A stretch of DNA of 64,000 bases from NCBI GenBank assembly GCA_951406725.2, contig OX597825.1, forward strand, positions 5,952,001 to 6,016,000, read 5' to 3'. The stretch is from Octopus vulgaris. Its lineage: Eukaryota. The notes beneath the pieces are model-generated. The model had not been told where the DNA came from. It worked only from the letters and a program-made list of their open reading frames with translations, and searched no databases. A program made the position numbers and the translations under genes. Positions 1-64,000 of this stretch are shown here, piece by piece; the first letter of the stretch is position 1; each line of letters begins with the position of its first letter.

Positions 1-360
1 GGATTTGCAGCTCCTGATGTAAGAACCGCAACATTTATTGCAGACTTACAGGTACACTATGAACAAAGACTTACATTGTTGATGGGGCAGTTGGCCAGTA
101 TGCACCTATCGTTATTGTCTGTTGGGTGATTTCCCCAAGCAGGGAACAGAGTGCAACCTCTGTATGTTCGCCACCACTCTAAAGATAATAGGAGTGTTTT
201 TATCGGCAAAATTTCGCAATCTCTAGGAGCAAATTCCATCTTTGGAAGTGTGAACCTTCTGTTTATATAGATATCGGCAAACTGGCGTAAGCTGCATAGA
301 AGTTGGAATTGTTTCGTGGTGACGGCTTTGGGGGTGTTGATGATTCGTGTCGTCGAAAGC
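1..360 (-). mobile_element. Penelope-like element ORF remnant (GIY-YIG endonuclease region), decayed
   Basis: The minus strand reads ...CILANCPINNVSLC..., then across a frameshift VYL*VCNKCCGSYIRSCKS. This matches the Cys-rich linker plus VY-x3-CxxC-x3-YIG signature of Penelope GIY-YIG domains. Stops and frameshifts are present. Confidence 0.6.
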
Positions 361-401
361 CTACTTAGTAGATGAAACTGTTTTGGTGTGTATGTATAGA
401 T

Positions 402-453
<52 letters not shown>

Positions 454-481
454 GAGAAAGAAGCAACAAGAATGGATTAGT

Positions 482-572
482 TTTTAGTACAATTGTTTCA
501 TACAAAGACAGGCTTTATTACAAGTTGCAAAAATTGCAGCATATAAAAGTGTCCCGTACTCATCAGCTAAAA
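482..572 (-). ncRNA. Type I hammerhead ribozyme with long stem II (Penelope pLTR-type)
   Basis: Minus strand: TTTTAG-CTGATGA-GTACGGGACA...TGTCTTTGTAT-GAAA-C-AATT-GT-A-CTAAAA. Stem I is TTTTAG/CTAAAA, stem III is the palindrome ACAATTGT, and the cleavage triplet is GUA. Confidence 0.75.
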
Positions 573-704
573 TACACATGAGTTATCCAGACATCTTAGT
601 GGGTGAGGTTATACTCATGAAATATTGGAGATAATTCCATTAAAGGCAGATATAGGTTGTAAACAGTTTTCCAAACAGTTTTTACTTGAATCTTAATTGC
701 TTTG

Positions 705-895
<191 letters not shown>

Positions 896-896
896 C

Positions 897-1016
897 ATTG
901 GCCTGCTCGCTTAGCCAGCGGGGTGGGGTCATTCGAAGGCTAAAACAATGCGAACGCATTGTGACCAGCGATGTGTAAAACATCTGATGGTCTGGTCGGT
1001 CACGTGATCACGTGAT
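897..1016 (+). mobile_element. SINE 3' tail fragment (CACGTGAT-ending tail)
   Basis: Reverse complement of the tail at 8636-8745 and related to 32900-33020. Confidence 0.75.
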
Positions 1017-1086
1017 ATACATATACATATACATATACATATATATATACATATATATATACATACATATATATATTCATATACAC

Positions 1087-1134
<48 letters not shown>

Positions 1135-1289
1135 ACACACACACACACATATATATATGTACATATAACGTACTTACTATATGGGAATAGGTACTGGATC
1201 GGTGCATTTTATTTTAACGGAGGATTTGTGCAGGCGGTGACTATCTGGGAAAAAAATATAGTTGGATACTTTTTAAACGCATCTCGTAA

Positions 1290-1654
1290 TTCAAGCTTCC
1301 CTGGTCAAGAACAGCAAATCGCTTACTCGACAGGTTCCCTACTTCCCTGACTTGGTGCCGTGTGACTTCTGGCTCCTCCCCAAAGTGAAAACCACGCTAA
1401 AAGGGTGGAGGTTTGAATCACAAGATATAGTACAAGAGAAGCGGCGGCGGCAGCGGCGATGGAGCGCCATACCATTCCAGAGAATGCATTCCAGAGCTTT
1501 TAGGAGCAGTGGTAGAACCGTTGGGAGAGGCGTAAGAACTCCCAAGAGGAGTATTTCGGAGCAGATTAAGTGAAATTTATGAAATGTAGAAAATAGTTGG
1601 GGGTTTTGTTTATACCCATTGCCAAGGTCGAATACTTTTTGAACACACCTCGTA
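1290..1654 (+). mobile_element. mariner transposase C-terminal remnant with right TIR
   Basis: PDLVPCDFWLLPKVKTTLKGWRFES matches the mariner YSPDLAPxDF motif. It ends in the TIR-like ...ATACTTTTTGAACACACCTCG-TA. A second similar end lies at about 1255-1289. Confidence 0.85.
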
Positions 1655-2356
1655 TGTGTGTGTAGGTATATATATATGTATATTGGTACTATATGTATAT
1701 ATATTTGTATGCATGTAAGTGGATATGAATGTAAACAGATAAACATACAGATAGATAGGTACATAAGTAATATGAACAGACGAGCACACTTATACATACA
1801 TATGCAAATAAAGACTGAAACACGTGACCATGAAAACACATACACTTCACTTCACACAAGGCCACATCTGGAGACATGCATCCATACAAAACAGATGTAG
1901 TACATAGTCACAATAACCCATACACAGACACACTCAGACATGCACACACAAGGAGACAAAGGTACACACACACACATACACACACACACACACATGCAAA
2001 CACACAAACACGAACACACAAATATATGAATATGCAGAATACATACATACAAACGTACACACATACATACATATATAAATACACACACACACACACACAT
2101 ACATGCTTACACATACATACATACATACATATGTGTATGCGCACGCACACTGACCCCCACACATGCGCACAAACAAACAGAAGGAACGCAGCTTGGATAA
2201 CTGACAAAGTCAAAGACTATTGAAAAGGTAGCAAGTCACACCAATGTCAAGCGATATTAGGTGGGGGGACAAAACACAGACGCACAAACATGCATACACA
2301 CGCACTTACACACACATACATAATACACACACATACACACACACACATATATATAT

Positions 2357-2429
<73 letters not shown>

Positions 2430-2639
2430 AAAAATGGTAAATAATTTTCCTGTGGTTTTTCATGTAACCAACAATTATTTACCGGTAAATTTCGGTATGT
2501 AAATACGACAAAATAATTGTCAAGACCTTTGTAAGGTTCAGTATATAGTAAAGAAAAATAAGTTGGCTAGCAGCGAGCTGTTTCACCTCATACCGAAGGA
2601 ATTAGAAATGGCAGTCAAAGACCCTTTATTCCAGAAATG

Positions 2640-2670
<31 letters not shown>

Positions 2671-2672
<2 letters not shown>

Positions 2673-3240
2673 AAATATTGAATTTCTAAATCTCTCGTAG
2701 AGACATGTACGGTGGTGGGGCGATAGAATGGTTGTATACTGTCAATCTAACAAGAACGTGACAGTAGGGGGTACACCACCGCTGTATAGCCCTAGGAAGC
2801 ATCGAACGCCTCCTGATGGCTTTGACACATTTTCCCCTGTGTCCTTATATACATATACGAAGGGGAGACAAACACCCCCGGCTGCCGAAGCTGCATCTAG
2901 GGACACGTGTTTCAGGATCGAGAGATTTAGAAATTCAATATTTTTTTTGATAATCAGTGAATAGACTTCACTGAGTTATAGATATATGCAATTACGAAGT
3001 CGAGACAAATATCACCAGCTGACCGGTGTCTGCTACTCTAGGCCGATGAAGGACAACGATCCTGAAACACGTGTCCCTAGAAGCAGCTTCGGCAGCCGGG
3101 GGTGTTTGTCTCCCCTTCGTATGTAGGGGAAAAATGTGTCAAAGCCATCAGGAGGCGTTCGATGCTTCCTAGGGCTATACAGCGGTGGTGTACCTCCTAC
3201 TGTCACGTTCTTGTTAGATTGACAGTATACAACCATTCTA
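2671..3240. mobile_element. (TA)n-flanked fold-back element (about 190-bp inverted arms) containing a hammerhead
   Basis: 2724-2920 is the reverse complement of 3057-3240, apart from one indel and a few substitutions. About 2673-2697 is the reverse complement of about 2919-2943. Confidence 0.85.
3031..3085 (+). ncRNA. Type I hammerhead ribozyme, CCGAUGA core variant
   Basis: TGCT-ac-TCTAGG-CCGATGA-AGGA-caacga-TCCT-GAAA-C-ACGT-GT-C-CCTAGA-AGCA. All three helices pair, stem III is palindromic, and the triplet is GUC. Confidence 0.8.
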
Positions 3241-3259
3241 TATATATATATATATATAT

Positions 3260-3463
3260 AGTTAATCCAAACAAGAAAACACAAAAAAAGCACAACAACG
3301 CGAGGACATGGAACAAATATAGTATTATTGGACGCTCAAGAAACAAGAAAAGAAGGAGGGTTTAACGTTTCGAGCGGAGCTCTTCGTCGGAAACATAGGA
3401 GAAGGAAAGATCCAGAGAAGGGAAGACAGAGAAAAGAAATCGCCAACGGTACACACGAGGTCA
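3260..3463 (-). mobile_element. Short (TA)n-anchored Penelope-like end element with minimal hammerhead at 3360-3394
   Basis: Minus strand: GTTT-CCGACGA-A-GAGC-tcc-GCTC-GAAAC-GTT-AAAC. A close second copy lies at 47630-47820 (+). Confidence 0.75.
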
Positions 3464-3467
3464 TATA

Positions 3468-3600
3468 TGACGGGCTTCTTTCAGTTTTCGTCTACCACAT
3501 CCACTCACAAGGCTTTGGTCGGCCCGAGGCTATAGCAGAAGACATTTGCCCAACGTACCATGCAGTGGGACTGAACCCGGAACCATGTGGTTGGTAAGCA
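3468..3600 (-). mobile_element. SINE family A, 5' part
   Basis: Matches the head of the full copy at 6905-7312. Confidence 0.8.
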
Positions 3601-3764
3601 ATATGTTTGTGTATATGTGTACATACATAAGTTCCGTGTATATATACATATACACTCACATGTAAACACATATAGTTATATACATATATATATATATCTA
3701 CATATCTACATATATACATATATATACATATATACATACATGTATGTATGTATGTATGTATGTA

Positions 3765-3819
<55 letters not shown>

Positions 3820-4658
3820 GCATGCATGCATGTGTATGGGTATGTATGTGTGTATGGGTATGTATGGATGTGTGTGTATTTACGTCGTAAAGTTTACTGA
3901 AAGCTGAAACCTCACATGTTGCAAGTCTGAGTTCTGTTTCCCGATTCTCAATCTGTTCCTCAAGCTGGGTACATGTGTACTTAATAATACACACACACGA
4001 CATACACTTAAACATCCAATACATACGCACGTCTGTGCGAATTTGAGTGAGTGAGTGAGTGAGTGAGCCTTGTGTGTGTGTGTGTGCGTACTGCTTGATT
4101 TACAGTGTTGTCAAAATGATTGGGCCGCAACGTTGCTGTGTGGACTTGTGATAAGTATACAGACGAGCGCCTGTATGAATGAAAGGGGGTGAAATAGTCT
4201 AAGTGAGAAAAAGAGAGACAGACAGAGGTCAAAAGAATGAGTGTGAGTGAGTGAGTGAGTGAATGTGTGAGTGAGTGAGTGAGTGAGTGAGATGGGGAAG
4301 AAGAGAGAATGAGACGAAGTGAGAGTTAAAATAAGGGCGTAAAAAACGCATTCATGGGAACCAGAGAACGACCTACATTTCAAGGGAAGTACTAAGGATT
4401 AAAATTAATGATAAGGAATGTATGTTGGGGATAGAGAAGGGGAAGGTCAGAGGGACAGAGGGGACAGAGAAAATGAGACAGACACTGAAAGTGGGGAGAG
4501 AGAGAGAGAAAAAAAAGGCGCGAAATGATGAATAGAGAAGTTTCACTGAAGCAGCCGACATCTGTCGAGTTCAACAGAATCGTGTGTGGCAATATGCGAT
4601 CATTGTTGATGTGATATATGTCACAGATGAGGGGAGACCATGTAGTGCTTACGTTTGC

Positions 4659-4690
<32 letters not shown>

Positions 4691-4770
4691 GCTTCTATAT
4701 CTACGCAGATATGTATGTGCTTTTCTGTCTTTGTATGTATGCGTGTGTATATGTGTGTTGCTTCTGTCTT

Positions 4771-4822
<52 letters not shown>

Positions 4823-4977
4823 TGTGTAAGTGTTATGTTACTTCTATGTCGTTGTATACATATATATATACATATATATATACATATATATATGTATATA
4901 TATGTATATGTATGTATATATATATGTATATATATATGTAAATAAATGTATATATATATATATACATATATATATAC

Positions 4978-5020
<43 letters not shown>

Positions 5021-5604
5021 TATAAATACAAATATGTACATATATATACATATATATAAATGTATATATATATACACATACATACATATATATACATATA
5101 TATATATATACATATATGCATATATATGTATGTTTTATGTATGTAAGTGTGTGCGTGCTTGTACGGTATATATATGTGTGTGTGTGTGCCTGTATGTGCA
5201 TGATTGTGGCGGTGTACACATGTGTGCATGGTAATATATGTGTATGTACATCATGTCGAAAGTGATATTTTCAATGTTATTCCATGTCTGCATGGTACTG
5301 TAAGCGTGTATATCAGCGCGGTATTGTTTGTTTATATGTCTGCGTACGTGCGTGGCTGTGTATGTGTTTGTGTGTCCGTGTTTGTGTGTGTGTGTGTCTG
5401 TGTGTGTCTGTGTGTTTACTCGTATGCCTATATATGTATGTGGTTGTGTGTAAAAGAAATTTACTTCCCAAACAATAAGGTCTCGGGTTTGGTACATACA
5501 TACATACATTCATATATACATACATACATACATTGCATACATACATATATACATACATATATACATACATACATTCATATATACATACATATATACATAC
5601 ATAT

Positions 5605-5680
<76 letters not shown>

Positions 5681-5683
<3 letters not shown>

Positions 5684-5850
5684 AATTGGGACAAGAACGC
5701 AAAACATCCAGAAGACGATACAAAAAATACGGACGGGTCAATCGAAGCCTTTAATCTTCAGTCAAGAGCCGGATCATCCTCGCAATTTCGGCTGATTAAT
5801 TTTGAGATTGCTCCAGTCTTGCCAGCCCCAAAGAAAAACTAAGCTAAAGG
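5681..5850 (-). mobile_element. (TA)n-anchored short element carrying a non-circularly permuted hammerhead
   Basis: Abuts (TA)n at 5680 and contains the motif at 5746-5811. Confidence 0.6.
5746..5811 (-). ncRNA. Candidate non-circularly permuted hammerhead ribozyme (site-GAAA-CUGA order)
   Basis: Minus strand: GCAAT-C-TCAA..aattaatc-AGCC-GAAA-TTGC-(linker)-TTGA-CTGAAGA-ttaaa-GGCT. Stem III is GCAAT/ATTGC, stem I is TCAA/TTGA and stem II is GGCT/AGCC. Confidence 0.65.
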
Positions 5851-6207
5851 TCCTGCTAGGGTGTAAATTTAGGGTGTTTCCAGAGAAGCACTCAACCTGA
5901 ATACAAGGCTATCCACACTCCTGGGGTTCCAGGTCAAAGCCGGAATTCCTCGGATGTAGAAAATCTAAGCTTCACGATGATCACACAGTAAAGTGGATTT
6001 GGCGAAGTGTAAATAATTCAGATGATAAGAAGACAAAGAAAATTCTTCAACACGTCTTTAATGATTCCTTACAATTGTCTCTGTACCAACTCTACTTCCA
6101 GCTTGGAATTTTTGCGTAAACGGGCGTTGCAAGCAGAGTTGCTACATAAGCAATTGTAACGTATCATTAAAGATTTGTTAATGAATTTTCTTTAACTTAT
6201 TATTATT

Positions 6208-6590
6208 TTGTATATATTAATTGAGAAAGAAAGCAAACTGTGTTGGATCATAGATATAGCATACCCAGCTGACAACAAGGTATGCAATAAGAAAGAAAGA
6301 AAAGTCGATAGATATGACAGGTTAGCTTGGGAGGTTAAACAGTTGAGGTCGACGAAAAAGGTGGTAGTAGTACCAATAATTGTCAGATCCCTGGGAACAG
6401 TGAGCAAAATATTTTGAGAAGTACATGAAACAAACAGGGGATGCAATAAGGGTGAAGCACTTGCAGAAAACAGCACTGCTTGGAACCGCTTGAATATTCC
6501 GGATGATGCTCGAAAAATAAGGGGTGTTACCTTAGTTCACTGGTAGGGAACAGCTGACACCGAAGTACATCTCCAGCGTTAGAAGCTAAT
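6208..6590 (+). mobile_element. 3' end of a restriction-like-endonuclease non-LTR retrotransposon (R4/Dong-like), decayed
   Basis: ILIEKESKLCWIIDIAYPADNKVCNKKERKVDRYDRLAWEVKQL...VVPIIVRSLGTV, then across a frameshift EKYMKQ...LQKTALLGTA*IFRMMLEK*. This is a typical RLE C-terminus. Confidence 0.85.
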
Positions 6591-6792
6591 CAAATGAGGA
6601 TAGAAATTGACAATCTTTAATGGTGTATCACAACATATGTTCCCGCAGACCAAACCAGCGTTAAGTTGCAATTTCCCTATTTAGATAACATTATTTCAGA
6701 TTAGGAGCTTTTTAAAGCGCTTTACGTGGCTTTTTGCGCAAAATAAACCATTTGGTTGGTAAGCAAGCTACTATCCACACAGCCAGCAACTC

Positions 6793-6850
<58 letters not shown>

Positions 6851-6866
6851 TTATATATTTATACAT

Positions 6867-6904
<38 letters not shown>

Positions 6905-6907
<3 letters not shown>

Positions 6908-7312
6908 GGCACAGGAGTGGCTGCGTGGAAAGTTGCTTGCTTACCAACCACATGGTTCTGGATTCAGTCCCACAGCATGGCACCTTGGGCAAGTGTCTTC
7001 TACTATAGCCTCGAGCCGACCAAAGTCTTGTAGATGGAAACTGAAAGAAGCCCGTCATATATATGTATGTGTGTGTGTGTCTGTATGTTTGTATGTCTGT
7101 GATTGCCCCCCCCACCACCACCACCACCACCAACATCGCTTGACAACCTATGCTGGTGTGTTCACGTCCCCGTAACTTAGCGGTTCGGCAAAATACACAA
7201 ATAGAATAAGTACTAGGCTTACAAAGAATAAGTCCAGCGGTCGATTTGTTCGACTAAAGGCGGTGCTCCAGCATGGCCGCAATCAAATGACTGAAACAAA
7301 TAAAAGAAAAAA
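6905..7312 (+). mobile_element. SINE family A, full length (tRNA-like head, internal microsatellite, ...CCAGCATGGCCGC...GACTGAAAC tail)
   Basis: Has A/B-box-like head elements (GTGGCTGCGTGG; GGATTCAGTCCC) and more than 10 related copies in the window. Confidence 0.85.
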
Positions 7313-7355
7313 ATGAACACATATATGTTTTTGTGTGTGTGTGCGTGTGTGTGTA

Positions 7356-7398
<43 letters not shown>

Positions 7399-7600
7399 TT
7401 TTCTTTCTCTCTCTGCCGTTATACACACACACATACATACATACATACATACACACACAAATTTACGTACGTACTTACATACATACATACATACACACAT
7501 ACATACATACATACATGCATACATACATACATGCATACATACATACACACACACATACATAAATACATACATACATACATACATACATACATACATACAT

Positions 7601-7632
<32 letters not shown>

Positions 7633-7827
7633 TTACGTACCTATATCCATACTTCCAAAACTCCCAGCACCGAATTACAGAAATTAATTCCTTTATAATA
7701 AATTCATGAGACTTTTCTTTGTTCTCCATTTTAGTATTGGCTTCAATTGCCGTTATTTCTTCAAGTGAATCAGCACTCGCCCACTCTTTCACACACACAC
7801 ACACACACACACACTCTCTCTTCTTTT

Positions 7828-7861
<34 letters not shown>

Positions 7862-8194
7862 AGGTAACTAGGATTGAAAATCCATGCAGCCTTTTACTCA
7901 ACCGTTTCATAAGATATCAATGTGTGTGACGTCTGCAATCGTGTGTGGCTATATAAACTTGAAATTACCATACACACACACACGTACGCATGGTCGCACC
8001 CACGCATACGCTTACACCCAATTACATATTTCTATTCCAGATTTCGTATCTTTTTTTTATGAGAAAAAAATTATAAAGAACAAAATACACGTGTATAAGC
8101 ATGTGTGTACATGTGTATGTGTGCGTGTGTATGTGTATTAATATCTTAATAATTTATCCTCATACACACACATATATAGATGCATGTATGTGTG

Positions 8195-8269
<75 letters not shown>

Positions 8270-8419
8270 GTGAAATAGAAAGATGAATAATCTTGTTGCA
8301 GATTAATCAAAAGTTTAACCGATACCTTGGTAGCAAAAATCACAGCAGAAGACAGCACGGTTGGAGGTACAACCATATGGTGTTGCAACCGTGCGTTGGT
8401 GCGGATAATTGAATATTAA

Positions 8420-8559
8420 TATTATTAGTGAATTGAAGAAATGGAGTTGAACGAAGATTGAACAGAAATCGTTTTATTTCATTCTACACGTGTAGAATGA
8501 AATAAAACGATTTCTGTTCAATCTTCGTTCAACTCCATTTCTTCAATTCACTAATAATA
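8420..8559. repeat. 140-bp perfect palindrome, no spacer
   Basis: The centre lies between 8489 and 8490 (TACAC|GTGTA). The 70-bp arms are exact reverse complements. Confidence 0.95.
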
Positions 8560-8635
<76 letters not shown>

Positions 8636-8636
<1 letters not shown>

Positions 8637-8910
8637 CACGTGACTGACCAGACCATCAGATGTTGCTACAAATCGCTGGTCACAATGCATTTGCATTGTT
8701 TTAGCCTTCAAATGACGCCACCCCGCTGGCTAAGCGAGCAGACCAACAGAAGAAAGAGTGGGAGAAAGAGTGGTGAAAGAGTACAGCAGGAATCACCACC
8801 ATCCCCTGCCGGGGCCTCGTGGAGCTTTTAGGTGTTTTCGGTCTGGGAATTGAAACCACGATCCTACGACCGCCAGTCCGCTGCCCTAACCACTGGGCCA
8901 TTGCGCCTCC
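8636..8910 (-). mobile_element. SINE family C (GGAGGCGCAATGGCCCAGTGGTTAGGGCAGCGG head)
   Basis: tRNA-like head with a B box (GGTTTCAATTCCC). Related copies lie at 32900-33211 and 56530-56920. Confidence 0.85.
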
Positions 8911-8920
8911 TATTTATCTG

Positions 8921-9030
<110 letters not shown>

Positions 9031-9043
9031 TATACATATATAT

Positions 9044-9200
9044 GGGTCCTCGAGGTGGTCATTAAACTCTGCCGTAATTTTGGGAGCTGTACTTTTGTGA
9101 TCCTTTCTACCAATTCGCGTAAGAGTCCGACGGTCCCTATCTGAAAGTTTTGGTTTTCTTCCGGAGTTTTGTTTCAACGAGGAGGTTTTTCCCTCTTTCC
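9044..9200 (-). mobile_element. Tc1-like transposase N-terminal/HTH remnant
   Basis: [41 protein letters not shown] contains a GRPR-like AT-hook and the second HTH of Tc1 transposases. Confidence 0.8.
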
Positions 9201-9507
9201 CTTTTTCGTAGACTAAGTATTTAATTTAGACAAAAAAATAGCCATTGTAAATGAGTTCATCTTGAAAGTGATTGGTGTTTTATTTTATCGATCTCAGACT
9301 CATGAAAGGCTAAGTTGACTTTAGCGCAATTTGAACTCAAATCGTAAAGACTCTGAAGAAACACTGCCCTTATTCGGCTGAATTCGCTGGTTGTGAATGT
9401 GGTGTTTATCTGGACGGCCAGTTTGTCAAACTGGTACCTGGCTATCAGATAACAGCTGAAATAATGCGTGTGTATCTATGTGATTGAGTCCGTGCCTATT
9501 TGTATGA

Positions 9508-9622
<115 letters not shown>

Positions 9623-10572
9623 GTCTTTATATAATCACAACTCTAAAACTATAACAGTGCAACAATATCACAATAGTAATAAGAACTTAAACAGCAAACC
9701 AACTCTGATAATTTACTTGATTTGACATTGTAGAATTTTATCCTTCAATTACTAACCTTCCTTACTTCACTATACTGCAAAAAAGAAAAAAAAACACCGC
9801 ATATTTTGTTCTGCGTCAAGATTATATCATAGGACGGGTAAAATATTTGACTAGCTTTGATCTTCAGGACGAATGAAATTACTGTAGAAAGTGATTAAGA
9901 TAAAATACTTCATAAGTAGGAAATAGCTAATAAAACTATGTTCAAATTTGCTGGGAAACCTACAGCCTAGAGTAAGTAGCCTTGTATTACAGTAAAATTT
10001 AAATGGGCGTAATTAATGAATATTTGCTAGACTGTAGTTGCGGCAAACAGACAAAAGAAAACTGTTAAAAACCGAGACTTTGTTTTGTTCTTAAAGATAA
10101 TCAATTCTGTCTTCTAAGCTACGAGATATATATGTTTTAGACATAAATAAACTTTGAAATTATTGATTTTCTTTCTTTTTCTTTGACGTTTCCTCATGCT
10201 GTGTTCGGTGCGTTAGTAATTTTTCCAACAGTGTTTCAAACAAACACCAAAATGCAAATTAGCTCACTCTTGTCTAGGCTGACATGTTCTTAGCTTCTTT
10301 ATGGCTGTGGACTTTGTTTATTCAGCATCACGGCAGTTCTGACAAAAACTCGAAAAACGTCTGAAACACACTGCGGTCGCTTGCCATCAAGCAGAAGTAA
10401 TTTCAGAGTCGTTACTACCGTCGTAGTCGTCGTCAGCGTCAGCGTTACCGTCATTGTTGTTATTATTGCTGCTGCAGCATGGTCTTGGTCAGTCAATGAT
10501 CAACAACTCCTAACTCTGATCAACGACATTCCAGCTGTGACCATCCTATCTCTTATTCAAACAGTATATTTT

Positions 10573-10968
10573 TTTATTTCTTTATTGCCCACAAGGGGCT
10601 AAACATAGAGGGGATAAACAAGGAGAGATAAAGGGATTAAGTCGATTATAAATTAAGTACTTAATTTATCGACCCAGAAAGGATGAAAGGCAAATATGAC
10701 CTCGGCGGAATTTGAACTCAGAACGTAACGGCAGGCGAAATACCTATTTCTATACTACCCACGAGGGGCTAAACACAGAGGGACAAACAAGGACAGACAA
10801 AGGGATTAAGTCGATTATATCAACCCCAGTGCATAACTGGTACTTATTTAATCGACCCCGAAAGGATGAAAGGCAAAGTCGACCTCGGCGGAATTTGAAC
10901 TCAGAACGTAACGGCTGACGAAATACCGCTAAGGATTCCGTCCGGCCTGCTAACGTTTCTGCCAGCTC
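10573..10968 (-). mobile_element. Two tandem SINE family B copies
   Basis: Both contain TTTA(A)TCGACCC(C/A)GAAAGGATGAAAGGCAAA...CTCGGCGGAATTTGAACTCAGAACGTAACGGC. Same family as 45298-45531. Confidence 0.85.
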
Positions 10969-11344
10969 TTTCGCCCGGTCTGGGAATCGAAACCGCGTGT
11001 CGCTGTCCTAACCACTGGGCCATTGCGCCTCCACACTACATTATCTAATGATCTACTATATTTATGTATCACTAAAGCGTTCCAGCAGTGACCATCCCAA
11101 CTCTTATTCCAGCATAGTATATTATTTAAGACCACATTATCTAATGATCTACAAAAACCATATTCTATCGAAAATGTTCCATCCGTGACTATTCCATCCC
11201 CTAAGTAAACAAGGCATATTATCTGAAACTGCACTATCTAATGATTTTCATGACTTACGTATGATCAAAGACGTTTCAACCGTGACCATCTCATCTCTTG
11301 TTCGAACATAGCATATTATCAAAGACTACTTCATTATCTCGCCA

Positions 11345-11500
11345 TCGTGGCACTCCGTCGGTTACGACGACGAAGGTTCCAGTTGATCCGGTCAACGGAA
11401 CAGCCTGCTCGTGAAATTAACGTACAAGTGGCTGAGCACTCCACAGTCATGTGTACCCTTAACGTAGTTCTCAGATGAGATTCAGCGTGACACAATGCGA
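11345..11500 (-). mobile_element. SINE tail fragment (CCGTCGGTTACGACGA type)
   Basis: Matches 56535-56690 and 61335-61490. Confidence 0.8.
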
Positions 11501-11543
11501 AATACTGAAACTACGCCATCTACTGACTTCAATCACTTATGTA

Positions 11544-12103
11544 TTGGGTTGTCCGGAAAGTTCGTGCCGATTTTTAAAGGAAAGAAAAAGGTCAATAAAT
11601 ACTTGCCATTACATTTTTAATCAGCCAAATATGAACCATTTTTTTGCACAATGCGTCTCCATCTTTCCTTTAACTTGAAAATACCCTCTTCCCAGAATTG
11701 AGGTGGTTTCATGGCAAAGAATTCATCAAGTTATCTTATGTCATCCAAAGAATTGAAACTTTTACCATTAAGACTATTCTGCAGAGACCTGAACAAGTGA
11801 AAATCTGAAGGAGCAATATTTGTTGAATATGGAGGGTGGAGTAACACATCTCAGCCGAGCTGCAGCAATTTTTGTCTGATTCCCAAAGCATCAAGTGCTG
11901 AAAATGAACTTTATCTTCTATTTTAAAGGGTTACAGAATTAACACAGGTTATAGGAACATAAACCCTCTTCCACGAAAAGATAGCTTAAACTGTGATCTA
12001 AATGGAGGTGTAGACAAATCCTATTTTATGGATTCGACCATGTTCTAAAATAAGTTGAAAGGTAAGCTACTATATTTCGGCACGAACTTTCCGGACAACC
12101 CAA
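11544..12103 (-). mobile_element. Internally deleted mariner element with both TIRs and TA target-site duplication
   Basis: TA-TTGGGTTGTCCGGAAAGTTCGTGCCGA ... TCGGCACGAACTTTCCGGACAACCCAA-TA. The minus strand encodes LHPPYSTNIAPSDFHLFRSLQNSLNG. Confidence 0.92.
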
Positions 12104-12106
12104 TAT

Positions 12107-12500
12107 TCTCTTTTACTCTTTTACTTATTTCAGTCATTTGACTGTGGCCATGCTGGAGCACCGCCTTTAGTCGAGCAAATCGACCCCAGGAATTATTATT
12201 TTGTAAGTCTAGTACTTATTCTATCGGTCTCTTTTACCGAACCGCTAAGTTACGGCGGCGTAAACACACAAGCGTCGGTTGTCAAGCAATGTTGGGGGCA
12301 CAAACACAGACACACAAACATATACACACACATATATACATATATACGACGGGCTTCTTTCAGTTTCCGTCTACCAAATCCACTCACAAGGCTTTGGTCG
12401 ACCTGAGGCTTTAGTAGAAGACACTTTCCACGCAGTGGGTCTGAACCCGGAACCATATGGTTGGTAAACAAGCTACTTACCACACATCCACTCCTACGCC
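12107..12500 (-). mobile_element. SINE family A, full length
   Basis: Reverse-complement match to 6905-7312. Confidence 0.85.
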
Positions 12501-13471
12501 TTATAATCAAAGACGTTCCACCGTGACCATCCAATCTCTTAGTATATTATCTAGAGCGACAATAATATTTCCTTTTTCTCTTTTAGAGGGTATGGGTTTA
12601 TATGAGGCGAATTTGTTTAGTAATTTTTAGCAAATCGAGCGATTATAATGAGGTTCTCTTTTCGGTTCGTACCCAGCGGGTGCATACCACAATAAAACTA
12701 TGTCCTCAATAATTTATATTCAATTATACCGGCTGCTTCTAATATCTATACATGTAACTGTACCCGTAATTATGTCAAATACATATCGTATTGTATTTCC
12801 GTTTATCTTTTCTTATGTGTCCTTGCGACGAACGAAGTACAAAACAAACTCGCTAATGATTATGAAACGTTTACTTACGCTAATGCGCCACGAGTGCATG
12901 TATGTGTATGTGTGCACATGTAAACGGTTCTTATACGTTCAAAAGCGCGGGGGGACACACACATACACACACACACAAACAAACAAGTAAACAAACAAGC
13001 GCGTACGAATGCACAAACACAAACACAAACACAAACACAAACACACACCAGTGTTGGATCTTCCATATCTGTTTCTCGTGTTTTGCGCATATTTTAAATG
13101 TATTGTTTTCGCTTGCAAATTGTTTACACAAGTACGTATGTGTATGCACGCGCACGAGAGAGACAGACAGACATACAGACAGAGATAGAAAATGTCTATC
13201 TGTATGTGTATATGTTTATGCGTCGTGTACGTGTGTGCGCCTATTTGTATGTATATATGTATGTATGCATATATGTATGTATGTGAGTACATATGTATGT
13301 ATATATATGTATGCATGTGTGTGTATGTATGTATGTAATTATGTATGTATGTATGTGAGTATATATGTATGTATATATGTATGTATGTAATTATGTATGT
13401 ACGTATGTAATTATGAATGTATATATGTATGTATGTGATTATATATGTACGTATATATGTATGTCTGTACG

Positions 13472-13510
<39 letters not shown>

Positions 13511-13514
13511 ATAT

Positions 13515-13669
13515 ATGTGGCTGTGTGGTAAGTAGCTTGCTAACCAACCACATTGTTCTGGGTTCAGTCCCACTGCATGGCATCTTGGGTAAGTGTCTTC
13601 TACTATAGCCTCGGGCCGACCAGAGCTTTGTGAGTGGATTTGGTAGACGGAAATTAAAAGAAGCCCGTC

Positions 13670-13672
<3 letters not shown>
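13515..13672 (+). mobile_element. SINE family A, 5' half
   Basis: GTGGCTGTGTGGTAAGTAGCTTGC...GAAGCCCGTCG runs directly into (TA)n. Confidence 0.85.
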
Positions 13673-13737
<65 letters not shown>

Positions 13738-13743
13738 ATATTA

Positions 13744-13805
<62 letters not shown>

Positions 13806-13996
13806 TATGTGAATATATATATGTATATACATGCGCGCAGGTGTGCGTGCGCATGCGTGGTTAGTCTGCAGTAATATAGAATCGCTTCCACTTACCAAAT
13901 GTGTAAGTGTTATCTTTCTGTCATTGCATTCTTTCAAATCACATCGTCTGTTTCGACAGACATAATCTGAACATGCTGGAACCCGCATCCAGTTCT

Positions 13997-14220
13997 CATC
14001 ATCCCCACCTCTACCACCACCACCACCACCACCACCACCGCCACCACCACCAGCATCTCCACCACCGCCACCACCACCACCACCACCACCACCACCGCCG
14101 CCACCACCACCAGCATCTCCACCACCGCCGCCACCGCCACGTATTTTGAAATATCGCTAACGTAATCCAATCATAATAGTTGACAAATTATTGACAAAGT
14201 AGTGAGACGACAATAATCAC

Positions 14221-14258
<38 letters not shown>

Positions 14259-14700
14259 GGAGGAGGAGGACGATCACGACGACGACAATGACGATGATGC
14301 TGATAATAATAAGAAGGAAGAGGAGGAGGACGAAGACGATGAGGATTATGATGATGCTAATGATGATCAGGAGGAAGAGAAAGGAACGAAGGAAGAAGAG
14401 AAGGAAGAGGAGGAAGAAGAAGGGGGAGGAAGGGGAGGGGGTAGAAGGGGCAAAGGAAGAGAAGGAGGAAAAGGAGGATGTAGAAGGGGATGAGGAAGAG
14501 AAGGAAGTAGAGGAGGAGGAAGTATAAGAGGAAGAGAAAGGAGGCGGAAGAAGAAGGGGGAAAGAGAAGGGGAGGAAGAGGAGGAAGTAGAAGAAGAGGA
14601 GGAAGTAGAAGAGGAGGAGGTATAAGAGGAAGAGAAAGAAGAGGAGGAAAAAGAAGAGGATGAAGAAGAAGAGAAGGAGGTGGAGGAGAAGAGTAGGGGG
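13997..14700. repeat. Trinucleotide low-complexity block: (CAC)n with a 60-bp tandem duplication, (GAT)n, then GAR purine tract
   Basis: Directly visible. Confidence 0.9.
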
Positions 14701-14919
14701 TTGGATAACCACCGCTACCACAACCACCAAAAGGATTGTTGGGATTTCGATGGTGTGATTTCTATAATTTTGATGCTTTGGCAATTTAAAAGATTCTTAA
14801 TGCAAATAATATAGCATGAATGGCAATAATGTCTGCCAATCACGAAGAATTAATGGACATGATGTGGCACCCTATCAAGATCCGTCTTTGGGTATCCGTG
14901 TCAACTATGAACTAACTGT

Positions 14920-15640
14920 TCGGGGAAGTGTCCCTCTCAGTCATGGAGCAACATGGATGTGTCTCTGTTAATGACAAAGAACTAGGGGTGTATTGTTGTC
15001 CACCATGGACAACAAGATGGTGAAGAAATCCTGCCAACGGCGAACAACCAGGGGTGTCCCTGTCAGCCACAAACGGTGAAGGGCTTTTCTTGTGAACGAC
15101 AAGAAACTAGTGGTATCTCTGTCAAACCACAAAAAAAAAACCAGAACTGTCCCTGTCACCTATGAAAATTTAGGGGTCCTTCTCAGTAAGGAACATTTAA
15201 GGGAGTCCTTGTTAACCACAAACAACTAGTGGTACCGTGTCAACTACAAAAAAAATACTAGGGTACATCTTTGTCAACAACGAACAACTAGGGGTGCTCC
15301 TGTCAACCACAGAGTGTACCTTTGCCATCAAAGAACAACGAGGGCTGACCCTATCGGCCACAACCAACTAGAGGCTGTTTTTGTCAATGACGAACAAGGG
15401 GTCTCAATGTCAACCACAAGCAAATATGGAATTTCGCTGTCAAACAGGGACAATTAGGAAGCACTCAGGTGTCCATGATAATCACTAAAAAATGAAATTG
15501 TCCCTGACAACAACGAACATGTTGCGTGGTATCCACGAATAACCGAGAATAATCCTGGCACTCCCGAACAAATTATGGATCACCCTGACAGTAACGAACA
15601 ACTAATTATATGTCTCTGGTTCCCTATGATCAACTATGAA
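14920..15640. repeat. Degenerate minisatellite, about 30-bp unit (GGGGTGTCCCTGTCAACCACAAACAACTAG-like)
   Basis: AACTAG(G/T)GG...TGTCAA motifs recur at about 30-bp spacing. Confidence 0.75.
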
Positions 15641-15719
15641 TGCTCTTCTCAAGGCTGGGCAGAAAATAACGGTAAATACCGAAATGGAATAGATAGAGAT
15701 TATCCGTGTAGCTCAAGAT

Positions 15720-15851
15720 TAACAAATCGATCTCAGGACTTATTATCTGCAAGTCCAGTACTTATTCCATCGGTCTCGCTTTACCGAACCGCTAAGTGAC
15801 GGGGACGCAAACACACCAACATCGGTTGTCAAGCGATAGTGGGATGGACAA

Positions 15852-15936
<85 letters not shown>

Positions 15937-16105
15937 CATATATACGACGAGCTTCTTTCAGTTTCCGTCTACCAAATCCCTTCACAAGGCTTTGGTCGGC
16001 CAGAGGCTATAGTAGAAGACACTTGCCCAAGGTGCCACACAGTGGGACTGAAGCCGAAATCATGTGGTTGGTAAGCAAACGTCTTACCACGCAACCACTC
16101 CTGCA
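15720..16105 (-). mobile_element. SINE family A
   Basis: Head and body match the family, with an internal (CA)n(TA)n tract. Confidence 0.85.
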
Positions 16106-16925
16106 TCTAAAGTTATTATAATATTATCATTTATCAATTCATTTATTCATATGTCCATGTATTAATTCGTACTCATTCTTAGACCTCCCACGTTTTCTTA
16201 CACTGCAAAAATATGGAAGCTGACAAAAGACTTTGCAAGAAGCTAAGAACAGTTCGAATAGGGACGAATAGGATGGAGTTGGAGGGGGGGGGGGGAATTA
16301 TTGAATGAGCAACCAAAAGTGAAAACGATAGAATGAAAGTGTGAAAACTTTACCTAGCAGTAGGAAAGTAACGGTTGATTTGATAGGCTGATCATCGATT
16401 TAATTGGTGACCTGTGACGGGTGTGGAAGAAATGGCGTCCTAAGAATTCTTGGGGCGGGATACCGAAGTGGGGCTGAAAAAGTAGGGATCCAAGCGAGAA
16501 AGAGCACAAAATACAGTCCGGAGTCGAGAACAGTGAAGAAATGTCGTCGATGGCCATTGCTTCAGAGGGAGCATTGGCCCCTGATTAGTATTTTTTTAAT
16601 CAATCCTGGAAGGGTGAAAGGAAAGGCTGACTTTGATGTGATTCGAACTCGGAACGTAAAGGGAGGTTATTCAACATTGGAATGCATTTAATCCGTTGTT
16701 CCTGCTATTTATCGCTCTTTAGTCACCCATAACCGTATATTAGAAACAAAATTACACTGAATGGGATCGCAGTTAGACCAATCAACGAGGGATCCTTTTG
16801 GTGATAGCTTAACCTGCTTGAAATAGAAGCCAAATCTCCGAGATTCTTTAAGAAAAAAAAGGACATGTCGACTAATTTAATCCTACCTACGTTATTTCTA
16901 AAAACAAAATGAAAAAAGTGGATAT

Positions 16926-17120
16926 TATTTCTTTATTGCCCACATGGGACTAAACATAGAGGGGACAAACAAGGACAGACAAACGGATTAACTCGATTAC
17001 ATCGACCCCAGTGCGTAACTGGTACTTAATTTATCGACCCCGAAAGGATGAAAGGCAAAGTCGACCTCGGCGGAATTTGAACTCAGAACGTAACGGCAGA
17101 CGAAATACCGCTAAGTATTT
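16926..17120 (-). mobile_element. SINE family B
   Basis: Near-identical to 51076-51270. Confidence 0.85.
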
Positions 17121-17489
17121 CGTCTGCTCGTCGCCTTTAAAGAAAAAAGTGGATAGCCACTGATATAATGAATTTGATTATAGGCTAATCTGAGGATAAG
17201 CATTAACAACAACAATATAAGCGGTCGTGAAATAATCAACACTGAGTACATGGCATCATTCCATGACATATAAATAAATACAGTGGCAACGATCCAAGAG
17301 AAATAGACGTATATAGTACAGTGGCAACATTCCATCAAATATCGACATTAATATATAAATAGTAAGGTGGCAGCAATCCATCAAGCATAGACATGTATAA
17401 ATATAATCAAGCAGAAAATTGTGATCAAAAATTTAATTAAAACTTGAAGAGATATCGTTTTTATTTATATTTACTTAGGAGAGAATAGA

Positions 17490-18310
17490 AATGGACTGCA
17501 GGCGGATCACATGCAGACCTGAAACTGAACGGAAACGGATGGCAAGAGGACTGCATACGGACTAAAAAAATGGACTGCTGACGAACACGGAAGCGGAGCA
17601 CAGGCAGACCACAGGTGGACTACAGGCAGACCACAGGCGGACCACAAGTAGACCACAGGTGGACTACAGGCTTACCACAGGCGGATCACAGGCAGACCTC
17701 AAACTGAACAGAAACGGATAGCAAGAGGACTACATAGAGACTAAAAAATGGACTACTGACGAACAACGGATACGGACCACAGGCTTACTACAGGTGGACC
17801 ACAGGTAGGCCGCAGGCGGACTACATGCAGACTAAAATCAATCTTGAGATGAACAACTGATGAACCAGAAACGGACTACAGATAGACATCAGGGTTGCTA
17901 CAGACCGAAAATAAACAAACCACAGACGGGCAACAGATGGACCACAGACGAGTAACAGGCACGACACAGATGAACAACAGACGAACTGAAGCAGTATACA
18001 GATGGACTACAAATAAACAAAAGTCAACTAAGAGACGGGCAACAAACAGACCACAGACGAATAGCAGATGCAGTAAGGGTAAATTATAGGTTGAATGCAA
18101 ATGGAGTACAGACGAATGACAGTATGGCAACAGGCGGATTACAAGTGGATTACAGATTAACTGCAAACGGAATGCTGGCAGACGATGAACTGACAACATT
18201 TGAAACATACAAGGACCACAGATTGAGTAGATAGGCTGCAGAGAGATGACAACCAAATGACAGAGAAACTATACACGGAGAAACAGATTACAAACGAAAT
18301 ACAAGCGGAA
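17490..18310. repeat. Degenerate 11-bp minisatellite (GACCACAGGCG-like) with an internal about 90-bp direct duplication
   Basis: Units such as ACCACAGGTGG and ACTACAGGCAG. 17501-17590 closely matches 17681-17770. Confidence 0.8.
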
Positions 18311-19194
18311 TAAAACATTAATAATACGAAATAATGATGTTTTAGAAGTAATGGCAAGATAAAAAATTGGCATAGATGTGATGAGGTAGACAAAACTTAA
18401 TTTACTTCAGAAATCTTGGTAAGAATTGAAGCTGAAATCAATAAAAAAAAACGAAAACAAACAACAATTATTTTGTCTGAAATTGAGAAACACAACATGG
18501 CGTCAAATGGAGAAAGAAAAATACAACAATAAGATAAATATATATTAATAATATAGATTTCAAACACTCGCACGAGGCCAGAATTTATAGTGGCGCGCAA
18601 TCAGACGGTAAAATCTACGCCATTACTTTAATGGGACTTTATTTTTATTGGCTCCGAAGTGAGCCACTGGGATTTGACGTCTAAGCCCATGCCGAAGCAT
18701 AACCAAGGCCATGGTGGAGAAAAGAAACTAAAAAAATGTCTAAGACGGTACTATGGCTACACAAATAAATGCCATAGTCTCCATCCGAAAATAACCTCCC
18801 TATTCATAGGCATTATACGCTCTGCCTTACTCGCACTCCAGCGTCTTACACACCGCACCCCTAATCTCTTACCGGCTCCGCCTTTACAGCACACCAACTT
18901 CTTAACCGCTTTCCTTATCACTCCAGCCTCTTGCCCGTCTGCTTTTCCTGCACTCTAGTGTTCTGCCTGCACTCCAATCTCCTGCCCGTTCTGCCTTGCC
19001 CGCACTCCAACCTCTCGCGATTCTTGGCAGAAACGCAAAAATTCTTTTTTGATTTCCTTTCCCAGCGATAATAAGAAGCGGGAATTGAATTCAAAATGCA
19101 CAGGTCACAGGAATAAGCATTTATATGCTTCGTTTTCTATTTATCCTTCGAGAAATGTGTGTGTACGTGCGTGCGTGTGCGCGCGTGTGTGTGT

Positions 19195-19385
19195 GAAGGT
19201 GCATGGGTCACTGGTTAGAGAGTCAGGCTTACAATAGTGATCCCGGGCAGGGCTGTGTGTTGTGTTCTTGAGCAAGACACTTTATTTCACATTGCTCCAG
19301 TTCACTTAACTGTAGAAATAAGTTGCGATGTCACTTGTGCCAAGCTGTTTTACACCATTTTATTCCTTTGGAATAATACCAGTGA
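19195..19385 (+). mobile_element. SINE family D, partial
   Basis: Contains the TGTGTTCTTGAGCAAGACACTTTATTTCAC..TGCTCCAGTTCAC core shared with 34612 and 59081. Confidence 0.75.
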
Positions 19386-19612
19386 TATCTTTGAAACATG
19401 TGTCGGAAGTAAAAGAATTTGAATAACACCTGCTTCTAACTCCATTTATTTATTTATATGAGTTATACAAAAAATTTCACATAAACTCAGAGTTTCTACC
19501 TTTAAAAACAAGGAGTTGCACCCTTTTTACTTGTGTGATTTTTTACTACTATGGTAACTATTTATCTATTTTTCCGTGTTGTTAACAAGGGGAAAATACA
19601 CACATCTATTTA

Positions 19613-19689
<77 letters not shown>

Positions 19690-19691
<2 letters not shown>

Positions 19692-19995
19692 GGTAAAGAC
19701 GCCCTCCTGTCATGACCATTACACGGGCAAGGTTGTTTTATCGAATATCAGCAGTCGACCATGCATACCACCCTCCTCTCTCTCTATGTCACCAATGTTA
19801 TCCGATACAAAAACAAAGACATATATAGCTTGGCACCAGTGACATCGCAACTCATTTCTCCAGCTGAGTAGAACTGGAGCAACGTGAAATAAAGTGTCTT
19901 GCTCAAGAACACAACACACAGCCTGCTCCAGGAATCAACTTACTACCTCATGATTGTGACCGCAACGCCCTAACCACTGAACCAAGCATCTTCAT
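19690..19995 (-). mobile_element. SINE family D with ...GTCTTTACCC tail
   Basis: Matches 59081-59421. Confidence 0.8.
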
Positions 19996-20036
19996 ACATA
20001 CATATATACACGTCGCGCGCATGCCTATATATATAT

Positions 20037-20385
20037 ATGCGTTCCAACGAATTTTTCCACCGTCTAGGCTTTAAAAAAAGAAGCCCTTATTGTTGGTTTC
20101 CTTGTCCTGTTTTTATTCTTTATGTGTTCTGTTTTTTTCTTCATTTTTATTGCTTTTACGTCCTGTTCTTGTTACTTTTTTTACCCCTCTGCAAAACAAT
20201 TTTATTTAATTCATTTTGCAGGAAGGATTGCTTCGGCCGGATCGTGTTCTGCCCTTACCTTCGAAACACGCATTGAGTCGAAACAGGGGCAGCTGATGAA
20301 GGGGAATATTCCTTGTATTGTTTGTCTTGTACTCTGTTTTTTCGTTGTTAAAAAAAGTCCGTTATTTGTGGTGTCCTGTACTCAT
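20037..20385 (+). mobile_element. (TA)n-flanked short element carrying a non-circularly permuted hammerhead
   Basis: Shares the ACCC(C)TCTGC.AAA...TTT.GCAGGAAGG hairpin, the ribozyme motif and the GTGTCCTGTACTCAT terminus with 52327-52650 (-). Confidence 0.7.
20243..20304 (+). ncRNA. Candidate non-circularly permuted hammerhead ribozyme (site-GAAA-CUGA order)
   Basis: CGTGT-T-CTGCCCTT-ac-CTTC-GAAA-CACG-cattgagtcgaaac-AGGGGCAG-CTGATGA-A-GGGG. Stem III is CGTGT/ACACG, stem I is CTGCCCTT/AGGGGCAG (8 bp) and stem II is GGGG/CTTC. Confidence 0.72.
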
Positions 20386-20469
20386 ATATATATATATGCA
20401 TGTATATATACATATAGATGTAGGTATGTACATATATGTATGTATGCATATGTTTTATTTATTAAATTG

Positions 20470-20512
<43 letters not shown>

Positions 20513-21043
20513 CCAGTTGGTAGTGTTAATACTTATTTGAACGTTTTAGTGTTATATCCGAATTCTCGTCTTTGTAAATTGTTTATCACATGACAGCCCC
20601 AGACGCTGACGGAGAGGTGGGGAATCGGAAGAGTTGTCTGCGCATCGGACGAAATTCGTCGTGGTTAATAATTGCTTTTTCTCTTTTCTTTCTTTTTCTT
20701 TGTTTGGCGTTCAAACATCGTCGAAATAAACATTTTCTTTGCTTCCATCCGGGATCGATAAATAGTATAATAGACCAGTTTTGTACAGTAGACTGGCAGA
20801 CTTGTTAAGAATGCCGGATGGAATGTCTTTTGGTATTTGTTTTTAGTTCTTTGCATTCTGAGTTCAGACCCCAACGAGGTTAGCTTTGCCTTTCTTCCTT
20901 CCCGGGCCGGTAAATAAAGTGTAATGGATTGGCAGAATCGTTAGAAGGTCGGACGGAATATCCTTTGGTGCTTGCTTTTAGTTCTTTGTGTTTTGAGTTC
21001 AAATCCTAATGTTGCCTACATGACCTCAAGTTCAACCTTTAAG

Positions 21044-21081
<38 letters not shown>

Positions 21082-21224
21082 TGTGTGCGATGTCATCCCA
21101 TAAGTATTTTAGAATGTCTAATGGAATTAAAAATTATTTTATGCATTTCTGAACATTTAAATTAATTAAATATTATTTTACAGAATAATAGAATTAAAAT
21201 TTCTTTGATTAAAACCCTTTCTAA

Positions 21225-21272
21225 CATGCACGTAAGCACACCAGCATAGGTTGTCAAACGATGTTGGGGAAA

Positions 21273-21348
<76 letters not shown>

Positions 21349-21500
21349 ACGGGCTTCTTTCAGTTTCCGTCTACCAAATCCATTCACAAGGCTTTGGTCG
21401 GCCCGAAGCTATAGTAGAAGACACTTGCCCAAAGTACCACGCAGTGGGACTGAACCTGGAACCATGTGGTTCGTAAGCAAGCAACTTACCACACACCCAC
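21225..21500 (-). mobile_element. SINE family A
   Basis: Family match with an internal microsatellite. Confidence 0.85.
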
Positions 21501-23084
21501 ATTTTCTTATGATTAAACATTGTATTTTTTTTAAATTATTAAAATATTGAGTGTATTGTAGAAGTATGACCAAATTATAGCTCTTAAATTTTAACAACAA
21601 AATCTTATATGGATCTTCAAGGACCCTGTGAACCCCTAACGACCCTATGGACCCCGGTTGAGACCCATTGATCGGCACAGATCATTTGTTTACACAAATG
21701 TTAGTGTTCTACATGAGCTCACTCCATCTCTCAAATCGACATTGCTTATACAGGTTCATGGTGTGCCACTCGTCAGATGCCCAAGTGGTCGTAAGAGCAA
21801 AGGAAAATGAAGTTTTTTTTTGGGGGGGGGTTTCGCTGAAGGACACAATGCATCGCCCGGTCCGGGTATCGAAACCACGATAACCCTATCAAGCCTTCTT
21901 GGATTAGGCAGGAGGGCGGTTCTTCGCTCAACGCACTGAATACTCTGCGGGACGGAAAACAAATCCGATCAAAGCAGCGATTAATCCAACAGAGTCAACG
22001 GTCAACCTAATGTTGGCAATAAGAGATATCGTAGTCCTTTGTTTAAGCCATCTCTCTAAGAGAACGAAATTCCGAAATAGCATCTTCCTCATTGTGAAGC
22101 TGGCGATCTTTTTCTTGCTTGTTTTTAAGGGGAGACTCTTAGCAGTGTTGTGCAACCTGTTACTGACTTTCAGTTTCCACACGGGTCTTGCTGACAGACA
22201 TTCACTTTAACATTTAGGATAAGATCATTTGTCAGCGATGGTCGTAGGCGTCTACGAATTGACAGCCACCACACATGTACGCATGTATGTTTGTATGCTC
22301 CAAGTGAAAGACTACAGTGTTGCATTGCACAGAGGAAGCTAAAATTTTGCAGAGAGGGACATCTTATCAAGAGGTCAGCCACAAGGAGTGTGAGATTTCT
22401 GATGCATTTGTTTGTTTTTGGGGGGTTTTTTTTGGTTTTTAAATGGTGGCGAATTGCATAGGTGCAGCAAATCTCAGTGAATCACTATTTCTGAAACAAC
22501 GGAAAACCTTAAGTGTCATTTGAAAGCAATTTATCAAAAATACGGAGAACTCATGTGACTATATATATATTTCTGGAATTAATAAATCCGGACAAAGACG
22601 TATGCTGCTGCTGCTGCTGCTGCTACTGCTGGTTCTTGACTAAAGCAAGGTTGTCGTGACAATCGAAATGAATTGCATCCGGAATGGAATTTTCCGATAG
22701 AACTTCTCTTGCAGTATTATTAATCATCCTGGATTATTACTGCATTAAACTCAAGGGAAATGGCTATGTGATCGATGAGTCCGAGCTACATAATCTGTTC
22801 TACTTAAATAAATTATATTCGGCGTCTGCTGAAAGAACCAGGTCTGCCCAACATTGCAAAAAAAAAAACGAACAAAAACTCAACATATATCATTATGTGT
22901 TCAGTTATTATATTATTTTATTATTTTCGTTATCATATGATAAGACGGACATTTTCTAGGTGAATGGAACTAGACAGATATGGACCAGGATGTGGCATGG
23001 CATGACATGACATGACGTTTGGATAAAGGTTATTCATTTTGGGTGAAGGGTAGCAAAATGCTATCAGGAAGAATATTGAGATAC

Positions 23085-23257
23085 GGGCAGATATGGCTGT
23101 ATGGTTAAGAGGCTGGCTCGCTTTGCGATCACATGGTTTCGGGTTCATTCCCACCGCGCGGAAACTTGGGCATGCGTCTTATATGATGAGGCTTGAGCTG
23201 ACTAACGCTTTGTGAGTGAATTTGGCAAACGGAAACGTTTCGGAATCCCGTCTTATA

Positions 23258-23339
<82 letters not shown>

Positions 23340-23421
23340 ACATACATATATATACATACATACATACACACACATATATATATATATACATATATACATA
23401 TATATATATACATATATATAT

Positions 23422-23468
<47 letters not shown>

Positions 23469-23700
23469 TATATTTATGTTTGTATCTTTGTGTTTGCTCC
23501 CTTCCCGCCAATGCTTGGTAATCGTTATGGGTTTGTCCACGTCCCGTAGATGAGCGGTTCGGCAAAAGAAACCGATAAAATAAATACTAGGCTTCGAAAA
23601 CAAAATGCGCTGGGGGTTGATTTATTTAACCAAAACACTTCAAGGCGGTGCCCCAGCACGGCCGTAGTTCAATGGCTAAAACAAGTGAAAGAGAATATAT
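23085..23700 (+). mobile_element. Diverged SINE family A copy with expanded internal microsatellite
   Basis: Head 23085-23250, microsatellite 23258-23465, tail 23470-23700. Confidence 0.75.
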
Positions 23701-23842
23701 ATGAGATGTTCATGGCTTGTCCGTGACTATTCGTGATAGACGTGAAGAGACGAGGCGACTTCGAAAGGAACTGAGATCGAAACCGACACACCGATACAGC
23801 TAACTGGGATCTTAACGTTGTCCTGCGATTCACACACTAACA

Positions 23843-24022
23843 CAGTGGCGTAGCTAGAGTCTGTGCCTCCCGAAGTAGCCCTTGAGTTTGTTTACCACCA
23901 AACATATTGGGGTCCCCCACAAAAAGGACAACCTATTGCAACGCAAAACCGTAAACGCCGCTCCCATAGAAGCGTCGCCCGGATCGAACTGACCTCCTTG
24001 TCGCCCCCTAACTACGATACTG
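23843..24022. mobile_element. hAT-type MITE, 180 bp
   Basis: Imperfect TIRs CAGTGGCGTAGCTA / TAACTACGATACTG. Exact 8-bp TSD CACTAACA at 23835-23842 and 24023-24030. Confidence 0.85.
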
Positions 24023-24035
24023 CACTAACATCCAC

Positions 24036-24095
<60 letters not shown>

Positions 24096-24902
24096 GTACG
24101 CACACTTTATCATACAACTCACATTGTTTTCTGTTAATCTTCCTGCGAATGGTTCTACCCTTCGGCGTTGTGTTTAAGATTCGAACTCATACAGAGGCTT
24201 TCATTCCGCTCTCCGACGAGGAATGATGATAGCTCAGTTAAGCAATATTCCTCTACTGTTCTACCTTATTTGCGCCTCTGTTATTGCGCATTGGAACCAC
24301 ACTTTCTATCGTTATTGCTGCGACAATTCTTTAGAAAATAAACGTCTACTCGTGTGGTTGTTTAAGATCGGTGCTACTGTTCGTTGCTTACTGTCCAGAG
24401 AAGTAGTTTGAGTGCTTGCCCTTCTCTGAACAGCATTTGAGTTTGTCACACCATAAGGCCCTCAACAGCATATACAGGCTTACACAGCAGACTCGAAATT
24501 GACGCCGCCATGAAAACGTCACCCGAGGTAGACCGTTTCCCGCTCCCTACGCAACTGTTACCGACTTGCAGGAAACAACTTCTAATGATGAGAAATTAGA
24601 AAAACCAAATATAAAAGGTATTCTTTTGCATGCATTCGGACAAGGTCAGACTTGATAAGATTTTCTTGCTTGTACCGGTTACCGTAGCCTTTTAAAAAAA
24701 CTCATAGCCGTTGCTTTTGTTCTTCTGACAAAGGCAGTAAAAATAAACAAAAAATATACACCCAAACATTCAGAAATTTGGCCAATCAGAAAAAATACAT
24801 ACAAGCACACATATCATTCATATATGTATACACACACACATCGCTTGAACGAGGGAAACACTAATATAGCCCATGACACTGTGTCACTATATATACGTGT
24901 AT

Positions 24903-24943
<41 letters not shown>

Positions 24944-25239
24944 CTCACACAGACACTCACACACACACACACATATGTGCATTTATATACATGTATATAT
25001 ATATATATGTATATGTGTATGTATTTATGTATGTATGTATATATATATATATGTATATACATATATATACATTTATATATACATATATATATATACACAT
25101 ACAAATATATATATACACATATATGTGCGTGTAGACACCAACATAGACCTACACTCTCCTACATACACATTGTGTTGCATGTATGTATGTATACATATAT
25201 ACATACACACATACACACATACACACTTATATACTTGCA

Positions 25240-25518
25240 TACATACATACATACATACATACATACATACATACATACATACATACGTACATACATACAT
25301 ACATACGTACATACATACATACATACGTACATACATACATACATACATACATACGTACATACATACATACATACATACATACATACGTACATACATACAT
25401 ACATACGTACATACATACATACATACATACATACGTACATACATACATACATACATACATACGTACATACATACATACATACATACATACATACATACGT
25501 ACATACATACATACGTAC
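25240..25518. repeat. (TACA)n tetranucleotide array with TACG variants
   Basis: Directly visible. Confidence 0.95.
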
Positions 25519-25994
25519 AAAAAATACCCTCTTGTTGATGTTGAAATTCCAATGAAGGAGCCTTGGATCGAGGTTAGAAACCGACTCTTTCTTTATTAGC
25601 AAGAAATCTTGAAACAAAACAAAACTGAACAATGGCATACGCACTTTGTGATATGCACTGCCAAGCCAACATCTTTTCTTTAAATATCTCCATCACGTTT
25701 CTTTAGCAACGCGAACAATAAGAAACCTTGTAACAAACATGACCGCGTATCGGGACCTTGAACTCATTTCCGCTTTACGTAGACACCCTTGACATAGAGA
25801 TCTGCATTGAAGCCAAACGCTTGGAGAAGACAATCTCGTAAAGAACAAACAGGACGACACAATCAAAGAATGTAGGAGATGTAACATTAAACAACTGCTG
25901 TGGACGGTTCACGTGTATTTAACTCATATAGCAAAAATGTTGAAACACTCTATCATATTACATGAAATTATTTTCGATGTAATAATTCAAGTTA

Positions 25995-26290
25995 CGTGGC
26001 CTGGTGGTGAGAGTGTGGCGCTCACGATCACAAGATTGTGGTTTCGATTCCCAGACTGTGTTGCGTTGTGTTATTTATTGGGCACAACGCGTTATTTCAC
26101 GTTGGTTTACGTTGTTCCAGTTCGCTCAGCCGTAAACGAATAACCGTGCCACGGACTGGTGTTCCGTCCAAGAAGAACGTTGGCCTCTACACACCAAGCC
26201 ACGAGGGTGACGTCATTCGGAAGCTGCAGCGAAGCGAAGAAGCGTAATGTGACTAGCGATGTGTAACAACATCCGATAGTCCGGTCGATA
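25995..26290 (+). mobile_element. Diverged SINE (family D-type head, tail related to 897-1016)
   Basis: GGTTTCGATTCCCAGAC B box, TTATTTCACGTT core and AGCGATGTGTAACAACATC tail. Confidence 0.65.
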
Positions 26291-26547
26291 CTGTCATAAT
26301 AGAGGAAAGTGCAATTGTGGGTGTAATTCTGGAGCAAATTCTGTGCTACATAGGTCATCAATAAAATTTAATGAAATCAAAATTGAGGGAACACGATGGG
26401 AAAGCATGTTTCAAACATACGTCTGCAATGAGAAAGTGGTTATACTTGAAACTGAATAGACGGCCACAACTGTAAAGAGATGTGTGTGTGTGCTTACAAG
26501 CACGTGTGTGTAAATGCTTGTATATATATATGTATGTATGCGTGCGA

Positions 26548-26970
26548 CAGTGCGTAACTGGTACTTAATTTATCGACCTCGAAAGGATGAAAGGCAAAAT
26601 CGACCTCGGCGGAATTTGAACGCAGAACGTAACGGCAGACGAAATACCGCTAAGCATTTCGCCCGGCGTTCTAACGGTTCTGCTAGCTCACCTCCCTTAG
26701 GCCTTATAGTATTGTGGGGGTTTGTGACCCAGTGGTTAGGGTGTTGGACTCATGATCGTAAGATTGTGGTTTCAATTCCTGGACCGGGAGACGCATTGTG
26801 TTCATGAGAAAAACACTTTATTCTACGTTACTCCAGCCCATTCAGCTGGCAAAAAAAGAGTAGCCCTGCGACAGACCAGCATCCCGTCCAAGTAAGGATT
26901 GTATACGCCATGGAAACCGGGAAAATCGACCCTTATAGGTCAGCATGACTCAAAAATGCAACCTTTACAT
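26548..26970. mobile_element. Divergently oriented SINE B (-, 26548-26697) and SINE D (+, 26715-26970)
   Basis: Family matches. Confidence 0.75.
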
Positions 26971-27607
26971 TTACTTCTTTTTACTGCCTACGCACATTAG
27001 AATTGAGCCCTAAGACAATTGAGTCCCACCCCGCACGTAAATTAATGCAATGAGCCCTAAAGAATTTATTTATCGACATGTAGAGATCAAAACTGGGCCC
27101 CAAGACACGTGAGCCCTTCGTGCCACAACCCAGTGCGCCAATGCCCTTAGATAACACTTCTGAAATATATCCGAATTACTGGACCTTGAACTCGTTTCCG
27201 CCTAACATCGGACAGCCGAGGCAGACACAGATCTGTTTGAAAGCCACACACTTGTAGGAATTAATCTCTTTAAGAAGAAATGGAGAAACGAAAGAATACT
27301 GTCATGGACTGTAAAAGATGTGAAAGATCTTCGTGGGAGTTCCTCAGACAGAATTTCACTGAATACAGCGAAATTATTGCTATATTCTATCGTATTACAT
27401 CAATTTATTCTCAATATGATACAAACGATTCTCAATTAACTACATCTGTCAGTATGTCGTCAAAGTATTTGGATTATCAAATGTGTGTGTGTGCGTACGT
27501 GTGTTCGTGCGTGTGTGCGCGAGTGAGGGAGAGAGAGAGAGTGGGAGATCTATATATCTATCGATCTTTCTGCGTGTCTCTCTCTAAATATATATATAGA
27601 TAGATAA

Positions 27608-27690
<83 letters not shown>

Positions 27691-27766
27691 TGTTTCTTTA
27701 TTAGCCACACAGGGCTGCACACAGACGGGACAGATTACAAAGTAGAGCTTTTCTTTTTTTTTTTTG

Positions 27767-27815
<49 letters not shown>

Positions 27816-27975
27816 GCAGACAGGTAGACAGACAGATCTCGCACCCGTATTCCTGTGAGGGTACGTATATGATATATATATATATATCCACACACACATA
27901 CACGCTTCATTCAAAATATATCTGTACAGCTATGTACCTATGTATTTATTTGCGTGTGTTTGAGTATGCGAGCGT

Positions 27976-28042
<67 letters not shown>

Positions 28043-28127
28043 TGTGTCAGAGTTGTGTAATATCACATGACTGAAGAAAAAAAACATACTCGGAAGGTTA
28101 AGGCTAAATTGGACAATTGCGACAGAC

Positions 28128-28283
28128 GAAGAAGAAGAAGAAGAAGGAGAAGAAGAAGAAGTGGGAAGAAGAAGAAGGAGGAGGAGAAGAAGAAGGAGGA
28201 GGAGGAGGAGGAGGAGGAGAAGAAGAAGAACAAGAACAAGAACAAGAACAAGAAGGAGAAGAAGAAGAGGAAGAAGAAGAAGG

Positions 28284-28314
<31 letters not shown>

Positions 28315-28380
28315 GAAGAAGAAGAAGAAGGAGGAGGAGGAAGAAGAAGAAGAAGAAGAAGAAGAAGAAGATGATGATGA
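28128..28380. repeat. (GAA/GGA)n purine tract
   Basis: Directly visible. Confidence 0.95.
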
Positions 28381-28504
28381 TTGTGGAAAAATAGAGGAAA
28401 GTAAGAGGTGATCGAGGAGGCTGGTCGGAGGGGAGGGGAAGGAAGAGGAGAAGCAGGGGAAGGCGAAGAGCAACACTATGAGCGGCAGCACCGTCAGCAG
28501 CAAT

Positions 28505-28539
<35 letters not shown>

Positions 28540-28911
28540 TAGTAACATCGTGACCTGACCCGCAGACACCACCATCGTCACCATCATCATCGTCATCCTC
28601 ATCATCACTGCCACCGTCGCCGTCGCCGTCATCATGAGCAGCATCATTATCGTCATGGCCGTGATGAGAGACGGAAGGAGCAGCAGCGATGTGCTGTGTG
28701 TGGTGTGTGGCAAGACCAATTCATATTCTGTATCGATCGATCGATCGACCGACCGACCGACCGACCGACCATTCCACAACTTCCAGTCACCATTGCAGAA
28801 GAGAGCGAATCTAACAACATTAGACACTGATCTTGTCTAGACACATTCTCATTACCAGTATTAGCTCTCACTTTGCTTAGTTATTTATATTAGATAGTGT
28901 GTGTGTGTGTG

Positions 28912-28946
<35 letters not shown>

Positions 28947-29066
28947 GTGTGTGTGTGTGTGTGTGTTTGTGTGTCTTTTGTACGTGTGTGTGTGTGCCAG
29001 TGTTTGTCCGTATGTGGGTGCAGGTATCTTTTGTGCGTGTGTGTAATATAGACAAGGTATTGATGC

Positions 29067-29097
<31 letters not shown>

Positions 29098-29479
29098 CAA
29101 ACGTATAATTATGCAATATATTATGCGTATATATACATGTGTGTGTGTGTGTGTATATATATATGTGTGTGTGCGTCTGTGTATATATATGTATATATAT
29201 ATATATATATATATGCATGTATGTATATTTATGTGTATGTATATATGTATATTTATATACAAACATACACATATTTATGATATATATATATATATATATA
29301 TACATTTATGTGTGTATATATTCATGTATATATATTTATTCGTATGCGTAAATATGCTTATGCATGTAGGTATGTGTGTATGCATACACATATGCGTGTA
29401 TATGTGCATGCATATATGTATACCTGCACCTAAATACGTGTATACGTGTATAATGTTCATGTATGTATGTTTCTACGAA

Positions 29480-29561
<82 letters not shown>

Positions 29562-29873
29562 CGTACATATGTGCGTATGTATGTATGTATATATATTCGC
29601 GTAAATGTAGTGTTGAGGTGGGGGGGGAGTAGAAACAATAGCAGCGAACCAAAACATAAAATAGATAAAGTAAAATAATATAAACAATAAGAAACAGTAA
29701 AATAAAATATATAAAAAAAGAAACATTGGACTATTGGAGTAGCAAGAGTGGCAGGAAGAGTAGATATGCTGATGAGAGGAGGACATAAAGAGATACAGTG
29801 AGAGGGTGAGAGGGAGGAAAGGTACATGAATGTATGTTTGTATGTACGTATGTATATATATATATATATATAT

Positions 29874-29913
<40 letters not shown>

Positions 29914-30111
29914 ACGTACCTTTGCATGAATATATGTATGTATATATGTATGCATTTATGTATGTATGCATACATGTATGTTTCGTATGTTATGTAGATA
30001 TGTATGTATGCATGCATGTATACATATATATGTGTGTGTGCATGTGTGTATGTTTTTTTTTTACATGTACCCTAGCATCGATGTACGAATGCATGTATAA
30101 GAATGTGTGTG

Positions 30112-30152
<41 letters not shown>

Positions 30153-31118
30153 CATAAATATGATGTGTGTATGAATGTATGGAAATACACGTTTGTATAT
30201 GTGTATAAGTGTGAGTGTATGTGCCTGAGAGAGAGTGCGTGTAGGAGAGCTTGTACCGGGTATATGTGTGCAACAAGGTGTGTGCGTGTGTGTGTGAGTG
30301 TATGGGTACGTATGCATATATGCATGCATGCATGTATGTATGTATGTATGTATGTATGTATGTATGTATGTATGTATGTATGTATGTATGCATGTATGTA
30401 CGTATGTACGTGTGTATGTGTGTGAGTATTTGCGTGTTTGGGGTGAGTTGGGCGGGTGCAAAAGCTACGATGTCTGGTTAGAGCGATTACAAAAGTTGAT
30501 TAACTGTGGTGGCAGTTGTGACGGCGACGGCGGCGACGGCGGCGGTGGCTGCGCTTGTGGTAATGGCGGTGATGGTGGCGGTGGTGGTGGTGGTGATGCA
30601 AAAAAACTGCGTTGCTGCGTCTGGGAAACTGCATAAGTTTAATGACTGCAACAGATATGCTGTGATGCATAACATCTATACTATATATATACATACACAC
30701 ATATAATATATATATATGTACGTTTGTACCTACGTATATATACATGTGCATATACATATACACACATATATACATATATATACAGTACGTAGCAGTATTT
30801 ATGTATCGGGTTGAAAAACCCAGTCGACAACTGTCAATGTGACTCGAACTCTCATCTCCTGTAGTGATATGTTCCCGAAATGAATTATTTCACACCCTCC
30901 AGAAAATTTATAAATTCTTATGAAGCGAACAAAACACATAAACACGCGCCCGCACGCACAACACACGCACACACACGCACCCACGTACACATTCACACAC
31001 GCACGTTAGACACACACACATACATACATATACATATATACATACCTATATATATATACACACACATATATAAATGTATATATATATACACACACATATA
31101 TAAATGTATATATATATA

Positions 31119-31173
31119 CATATTTGCTTGACAAAAGGAAACTTGCTTGGAGACATGGTTTAACCAAGGTATG

Positions 31174-31243
<70 letters not shown>

Positions 31244-31298
31244 CATACCTTGGTTAAACCATGTCTCCAAGCAAGTTTCCTTTTGTCAAGCAAATATG
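31119..31298. repeat. 180-bp perfect palindrome centred on (AT)32
   Basis: 31119-31176 is the exact reverse complement of 31241-31298. The 64-bp AT spacer is itself self-complementary. Confidence 0.92.
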
Positions 31299-31560
31299 CC
31301 CAGTGTTGAGTCCATCGTGCTGGAATTGTCATTATCCTAGATGGAGCATGTGATCCGTATAATGGACATTAGAATGCTCAAAAATGTGCCGTCCAGCGAT
31401 CTGAAATTTGGAAGCCATCAAAGAAAGCAGTGGAAACTCCGTTTGAAGGATGTAGGATATTAGCAAATGATACCTCAATGATGCTCATTGCCTGATTACA
31501 ATTGCACGGGAGAAGACAGAAGACAATGGCTAAGGAGTCAGTAGTAAGAAGCTCTATAGA
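31241..31560 (+). mobile_element. RTE-clade LINE ORF C-terminal remnant
   Basis: AIPWLNHVSKQV..ANMPSVESIV..HVIRIMDIRMLK..SDLKFG..KLRLKDV..EDRRQW resembles the RTE I.W.D.V.N.EVL.RA.MPS..GHV.RM.D.R.PK..L.G.L..G..R.KD..DR..W region. Confidence 0.7.
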
Positions 31561-31640
31561 AAACTGACCTGCAGAAAGTTTTCAGAGAAGAAGCCCTTCT
31601 CATGCAATTGTTTCGACCCTGAACTCTTTATACTCTAAGG

Positions 31641-32100
31641 CAGTGGTTCCCAAAATTTCGTTCTCTGTGCCGCATTTTCGGAATGAAAATTTGTCCACGC
31701 CTTACCAAATTTCATGTGATAAAAAGTACATTTAAAAATTTAAATAAAGCAACGACTAATTGTGCGTTAAATATAATATATCGTACAAATAACTTATGAT
31801 TAAAGCACACAAATTAAATGAAAGGTATGAGCTTGCTTTCGGTGACTAATCTCTTTTATATTAGACCTAATTTGAGATAAACAAACTCTTATCTCTCATC
31901 AACACAAAGAAGCCTTTTTTGGTTTTTAATATTTGTCAGAACTGAAGGTCCTTCTTCACAACAATATGTCGTGGATAACTGTAGAAGAATGGATTATGCT
32001 TTTGAAGAGAAGCATGAATATGCTTTTGAGGAGAAGCATGAATATTGTTTCTTGTGTATCCAAAAAGAGTCCAATGATATTTTAAATTTTGGTATATGAA
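31641..32100 (-). mobile_element. hAT (Buster/Charlie-type) transposon end with dimerisation-domain remnant
   Basis: TIR CAGTGGTTCCCAA is preceded by CTCTAAGG (NNNTANNN target). The minus strand reads LLQLSTTYCCEEGPSVLTNIKTKK, similar to LLPFSTTYLCE.GFS.L..IKTK. Confidence 0.8.
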
Positions 32101-32502
32101 TTTTTTGAAACTGTTTCTAAATCTTTCAGTTATCTTTCAATCATTCCGCCTTACCTGCTATCCTCTTCCGCCTCACCTGCTATCCTCTTGCGCCGCACCG
32201 TTTTGGAGCCATTACTCTCAGTTGGACCGGACCGCACATCCAGATAACGACTCCTGGGTATCTCTCTGCTGCTGCAGTCTGTTCATTTCGATCTTCAATA
32301 GTGGAAACGCCTTGAATAAAAGTGCATAGACACGGTCTACAACCAGAATAAGCAAACAACAGGATGCAGGCGAAAACCATATTCCGAGATATCCACGCAG
32401 CAGAAATATATGACGGACAGAGGTTTAAATTAAATGAGCTGCAAAATCATTTTTATATTAAAAACTGCGAAGATGCATAATTCTCCTTATTTATTTCAAT
32501 TT

Positions 32503-32557
<55 letters not shown>

Positions 32558-32899
32558 CACTCTAACTTTAATAATTTTCTCAATCATGGAGCGGTCTCTC
32601 TTGTTCTATACAAAAATATATTTTCGATAAAACCACGAAATATTCCTATATATTACATATCGTTGCTATTATGTTAAACTGTCGTATGTCCAAATGCATT
32701 TTTTTTTTCAATATTTATTTTTGCTTGCAATAGCCGGTTCTTTTGGTCAAACTGTCGTATCTCCAGCTGCTTCAGATATAAAAAAAATGCCAAAGTGTAA
32801 TACAACGGTTTTGCCATGGAATGGTGAAACTATTTTTCTGTTTTCTGAAAAAGCAACGTTTGCGACACTTTTGCATAATAGCAACAATATATATATATA

Positions 32900-33211
32900 T
32901 CACCATGATCACCGTAACCGACCAGGCTATCAGATGTTGCTACACATCGCTGATCACAATGCGCTTCGCGTTGTTTTAGTCTTCAAATGACGCCAACCCG
33001 CTGGCTAAGTGAGCAGGCCAACAGAAGAAAGTGTGAGAGAAGGTTGCGGCGAAAGAGTACAGCTGGGATCACCACCACCCGCTGCCGGAACCTCGTGGAG
33101 CTTTTAGGTGCTTTCGCTCAATAAACACTCACAACGCCCGATTTGGGAATCGAAACCGCGATCTTACAACCGCGAGTCCGCTGCCCTAACCACTGGGCCA
33201 TTGCACCTCCA
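32900..33211 (-). mobile_element. SINE family C
   Basis: Matches 8636-8910. Confidence 0.85.
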
Positions 33212-33269
33212 CACGCACATACACACACACACACATACACACACACACATACACACACATATACACACA

Positions 33270-33323
<54 letters not shown>

Positions 33324-33482
33324 CACACACAAACGTATTTATACGTATTTATGCATACATATATGCATACACATGCATACATATTTTATTTGTGTATATA
33401 AATGTACAAAGATATGTATATTCATGTATACATGTATGTAGATAGACAGACAGATAGACAGGTAGATAGATAGATAGAAAAT

Positions 33483-33554
<72 letters not shown>

Positions 33555-33814
33555 ATGTACACATTAACAACTTGCACACACACATACATAAACTTAAGAA
33601 ACATAATAAATGAGAAAGAGTAAGAGTGTCAGTGTACGTGTGTGTGTGTGCGTGTGTGTGTGTGTGTATGAGTATGTTTGTGTGTGTGTGTTTGTGTGTT
33701 TAGATGAGTCAGCTTACATATAATTACAATGCATGCAACGTAGATACGTGCATACATAACTATAAGCTTTCATACTTAGAGAGACACACATACGCATGTG
33801 TGTGTGTATGTGTG

Positions 33815-33854
<40 letters not shown>

Positions 33855-34411
33855 AAAGTGAGATACATCGACATGTATATCTACAGAGAGGCAGAGACAC
33901 TGTATATGTGTGTGTGAGAGAGAGAGAGGGAGAGAGTGAGAGAGGGAGTAGAGAAATAGAAAAGAAAGAAAAACTAGAGAGAGAGAGAGAGACAGAAAGA
34001 GACGGACAGGCAAACAGACATTAACGGGTTATAAAAGCGCTAAATATGTCTTTTAAATGCATTTGCAAAATACAGAAGAAAAAAAAATCTTAACATGTCT
34101 GGCTTTGGTGTTAACGAAAAATAAACAACATCACAAACGGGGGGGAAAAAAAAGACGAAATATGCAAACGTTGTAGATTAGATAATGCAGTTGCACGTAT
34201 TTGCATTCTTATTTAACATCTGCACTTGAATTTGTTGCATACAGCGCAATGCAGTTCTTGTTTGTACAGTGTTAAAATTGAAACTTATATACTGCAGTAA
34301 TTTTACAGCTGAGTTGGTGTTGCTGCTTCGTTATCGCTTTACTAGTTTACATAATAAATATATTTATACCGGGATTTTTATATTACATCTACTCTCTCTC
34401 TCTCTCTTTCT

Positions 34412-34464
<53 letters not shown>

Positions 34465-34567
34465 TTCAAATGTAGTAAAAAAACTGATTATAAACATTAT
34501 CATAACGTGACATTCGCGAAATTACAACATGGTTCTTCCCTGCATTTTACCACATTTAAAGTTCAAG

Positions 34568-34603
<36 letters not shown>

Positions 34604-34611
34604 TAAATGTC

Positions 34612-34890
34612 TCAGCATGGTTTAGTGTTTAGAGCGTCGAGCTTACGATCGTGAGGTTGTGAGTTCGATTCCTAGACCGGGCTGCGTGTTGTGTTCTTGA
34701 GCAAGACACCTTATTTCACGTTGCTCCAGTTAACTCATCTGTACAAATGAGTTGCGACATCACTGGTGCCAAGCCGTATCGGCCCCTTTGCCTTTCCCGT
34801 GGATAGCGTCAGTGGCATGAAGAGTGGAGGCCAGTATGCATGGGCGACCGCTGGTCTTCCATAAACAAACTTGCCCAGACTTGTGCCTCC
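34612..34890 (+). mobile_element. SINE family D
   Basis: tRNA-like head AGAGCGTCGAGCTTACGATCGTGAGGTTGTGAGTTCGATTCC. Matches 59081-59421. Confidence 0.85.
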
Positions 34891-34948
34891 TCCACAAGTA
34901 TAAATGAATAATCAAGCATACATATATACATACATACATACATATATA

Positions 34949-34984
<36 letters not shown>

Positions 34985-34986
<2 letters not shown>

Positions 34987-35220
34987 CAAATGAAAGACAA
35001 AAGATGGAATATACGAGAATTTATTATTAAGCATTGATTCCTCTTGGTTTGACACTCAACAACTGATTCAGGGGCATCCGGTGGTGCAGATGTATCTCGT
35101 CGGGTGATAAATAAACACAACTCGTTAAAATGACTGTTCCGCAATGTAACTTTCCGTTTTGTAGAGAGAAGAGCAGCCAGACGGGGGAAATAGTTTCATG
35201 TACCTAGAAGATCAAAAATA
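34985..35220 (-). mobile_element. (TA)n-anchored element with degenerate hammerhead (about 35053-35106)
   Basis: Minus strand: CAC-CCGACGA-ga..CATC..GATG..-GAATCAGTTGTT-GAGTG. The core is mutated. Confidence 0.4.
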
Positions 35221-37064
35221 AAATCATATATATATATAAATATATATTAACAAATGAATGACAAACGAACGGGAGTTGCGTACTCACGTTGTTCTTATGT
35301 CATTCATTAATCAATAGTGCGTGTTGTACACTTCTGGCGCTTTACTCTAAAGCATAAGTACAACGAGCTTTAACATCCAGTTATTAGTATCGTAATGTCT
35401 AAGCGAAACCATAATATATGCGTTTATATGTATGTGTATGTATGTACATGTATGTATGTATGTATGTGTGCGTGTGTATGTATGTAACTTCAGTTTTCCG
35501 AGCATTCTCTATAACATTTTTCCAAACAACGTCTGTTTATTTTTAGGCGCCCAAACTTGATCGCATAAAGCTGTTTTATTTTGGCAAAAAACGGCATAGG
35601 GCTGAATTAAATATCTTGCATTTTTTTCATTGCGTCTCTTGAGATTCTAAGTTCAAGTCGAGCCAAACCCGTCTTTGCCTTCCATCAGTCCGGGTTAATA
35701 CGTTTTATTATATTATATGAGATTTTGTTGAAGGGTTCAATGATTTCTGTTTCAATGATGAGTGACGTTTCGGACTTTTGTTTTTCAGCAAAAAGGAGGA
35801 ACTGAAGAAAGGGCTGTATCTTTTGCCACAAGCTTGTAGCGAAAAAAAAAATTGAAACATTTGTGTTATCTTACCAGTCATATATTTCACCAGTTATATC
35901 GTTATAATATTGATCTCCGTCAGTTTCGGCGATTAGTGTTTAGTTGTTCGATTTCATTGACTTAAAGTAAAAGTGGCTGAGTATCCCACCGACATGTGTA
36001 CCCAGTACTGCCTTAACCCAATTATGATTTATGTACGCTCCGGCTTGCTGTCAATAAATAATACTATAGGGCCCAGTACATTTACTTTCTCGGGTGACTT
36101 TAATGTTGCTAAGACGGCTCTGTGTCTATACTTAACATAATTCTAAAACCTAATCAGCGTGATACAAGGATCGCCCTTTAAATTACAAGTACAGTCCTTC
36201 TTTGGCCCCTACGCAGTTTCCATTCACTCATTGAAAATCTCAAGACTTGGATCGATTCGAGGTCATGGCAAAAAGAAACAGAAACATTTGTATAAGATAT
36301 GACGCTGTGGAATCGAACCCGAGATATCATAATTGCGAGATAATTTTTTTTTTCATTTGGCTATACTGTATCTCCCAAGTTATATTAATATAGTTATATT
36401 ACAACAGCTATATAGAGCAGTGATAGGCAATATCGTTACATTAAATACCTTACCGTATTGATTCTGTCTCTTTTTGTTTTGAGTTCAAATCCCATCCAGG
36501 TCAAATTTTAATCTTAATCTTCCGATGTGGAAAAAATAAAGTACTTGTAGAGTAGACATAACCTATTGTTACCCCACTCCTTAAATTTATAACCATGATC
36601 TCAATTAGAAAACAACTATGATACGAGTGATTGTATGATGATTATATCATTTAGGGTGGTGGCCTGATAGAAACGACTAGAGAATCGGACAATAAGCATT
36701 ATGATATGTTTTCCGGCTCCTTACATTACGAGTTCAAACCCCGCTGAGAGCATGTTTCGTTTTCAATCTATAGGGGCTGGTAAAATAAAGTACAAAGGAA
36801 TCAAGAACCGAACACCTCAAAACTGCTGGCCTTGGCCCTAAACGAGAAACAAGCATTTTTTCAGTTAAATGCGTGTTATATCATTTAAACCAATTCTGTC
36901 ACAATCTTTTATCTTTTTTCATCATTTGTCTTGTACACACACACCACACACACACCACACACACACACACATGCATATATATATATATGTATGAATGTAT
37001 ACATATATATATATATATATATGTATGAATGTATACATATATATATATATGTATGTATGAATGT

Positions 37065-37107
<43 letters not shown>

Positions 37108-37112
37108 AATGT

Positions 37113-37167
<55 letters not shown>

Positions 37168-37417
37168 AATGTATACATATATATATATATATATAAATGG
37201 AGTTACATAATCTGAGTTGTTACAGAAACAATTGAACCACACCAGCTCTTAATTTATATTTATAATGCATGTGTGTGTGTGAGAGTGAGTGTCTGTGTGT
37301 GTGTGTGAGAGAGAGAGAGTGAGTGTCTGTGTGTGTGTGTGTGTGTGTGAGAGTGAGTGTCTCTGTGTGTGTGTGTGTGTGTGTGTGTATGCATGTATGC
37401 ATATATATATAGGTAAG

Positions 37418-37497
<80 letters not shown>

Positions 37498-38247
37498 CAG
37501 ACAGACATATCTATGCATGTATGTATGGGTGTGTGTGTATGTATGTATGTGCGCATCTATGCCTGTTGCCGGGATCGATAATCTTGTGCATATACATACA
37601 TACATATGTATATATGCGCGTATGTGTGTGCGCGTATGAATGTACGTACGTATATATGTACGTATATTTATATGTGAAGGTGTATATATATATACATACA
37701 TTTTTTTTTGTTTGTTTGTCAGCTTAACGTTTTTCTTTCTCCTACGTCTTGTTTACCGCCATGTTATTTTGTTAATTCCACTCAGACTAATGATACGATA
37801 ATATACGATAATTCCTCTCGTCTGTCTCATTCCATACCTCAATATTTATGTTGTAATTTGTTTGTCTACCCTTTTCACAGTGGAACTCTTTTGTCTTCTA
37901 TATATATATATATGTTGTTTTTTTTCAATACACTAAAATCTATTGTATACACTAGAAAATTATACACCGTTTCCTGTAATGAATCAATTATTGTAAATAT
38001 AATGTTTTTGATAATCAAATAGGAATCAATCAATCTCTCTTCAATCTCCTCCTCCTCATCCTCCTCTTCTTCTTCTTCTTCTTCTTCTCCTTCTTTCTCT
38101 TCTTCTTTCTCTTCTTCCTTGTCTTTGTCTTCTTTTTCTGTCTGCCTCTTCTCCCACCTTTTCGACCTTTCTGTGTATATGTATGCGTGTGCGTGTGCGT
38201 CTGCCCGCACATACAGAAACACACACACATATATACATAATACATAT

Positions 38248-38282
<35 letters not shown>

Positions 38283-38291
38283 CATACGCAT

Positions 38292-38404
<113 letters not shown>

Positions 38405-39009
38405 TATATGTATATATATATACTTACACATCTACAGACATTTCTTATATATATATATATAACCATTAATGAATGACAAAAGAACAAATGTGTATTCATA
38501 CATACATACATACATACATACATACATACATACATACATACATACAGACATATACACACGTATATACATACATTCATACATACATACCTACATAATTCAT
38601 ACATACATACACACACATTCATACATACACACACACATACATACATACATACATACATACATACATACATACATACATACATACATACATACATACATAC
38701 ATACATACTCACATATGTACGCCCGGCTCAGGGCAAGCAATGGTCTGGAAGATTTCTATACTGTAAATTGACTGTAATTGATTCTACAGACAAAAGACAA
38801 AGAATGTATTTTATAATAAAACATTGAAAAGATAACCCGACAACAAAAGTACAAACGGCAATGTTATACAACTCACTACTTGGCCTGATCCGTATTTGCG
38901 CCTAACACAACAATATCATGTTCGGCCAGGTTCTTGCGGTTTGGCCAAATCTGCTGTGTCTTCTTATTTAAATCCCAAGGTTTATGAAGCATTATAATCT
39001 GAATTTTTA

Positions 39010-39409
39010 GTACTTTTTGGTTATCTCACCCCCATTAAAAAATTTTCCATTAAAAAACTGGGTTGTCTCCCCACTTTAAAAAAATCGAGTTTATGTGGCG
39101 ACAAGAGATTGGATTAAAAGGGTTAGATCCTTTTGGTTCAATACTTAACACATTGTTGACGTTTGACCCCCTCAATAGGAATGGTATGATTTCTTATAAA
39201 AATGTTATCAGATTCTTTAAGATGGTTAATTGTTTTCAGTTTTCATGAAAAAAATGAAAAATTAATGAAATTTTTCATTTTTTATTTCTTTTATTGAGGG
39301 TTAAACAATTCTTTTAGTTGAGGGAGATAACCAAAAGTACCGATATTTCTCGTAAAACGTGGGGGAGATAAGCCAATTTTTTAATAGGGGTGAGATAACC
39401 AAAAAGTAC
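39010..39409. mobile_element. MITE with 23-bp perfect TIRs
   Basis: GTACTTTTTGGTTATCTCACCCC ... GGGGTGAGATAACCAAAAAGTAC, with internal partial TIR copies. Superfamily not assigned. Confidence 0.8.
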
Positions 39410-39883
39410 CGAAATTTTTTTTCTTATATATGACTCTATATATTTTCCGCGGGTTCGTATTGTGTAATGATCCAGTGGCTAGATGCAGGCGAGGCAAAGC
39501 ATATTTTATTTCGTGTCTGACTAATTTGAGACAACGATTTCTACACACTACCAACAGCAAAAACATGCAACTGAGCTGATATCTATTGCCATGCAAAACA
39601 ATATTTTTATTTTTTATTTTATTTTTTTGTTTATTTGTTATTTTCTTTGAAGATTTATAAAATATTGACATAACTTAGAGTATCAGAAATGTCAAACAGA
39701 AGACGAAATTATGAGATAATATTTCATCATTTTTACATCAAATTACGTAATTTGTGTCAGTAGATAATTAGTTTTTTATCTTTAGAGAAAAATATATTTA
39801 GAATAATAATAAATTTTATCTTTGCATCATTCAGACCTTCGACCAGGACTGTATGTTAAGTAATGTATGTATGTATATCTTTG

Positions 39884-39990
<107 letters not shown>

Positions 39991-40633
39991 TAATTGTAAG
40001 CCTTCACCTTATATTGACTACAGAAAATATACAGTGAAAGCTTATAATCCTTTTACGGTTATGTATTTGTTTTGTTGGATTCCTGATATGAAATGGTGTG
40101 TTGAAACAGATATTGTTATGTTTCGAGAATAATAAGTTAGACTTTCAACCAGAAAAAGTTGACTCCATCCATACAACTATTCTTTAATGAACACAAAAGA
40201 GCAAGTCCTGGAAATGTAATTATAATTTTTATTGAAGAAAGTCAAAAACAACATGTGGTTTTTTAACTGAGACCTTGACCAATTCAAATACAAAATTTGT
40301 TTTCCTTTCTCTTCTTTTTCCTCTCCCACCTTAAAATGACACTCAGAACTAAACAAGTCTGACGATACAAAAACCACAACTCTTTAACTCCCCCTCCTTC
40401 TCAAACAAACAAAAATTTTCTTCTTTCTTCTCTCTTGCTTGGCAAGCCCCAGAAAGGGTTTTTAGAAAAAAAGCCAAGAAATCTAAATATGAACCATTTT
40501 TTGATAAATCCGATAACGGAAGAAAGCGCTGAAAATGTAAATAAGATGTAAATAAATAAAAATATATATATAATCAATATCTGTACATCACTTCAAAAAC
40601 CTCTCTCTCCCTCTTTCTCTCCCTCTTTCTCTC

Positions 40634-40705
<72 letters not shown>

Positions 40706-40708
<3 letters not shown>

Positions 40709-41537
40709 GGTGCGGTGAATAAACTATCGTCTAAATCGCGTAAAAATGAAAATAACACTGACATCTCATTTTGACCGATATATTTACCAAAATTACATAA
40801 AAATATCTTGAAACTCTAAAAGAGTAAATTTATTCAATAAAATCGCCTTTGGTTTCAACCACGGCCTCCAGACGATTTCAGAATCTCCTGCAACTCTTCT
40901 GGATGCTCTCCTTGTTTAGGTTGGTGAATGCTGCCTTAATCCTTGCCTTCAGTTCATCTTCGGTGTTATAAGGATTTTTGTTTGTCTCTCGCTCAACTGC
41001 GCCCCCAAACTTTATAATCAAGGGGTTGCAGTCTGGGGAATTAGTTGGCCAGATGTTAGGGGTGATGTCACAGAAATTGACTGACAGCCATGATTGGGTT
41101 CTCCTGCTTGTGTGACATAGTACAGAGTCCTGTTGCCAGACATAGGGTCTTCCAACAACCACCTGCTTGACCCAGGGCAGCACTACTTCCTCCAGACACT
41201 TGATGTAGGCCTCTGTGTTGGGTCTCAGGACGTGTGGGAAGATGAATGGAGGCATAGCGTCACCATCACTGGATGTTTGATTTTTATCACTCTTGGTACA
41301 TATGTCCCCAGATTGCACTCTGAAATGTTCGTATCGACGCTTCCAGCGCGAATGCCAAGCAATACAGCAGGTTGTTTCCCAATTTCTGGCTGGGTGAATT
41401 GCGTCGTGGTGGTGATTTTCTCACAGACGGTGCTCAACTGACCCTACTATACTGTGTAGCCGACAAAATCAAAAACAAACAAACGCATGCGCGAAATGGA
41501 AAATATAAAGTGGCGACAATTTATCCATCACACCCTG
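40706..41537 (-). mobile_element. Deleted Tc1/mariner element of DD37D (maT-like) type with both TIRs
   Basis: YVWQQDSVLCHTSRRTQSWL...WPTNSPDCNPL catalytic motifs. TIRs are CAGGGTGCGGTGAATAAACTATCGTC and, as reverse complement, CAGGGTGTGATGGATAAATTGTCGCC. Confidence 0.88.
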
Positions 41538-41539
41538 CT

Positions 41540-41587
<48 letters not shown>

Positions 41588-41855
41588 CATGTATTTATAA
41601 CTATGTGTATATATCTATGAGATTGTGTCTTTGTGTATGTGTTTGTCTCTCATCTCACCACCACTTGACAACAGGTGTTGGTGTGTTTGCGTTCCCTTAA
41701 ATTATCGATTTGGCAAAACAGACCGATAGAATTAGAAAAAGGCTTAAAACAAAAACAAAATAAGTACTGTGGTCCATTTGTTCGACTAAAACCGTTCGAG
41801 GTGGTGCCCCAGTCTGGCCACAATCGAACGAAAGATTTGTGTGTGTGTGTGTGTG

Positions 41856-41888
<33 letters not shown>

Positions 41889-42282
41889 TTTTGTGTGCAA
41901 CGTAATGTCTTTTGTACGTGTGTGTGTGTGTGTGTATGTGTGTGCGTGTGTGTGAGCTTATAGCTCTGTCTTGTTAAGTCAACGAAAAGCAACAAAACAA
42001 ACAAGGAAAAAACAAACAACAAAAAGAACAAAAGAGATTATCACTTCAGTGTTGCTTAGCAACCGAGCTGTTTTCTGTATGAAGCTAACGAAGTTAGAAC
42101 TAAGAAATAAATCATCAGTCTGGTCACGCCGGATTCACTGCTACTGAGTGCGGGAAATGAACAGCATGCACGCGCACGCGCACGCGTACACACGGACGCA
42201 CACGCACATGCGTACGTACATACATACATACATACATACATACATACATACATACATACATACATACATACATGTGTGTATG

Positions 42283-43215
<933 letters not shown>

Positions 43216-43399
43216 GCTGACTGGCTGGCTGGCTGGATGGATGGATGGATGGATGAATGGATGGATGGATGGATGGATGGATGGATGGATGGTTGGCTGG
43301 TTGTCGAGCTGCCTGGCTGGATGACTGGCAGAGCTAATGTATCTTTCGTTTGTTTAACTAATGTTTGTGATTGTTTGCTTTGTTCACTTCCGGTTCACC

Positions 43400-44660
43400 T
43401 TGCATTCGAAATGATGATCAACAAGCAGACTTCTGTTGTTACGAATGTTTACCGCCAATTCGACCAAGTCACACTTTCGAGCTACGGAAATTTTGACACC
43501 ATATTACAAACAATAAATGCTCAAACGAAGATGAAACTCTTTGTGTGTTTCTAAATGGCTAGCTTGTGTCTTCCATGCTACAATCGGTTTAACTTCAACA
43601 CAGTCTCAGAGCAAACCACTTGCTTGGACGATATCTCCAATATCTTAACGCCGCTGTACGATGTGGCTATATACCGCAAATCCTCGAGTATAGTACGCCC
43701 TTGAGTATAATACGCAGGGGATTTTTAGGGGGCTGTACTTCTGAAAAACCTAAACCTTGTGTATAATACGCACCCCTTCTCTAACTTGAGTCAAGGAGGT
43801 CTATATAACGTCCTTGGTTTGTAAAAATGTATACGGTAACGTCCTTTATTATTATTGTATATATAACATAATGCAAACGTGTAGCTTTTTTGTGCATTTT
43901 GTTTGCAGAAAATAAAAAAATAACAGTAATAATGTTTAATAAATGTTGCTTACTGCAAGTTATGAATGATTCATTTATGACTTCATTGCTTTCAGGATTA
44001 ACTTAAGGTATTTTCGCGCCCGACATCACAAAATGTGTCTGAATAAACATTGCCGGGCAGCAAATAGAGACTCGGACATTGCTTAGAAAATATTTTTCAT
44101 TTCTAACTTCGCATATAGTACGCACAAGGGATTTTGACCTTATAAAGGGGCAAAAACCCCGAGATGTGGTATATACACTCATTAGCCATTTTTGTCTTCG
44201 ATCTCATTGTTTGTTTACGTCTGACGTCTTGATACGAAACGTTGTCAGCAAAAAAAATCAGTGCTGGTTATCAGTTCTATTGAAATAACCTTAACAAAAC
44301 AGTTATTGTCGTCACAACAGTCACAGTAACTTATCCAAAGGGTTGCAGCTGAGATCAAGTGTAGATAGGGCGGTATTAACCTTGCCTATGACGTTATCTT
44401 TCAAGTACTCGATATGATTTTTAAATGCTTTGATAGTTAAGTACCGGTCCGTTTAACTTCCGTTATCCAGATCTCACGAAGAATATCGATTAATTTGTAG
44501 GCGTTGCATAAACCACGGCGAAAGAGGCCATCATTTTCTATTTTGGCAATCACAGCTATTTCTTTTGTTACTTTGGTTTACGTAAATTCCATATACCTCC
44601 TCCTGCAGATGATTGCATTCAGCTTTGAAATGTCTACGGAACATTTACCCATAAAAATAA
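43400..44660 (-). pseudogene. Possible decayed LRR-domain membrane-protein gene (LRR-CT cap), interrupted by a MITE
   Basis: Minus strand across frameshifts: ...LSTLDLSCNP / ISYCDC... / EC..P.SYSGVKILEISSKQVVC, then a hydrophobic stretch. Confidence 0.3.
43672..44155. mobile_element. pogo/Tigger-like non-autonomous element, one end truncated
   Basis: Starts TA-CCGCAAATCCTCGAGTATAGTACGC and has repeated GTATA(A/G)TACGCA subterminal motifs. Confidence 0.65.
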
Positions 44661-45297
44661 CTAGTCTACGTTATTAAATGCTAAGTAAGCCGCAGGTTTT
44701 ACATCAGAATTTTGCTTCAAGAAAGATATTTCATCAAAGACTAAGGATCTCTTTCCCAACTGTTTGATGGCCGTTCACTCTAGAGTTCATCCACTCTTTG
44801 ACAGCTTTTGTTTTTCGTCCTGCAGGTTGTCCAACGAAAGCCCGCCATCTCTTTAACAATCAGTCTTGGTAGAGGTACCAGTTTAATCGTCGATGATCCG
44901 ATCATGGGACATGTTGTACTGGGTTACATGTTACTAATTGCACCAAGAGTGACCTAACATAGAAATGGCGACTCTGTGTTACGCATTTCAGTTCGTCTGA
45001 TCACCACTGATCTGTGCTGATTTGACTTAGGACTTTCTTGTTGTCATCAAATGATTTTACAGAAATGTCTTTTGACTCAATGTGAATTGTCTTTTCTTTT
45101 TTGAGAAGAAATGCCTGATTTGATTAGATATAAGCGGCCCCATTTGAAAAAAGGTGGTATAATATGAAGTGTTGGACGGTAGACAGTTGGTGAGTGTAAG
45201 AGTGAAGGGTCAGAACGGTGAGAAAGAAAAAGGAAAGAAAGAAGAGATATAGACTGAGCATGAAAAGGGGCTAAAGACGGCATGTTGAATTTATGGT

Positions 45298-45531
45298 AAG
45301 GCGGCGAGCAGGCAGAAACGTTAGTACGCCGGGAGAAATGCTTAGCGGCATTTCGTCTGCCGTTACGTTCTGAGTTCAAATTCCGCCGAGGTCGACTTTG
45401 CCTTTCATCCTTTCGAGGTCGATAAATTAAGTACCAGTTACGCACTGGGGTCGATATAATCGACTTAATCCGTTTGTCTGTCCTTGTTTGTCCTCTCTGT
45501 GTTTAGCCCCTTGTGGGTAGTAAAGAAATAG
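45298..45531 (+). mobile_element. SINE family B, full length with 13-bp TSD
   Basis: Head GGCGGCGAGCAGGCAGAAACGTTAG and B box GAGTTCAAATTCC. TSD ATGTTGAATTTAT at 45282-45294 and 45534-45546. Confidence 0.9.
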
Positions 45532-46452
45532 GTATGTTGAATTTATAGAAGAGTGTATATATAGTTGTGAGCGTTACGTTTTATAAAATAAGTAATACAC
45601 AAATAACTTGGTTAACGCTCGAGATGCTTTCATAAAAAAAAAAAGAATACCACATGAAGAAAAACAGCGTTACGCGGGTCTCATTTTAACAAAAAGATAC
45701 GAACCTGAAACACAATATTTATGAGAGAAATGAAAACAAATGGAGGTCATCGACATCGCTTAACGTTTGAAAAATACAGAAACTCGCTGTCGCACCAACC
45801 ACCCGACCCACCCACAAGCTTTAGATAAAATCATACAATGTTATCTAAAGTTATGACAAAATTAGATAACAAGTTTAATTAATTAAGATCTAGTGGTATC
45901 TTAAAATTATGAAACAGGTTAAATTAATCTACTTTAATCATAAATTTGTATAAACAGGCCGACTCACTCATAATTCCGTTGAAAAACCGCAGCGAGGAAT
46001 ATTGACACAAAGGCGAAACCTGAGATGAGGAAGCAGACTGTGTTGCTTTCTCGTACATTGGTTCCTCACCAAACAGGGCATCGTATATCTCCTTAATTTC
46101 GAAGAATCTTTTCTCGTAGCAGCAGGATTTTATATCTCGAACATATGCCTTGTTGCTGTGCGCTCCAAAACCGGCCATTTTTAATAAACTAGTCTGTAAT
46201 TTTTTTCTTTTCTTTTTTTGTGAATATTGCTACTAGCGAATTCAAACAGTAAGAATATTTCTGGAGTTCCTGTAAATGTTTTTAGGTTTATTTTCGATTC
46301 TGACATCTGCAGCTGTTCAATAAACGAACCTTTATCACGAGACTCGATAAACTCTACCAAATCTTCAGGATTAAAACTTTAAAATCCAACCATTTCTTTG
46401 TCCTCTCCACAATGTCTTTGATGACTGTTGGCACAATTTCTTCTTCAAATAC

Positions 46453-46935
46453 TAGGCACAGGCGTAGCTGTGTGGTAAGAAGCTTGCTCCCCAGCTATAT
46501 GGTTCCGGTTTCAGTCCCACTGCATAGTACTTTGGCCAAATATCTTCTACTATAGCCTCGAGTCGACCAAAGACGTGTGAGTGGATTCGGTAGACGGAAA
46601 CTGAAGGAAGCCCGTCATATATCTACATGTGTGTGTATAGCTGTCTGTGTGTCTGTGTCTGTATTGGTGTGTGTAGGTGTATCTTTGAATCTGTGTTTGT
46701 CCCCCGCACACACACACGCACACACACACGCACACACACACACACCACTTGAGAACCGGTGCTGATGTGTTTACGTCCCCGTTACTTAGCGGTTCGGCAA
46801 AACAGACCGATAGAATAAGTACAAGGCTTAAAACAAAATCAAACAAGTACAGGAGTGGACACATTTGACTATAAATTCTTCATGGCAGTGCCCCAGCATG
46901 ACCGCAGTGAAATGACTGAAACAAGAAAAAGACAA
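46453..46935 (+). mobile_element. SINE family A, full length
   Basis: Family match. Confidence 0.85.
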
Positions 46936-47328
46936 CAGATAAAACACAAAAGATACCATGATCATATCTCCTTTCGAAATCTGTTCCTGCAATCCAGGGT
47001 TAATCCGTCCCAGGCTACTTCTGCCTTATCTATAACCTCCGTAATTTGATAGATTATATAAATGTCCTTGATAGATTGTTTACCATGGACATCTGTTGCT
47101 TCAAACATGTTGTTTGAAAATGCAACGTTTGTATTAGAAATTTCTCCCCTTATCCAGAGACTGGAATAGGGAAATGATGCTTGATGCTTGGTTTTCGGTG
47201 CTTGGCAAGCCACTTGTACGTGAATGCAGATTAGAAATACGTCGAAGTCCTGAGGCCCCCTTACAGCATTAGCAACCATTGTCAACATATTACATTCCGG
47301 TATAAGCTATTCGCTACATACATACATA

Positions 47329-47478
<150 letters not shown>

Positions 47479-47482
47479 TATG

Positions 47483-47591
<109 letters not shown>

Positions 47592-47629
47592 ATACATATA
47601 CATACATACATATACATATATATATGTAC

Positions 47630-47818
47630 ATGTTGGCGATTTTTTTTCCTCTGTCTTCCCTTCTCTGGATCTTTCCTTCTCCTATGTTTCCGACGAAGAG
47701 CTCCACTCGAAACGTTAAACTCTCTTTCTTCCCTTCTTTCCTGAGCGTCCAATAATACTTTATTTGTTCCACGTCCTTGCGTTGTTGTGTTTTTTTGTGT
47801 TTTCTTGTTTGGATTAAC

Positions 47819-47820
<2 letters not shown>
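47630..47820 (+). mobile_element. Second copy of the 3260-3463 element, hammerhead at 47686-47720
   Basis: GTTT-CCGACGA-A-GAG..CTC-GAAAC-GTT-AAAC. It ends ...TTGGATTAAC into a TA-rich tract. Confidence 0.75.
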
Positions 47821-47868
<48 letters not shown>

Positions 47869-48134
47869 CATACATATAAATTAGAGATAAAACCACTATT
47901 ATGCAACTCAAACAGTGATAGACCATAAACCAATACATAAATAACAAATAATATATATATTTATAAAACATATAACTTATGACTAGGTCTCAAAAAGTAT
48001 AAAATGAATGATAAATATATAATATAATAAGTAAAAACACTACGTACGTTTCATGGCTACAATTAAATTCGAATTACAATTAAGTTTAAATTCAATTGAA
48101 ATAAATTCGATTTAAAATCATACTCCCTAATATG

Positions 48135-48201
<67 letters not shown>

Positions 48202-48209
<8 letters not shown>

Positions 48210-48379
48210 AATCAACGAAAATGCACATTGTAAATAAAAAAGAAAAGGCTTTTTATGAAAGATAACGACAGATATATGTATATATAACGACAGATAAATG
48301 TATATATCTGTCGTTACCTTTCATAAAAAACCTTTCCTTTTTTTTATTTACAATTTGCATTTTCGTTGATTTTTCATAT
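48202..48379. repeat. Imperfect inverted repeat, about 76-bp arms
   Basis: 48202-48277 vs 48302-48379, a few mismatches. Confidence 0.9.
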
Positions 48380-48387
48380 TTTCCCCT

Positions 48388-48650
48388 TATGCCTAAATGC
48401 CTGAGAGACTTACATGGTGTGGATGTGGGTTTCTTTAAAACTAAACTGGATCTCTTCTTGTCGGGGGTCAGATGAACCTACCTCACGACAGGAGACGCAG
48501 ATGCGGGCAGCAGCATCGAACTCCCTTGTTGATTAAGTGCCACGTATCAGAGGTGGATTCACATATTAGTGTAGCTCATTCAGCGGTGGTGCCCCAGCAT
48601 GGCCGCGGCCTTCGGGCTAAAACATTTTTAAGGATTTAAGGATTTACATT
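48388..48650 (+). mobile_element. LINE 3' end (CR1/L2-group-like ORF2 C-terminus and 3' UTR)
   Basis: PKCLRDLHGVDVGFFKTKLDLFLSGV(fs)DEPTSRQETQMRAAASNSLVD, followed by GGTGCCCCAGCATGGCCGC...AAAC and a (TTTAAGGA)n tail. Confidence 0.75.
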
Positions 48651-48696
48651 TCCACGTGCATTTTATATTTTATTTTTGTAACATATTTCTACTATG

Positions 48697-48703
<7 letters not shown>

Positions 48704-48732
<29 letters not shown>

Positions 48733-49246
48733 TGTATGTATGTATGTATGTATGTATGTATGTATGTACGCATGTATGTACGTACGTATGTATGTATGTA
48801 TGTATGTATGTATGTATGTATGTATGTATGTATGTATGTATGTATGTATGTATGTATGTATGTATGTACGTACGTATGTATGTATGTATGTATGTATGTA
48901 TGTATGTATGTATGTATGTATGTGTGTATGTATGTATGTATGTGTGTATGTATGTATGTATGTGTGTATGTATGTATGTATGTATGTATGTATGTATGTA
49001 TGTGTGTATGTATGTATGTATGTATCCACGTATGTATGTATGTACGTACGTATGTATGTATGTATGTATGTATGTATGTATGTATGTATGTATGTACGTA
49101 TGTATGTACGTACGTATGTATGTATGTATGTATGTATGTATGTATGTATGTATGTGTGTGTGTATGTATGTATGTACGTATGTATGTACGTACGTATGTA
49201 TGTATGTATGTATGTATGTATGTATGTATGTATGTATGTATGTATG
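48704..49246. repeat. Long (TATG)n array
   Basis: Directly visible, about 540 bp. Confidence 0.95.
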
Positions 49247-49626
49247 AATGTATAAGTATATGCATATATATGTATGTATATATCTATGCATCTATATATA
49301 TGTATGTGTATGTGTGCAACGAATTAGAAGCAGCTCTTGTAAGGTAAACATTATCGGTGGCACATACGTTGTGTATGTGTTTTGCTTATACGCCAAATTT
49401 TGCTGCGGGACAGCGTCCGGAGAAAGCTTCCCACACGATGCCGAGTGTTAAAGGATGCCTGGATGTCACAGCCGAGACAACATAAACAGCCTCGGAATCA
49501 CCGAGAAAGATAGATACCGATATTTTGCCATTATTGTGGCTTATCAAATTCATGAACCGGATAACAGGATAGGCAGGGAGGAAGATGAGAAACACCAAGA
49601 AATTATATTGATGTAGTATTTATCGC

Positions 49627-49668
49627 AGCTGCCCGATGAACGGGAACGTGAAACTCTGAGTAACAGTT
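49627..49668 (+). ncRNA. Minimal type I hammerhead, CCGAUGA core
   Basis: AGCTG-c-CCGATGA-ACG-GGAA-CGT-GAAA-CTC-t-GAG-T-A-a-CAGTT. Stem II is GNRA-capped, and the first stem I pair is mismatched. Confidence 0.6.
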
Positions 49669-49874
49669 CTCTGATAATTTTGCAGCTTTAATAGAAAGTA
49701 TATATATATAAAGATGGGATGCAGTCTTTTTGTAAATTATCTATTATAATAATGAGCTTCTTTGTAAGTTTGTCCAAAATCAGGCAATAAGGGAAGTAAC
49801 AGAGTAAGAGTAAAAAAGAAAACGGACAAAATGGTAATAACAATGAGAGAGGGAGTAGTATCAAACAGCACCTT

Positions 49875-49935
<61 letters not shown>

Positions 49936-50247
49936 AAAAACCTTTTCACTTTATCGATGAACGCTACCTCTCCCTCTCTCTTTCTCTCCCTCTCTCTCTA
50001 TTTATCTACAGACGCACGCACGCACATACACACACTCTCTCTTCAGTGTGAGTATGTGGTTTGTGGGTTCGACCGCGTCCTCCGCTTCATTTTGTGTTAA
50101 TCACTCATTCTCATTTAATTGTACATATTTTAATTGTTTATTTATTCCTACGTTTCGTCTCATTCGATACCCTGACCCCAACGTTTGTTTTCTCTGTCCT
50201 CGTATCGTCCCCTCTTTTTCTCAACCTTATGGTGAATAAAGAAATCC

Positions 50248-50262
50248 TCTCTCTCTCTCTCG

Positions 50263-50294
<32 letters not shown>

Positions 50295-50495
50295 TTCTCT
50301 CGCTCTCTCTCTCTCTCTACCTCTCTCTCTTTCTCTCTCTATATATATATATTTCTCTCTCTCTCTCTTTCTCTCTCTCTCTTTCTCTATTTCTCTCTCT
50401 CTCTCTCTCTCTCTCTATTTCTCTCTCTCTCTCTATTTCTCTCGCTCTCTCTCTCTCTATTTCTCTCACTCTCTCTCTCTCTACCTCTCTCTCTT

Positions 50496-50549
<54 letters not shown>
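50248..50549. repeat. (CT)n compound microsatellite
   Basis: Directly visible. Confidence 0.95.
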
Positions 50550-50552
<3 letters not shown>

Positions 50553-51075
50553 ATTTTCATTTTTATTCGATGAGCGGTGATTTTTTTTCTAGTAAACATT
50601 AATAACAATATATAAGATAAGTAAATATGATCTTTGCACCTCAAAATTACATTTTTCTGTATCTCTAAAGATGTTTGATTGTTCTAGAAGTTTTTTCTGC
50701 TTAAAAAGTTGCAAAGTTAATAGAATATAAGTAAATAATTTTAGATCATAAGATTAAAATATTTTCTATTGAAAGAAAGCTTGATAATATTGTCTGTTTA
50801 AAGAAAACTAAATATAAAAAGAAGGTAATTATAAATATTTAGAAATACTTGCTGATACAGTGATGTTTGTAAATATTTATGAATAAAGAATTTTGTCAAG
50901 GCGGTGAAGTTTATCTTCAAGATCGTTTTCCGTTTCAGGCGGATGACTGAGACAGACAGACAGAGATAGAGAACGCGTAGATGTTGCTGGAAAAAAAGTG
51001 ATAAGTCTCTGCGTGTATGCCGTTGATGTAATCCCGTGTAATTGTGGACTTTGTATGGTTACGTATAGAAATATA

Positions 51076-51307
51076 TATTTCTTTACTGTCCAAAAGGAGC
51101 TAAACATAGAGGGTACAAACAAGGACAGACAAACGGATTAAGTCGATCATATCGACCCCAGTGCGTAACTGGTACTTATTTAATCGACCCCGAAAGGATG
51201 AAAGGCAAAGTCGACCTCGGCGGAATTTGAACTCAGAACGTAACGGCAGACGAAATACGGCTAAGCATTTCGCCCGGCGTGCTAACGGTTCTGCCAGCTC
51301 GCCGCCT
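51076..51307 (-). mobile_element. SINE family B, full length with 22-bp TSD
   Basis: TATGGTTACGTATAGAAATATA at 51054-51075 and 51308-51329. Confidence 0.92.
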
Positions 51308-51351
51308 TATGGTTACGTATAGAAATATAAACGAGTTTACGTACACACACA

Positions 51352-51389
<38 letters not shown>

Positions 51390-52202
51390 CACACACGCAC
51401 ACACACATACATACACACACATGCACGCGCACACACACGCAGACAAATTCCTTTGTTTTTAAGTCTGTATTCTGTTGTATTAAGTATACTCATCCACCTG
51501 TTATGGAGAATGAATAAGACAGAAGGCGACGGTTAGCCAGAGACAGAGAGAGAGAGAGAGAGAGAAAGGTGAAGAACAGCCAGTTTCACTCGAGAAGAAC
51601 TGGATGCAAGAAGATTAAACAATAGATGGAGGTTATTGAATCGGTTACAAGAAGTGAGACAAGAGAAACGAGCGCAAGACGCACGAAGTCAGGCTCGAAG
51701 ACGTCAAAATGAAAAGGAGCAGCTAATTGCACAAAGGAGAGACATCCAAAGGGAGAGAGAGCGGGACAAAGCGCCAAGATGAAACAGGAGAGCAAGCAGC
51801 AGTGCGGAGAGAATATCTAAGAAGGAGAGCATCGCAAAGGCGACAAGATGGAACGGAGACAGGAAGCAGCACAAAGGAGAGAAATCGAAAGAGAGCGAAC
51901 ATCGAGAAGAATGAAAGAATTAATTAATACTAATACTGAACAGGGTTAAGGGTAACAATACAGAAAAAAAGGACATAAGGGAGTGTACAAGGAGTAAACC
52001 ACGTTTATAAACGCACATAGCCTTATGCACGCACGCGCATATATGCACATACGCGCAACACGTCTATATACGCACACACAGACGCACGCACAGAAAGGAT
52101 TATACATACGACTAAAAAAGAAGTGCGTGCGTACAGAGACGTGTGCGGCTATGTGCATATATGGGCGTGTGTGTGTGTGCGCGCGTGCATAAGGATATGT
52201 GC

Positions 52203-52249
<47 letters not shown>

Positions 52250-52457
52250 TAAATAAAATAAAACATATGCATATATATAAACATATTTGTACGTACCTAC
52301 CTCTACATGTACATATACACGCATATATGAGTACAGGACACCAAAAGGACGTCGAACACAATGAGAGCCGACAACATAGACACAAACCAAAGGAACTGGA
52401 CATTTATTTAAAAACAGCAAAAAAATAGAGTACAGGACAATTAACACAAAGAAAAAA

Positions 52458-52520
52458 CCCTTTCTTCAGTCGTTAAAGATTTCATCTACTCTACGTTTCG
52501 AAGGATAAAAGCGAGACGTA
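52458..52520 (-). ncRNA. Candidate non-circularly permuted hammerhead ribozyme (site-GAAA-CUGA order)
   Basis: Minus strand: TACGT-C-TCGCT-tttat-CCTTC-GAAA-CGTA-(17 nt)-AACGA-CTGAAGA-AAGGG. Stem III is TACGT/ACGTA, stem I is TCGcT/AaCGA and stem II is AAGG/CCTT. Confidence 0.62.
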
Positions 52521-52651
52521 TCTTCGACAAGAAAACTTTCCTTCCTGCGAAAAGCAAATCAATTAAAATTCTGAGATCTTTTCGCAGAGGGGTAAAAAAT
52601 GGTAAAAACAGGACAGTAACGACAGTACAAATTGTAAACAGTAAAGGACAT

Positions 52652-52877
52652 AAACAATTGCAGCGTGGAAGGTGTTTGTAAGCCATTCAAGAAACACACA
52701 AAAGCCGTTCGATTCACTTCAACATTTAAGTTTAATTTGTCAAAATATTTTCGTCGCTTTAAGACCGCGACCTGTTCACTGACAAAAATCCGTGCAGCAC
52801 AGAATGTTGAAGTGAATCGAACGGCTTTTGTGTGTTTCTTAAATGGCTTGCAAACAACTTCCACGCTGCAATTGTTT
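52652..52877. repeat. Inverted repeat, 75-bp arms, enclosing a hammerhead variant
   Basis: 52652-52726 vs 52803-52877, about 3 mismatches. Confidence 0.92.
52736..52786 (-). ncRNA. Type I hammerhead variant with G3-C8 swapped core
   Basis: Minus strand: TTTGTCA-GTGAACA-G-GTCGC-ggtcttaaa-GCGAC-GAAA-A-ta-T-T-T-TGACAAA. Stem I is 7 bp, stem II is 5 bp and stem III is the palindrome AAATATTT. Confidence 0.68.
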
Positions 52878-52931
52878 TCGTTTCAGCACACGATCTCAGA
52901 TCAAATCACTTGCTATGCGAGTACATCTCCG

Positions 52932-52994
<63 letters not shown>

Positions 52995-53052
52995 AAACGC
53001 ATATATATAAATAATTAATTAATAATTAATTAATTTTACCCTTTTATTATTG

Positions 53053-53103
<51 letters not shown>

Positions 53104-53156
53104 CATATATATAAATAATTAATTAATAATTAATTAATTTTACCCTTTTATTATTG

Positions 53157-53256
<100 letters not shown>

Positions 53257-53321
53257 TGTGCATTAGTATGCATATATGTATATGTCTGTTTGCATACTTG
53301 CAAGCACATATATGAGTAACT

Positions 53322-53353
<32 letters not shown>

Positions 53354-53384
53354 TTTGTGTCCAACTGTACATATTAAGCATGTA

Positions 53385-53418
<34 letters not shown>

Positions 53419-53629
53419 CATGTGTGTGTGTGCAGACATGCAGCTGTTGCAGAGAACTGATCACATGACCTACTGACCTCGACAGGAATGTCACAATGCC
53501 CCAATTTAACACTCACATAATTGCGCAGATGTTTCATCTTAACAAAAAATACTGACAGCAATCCCAACACAACACTTAACTCTGCAACTCTGTCTTCGTC
53601 TCGCTCGGTGTCAATGTACAGGATTGTAT

Positions 53630-53707
<78 letters not shown>

Positions 53708-54327
53708 GCACGCACACACACATTTATACTCACATACACGCGTCTGTTTTCTGGCTGTTTCTGTGTGGGTGTGTATTTCATACAAGCTTGTCTATCTGTC
53801 TGCGCGCGTCTGGCAATGGTGTTGTGTAGGTGTACATATGTGACTGTGTGTGTGTGTATGTGCGTGAGTGTGTGTGTGTGTGTGCGTGATTGTGTGTGTG
53901 TATGTATGTGTGTGTGTGTGTGTGTGTGTGGGTGTGTGCTTTTTTTTAAATGTTTGCATTCATGTGGCGGGAGATATCTTTATGAGGGCTTGTGTCTGTG
54001 TGTGTGTATGTGTGCGTGTTTCTGTGTCTGTCTATCTGTCTATATGTCTGTCTATTTGTGTGTATGTGTGCGTGTGTGTGTGTGTGTGTGTGCCTGTGTG
54101 TGCCTGTGTGTGGGTGTGTGTGTGCGTGTGTGTGTGTGTACAAGATGTGGATTTAGCAGCTAATGAGGATTCGTTTAGTCCCTCTGTTTGCGACGTCTCT
54201 CTCTCTCTCTCTCTCTTGCTCTCTTCCACCCTCTCTCTCTCCCTCTCTCTCTCCCTATCTCTCTCCCCCTCTTTCTATGTATACATGTGTGTGTATTTTA
54301 TACATATATATATATACATAGATATGC

Positions 54328-54376
<49 letters not shown>

Positions 54377-54409
54377 GATATATAGATATGCATATATACA
54401 CACACACAT

Positions 54410-54449
<40 letters not shown>

Positions 54450-54481
54450 TTATATACATACATATATATACATCTATATAT

Positions 54482-54698
54482 TCCTTTATTCTCTTATTTC
54501 ACTTGTTTCAGTCATTTGACTGTAGCCATGCTGGAGCACCGCCTTTTTAGTCGAAGAGATCGACCCCTGGACTTATTCTTTGTAAGCATGGTACTTATTC
54601 TATCGGTCACTTTTGCCGAACCACTAAGTTACCGGGACATAAACACACTAGCATCGGTTGTCATCGGTTGTCTAGCGAGGTGGGGTGACAAACACAAA

Positions 54699-54700
<2 letters not shown>
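54482..54700 (-). mobile_element. SINE family A tail
   Basis: Family match. Confidence 0.8.
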
Positions 54701-54754
<54 letters not shown>

Positions 54755-55250
54755 CACACACACACACACACACTCACGCAACAAAAGATGGAGTAGTGTT
54801 TCCACGCAGGAAAAGAAATATATAGGAAAATGTGTTGCTGAAAATGCACTTAAACTTCAAAAACTCGTAAATGTTAAAAATGCATTTATTTACACAATGT
54901 ACCAAACTAGCTTCAACAATATTTTTTGTTTATCAATGGTAAAAGTGTAAAACTAGAAAAACGTCGTTATAAATTTCAATGTTGACAAATCAAAATGTTT
55001 CAATGTTGTTAAATTAAGATGTTTCAATGTTGATAAATTATCATGTTCAAAACAGGTGTAAGTTTGCAATTAAAACTGTATATTGATTTGATAAAATGTA
55101 CAAGGTTGACCAGTCTGGGACGGAGGAGTAGCAGTTTTTCGTTCATTTTGGCAATTTCATGGCAATGTTTCTGCAGAAATGGTTTTTCCGGGTTTTAAGA
55201 ATTTATTGTGGAGAAGTCCACCAATACACCACCAAACAGTTACCATAACC

Positions 55251-55323
<73 letters not shown>

Positions 55324-55325
55324 AC

Positions 55326-55375
<50 letters not shown>

Positions 55376-56529
55376 GTTGCTTAGAATCTGATAACAGTTC
55401 ATTCTCCGTATTCTCTACTTCTGTTGATTTTGCTTTTGGCTTCTTAGTAGTTCCTGTCCTGGAAGGTGGTCAGCTGACAGAATCGCTAAAGTGTCGGACA
55501 AAATGCTTGACTTCATTTCACTTCTCTCTTTATGTTCTGAGATCGAATTTGCCCTTCATCTTGTCAAGGTTATATAAAATAACTACCAGCTGATCATTTG
55601 GGTCGATACAATCTTCACCCAATATTACTGCCCTGGTGCCAACATTTTAAACCATTATGCATTTTCTCTTGATTCGTCTTTCATAAATTCTTCTCACTCT
55701 TTCTCTCGTTACTTCAAGTTTTTTTTTCACTTCTTTGAATAACAAAGGTTGTTTAAATGGTAAAGTGAAAAGTGAATTTTGCGGGGTAAAACTTTACAGA
55801 AATGTAAAACGATAATATAAAGAGTGAATAAAATTTTAATTGCTACAAAAAATTTACAGAAACGGTGATCCAGCATGGCCACAGGTTTTGGGTTGAAACG
55901 TATAAAAGAATAAAAGAATAAACGCAAAACGAAAATGGTTTTGGTACAAGTCTAGCAATTTTAGAGGCGGTTAAGTCGACTACATCGACCCTCCAGTGCT
56001 CGATAAATATTTATTTTATCGATCTCGAAGAGATGAAAAAAAGGTTGACTCAGGTGGAATTTGAACGCAAAACGTAATGAAACGAAATACATGCCGATTC
56101 GCTAAAAGAGTTCTGCGAGCCTGCTGCCATGCTGAAAGAATTACAAGAAGCTAAATTACTTCTTGTAATTCTTGTAATTTGCTGTTCTGCTGCCTTCTTC
56201 TCCATGAAAGTGAAATGATTTGCCATTAGAACAATGTAGTTAAAAGTAGTTTCCTTCGCAAAAATGAGGAAAATATTTTCCTAGAATATGAAATTATTAA
56301 GGAACGACTGTTTTGCTAGAAAATTGGATTACAGAGAAACCAAGGTATTCAATAACGATAGCAAACGAAATAGTGGACAGAAGATAGCCAATAAAGCAAG
56401 GACCCCGATACTAAACTTCAGGTTAGTACCAAACCATGAACCTTTTGATACGGGGCTGCACAGGAAGAAAAAACTTTTTAATTTTCATTTCTATTTAATT
56501 GATTTTCGCTGTGTGTGTGCATAATGGGA

Positions 56530-56920
56530 AGCGCTCCGTCGGTTACGACGATGAGGGTTCCGGTTGATCCGAATCAACGGAACAGCCTGCTCGTGAAATT
56601 AACGTGCAAGTGGCTGAGCACTCCACAGACACGTGTACCCTTAACGTAGTTCTCGGGGATATTCAGCGTGACACAGAGAGTGACAAGGCCGGCCCTTTGA
56701 AATACAGGTACAACAGAAAACAGGAAGTAAGAGTGAGAGAAAGTTGTGGTGAAAGAGTACAGCAGGGATCACCGCCATCTCCTGCCGGAGCCTCGTGGAG
56801 CTTCGTGGAGCTTAGGTGTTTTCGCTCAATAAACACTCACAACGCCCGGTCTGGGAATCGAAACCACGATCCTATGACCGCGAGTCCGCTGCCCTAACCA
56901 CTGGGCCATTGCGCCTCCAC
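56530..56920 (-). mobile_element. SINE, family C head with CCGTCGGTTACGACGA-type tail, full length
   Basis: Head as in 8636-8910, tail as in 11345 and 61333. Confidence 0.88.
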
Positions 56921-56923
56921 TTG

Positions 56924-57080
<157 letters not shown>

Positions 57081-57265
57081 ACCTAAATGTGGCTAACCCT
57101 TAAGGGTCGATGCTACTGTAGCTTGTAGCCCCAGGAAGACATCTCCTCCAGCTGGCTATTGACACACTACCTGTGCCCTATCAGTATTTGCAAAGGGAAG
57201 CCATCCTTCCTATCTGCTAAAAACTGCTGTCCTTGTACCAAACACTTTGAACCCACTATTATTAA

Positions 57266-57716
57266 CCCTTCGTGGGCCGACGGGGCTGGAGTTACACAAA
57301 TGGTCATTGGGGTCCCCTTTTGTTTTTGCCTATTTCCGCACTATCCATAAAGTAGTGTTTCTAAAATAAATTTGATACTTTTTTATAGTTCTATAGACTA
57401 TACATATAGCACTAAATATAAGATTTTTAAAAAAAAGAAGAAAAAAGTATATCGATTCATACAAGTGCAAATACGAAGAAATGTGGGGGTTTTTCATCAG
57501 AATATCTGAAAAAAGAACAGAAAAAATAATTTCACCGAGGGCCAATGGGGCCCTGTTAGGCCCCAATGATCATATTTTATGCTATAACATCCATAAGACT
57601 GGAAGTTTTTAAGTCAAAATTTATATGTGCATACATAAACAATTGACAATAAAAATCGTGAGATATAAAATCATTTAAATAAGAAATGTAAAAGTTACAT
57701 AACTTTTAACGAAAGG
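57266..57716. mobile_element. piggyBac-like MITE
   Basis: TTAA-CCCTTCGT ... ACGAAAGG-TTAA: a TTAA TSD with short imperfect TIRs. Confidence 0.6.
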
Positions 57717-58379
57717 TTAAAAAGGAGACGAAATTACGTCCTCAGTTAAGTTTCTGCTCCCTAATAACGAGACATCTAATTCCTTTTCCAATTCTGACAA
57801 CTAATTTTTTTGTTAATATGTTCAAAATATAATTATAATACCAGTTTTAAATATTTTATTTCTTGGAATAAGTCATGACCTCTCTAAACAGCCGGTGTTT
57901 CCATTGTGCCTGCTTCTGAGCTCACAACGATTCAAGGGGCGCAACTACCAAGACTAAGAACAATTGCTACTAAGCTATATCTATGACACAACGTTCTTCC
58001 TCTCTAGTGTCTTACTGTAGAAAAATATTTATGATATGACGTATTTTAACTCTGCTGTCACGCAGTATACAGCAACACCTAAGATCTTACATACCTAGGT
58101 TTATATTACCTTTATTCTGAGAGTATTTAGAACGGGTATCTCTATTAGAGGCTCAAATTACACTGAGAAATTCCACTTCTAATGTGAAACTCTGCATGAA
58201 TGTCAAGGTTTTTTTTTTACGTAAAGCGTATAGAAGCTCTACGCAGCTTCAATACTCTCCTTACATCATTTCACTTGTGTTACGTCACTACTAGCAAAAT
58301 GGAAACCACCAACATTATGCAGCCCCAGGTTCCCCACTCTCTTTATATCTTTATCTATCTATCCATCTATCATCTATCC

Positions 58380-58417
<38 letters not shown>

Positions 58418-59052
58418 ATATCTGTCTGTCTATCTTTCTACCTTTTTGGGTTTTTTTACTTTCTATTTATATTTATATCTATATTTATCTAACTCTATAT
58501 CTTTTTATCTCTGCCTATCTCTACCTCTTTCTGTATACAAATGAATATGTGTGTGTATGTGTGTTTATTATATATGTATATATGTATGTATCTGTATATA
58601 TATATGAGTATGTATTTGTGTATCCGCATGTATATAAGTATATATGTGTGTGTATGTGTATGTGTGTAGATATATATGTGTGTGTATGTTTGTGTGTGTG
58701 TATATATATATGTATATATACATATACTTATATATGTATATATAAATATGTATATATATATATGTGTGTGTTTCGTTTGATATAAATATATATATATACA
58801 TATACTATATATATATATGTGTGTGTGTATATATGTGTATATATATATATATATGCATATATATACATATACTTATATAGGTATAAACTTATATATATAT
58901 AATATATATATATACTTATATATATATATACTTATATATATATACTTATATATATATATATACTTATATATACATATATACTTATAAATATATGTATATA
59001 TATATATATATACTTATATATATATGTATATATATATATACATATATATACT

Positions 59053-59080
<28 letters not shown>

Positions 59081-59083
<3 letters not shown>

Positions 59084-59421
59084 GTAAAGACCCCCTTCGG
59101 TCATGAGTGACCATGGGTTTGCACCTAGAGAGTTACCCTCTGAGGCACAAGTCTGGGCAAGGTTTTTTTTTTATGGAAGACCAGTAGCCGCCCATGCATA
59201 CCGGCCTCCCCTCTCCACGCCACCAGTGTTATCCAAGGGAAAGACAAAGGTCGATACAGCTTGGCACCTGGGACGTCGCAACTCATTTCTACAGCTGAGT
59301 GAACTGGAGCAACGTGAAATAAAGTGTCTTGCTCAAGAACACAACACGCAGCCCGGTCCGGGATTCGAGCTCACAACCTCACGATCGTAAGCTCGACGCT
59401 CTAACCACTGAGCCATGCGCC
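59081..59421 (-). mobile_element. SINE family D, full length, inserted in (TA)n
   Basis: tRNA-like head GGCGCATGGCTCAGTGGTTAGAGCG and tail ...GAAGGGGGTCTTTACCTT. Confidence 0.88.
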
Positions 59422-59460
59422 TATATATATATTTATATAATATATTAATATATATATATT

Positions 59461-59560
<100 letters not shown>

Positions 59561-60127
59561 TACATATGATGGATTCACCTGTCGTGAACGCTGTATGAGC
59601 GTTCAGTACCCAAAAGAAAAAAGTCCTGTTACTCTACAGCGTTCACAAAGAATTTGGTGTTTTAAGTCGAGTAAGTTTGTGCACAACCTGCCCCACTCCC
59701 TCCTCCTCCTGATCATGTTATCTGAACTCGTGCACAGTGTACCACGTGTCAGATACAAGAAGGGGCCTGAGGAAGAGAGGGTGCATAACTGAAACACACG
59801 GTTCCTCGTCTTATTTACCATTCCGGGCCACATCATGTAGGAAGTCCCCTTCGGCAGAGTCAGTCTAATTATACCAAGATACAGGCTTAAACGTATGAAT
59901 GTGTGTGGTGGGGCCGGAGAGAGTATACATACATACATACACTATATATAAGTGCGTGTGTGTGTGAGTGTGTACGCGTGCCCGTATGTGCGTGCCTGTA
60001 TGTGTGCGAGCGTGTGTAGTTCACAGATGAGACCCTGAGATTCTCCGTATAGAAGACGCTTGGTAGTGCTCAAAAGATACAAACTTAGACTCCGATGTCT
60101 TTACAGAGGATCATTCCACAAGAAATA

Positions 60128-60197
<70 letters not shown>

Positions 60198-60201
<4 letters not shown>

Positions 60202-60657
60202 TAAAAACGGTAAGATAACAAAAGAAAGAAAGAGACCTCAATATTATATAAATTGAGGAAATTTATCTGTAAAATAATATGTGACAATTATTCAATAGCC
60301 AAGATAAAACTCTGAGTTTCGGATGCCGATGTGGGAATCCACAACACCATACCCTCGGTTATCTGGCCATGTTGTGTCAATAAATATGTTAAAGTTTGGA
60401 ATCTAATGTACAGCACCAATAGAAACAGGAATCTGTTGCCTCACAATGAGGTGAATACTAATCACTGATTGTACTGAAACAAAAAGCAACTGCAATTCAT
60501 TTAAACCATAAACTGATTCATAAAAGTATGAAAGGAAACAGAAGCTTTAGAATCTGATAACCGAAGAGATGGTGTTGTGGATTTCCACCTCGGCATCCGA
60601 AACTCAGAGTTTTATCTCGGCTATTGAATAATTGTCTATTTATAATATTAATTCTAC

Positions 60658-60660
<3 letters not shown>
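60198..60660. mobile_element. (TA)n-flanked element with 81-bp inverted arms, each a hammerhead motif
   Basis: 60283-60363 vs 60556-60636. Confidence 0.8.
60556..60616 (+). ncRNA. Type I hammerhead, CCGAAGA core
   Basis: GATAA-CCGAAGA-GATG..GTGG-attt-CCAC..CATC-c-GAAA-CTC-a-GAG-T-T-TTATC. Confidence 0.65.
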
Positions 60661-60705
<45 letters not shown>

Positions 60706-60716
60706 AGAACAAAGTG

Positions 60717-60755
<39 letters not shown>

Positions 60756-60778
60756 AACGTGAAAAAAAGAGTAACAAA

Positions 60779-60827
<49 letters not shown>

Positions 60828-60914
60828 AAAACAAAGTGCACGTACGCCGTTATATATATGTATAAAATAAAATACAAATGGGTCAAGAACTATCCTATTT
60901 TGTATTTTATTTTA

Positions 60915-60972
<58 letters not shown>

Positions 60973-61054
60973 TGCGTGTGTGTGTGTGTGTGTGCGTGCG
61001 TGTGTGTGTGTGTGTATGTGTGTGTGTGTGTGTGTGTGTGTACACATGTATAGC

Positions 61055-61192
61055 GTTTCGCAAAAGTGACCGATAGAACATGTACTAAGCTTACAAACAA
61101 TAAGTCCTGGGGTCGATTTGTTCGACTAAAGGCGGTGCTCCAGCAGCATAGCCGCAGTCAAATGACTGAAACAAATAAAAGAATAAAAGAAT
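61055..61192 (+). mobile_element. SINE family A tail
   Basis: Family match. Confidence 0.8.
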
Positions 61193-61332
61193 ATATATAT
61201 ATAATGTACTTTTATCTCTGGTCAATATTAGACGTGAATTTTATGTGGTTCTACTGATTATCATCAGTGTAGAGGTTATGCGCCGTTGAAGCATGTTATA
61301 ACAGAAAATAAGTCATCCTTGCAGGTTTAAAG

Positions 61333-61650
61333 ACTCCGCCGGTTACGACGACGAGGGTCCCAGCTGATACGATCAACGGAACAGCTTGCTCGTGAAATTA
61401 ACGTGCAAATGGCTGAGCATTCCACAGACACGTGTACCCTTAACGTAGTTCTCGGGGATAATCAGCGTGACACAGAGAGTGACAAGGCTGACCCTTTGAA
61501 ATACAAGTACAACTCATTTTTGCCAGCTGAGTGGACTGGAGCAACGTGAAATAAAGTGTCTTGCTCAAGGACACAACGCGTCGCCGGGAATCGAACTCAC
61601 AACCTTACGATCATGAGCCGAATGCCCTAACCACTAAGCCACGCGCCCTC
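61333..61650 (-). mobile_element. SINE, family D-type head with CCG(T/C)CGGTTACGACGA-type tail; TSD CCTTGCAGGTT
   Basis: CCTTGCAGGTT flanks both sides (about 61317-61327 and 61654-61664). Confidence 0.85.
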
Positions 61651-63059
61651 ACTCCTTGCAGGTTAAACATGGCGTCATAACCAAGTATCGAGTGTCTTTT
61701 GCGTGGATACGCTGAAACAGCTATGCAGCAACAGAGCCAGTGCAATGAGAATTGACACCAAGATGCACCAAGAAGAGTGTATAACAAGAACACAGGAGCA
61801 TGAACAAAAGAAGGCCCATACTGTATTTTCTGGTATACAAATCGACTTGGTACGCAGTGTAAACGTTTTGAGTAAACATTCAAATGTCGTCACAATCTTT
61901 CCAAATTCTGTTGCATTTCACACGGTTTGTCTGGTCTTCCAAAGTCGTTTTGGTGTATAAGTTGACCCCTATTTTATTCTTTGGCTGTGGATTTTAGTCT
62001 GAAAAATTTGATTTGTATACCGGAAAATACGGTATCAAACAGTTAACATGTTACTAATGACTGCAAAGGTGCAAGTAGATTTGAGGAAAATTCCTGTGTC
62101 CTCGAGAGTTTGCCACGCCCTAACGTTAGGGCCTTATCTGACGAAAAAAGTTGCCTTTCAGATTGACGGTACTATGAGAAGGCAGCATGGAGTGAGCACA
62201 TGAAACGATGGAAGTGTGTGGTTGTTCCATTAAAAATAGGATATCCGACGGATAGTTAAAGAGCTGAAGGGCCTCACCTGCTCTGCGCTCGTTAGAATAT
62301 CTGTGAATGGCTTTCTTCTTAAGGCAAACTCTCGAGGACACAGGAATTACATGCTAATTAACCCATAGTTGGAGCCTTGACAAGGGCTACAACTCGGGGC
62401 CAGAGGAAACCTGAAACAATAGTGGCTAAGAGGTAGCTCCACCCTCCTCAAAACCCTGGAACTCCCGAATTGGGACCCCACTACTCCAATACTGAATGTA
62501 GCTTAAAGTCATGTCCAGGACAATGTATTAATATCTGACATAACAGGCAGTGGTCACGTACTTGGGATATACTTAACAGGTTCCAGTTCTCCTTCTCTAT
62601 GTCCTTTCACTGACAATGTAGTACCAGTCATGCACTGGAGACTGAGTTAACAAATTCGATTCCCACTATTCTCTATGTCTTCCTTATAATCATTGACTAA
62701 TATAAGACATAAGACTCGTGTACTGAGCTAGATTTAAAGGATCTTAACCTTTATTCTCTGGGGCCATTCTATGACCCTATACTACTAATCTATAAAATAT
62801 AATTAAACTTTTCACTTCGAAATAACTTGATTGCATCATCTATTATACTTTCCAAGGGTTTTTTTGCTGTTGTTGTATTTTTTTTTTTTAGTATATACAT
62901 TTTTTTTTCTCTCTCAGTTCTGGCAGATCAAATAACGTTTGTAAACACCTTCACCTGATGCAGGTAGTGCGCAGTTTCTTATACATTCAGCAGTAAATCA
63001 ACGACAGGTATTTATGACATTTCTGATGCAATTACCGCTGAAAATTTGTACAGCTAAAT

Positions 63060-63099
<40 letters not shown>

Positions 63100-63119
63100 G
63101 TATGAGTAAGCATGTGGGC

Positions 63120-63181
<62 letters not shown>

Positions 63182-63236
63182 ATGTGTGTGTGTGTGTATT
63201 ATTTATATAATTATATATTTATATATATATACATAT

Positions 63237-63267
<31 letters not shown>

Positions 63268-63522
63268 CAGATGTACATACCACAAGAAGAGAGTACTACT
63301 ACTACTACTAATAATAATAATAATAATAAAAACACGTTGTGTTTTTGCTTTCATTTCGTGAAAGTTTATTAGTTGCTGTTGTTGTTGTTGTGTGCATGCG
63401 TGTGTGCGCGCGCCTTTGTGCGTGTGTTTCTGTGTGCATATATATATGTGTGTGTGTATGCATGTATGTATGCGTGTGTATGTTTGTGTGTGTGTGCATA
63501 CATATATATATGCATGTGTGTA

Positions 63523-63557
<35 letters not shown>

Positions 63558-63817
63558 AGATTATTTGTTTTGTTTTACATGTCTCTGGTTGTTTGACAGC
63601 CATCCATGGCTTGTCGTGCCGAAAAGATGTCATTCTATCGTTTTCCACACACACACACACACACACACCACACACTTATTCTTGTTCAGGTCAAAAGGAT
63701 ATTCACCGTGTTTAATACCGCAAAAGTTTCACCGTTGATGTCGTTCTCTGTGCATTGCTGAAAAGAAAAAAGGAAGTGAAACAGCTTAAGACAGATATCC
63801 TAGTCTATTTAGTATAT

Positions 63818-64000
63818 ATTCTTTTCTACTCTCGGCACAAGGCCCGAAATTTTGGGGAAGGGCTCCAGTCGATTAGATTGACCCCAGTATGTAAATGGTA
63901 CTTAATTTATCGACCCCAGAAAGGATGAAAGGCAAAGTCGACCTCGGCTGAATTTGAACTCAGAACGTAAAGACAGGTGAAATGCCTGTGTTAACGGTTA
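63818..64000 (-). mobile_element. SINE family B variant, runs off the window
   Basis: Contains the ATCGACCCCAGAAAGGATGAAAGGCAAAGTCGACCTCGG core. Confidence 0.8.

Follow-up and report, generated by a model that had tools for sequence, protein, structure and literature searches.

Two stretches of Octopus vulgaris DNA, 20037-20385 (+) and 52327-52650 (-) of the 64,000-nucleotide region analysed here (GCA_951406725.2, contig OX597825.1, positions 5,952,001 to 6,016,000; hereafter the window), each carry a hairpin upstream of a permuted hammerhead motif, and they raise the question of what kind of element this is and what the hairpin does in it. We assign a probability of about 0.7 to the following reading: both stretches are 5'-truncated copies of a repeat of about 0.85–0.9 kb, and the hairpin is a predicted four-way-junction arm that completes a non-circularly permuted hammerhead.

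Copies in the window and the repeat to which they belong

An earlier note on this DNA had described, in both stretches and in this order, a T-rich leader, a hairpin, the sequence GAAGG, a permuted ribozyme and the motif GTGTCCTGTACTCAT. Both copies are present at the positions and on the strands given above, with all parts in that order (ribozyme 16 and 19 nt further on, respectively), and they are homologous (65% identity over 457 alignment columns, E 3e-40). Features are listed below by window position.

20037..20473 (+): copy 1, subfamily F1; 5'-truncated monomer of a non-autonomous Penelope-like unit of about 0.9 kb
20184..20188 (+): segment a (CCCCT); predicted partner, AGGGG directly 3' of CUGAUGA (junction helix X)
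20189..20221 (+): covarying hairpin; predicted four-way-junction arm
20222..20226 (+): segment c (GAAGG); predicted pairing with CCTTC 5' of GAAA, predicted G10.1 donor for G10.1-C11.1
20232..20237 (+): segment d; pairs with 20277-20282, lengthening stem III past an internal loop
20243..20256 (+): hammerhead block S; stem III strand, predicted cleavage after U20248, stem I strand at 20249-20256
20258..20270 (+): hammerhead block G; CCTTC, GAAA at 20263-20266, stem III strand
20285..20304 (+): hammerhead block C; stem I strand, CTGATGA at 20293-20299, AGGGG
20371..20397 (+): internal conserved motif and internal TA run, not the terminus
20398..20473 (+): conserved 3' block to the usual 3' end, abutting (TA)n; its end is the putative start of reverse transcription
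52247..52650 (-): copy 2, subfamily F2; 5'-truncated monomer, real 3' end near 52247 with (TA)n beyond it
52540..52592 (-): copy 2 segment a (52592-52588), hairpin (52587-52545) and segment c (52544-52540)
52458..52520 (-): copy 2 ribozyme blocks S, G and C; predicted cleavage after C52515
5682..5847 (-): third element, family Y; same layout, cut off inside the hairpin loop, predicted cleavage after C5806

Copy 1 has an internal deletion of about 45 nt near 20363 and is followed by (TA)n reaching 20509; the pairing of its segment a is seen in the minimum-free-energy fold of a 137-nt stretch. The ribozyme of copy 2 is probably impaired, because two substitutions relative to its family weaken stem I and helix X. 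Family Y, to which the third element belongs, has 2,699 candidates genome-wide, and its ribozymes show no sequence likeness to those of the F copies in the window. Two low-complexity open frames overlap the copies and neither has a Pfam match, in keeping with the absence of an ORF reported before. Rfam over the window gave nothing at gathering score, and no Rfam hammerhead match at E<=1 was obtained in four loci.

Two other repeats were seen in the window. A MITE-like palindromic element of about 225 bp (52652-52877; arms of 75 nt, 96% complementary) adjoins the 5' end of copy 2, and similar sequence is present in L097 and L136; a 179-bp tandem repeat in two copies, with internal periodicity of 11/22/44 bp, lies at 17499-17832 (+).

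The genome-wide search (2.8 Gb) that the earlier note had proposed gave 5,391 exact matches to the core pattern (control, 1) and 4,229 to the GTGTCCTGTACTCAT motif (control, 0). Each window copy has at least 39 relatives at 95–99% identity, drawn from more than 2,000 candidates; among sampled F-type copies, the best match was at least 95% for 53 of 99. The first 100 places of the motif on contig 1, all retrieved, served as the unbiased sample. In 83 of these copies by a loose test, and 74 by a strict one, the conserved block continues past GTGTCCTGTACTCAT, and both window copies run about 80–90 nt beyond it, to about 20473 and about 52247. The motif is for these reasons not the terminus that it had been taken for, and the TA run after it is internal. 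Nor does the T-rich leader mark the start of the element, being what truncation has left of the unit of about 0.85–0.9 kb.

The tandem arrangement suggested for checking was found, as head-to-tail units of 836, 839 and 898 nt, which have no open frames common to the subfamilies. After the conserved 3' block most sampled copies end in (TA)n; 7 of 100 stop after an optional tail of about 40–45 nt, 7 of 100 continue into the beginning of a following unit, and 6 of 100 have an inverted piece upstream (abutting in four). (TA)n was present at 30 of 49 well-defined 5' junctions and at 53 of 76 scorable 3' ends, against 11–12% of random window positions. Truncation at the 5' side is variable, with ends scattered over the whole unit; 3' ends are preferred ones.

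Unit, ends, tandems and (TA)n bias support the proposal of a non-autonomous, ribozyme-bearing, (TA)n-targeting Penelope-like element, and the repeat is likely a protein-less retroelement of this kind. Support is lacking for the other possibility raised before, a solo pseudo-LTR: units are joined head-to-tail, and no sequence-sharing parent was found among the elements examined. A DNA transposon or MITE is excluded, since 5' ends are scattered and units stand head-to-tail; terminal inverted repeats and two fixed ends are absent. Such an origin and a hairpin without covariation were the two grounds that the note had named against its own reading, and neither is borne out: the terminal inverted repeats are lacking and the hairpin covaries.

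Inverted copies at three loci (L063, L336, L406) have their turn-round point at or just after the predicted cut, which suggests fold-back of the cDNA end. At another (L013, about 1075-1310, +), a donor-like word closes the F1 tail, and a branch-like word and pyrimidine tract follow about 200 nt on. The case for an intron in the unit is weak: of the six units checked, F1, F2 and one more carry donor-like and branch-like words, and these are not conserved throughout the subfamilies.

The hairpin, its flanks and stem II

The same layout is present in four sequence-distinct clades, F, X, Y and Naiad type. Families X and Y were found by a descriptor scan and further searches; the Naiad-type family was found with a motif taken from the Octopus Naiad consensus in the literature (355 matches genome-wide, control 0). 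Strands follow the order S-G-C (cleavage-site block, GAAA block, CUGANGA block), and the core (CUGANGA, GAAA, the A15.1-U16.1 pair, H17 not G) is complete in all nine family majorities. When 48 unbiased copies with a full ribozyme are compared with their family majorities, mismatch amounts to 0.6% in the core (3/480), 1.3% in segment c, 2.5% in the partner of c, 5–6% in segment a and its partner, and 8.2% elsewhere, the last value including subfamily differences.

The hairpins of the two window copies fold better than shuffles (z -2.6 and -3.3). Covariation of the stem, as claimed before, was recovered in an alignment of 16 copies picked across the F and X subfamilies, with double-sided changes at five of seven basal pairs; a U-rich loop recurs across all four clades. 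The 3' end of the hairpin is not a splice acceptor, because its AG is not conserved, being swapped for GG, with compensation, in some subfamilies.

Both flanks of the hairpin have a partner next to the core. The 5 nt on its 3' side (c) are complementary to the strand 5' of GAAA, and the nucleotides on its 5' side (a) to the strand 3' of CUGANGA. Across nine multi-copy families, c is flush on the hairpin in eight and forms five or six pairs with the pre-GAAA strand in eight, and the first of these pairs is G-C in all nine majorities; Y variant L048 gives only three contiguous pairs. Five single copies (L322, L326, L328, L344, L348), obtained with a pattern that selects a changed pre-GAAA strand, were left out of this comparison. 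Letters of c and its partner differ by clade (GAAGG/CCTTC, GAGCA/TGCTC, GACACC/GGTGTC, GGCTG/CAGCC), and cross-clade swaps form only one or two of five pairs; this pairing test was anchored by script, because a MAFFT alignment over the four clades lost helix register. Segment a forms five to seven flush pairs in six of nine families, and its pairing is shifted or broken in F7, Naiad and main Y; flush pairing is restored with changed letters in two Y variants (by eye), one of them L048, whose c is poor.

A model of seven helices (stem I, stem III, d/g, two hairpin helices, two helices from the hairpin flanks) was scored on the 16-copy alignment; 93.7% of 573 cells are paired and 20 of 36 pairs are changed on both sides. 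These two values were reached by none of 500 shuffles, in a test where related sequences can beat shuffles without structure, and slid controls were 34–49% paired; on the measure 'further pair types' the alignment did not exceed the shuffles (482 of 500). Stems I and III are 96–97% paired, with double-sided changes at three of five and four of five pairs, respectively, and the extra helix d/g lengthens stem III; the X6 majority has a break in stem III close to the core. In the same alignment, covariation of c comes mostly from two X-type rows; the a/II helix has double-sided change at one of five pairs, and it pairs imperfectly in the majority sequences of Naiad and main Y. In the Naiad and Y ribozymes (L172, L361), the internal loop between stem III and d/g has tandem G-A/A-G beside a 3-nt bulge and resembles a kink-turn by eye, a likeness that is unclear in F1/F2.

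From these pairings we infer that a four-way junction of core arm, c helix, hairpin and a helix replaces stem II in the modelled fold, with c giving G10.1. The chief rival, which we regard as unlikely, keeps to the usual type-SGC hammerhead and gives it a short direct stem II; the hairpin with its two flanks would then be an OFF switch, hiding both strands of stem II until the RNA is refolded by a protein or by the reverse transcriptase. Without a bulge, direct stem II has no pairs in any of the nine families; with a one-nucleotide bulge it has 4 bp (two of them G-U) in F/X, that is, in seven of nine families, 2 bp in Naiad and 0 bp in Y. Within the F/X copies alone this 4-bp helix (two G-U, one bulged A) is 95% paired, so that the case for the junction rests on Naiad and family Y. 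A switch would also suit the reading through of the cut site in 53 of 100 copies, and the Anolis Penelope hammerhead was cleaved only once the element's protein was added (PMC11167929). Against it stand, besides Naiad and Y, the Euprymna Naiad, in which direct stem II is impossible because both strands carry the same five letters (by eye), and the G-C nature of the first c pair in every clade, which is like the usual 10.1-11.1 pair and which mere sequestering would not need. Helix-energy sums favor the junction by 8–14 kcal/mol, loop costs being ignored, and are given no weight here.

A lower chance still is given to the suggestion of the earlier note that the hairpin is mainly a recognition element of the reverse transcriptase, independent of the ribozyme. 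The U-rich loop in all four clades would agree with it, as would the presence of the hairpin in both the repeat and the Naiad 3' UTR. A role within the ribozyme is nevertheless better supported, because both flanks, at 0-nt spacing from the hairpin, are complementary, with covariation, to the core-flanking strands in four clades; furthermore, 47 of 100 inserted copies end before the hairpin, which fits initiation about 250 nt downstream, and the sole Penelope-like element tested in vitro needed RNA around the initiation site (PMC11167929, in part). The hairpin is likely one structural arm inside the predicted ribozyme fold rather than only a protein handle, and its loop could also bind protein.

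Genomic 5' ends, Naiads and possible helpers

The 5' ends of 100 3'-anchored copies were mapped against a 153-copy library (median of the best five hits; values of L386, L409 and L469 set by hand, none of them in the two bins compared). Coordinates are relative to the G of GAAA, with the predicted cut at -14/-15. Eighteen ends fall in -15..-1, none in -30..-16 and three in -90..-16 (100 copies; binomial p ~1.5e-5). Ends occur at 0.019 per nt after the cut, 0.002–0.004 downstream and at most 0.001 just upstream; in a scan of -300..+120, whose resolution is poor on the far side of about -150, the steepest step is at -15, the predicted site. Twelve of the 18 clustered ends lie at -15..-6, and the hairpin base near -41 has one end nearby. 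Single copies of the Naiad (L187) and Y (L058) families, from samples that are not unbiased, begin at or next to the predicted cut. Four runs presumed to be RNA consist of contigs and show neither transcript ends nor telling joints.

Read against the fold model, this pattern suggests that the ribozyme probably cuts itself. A catalytically dead hammerhead derivative, with a 5'-end peak caused by polymerase stalling at the knot, is very improbable, as the core mismatch is only 3 in 480 positions and covariation is seen in stems I and III. Stalling would also explain the ends poorly: the strand that holds 12 of the 18 has been released by the time the polymerase gets there, and the strong hairpin base has a single end nearby. 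The 53 copies that reach through the cut site imply that uncut, multimeric or circular templates are used as well.

In the reading that we prefer, with the hairpin as a junction arm, the junction would stand in for stem II, upstream segment c would supply the conserved G10.1, and some of the transcripts would cut themselves. The (TA)n target would be nicked in trans by an RT/GIY-YIG protein of the Penelope class, and reverse transcription would start internally on the RNA, at either of two sites about 40–45 nt apart; the two preferred 3' ends fit such internal initiation. On a cleaved template the reverse transcriptase would run off at the cut and leave the 5'-end peak; on an uncleaved, multimeric or circular template it would read through, giving partial tandems. 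We also lean, with somewhat less assurance, toward a wider claim: that this is a natural active topology beyond the six known permutations (split block C, G10.1 from a fourth segment, junction and hairpin in place of stem II), that it is the overlooked ribozyme of a Naiad branch extending from cnidarians to cephalopods and of thousands of non-coding parasites, and that, going by the genomic 5' ends, it cuts templates in vivo.

The link to Naiads is one of fold. Naiad-type ribozymes lie downstream of decayed Naiad RT remnants in L485, L488, L490 and L507; in L512, CxC and DKA motifs are found further upstream of the Naiad RT and ribozyme layout. Ribozyme-like motifs stand behind 7 of the top 30 Naiad RT hits and behind 4 (plus one chance-like) of 20 weaker RT hits, all of Naiad type. 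No intact Naiad frame was present among 116 Naiad RT hits (longest open frame, 292 aa), a decay that contrasts with the 53 of 99 F-type copies having a best match of at least 95%. By eye, the same layout is present in the published Naiad consensuses of Octopus, Euprymna and Clytia, and in Euprymna and one Clytia Naiad the order is a-hairpin-c-d-S-G-g-C (PMC8557442, part of the supplement). The F families and the Naiad 3' UTR have a common fold and no common sequence, and the Naiad-type ORF (N-terminal GIY-YIG, CxC, DKA, C-terminal RT) is absent from the families of the window. In the same part of that supplement, the 3' ends of three nematode Naiads were read by eye as type-CSG non-circular hammerheads with direct stem II; different Naiad branches may therefore use different permutations.

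For the search for a parent, three GIY-YIG remnants from flanks of copies were used as queries; the loci inspected were 30, 6 of 20, and 20 for the three families, and one of six long loci. F units showed no sequence likeness to autonomous elements in the three C-terminal GIY-YIG families and one Naiad 3' UTR examined. Of the three families, a young one with a 781-aa RT/GIY-YIG frame has a degenerate type I-like core, a second young Penelope-like family has a canonical-order hammerhead, and an old GIY-YIG family has neither the layout nor common sequence. The first of these (L121:2626-4968, G000:C6) has its 781-aa RT/GIY-YIG frame intact in many copies, a second reading frame upstream and, on the 3' side, a hammerhead-like motif whose core is degenerate. 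The second (L132-L137, e.g. G000:C4:56742379-56742675) is very young, with 99% identical GIY-YIG, frames of up to 1,312 aa and a canonical-order hammerhead-like motif, and is a candidate trans-acting helper. Young long-frame Penelope-like families could act in trans on F units. A metagenome scan matched at least 118 stretches; the full layout was present in none of the 80 examined, and the matches were taken as chance.

If the preferred reading is true, non-circularly permuted ribozymes, so far a matter of environmental sequences without assignment, also exist in an animal genome and in very many copies there; the assumption of an uninterruptible CUGAnGA block, on which current hammerhead descriptors all rely, is broken; and the seeming lack of a ribozyme in Naiads has a concrete answer. 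The pile-up of 5' ends at the predicted cut makes it testable whether Penelope hammerheads cut transposition templates in vivo.

Comparison with known systems

Type SGC is one of six hammerhead permutations named by block order (PMC10085705). The octopus elements have the same S-G-C order, full core, non-G cleavage site and pseudoknotted stems I/III as type-SGC HRIMA-1 and its variants. In type SGC, the strand that follows CUGAnGA pairs directly with the one that precedes GAAA to make stem II, and an extra helix joins the distal sides of stems I and II; in the octopus elements, by contrast, those two strands pair with separate upstream segments flanking a hairpin, and the extra helix lengthens stem III. 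The uninterrupted block C and direct stem II of type SGC are thus not found here, a distinction that is ambiguous for the F types alone. The same source takes block C to be uninterruptible, knows of no alignment with more than one or two inserted nucleotides between CUGAnGA and its stems, the basis on which the six permutations were built, and reports non-circular hammerheads outside the genomes of known organisms, save one bacterial candidate. It was the only source on non-circular hammerheads in the literature searched, which extended neither to its supplements nor to those of a 2026 preprint; no account of the junction topology or of a permuted hammerhead in Naiads was found in that literature, mostly without subscription journals.

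Naiads were described as having no canonical hammerhead and instead 'half cores', with a second half 35–50 nt away; families with them include Octopus vulgaris, labelled 'HHR_half_core', and Euprymna (PMC8557442). The 3' UTR of the Octopus Naiad has the same RNA layout as the families of the window, which differ in having no RT/GIY-YIG frame. Naiads and the octopus repeat have in common (TA)n preference, 5' truncation, partial tandems and inverted 5' pieces; the tail is 30–40 nt in Naiads versus about 40–45 nt in the repeat. Variable 5' truncation, tandems, inverted pieces, a tail and microsatellite bias are given as Penelope-like hallmarks (PMC8557442, section 6).

Metazoan non-LTR retrozymes (PMC7229834; bioRxiv 10.64898/2026.07.22.740005) are likewise non-coding, hammerhead-bearing, arranged head-to-tail and proposed to be Penelope-derived. 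They have type I hammerheads in tandem repeats of 150–450 bp and documented circular RNA, whereas the octopus repeat has S-G-C order, units of 836–898 nt and mostly single 5'-truncated copies; it does not carry a type I hammerhead in each 150–450-bp unit.

In Anolis Poseidon (PMC11167929), the optional tail is accounted for by two internal sites of initiation, and targets are AT-rich; like these two initiation sites, the octopus repeat has two preferred 3' ends about 40–45 nt apart. Poseidon has a canonical hammerhead, and no reads ending at its cut site were reported, whereas the genomic 5' ends of the octopus repeat cluster at the predicted cut.
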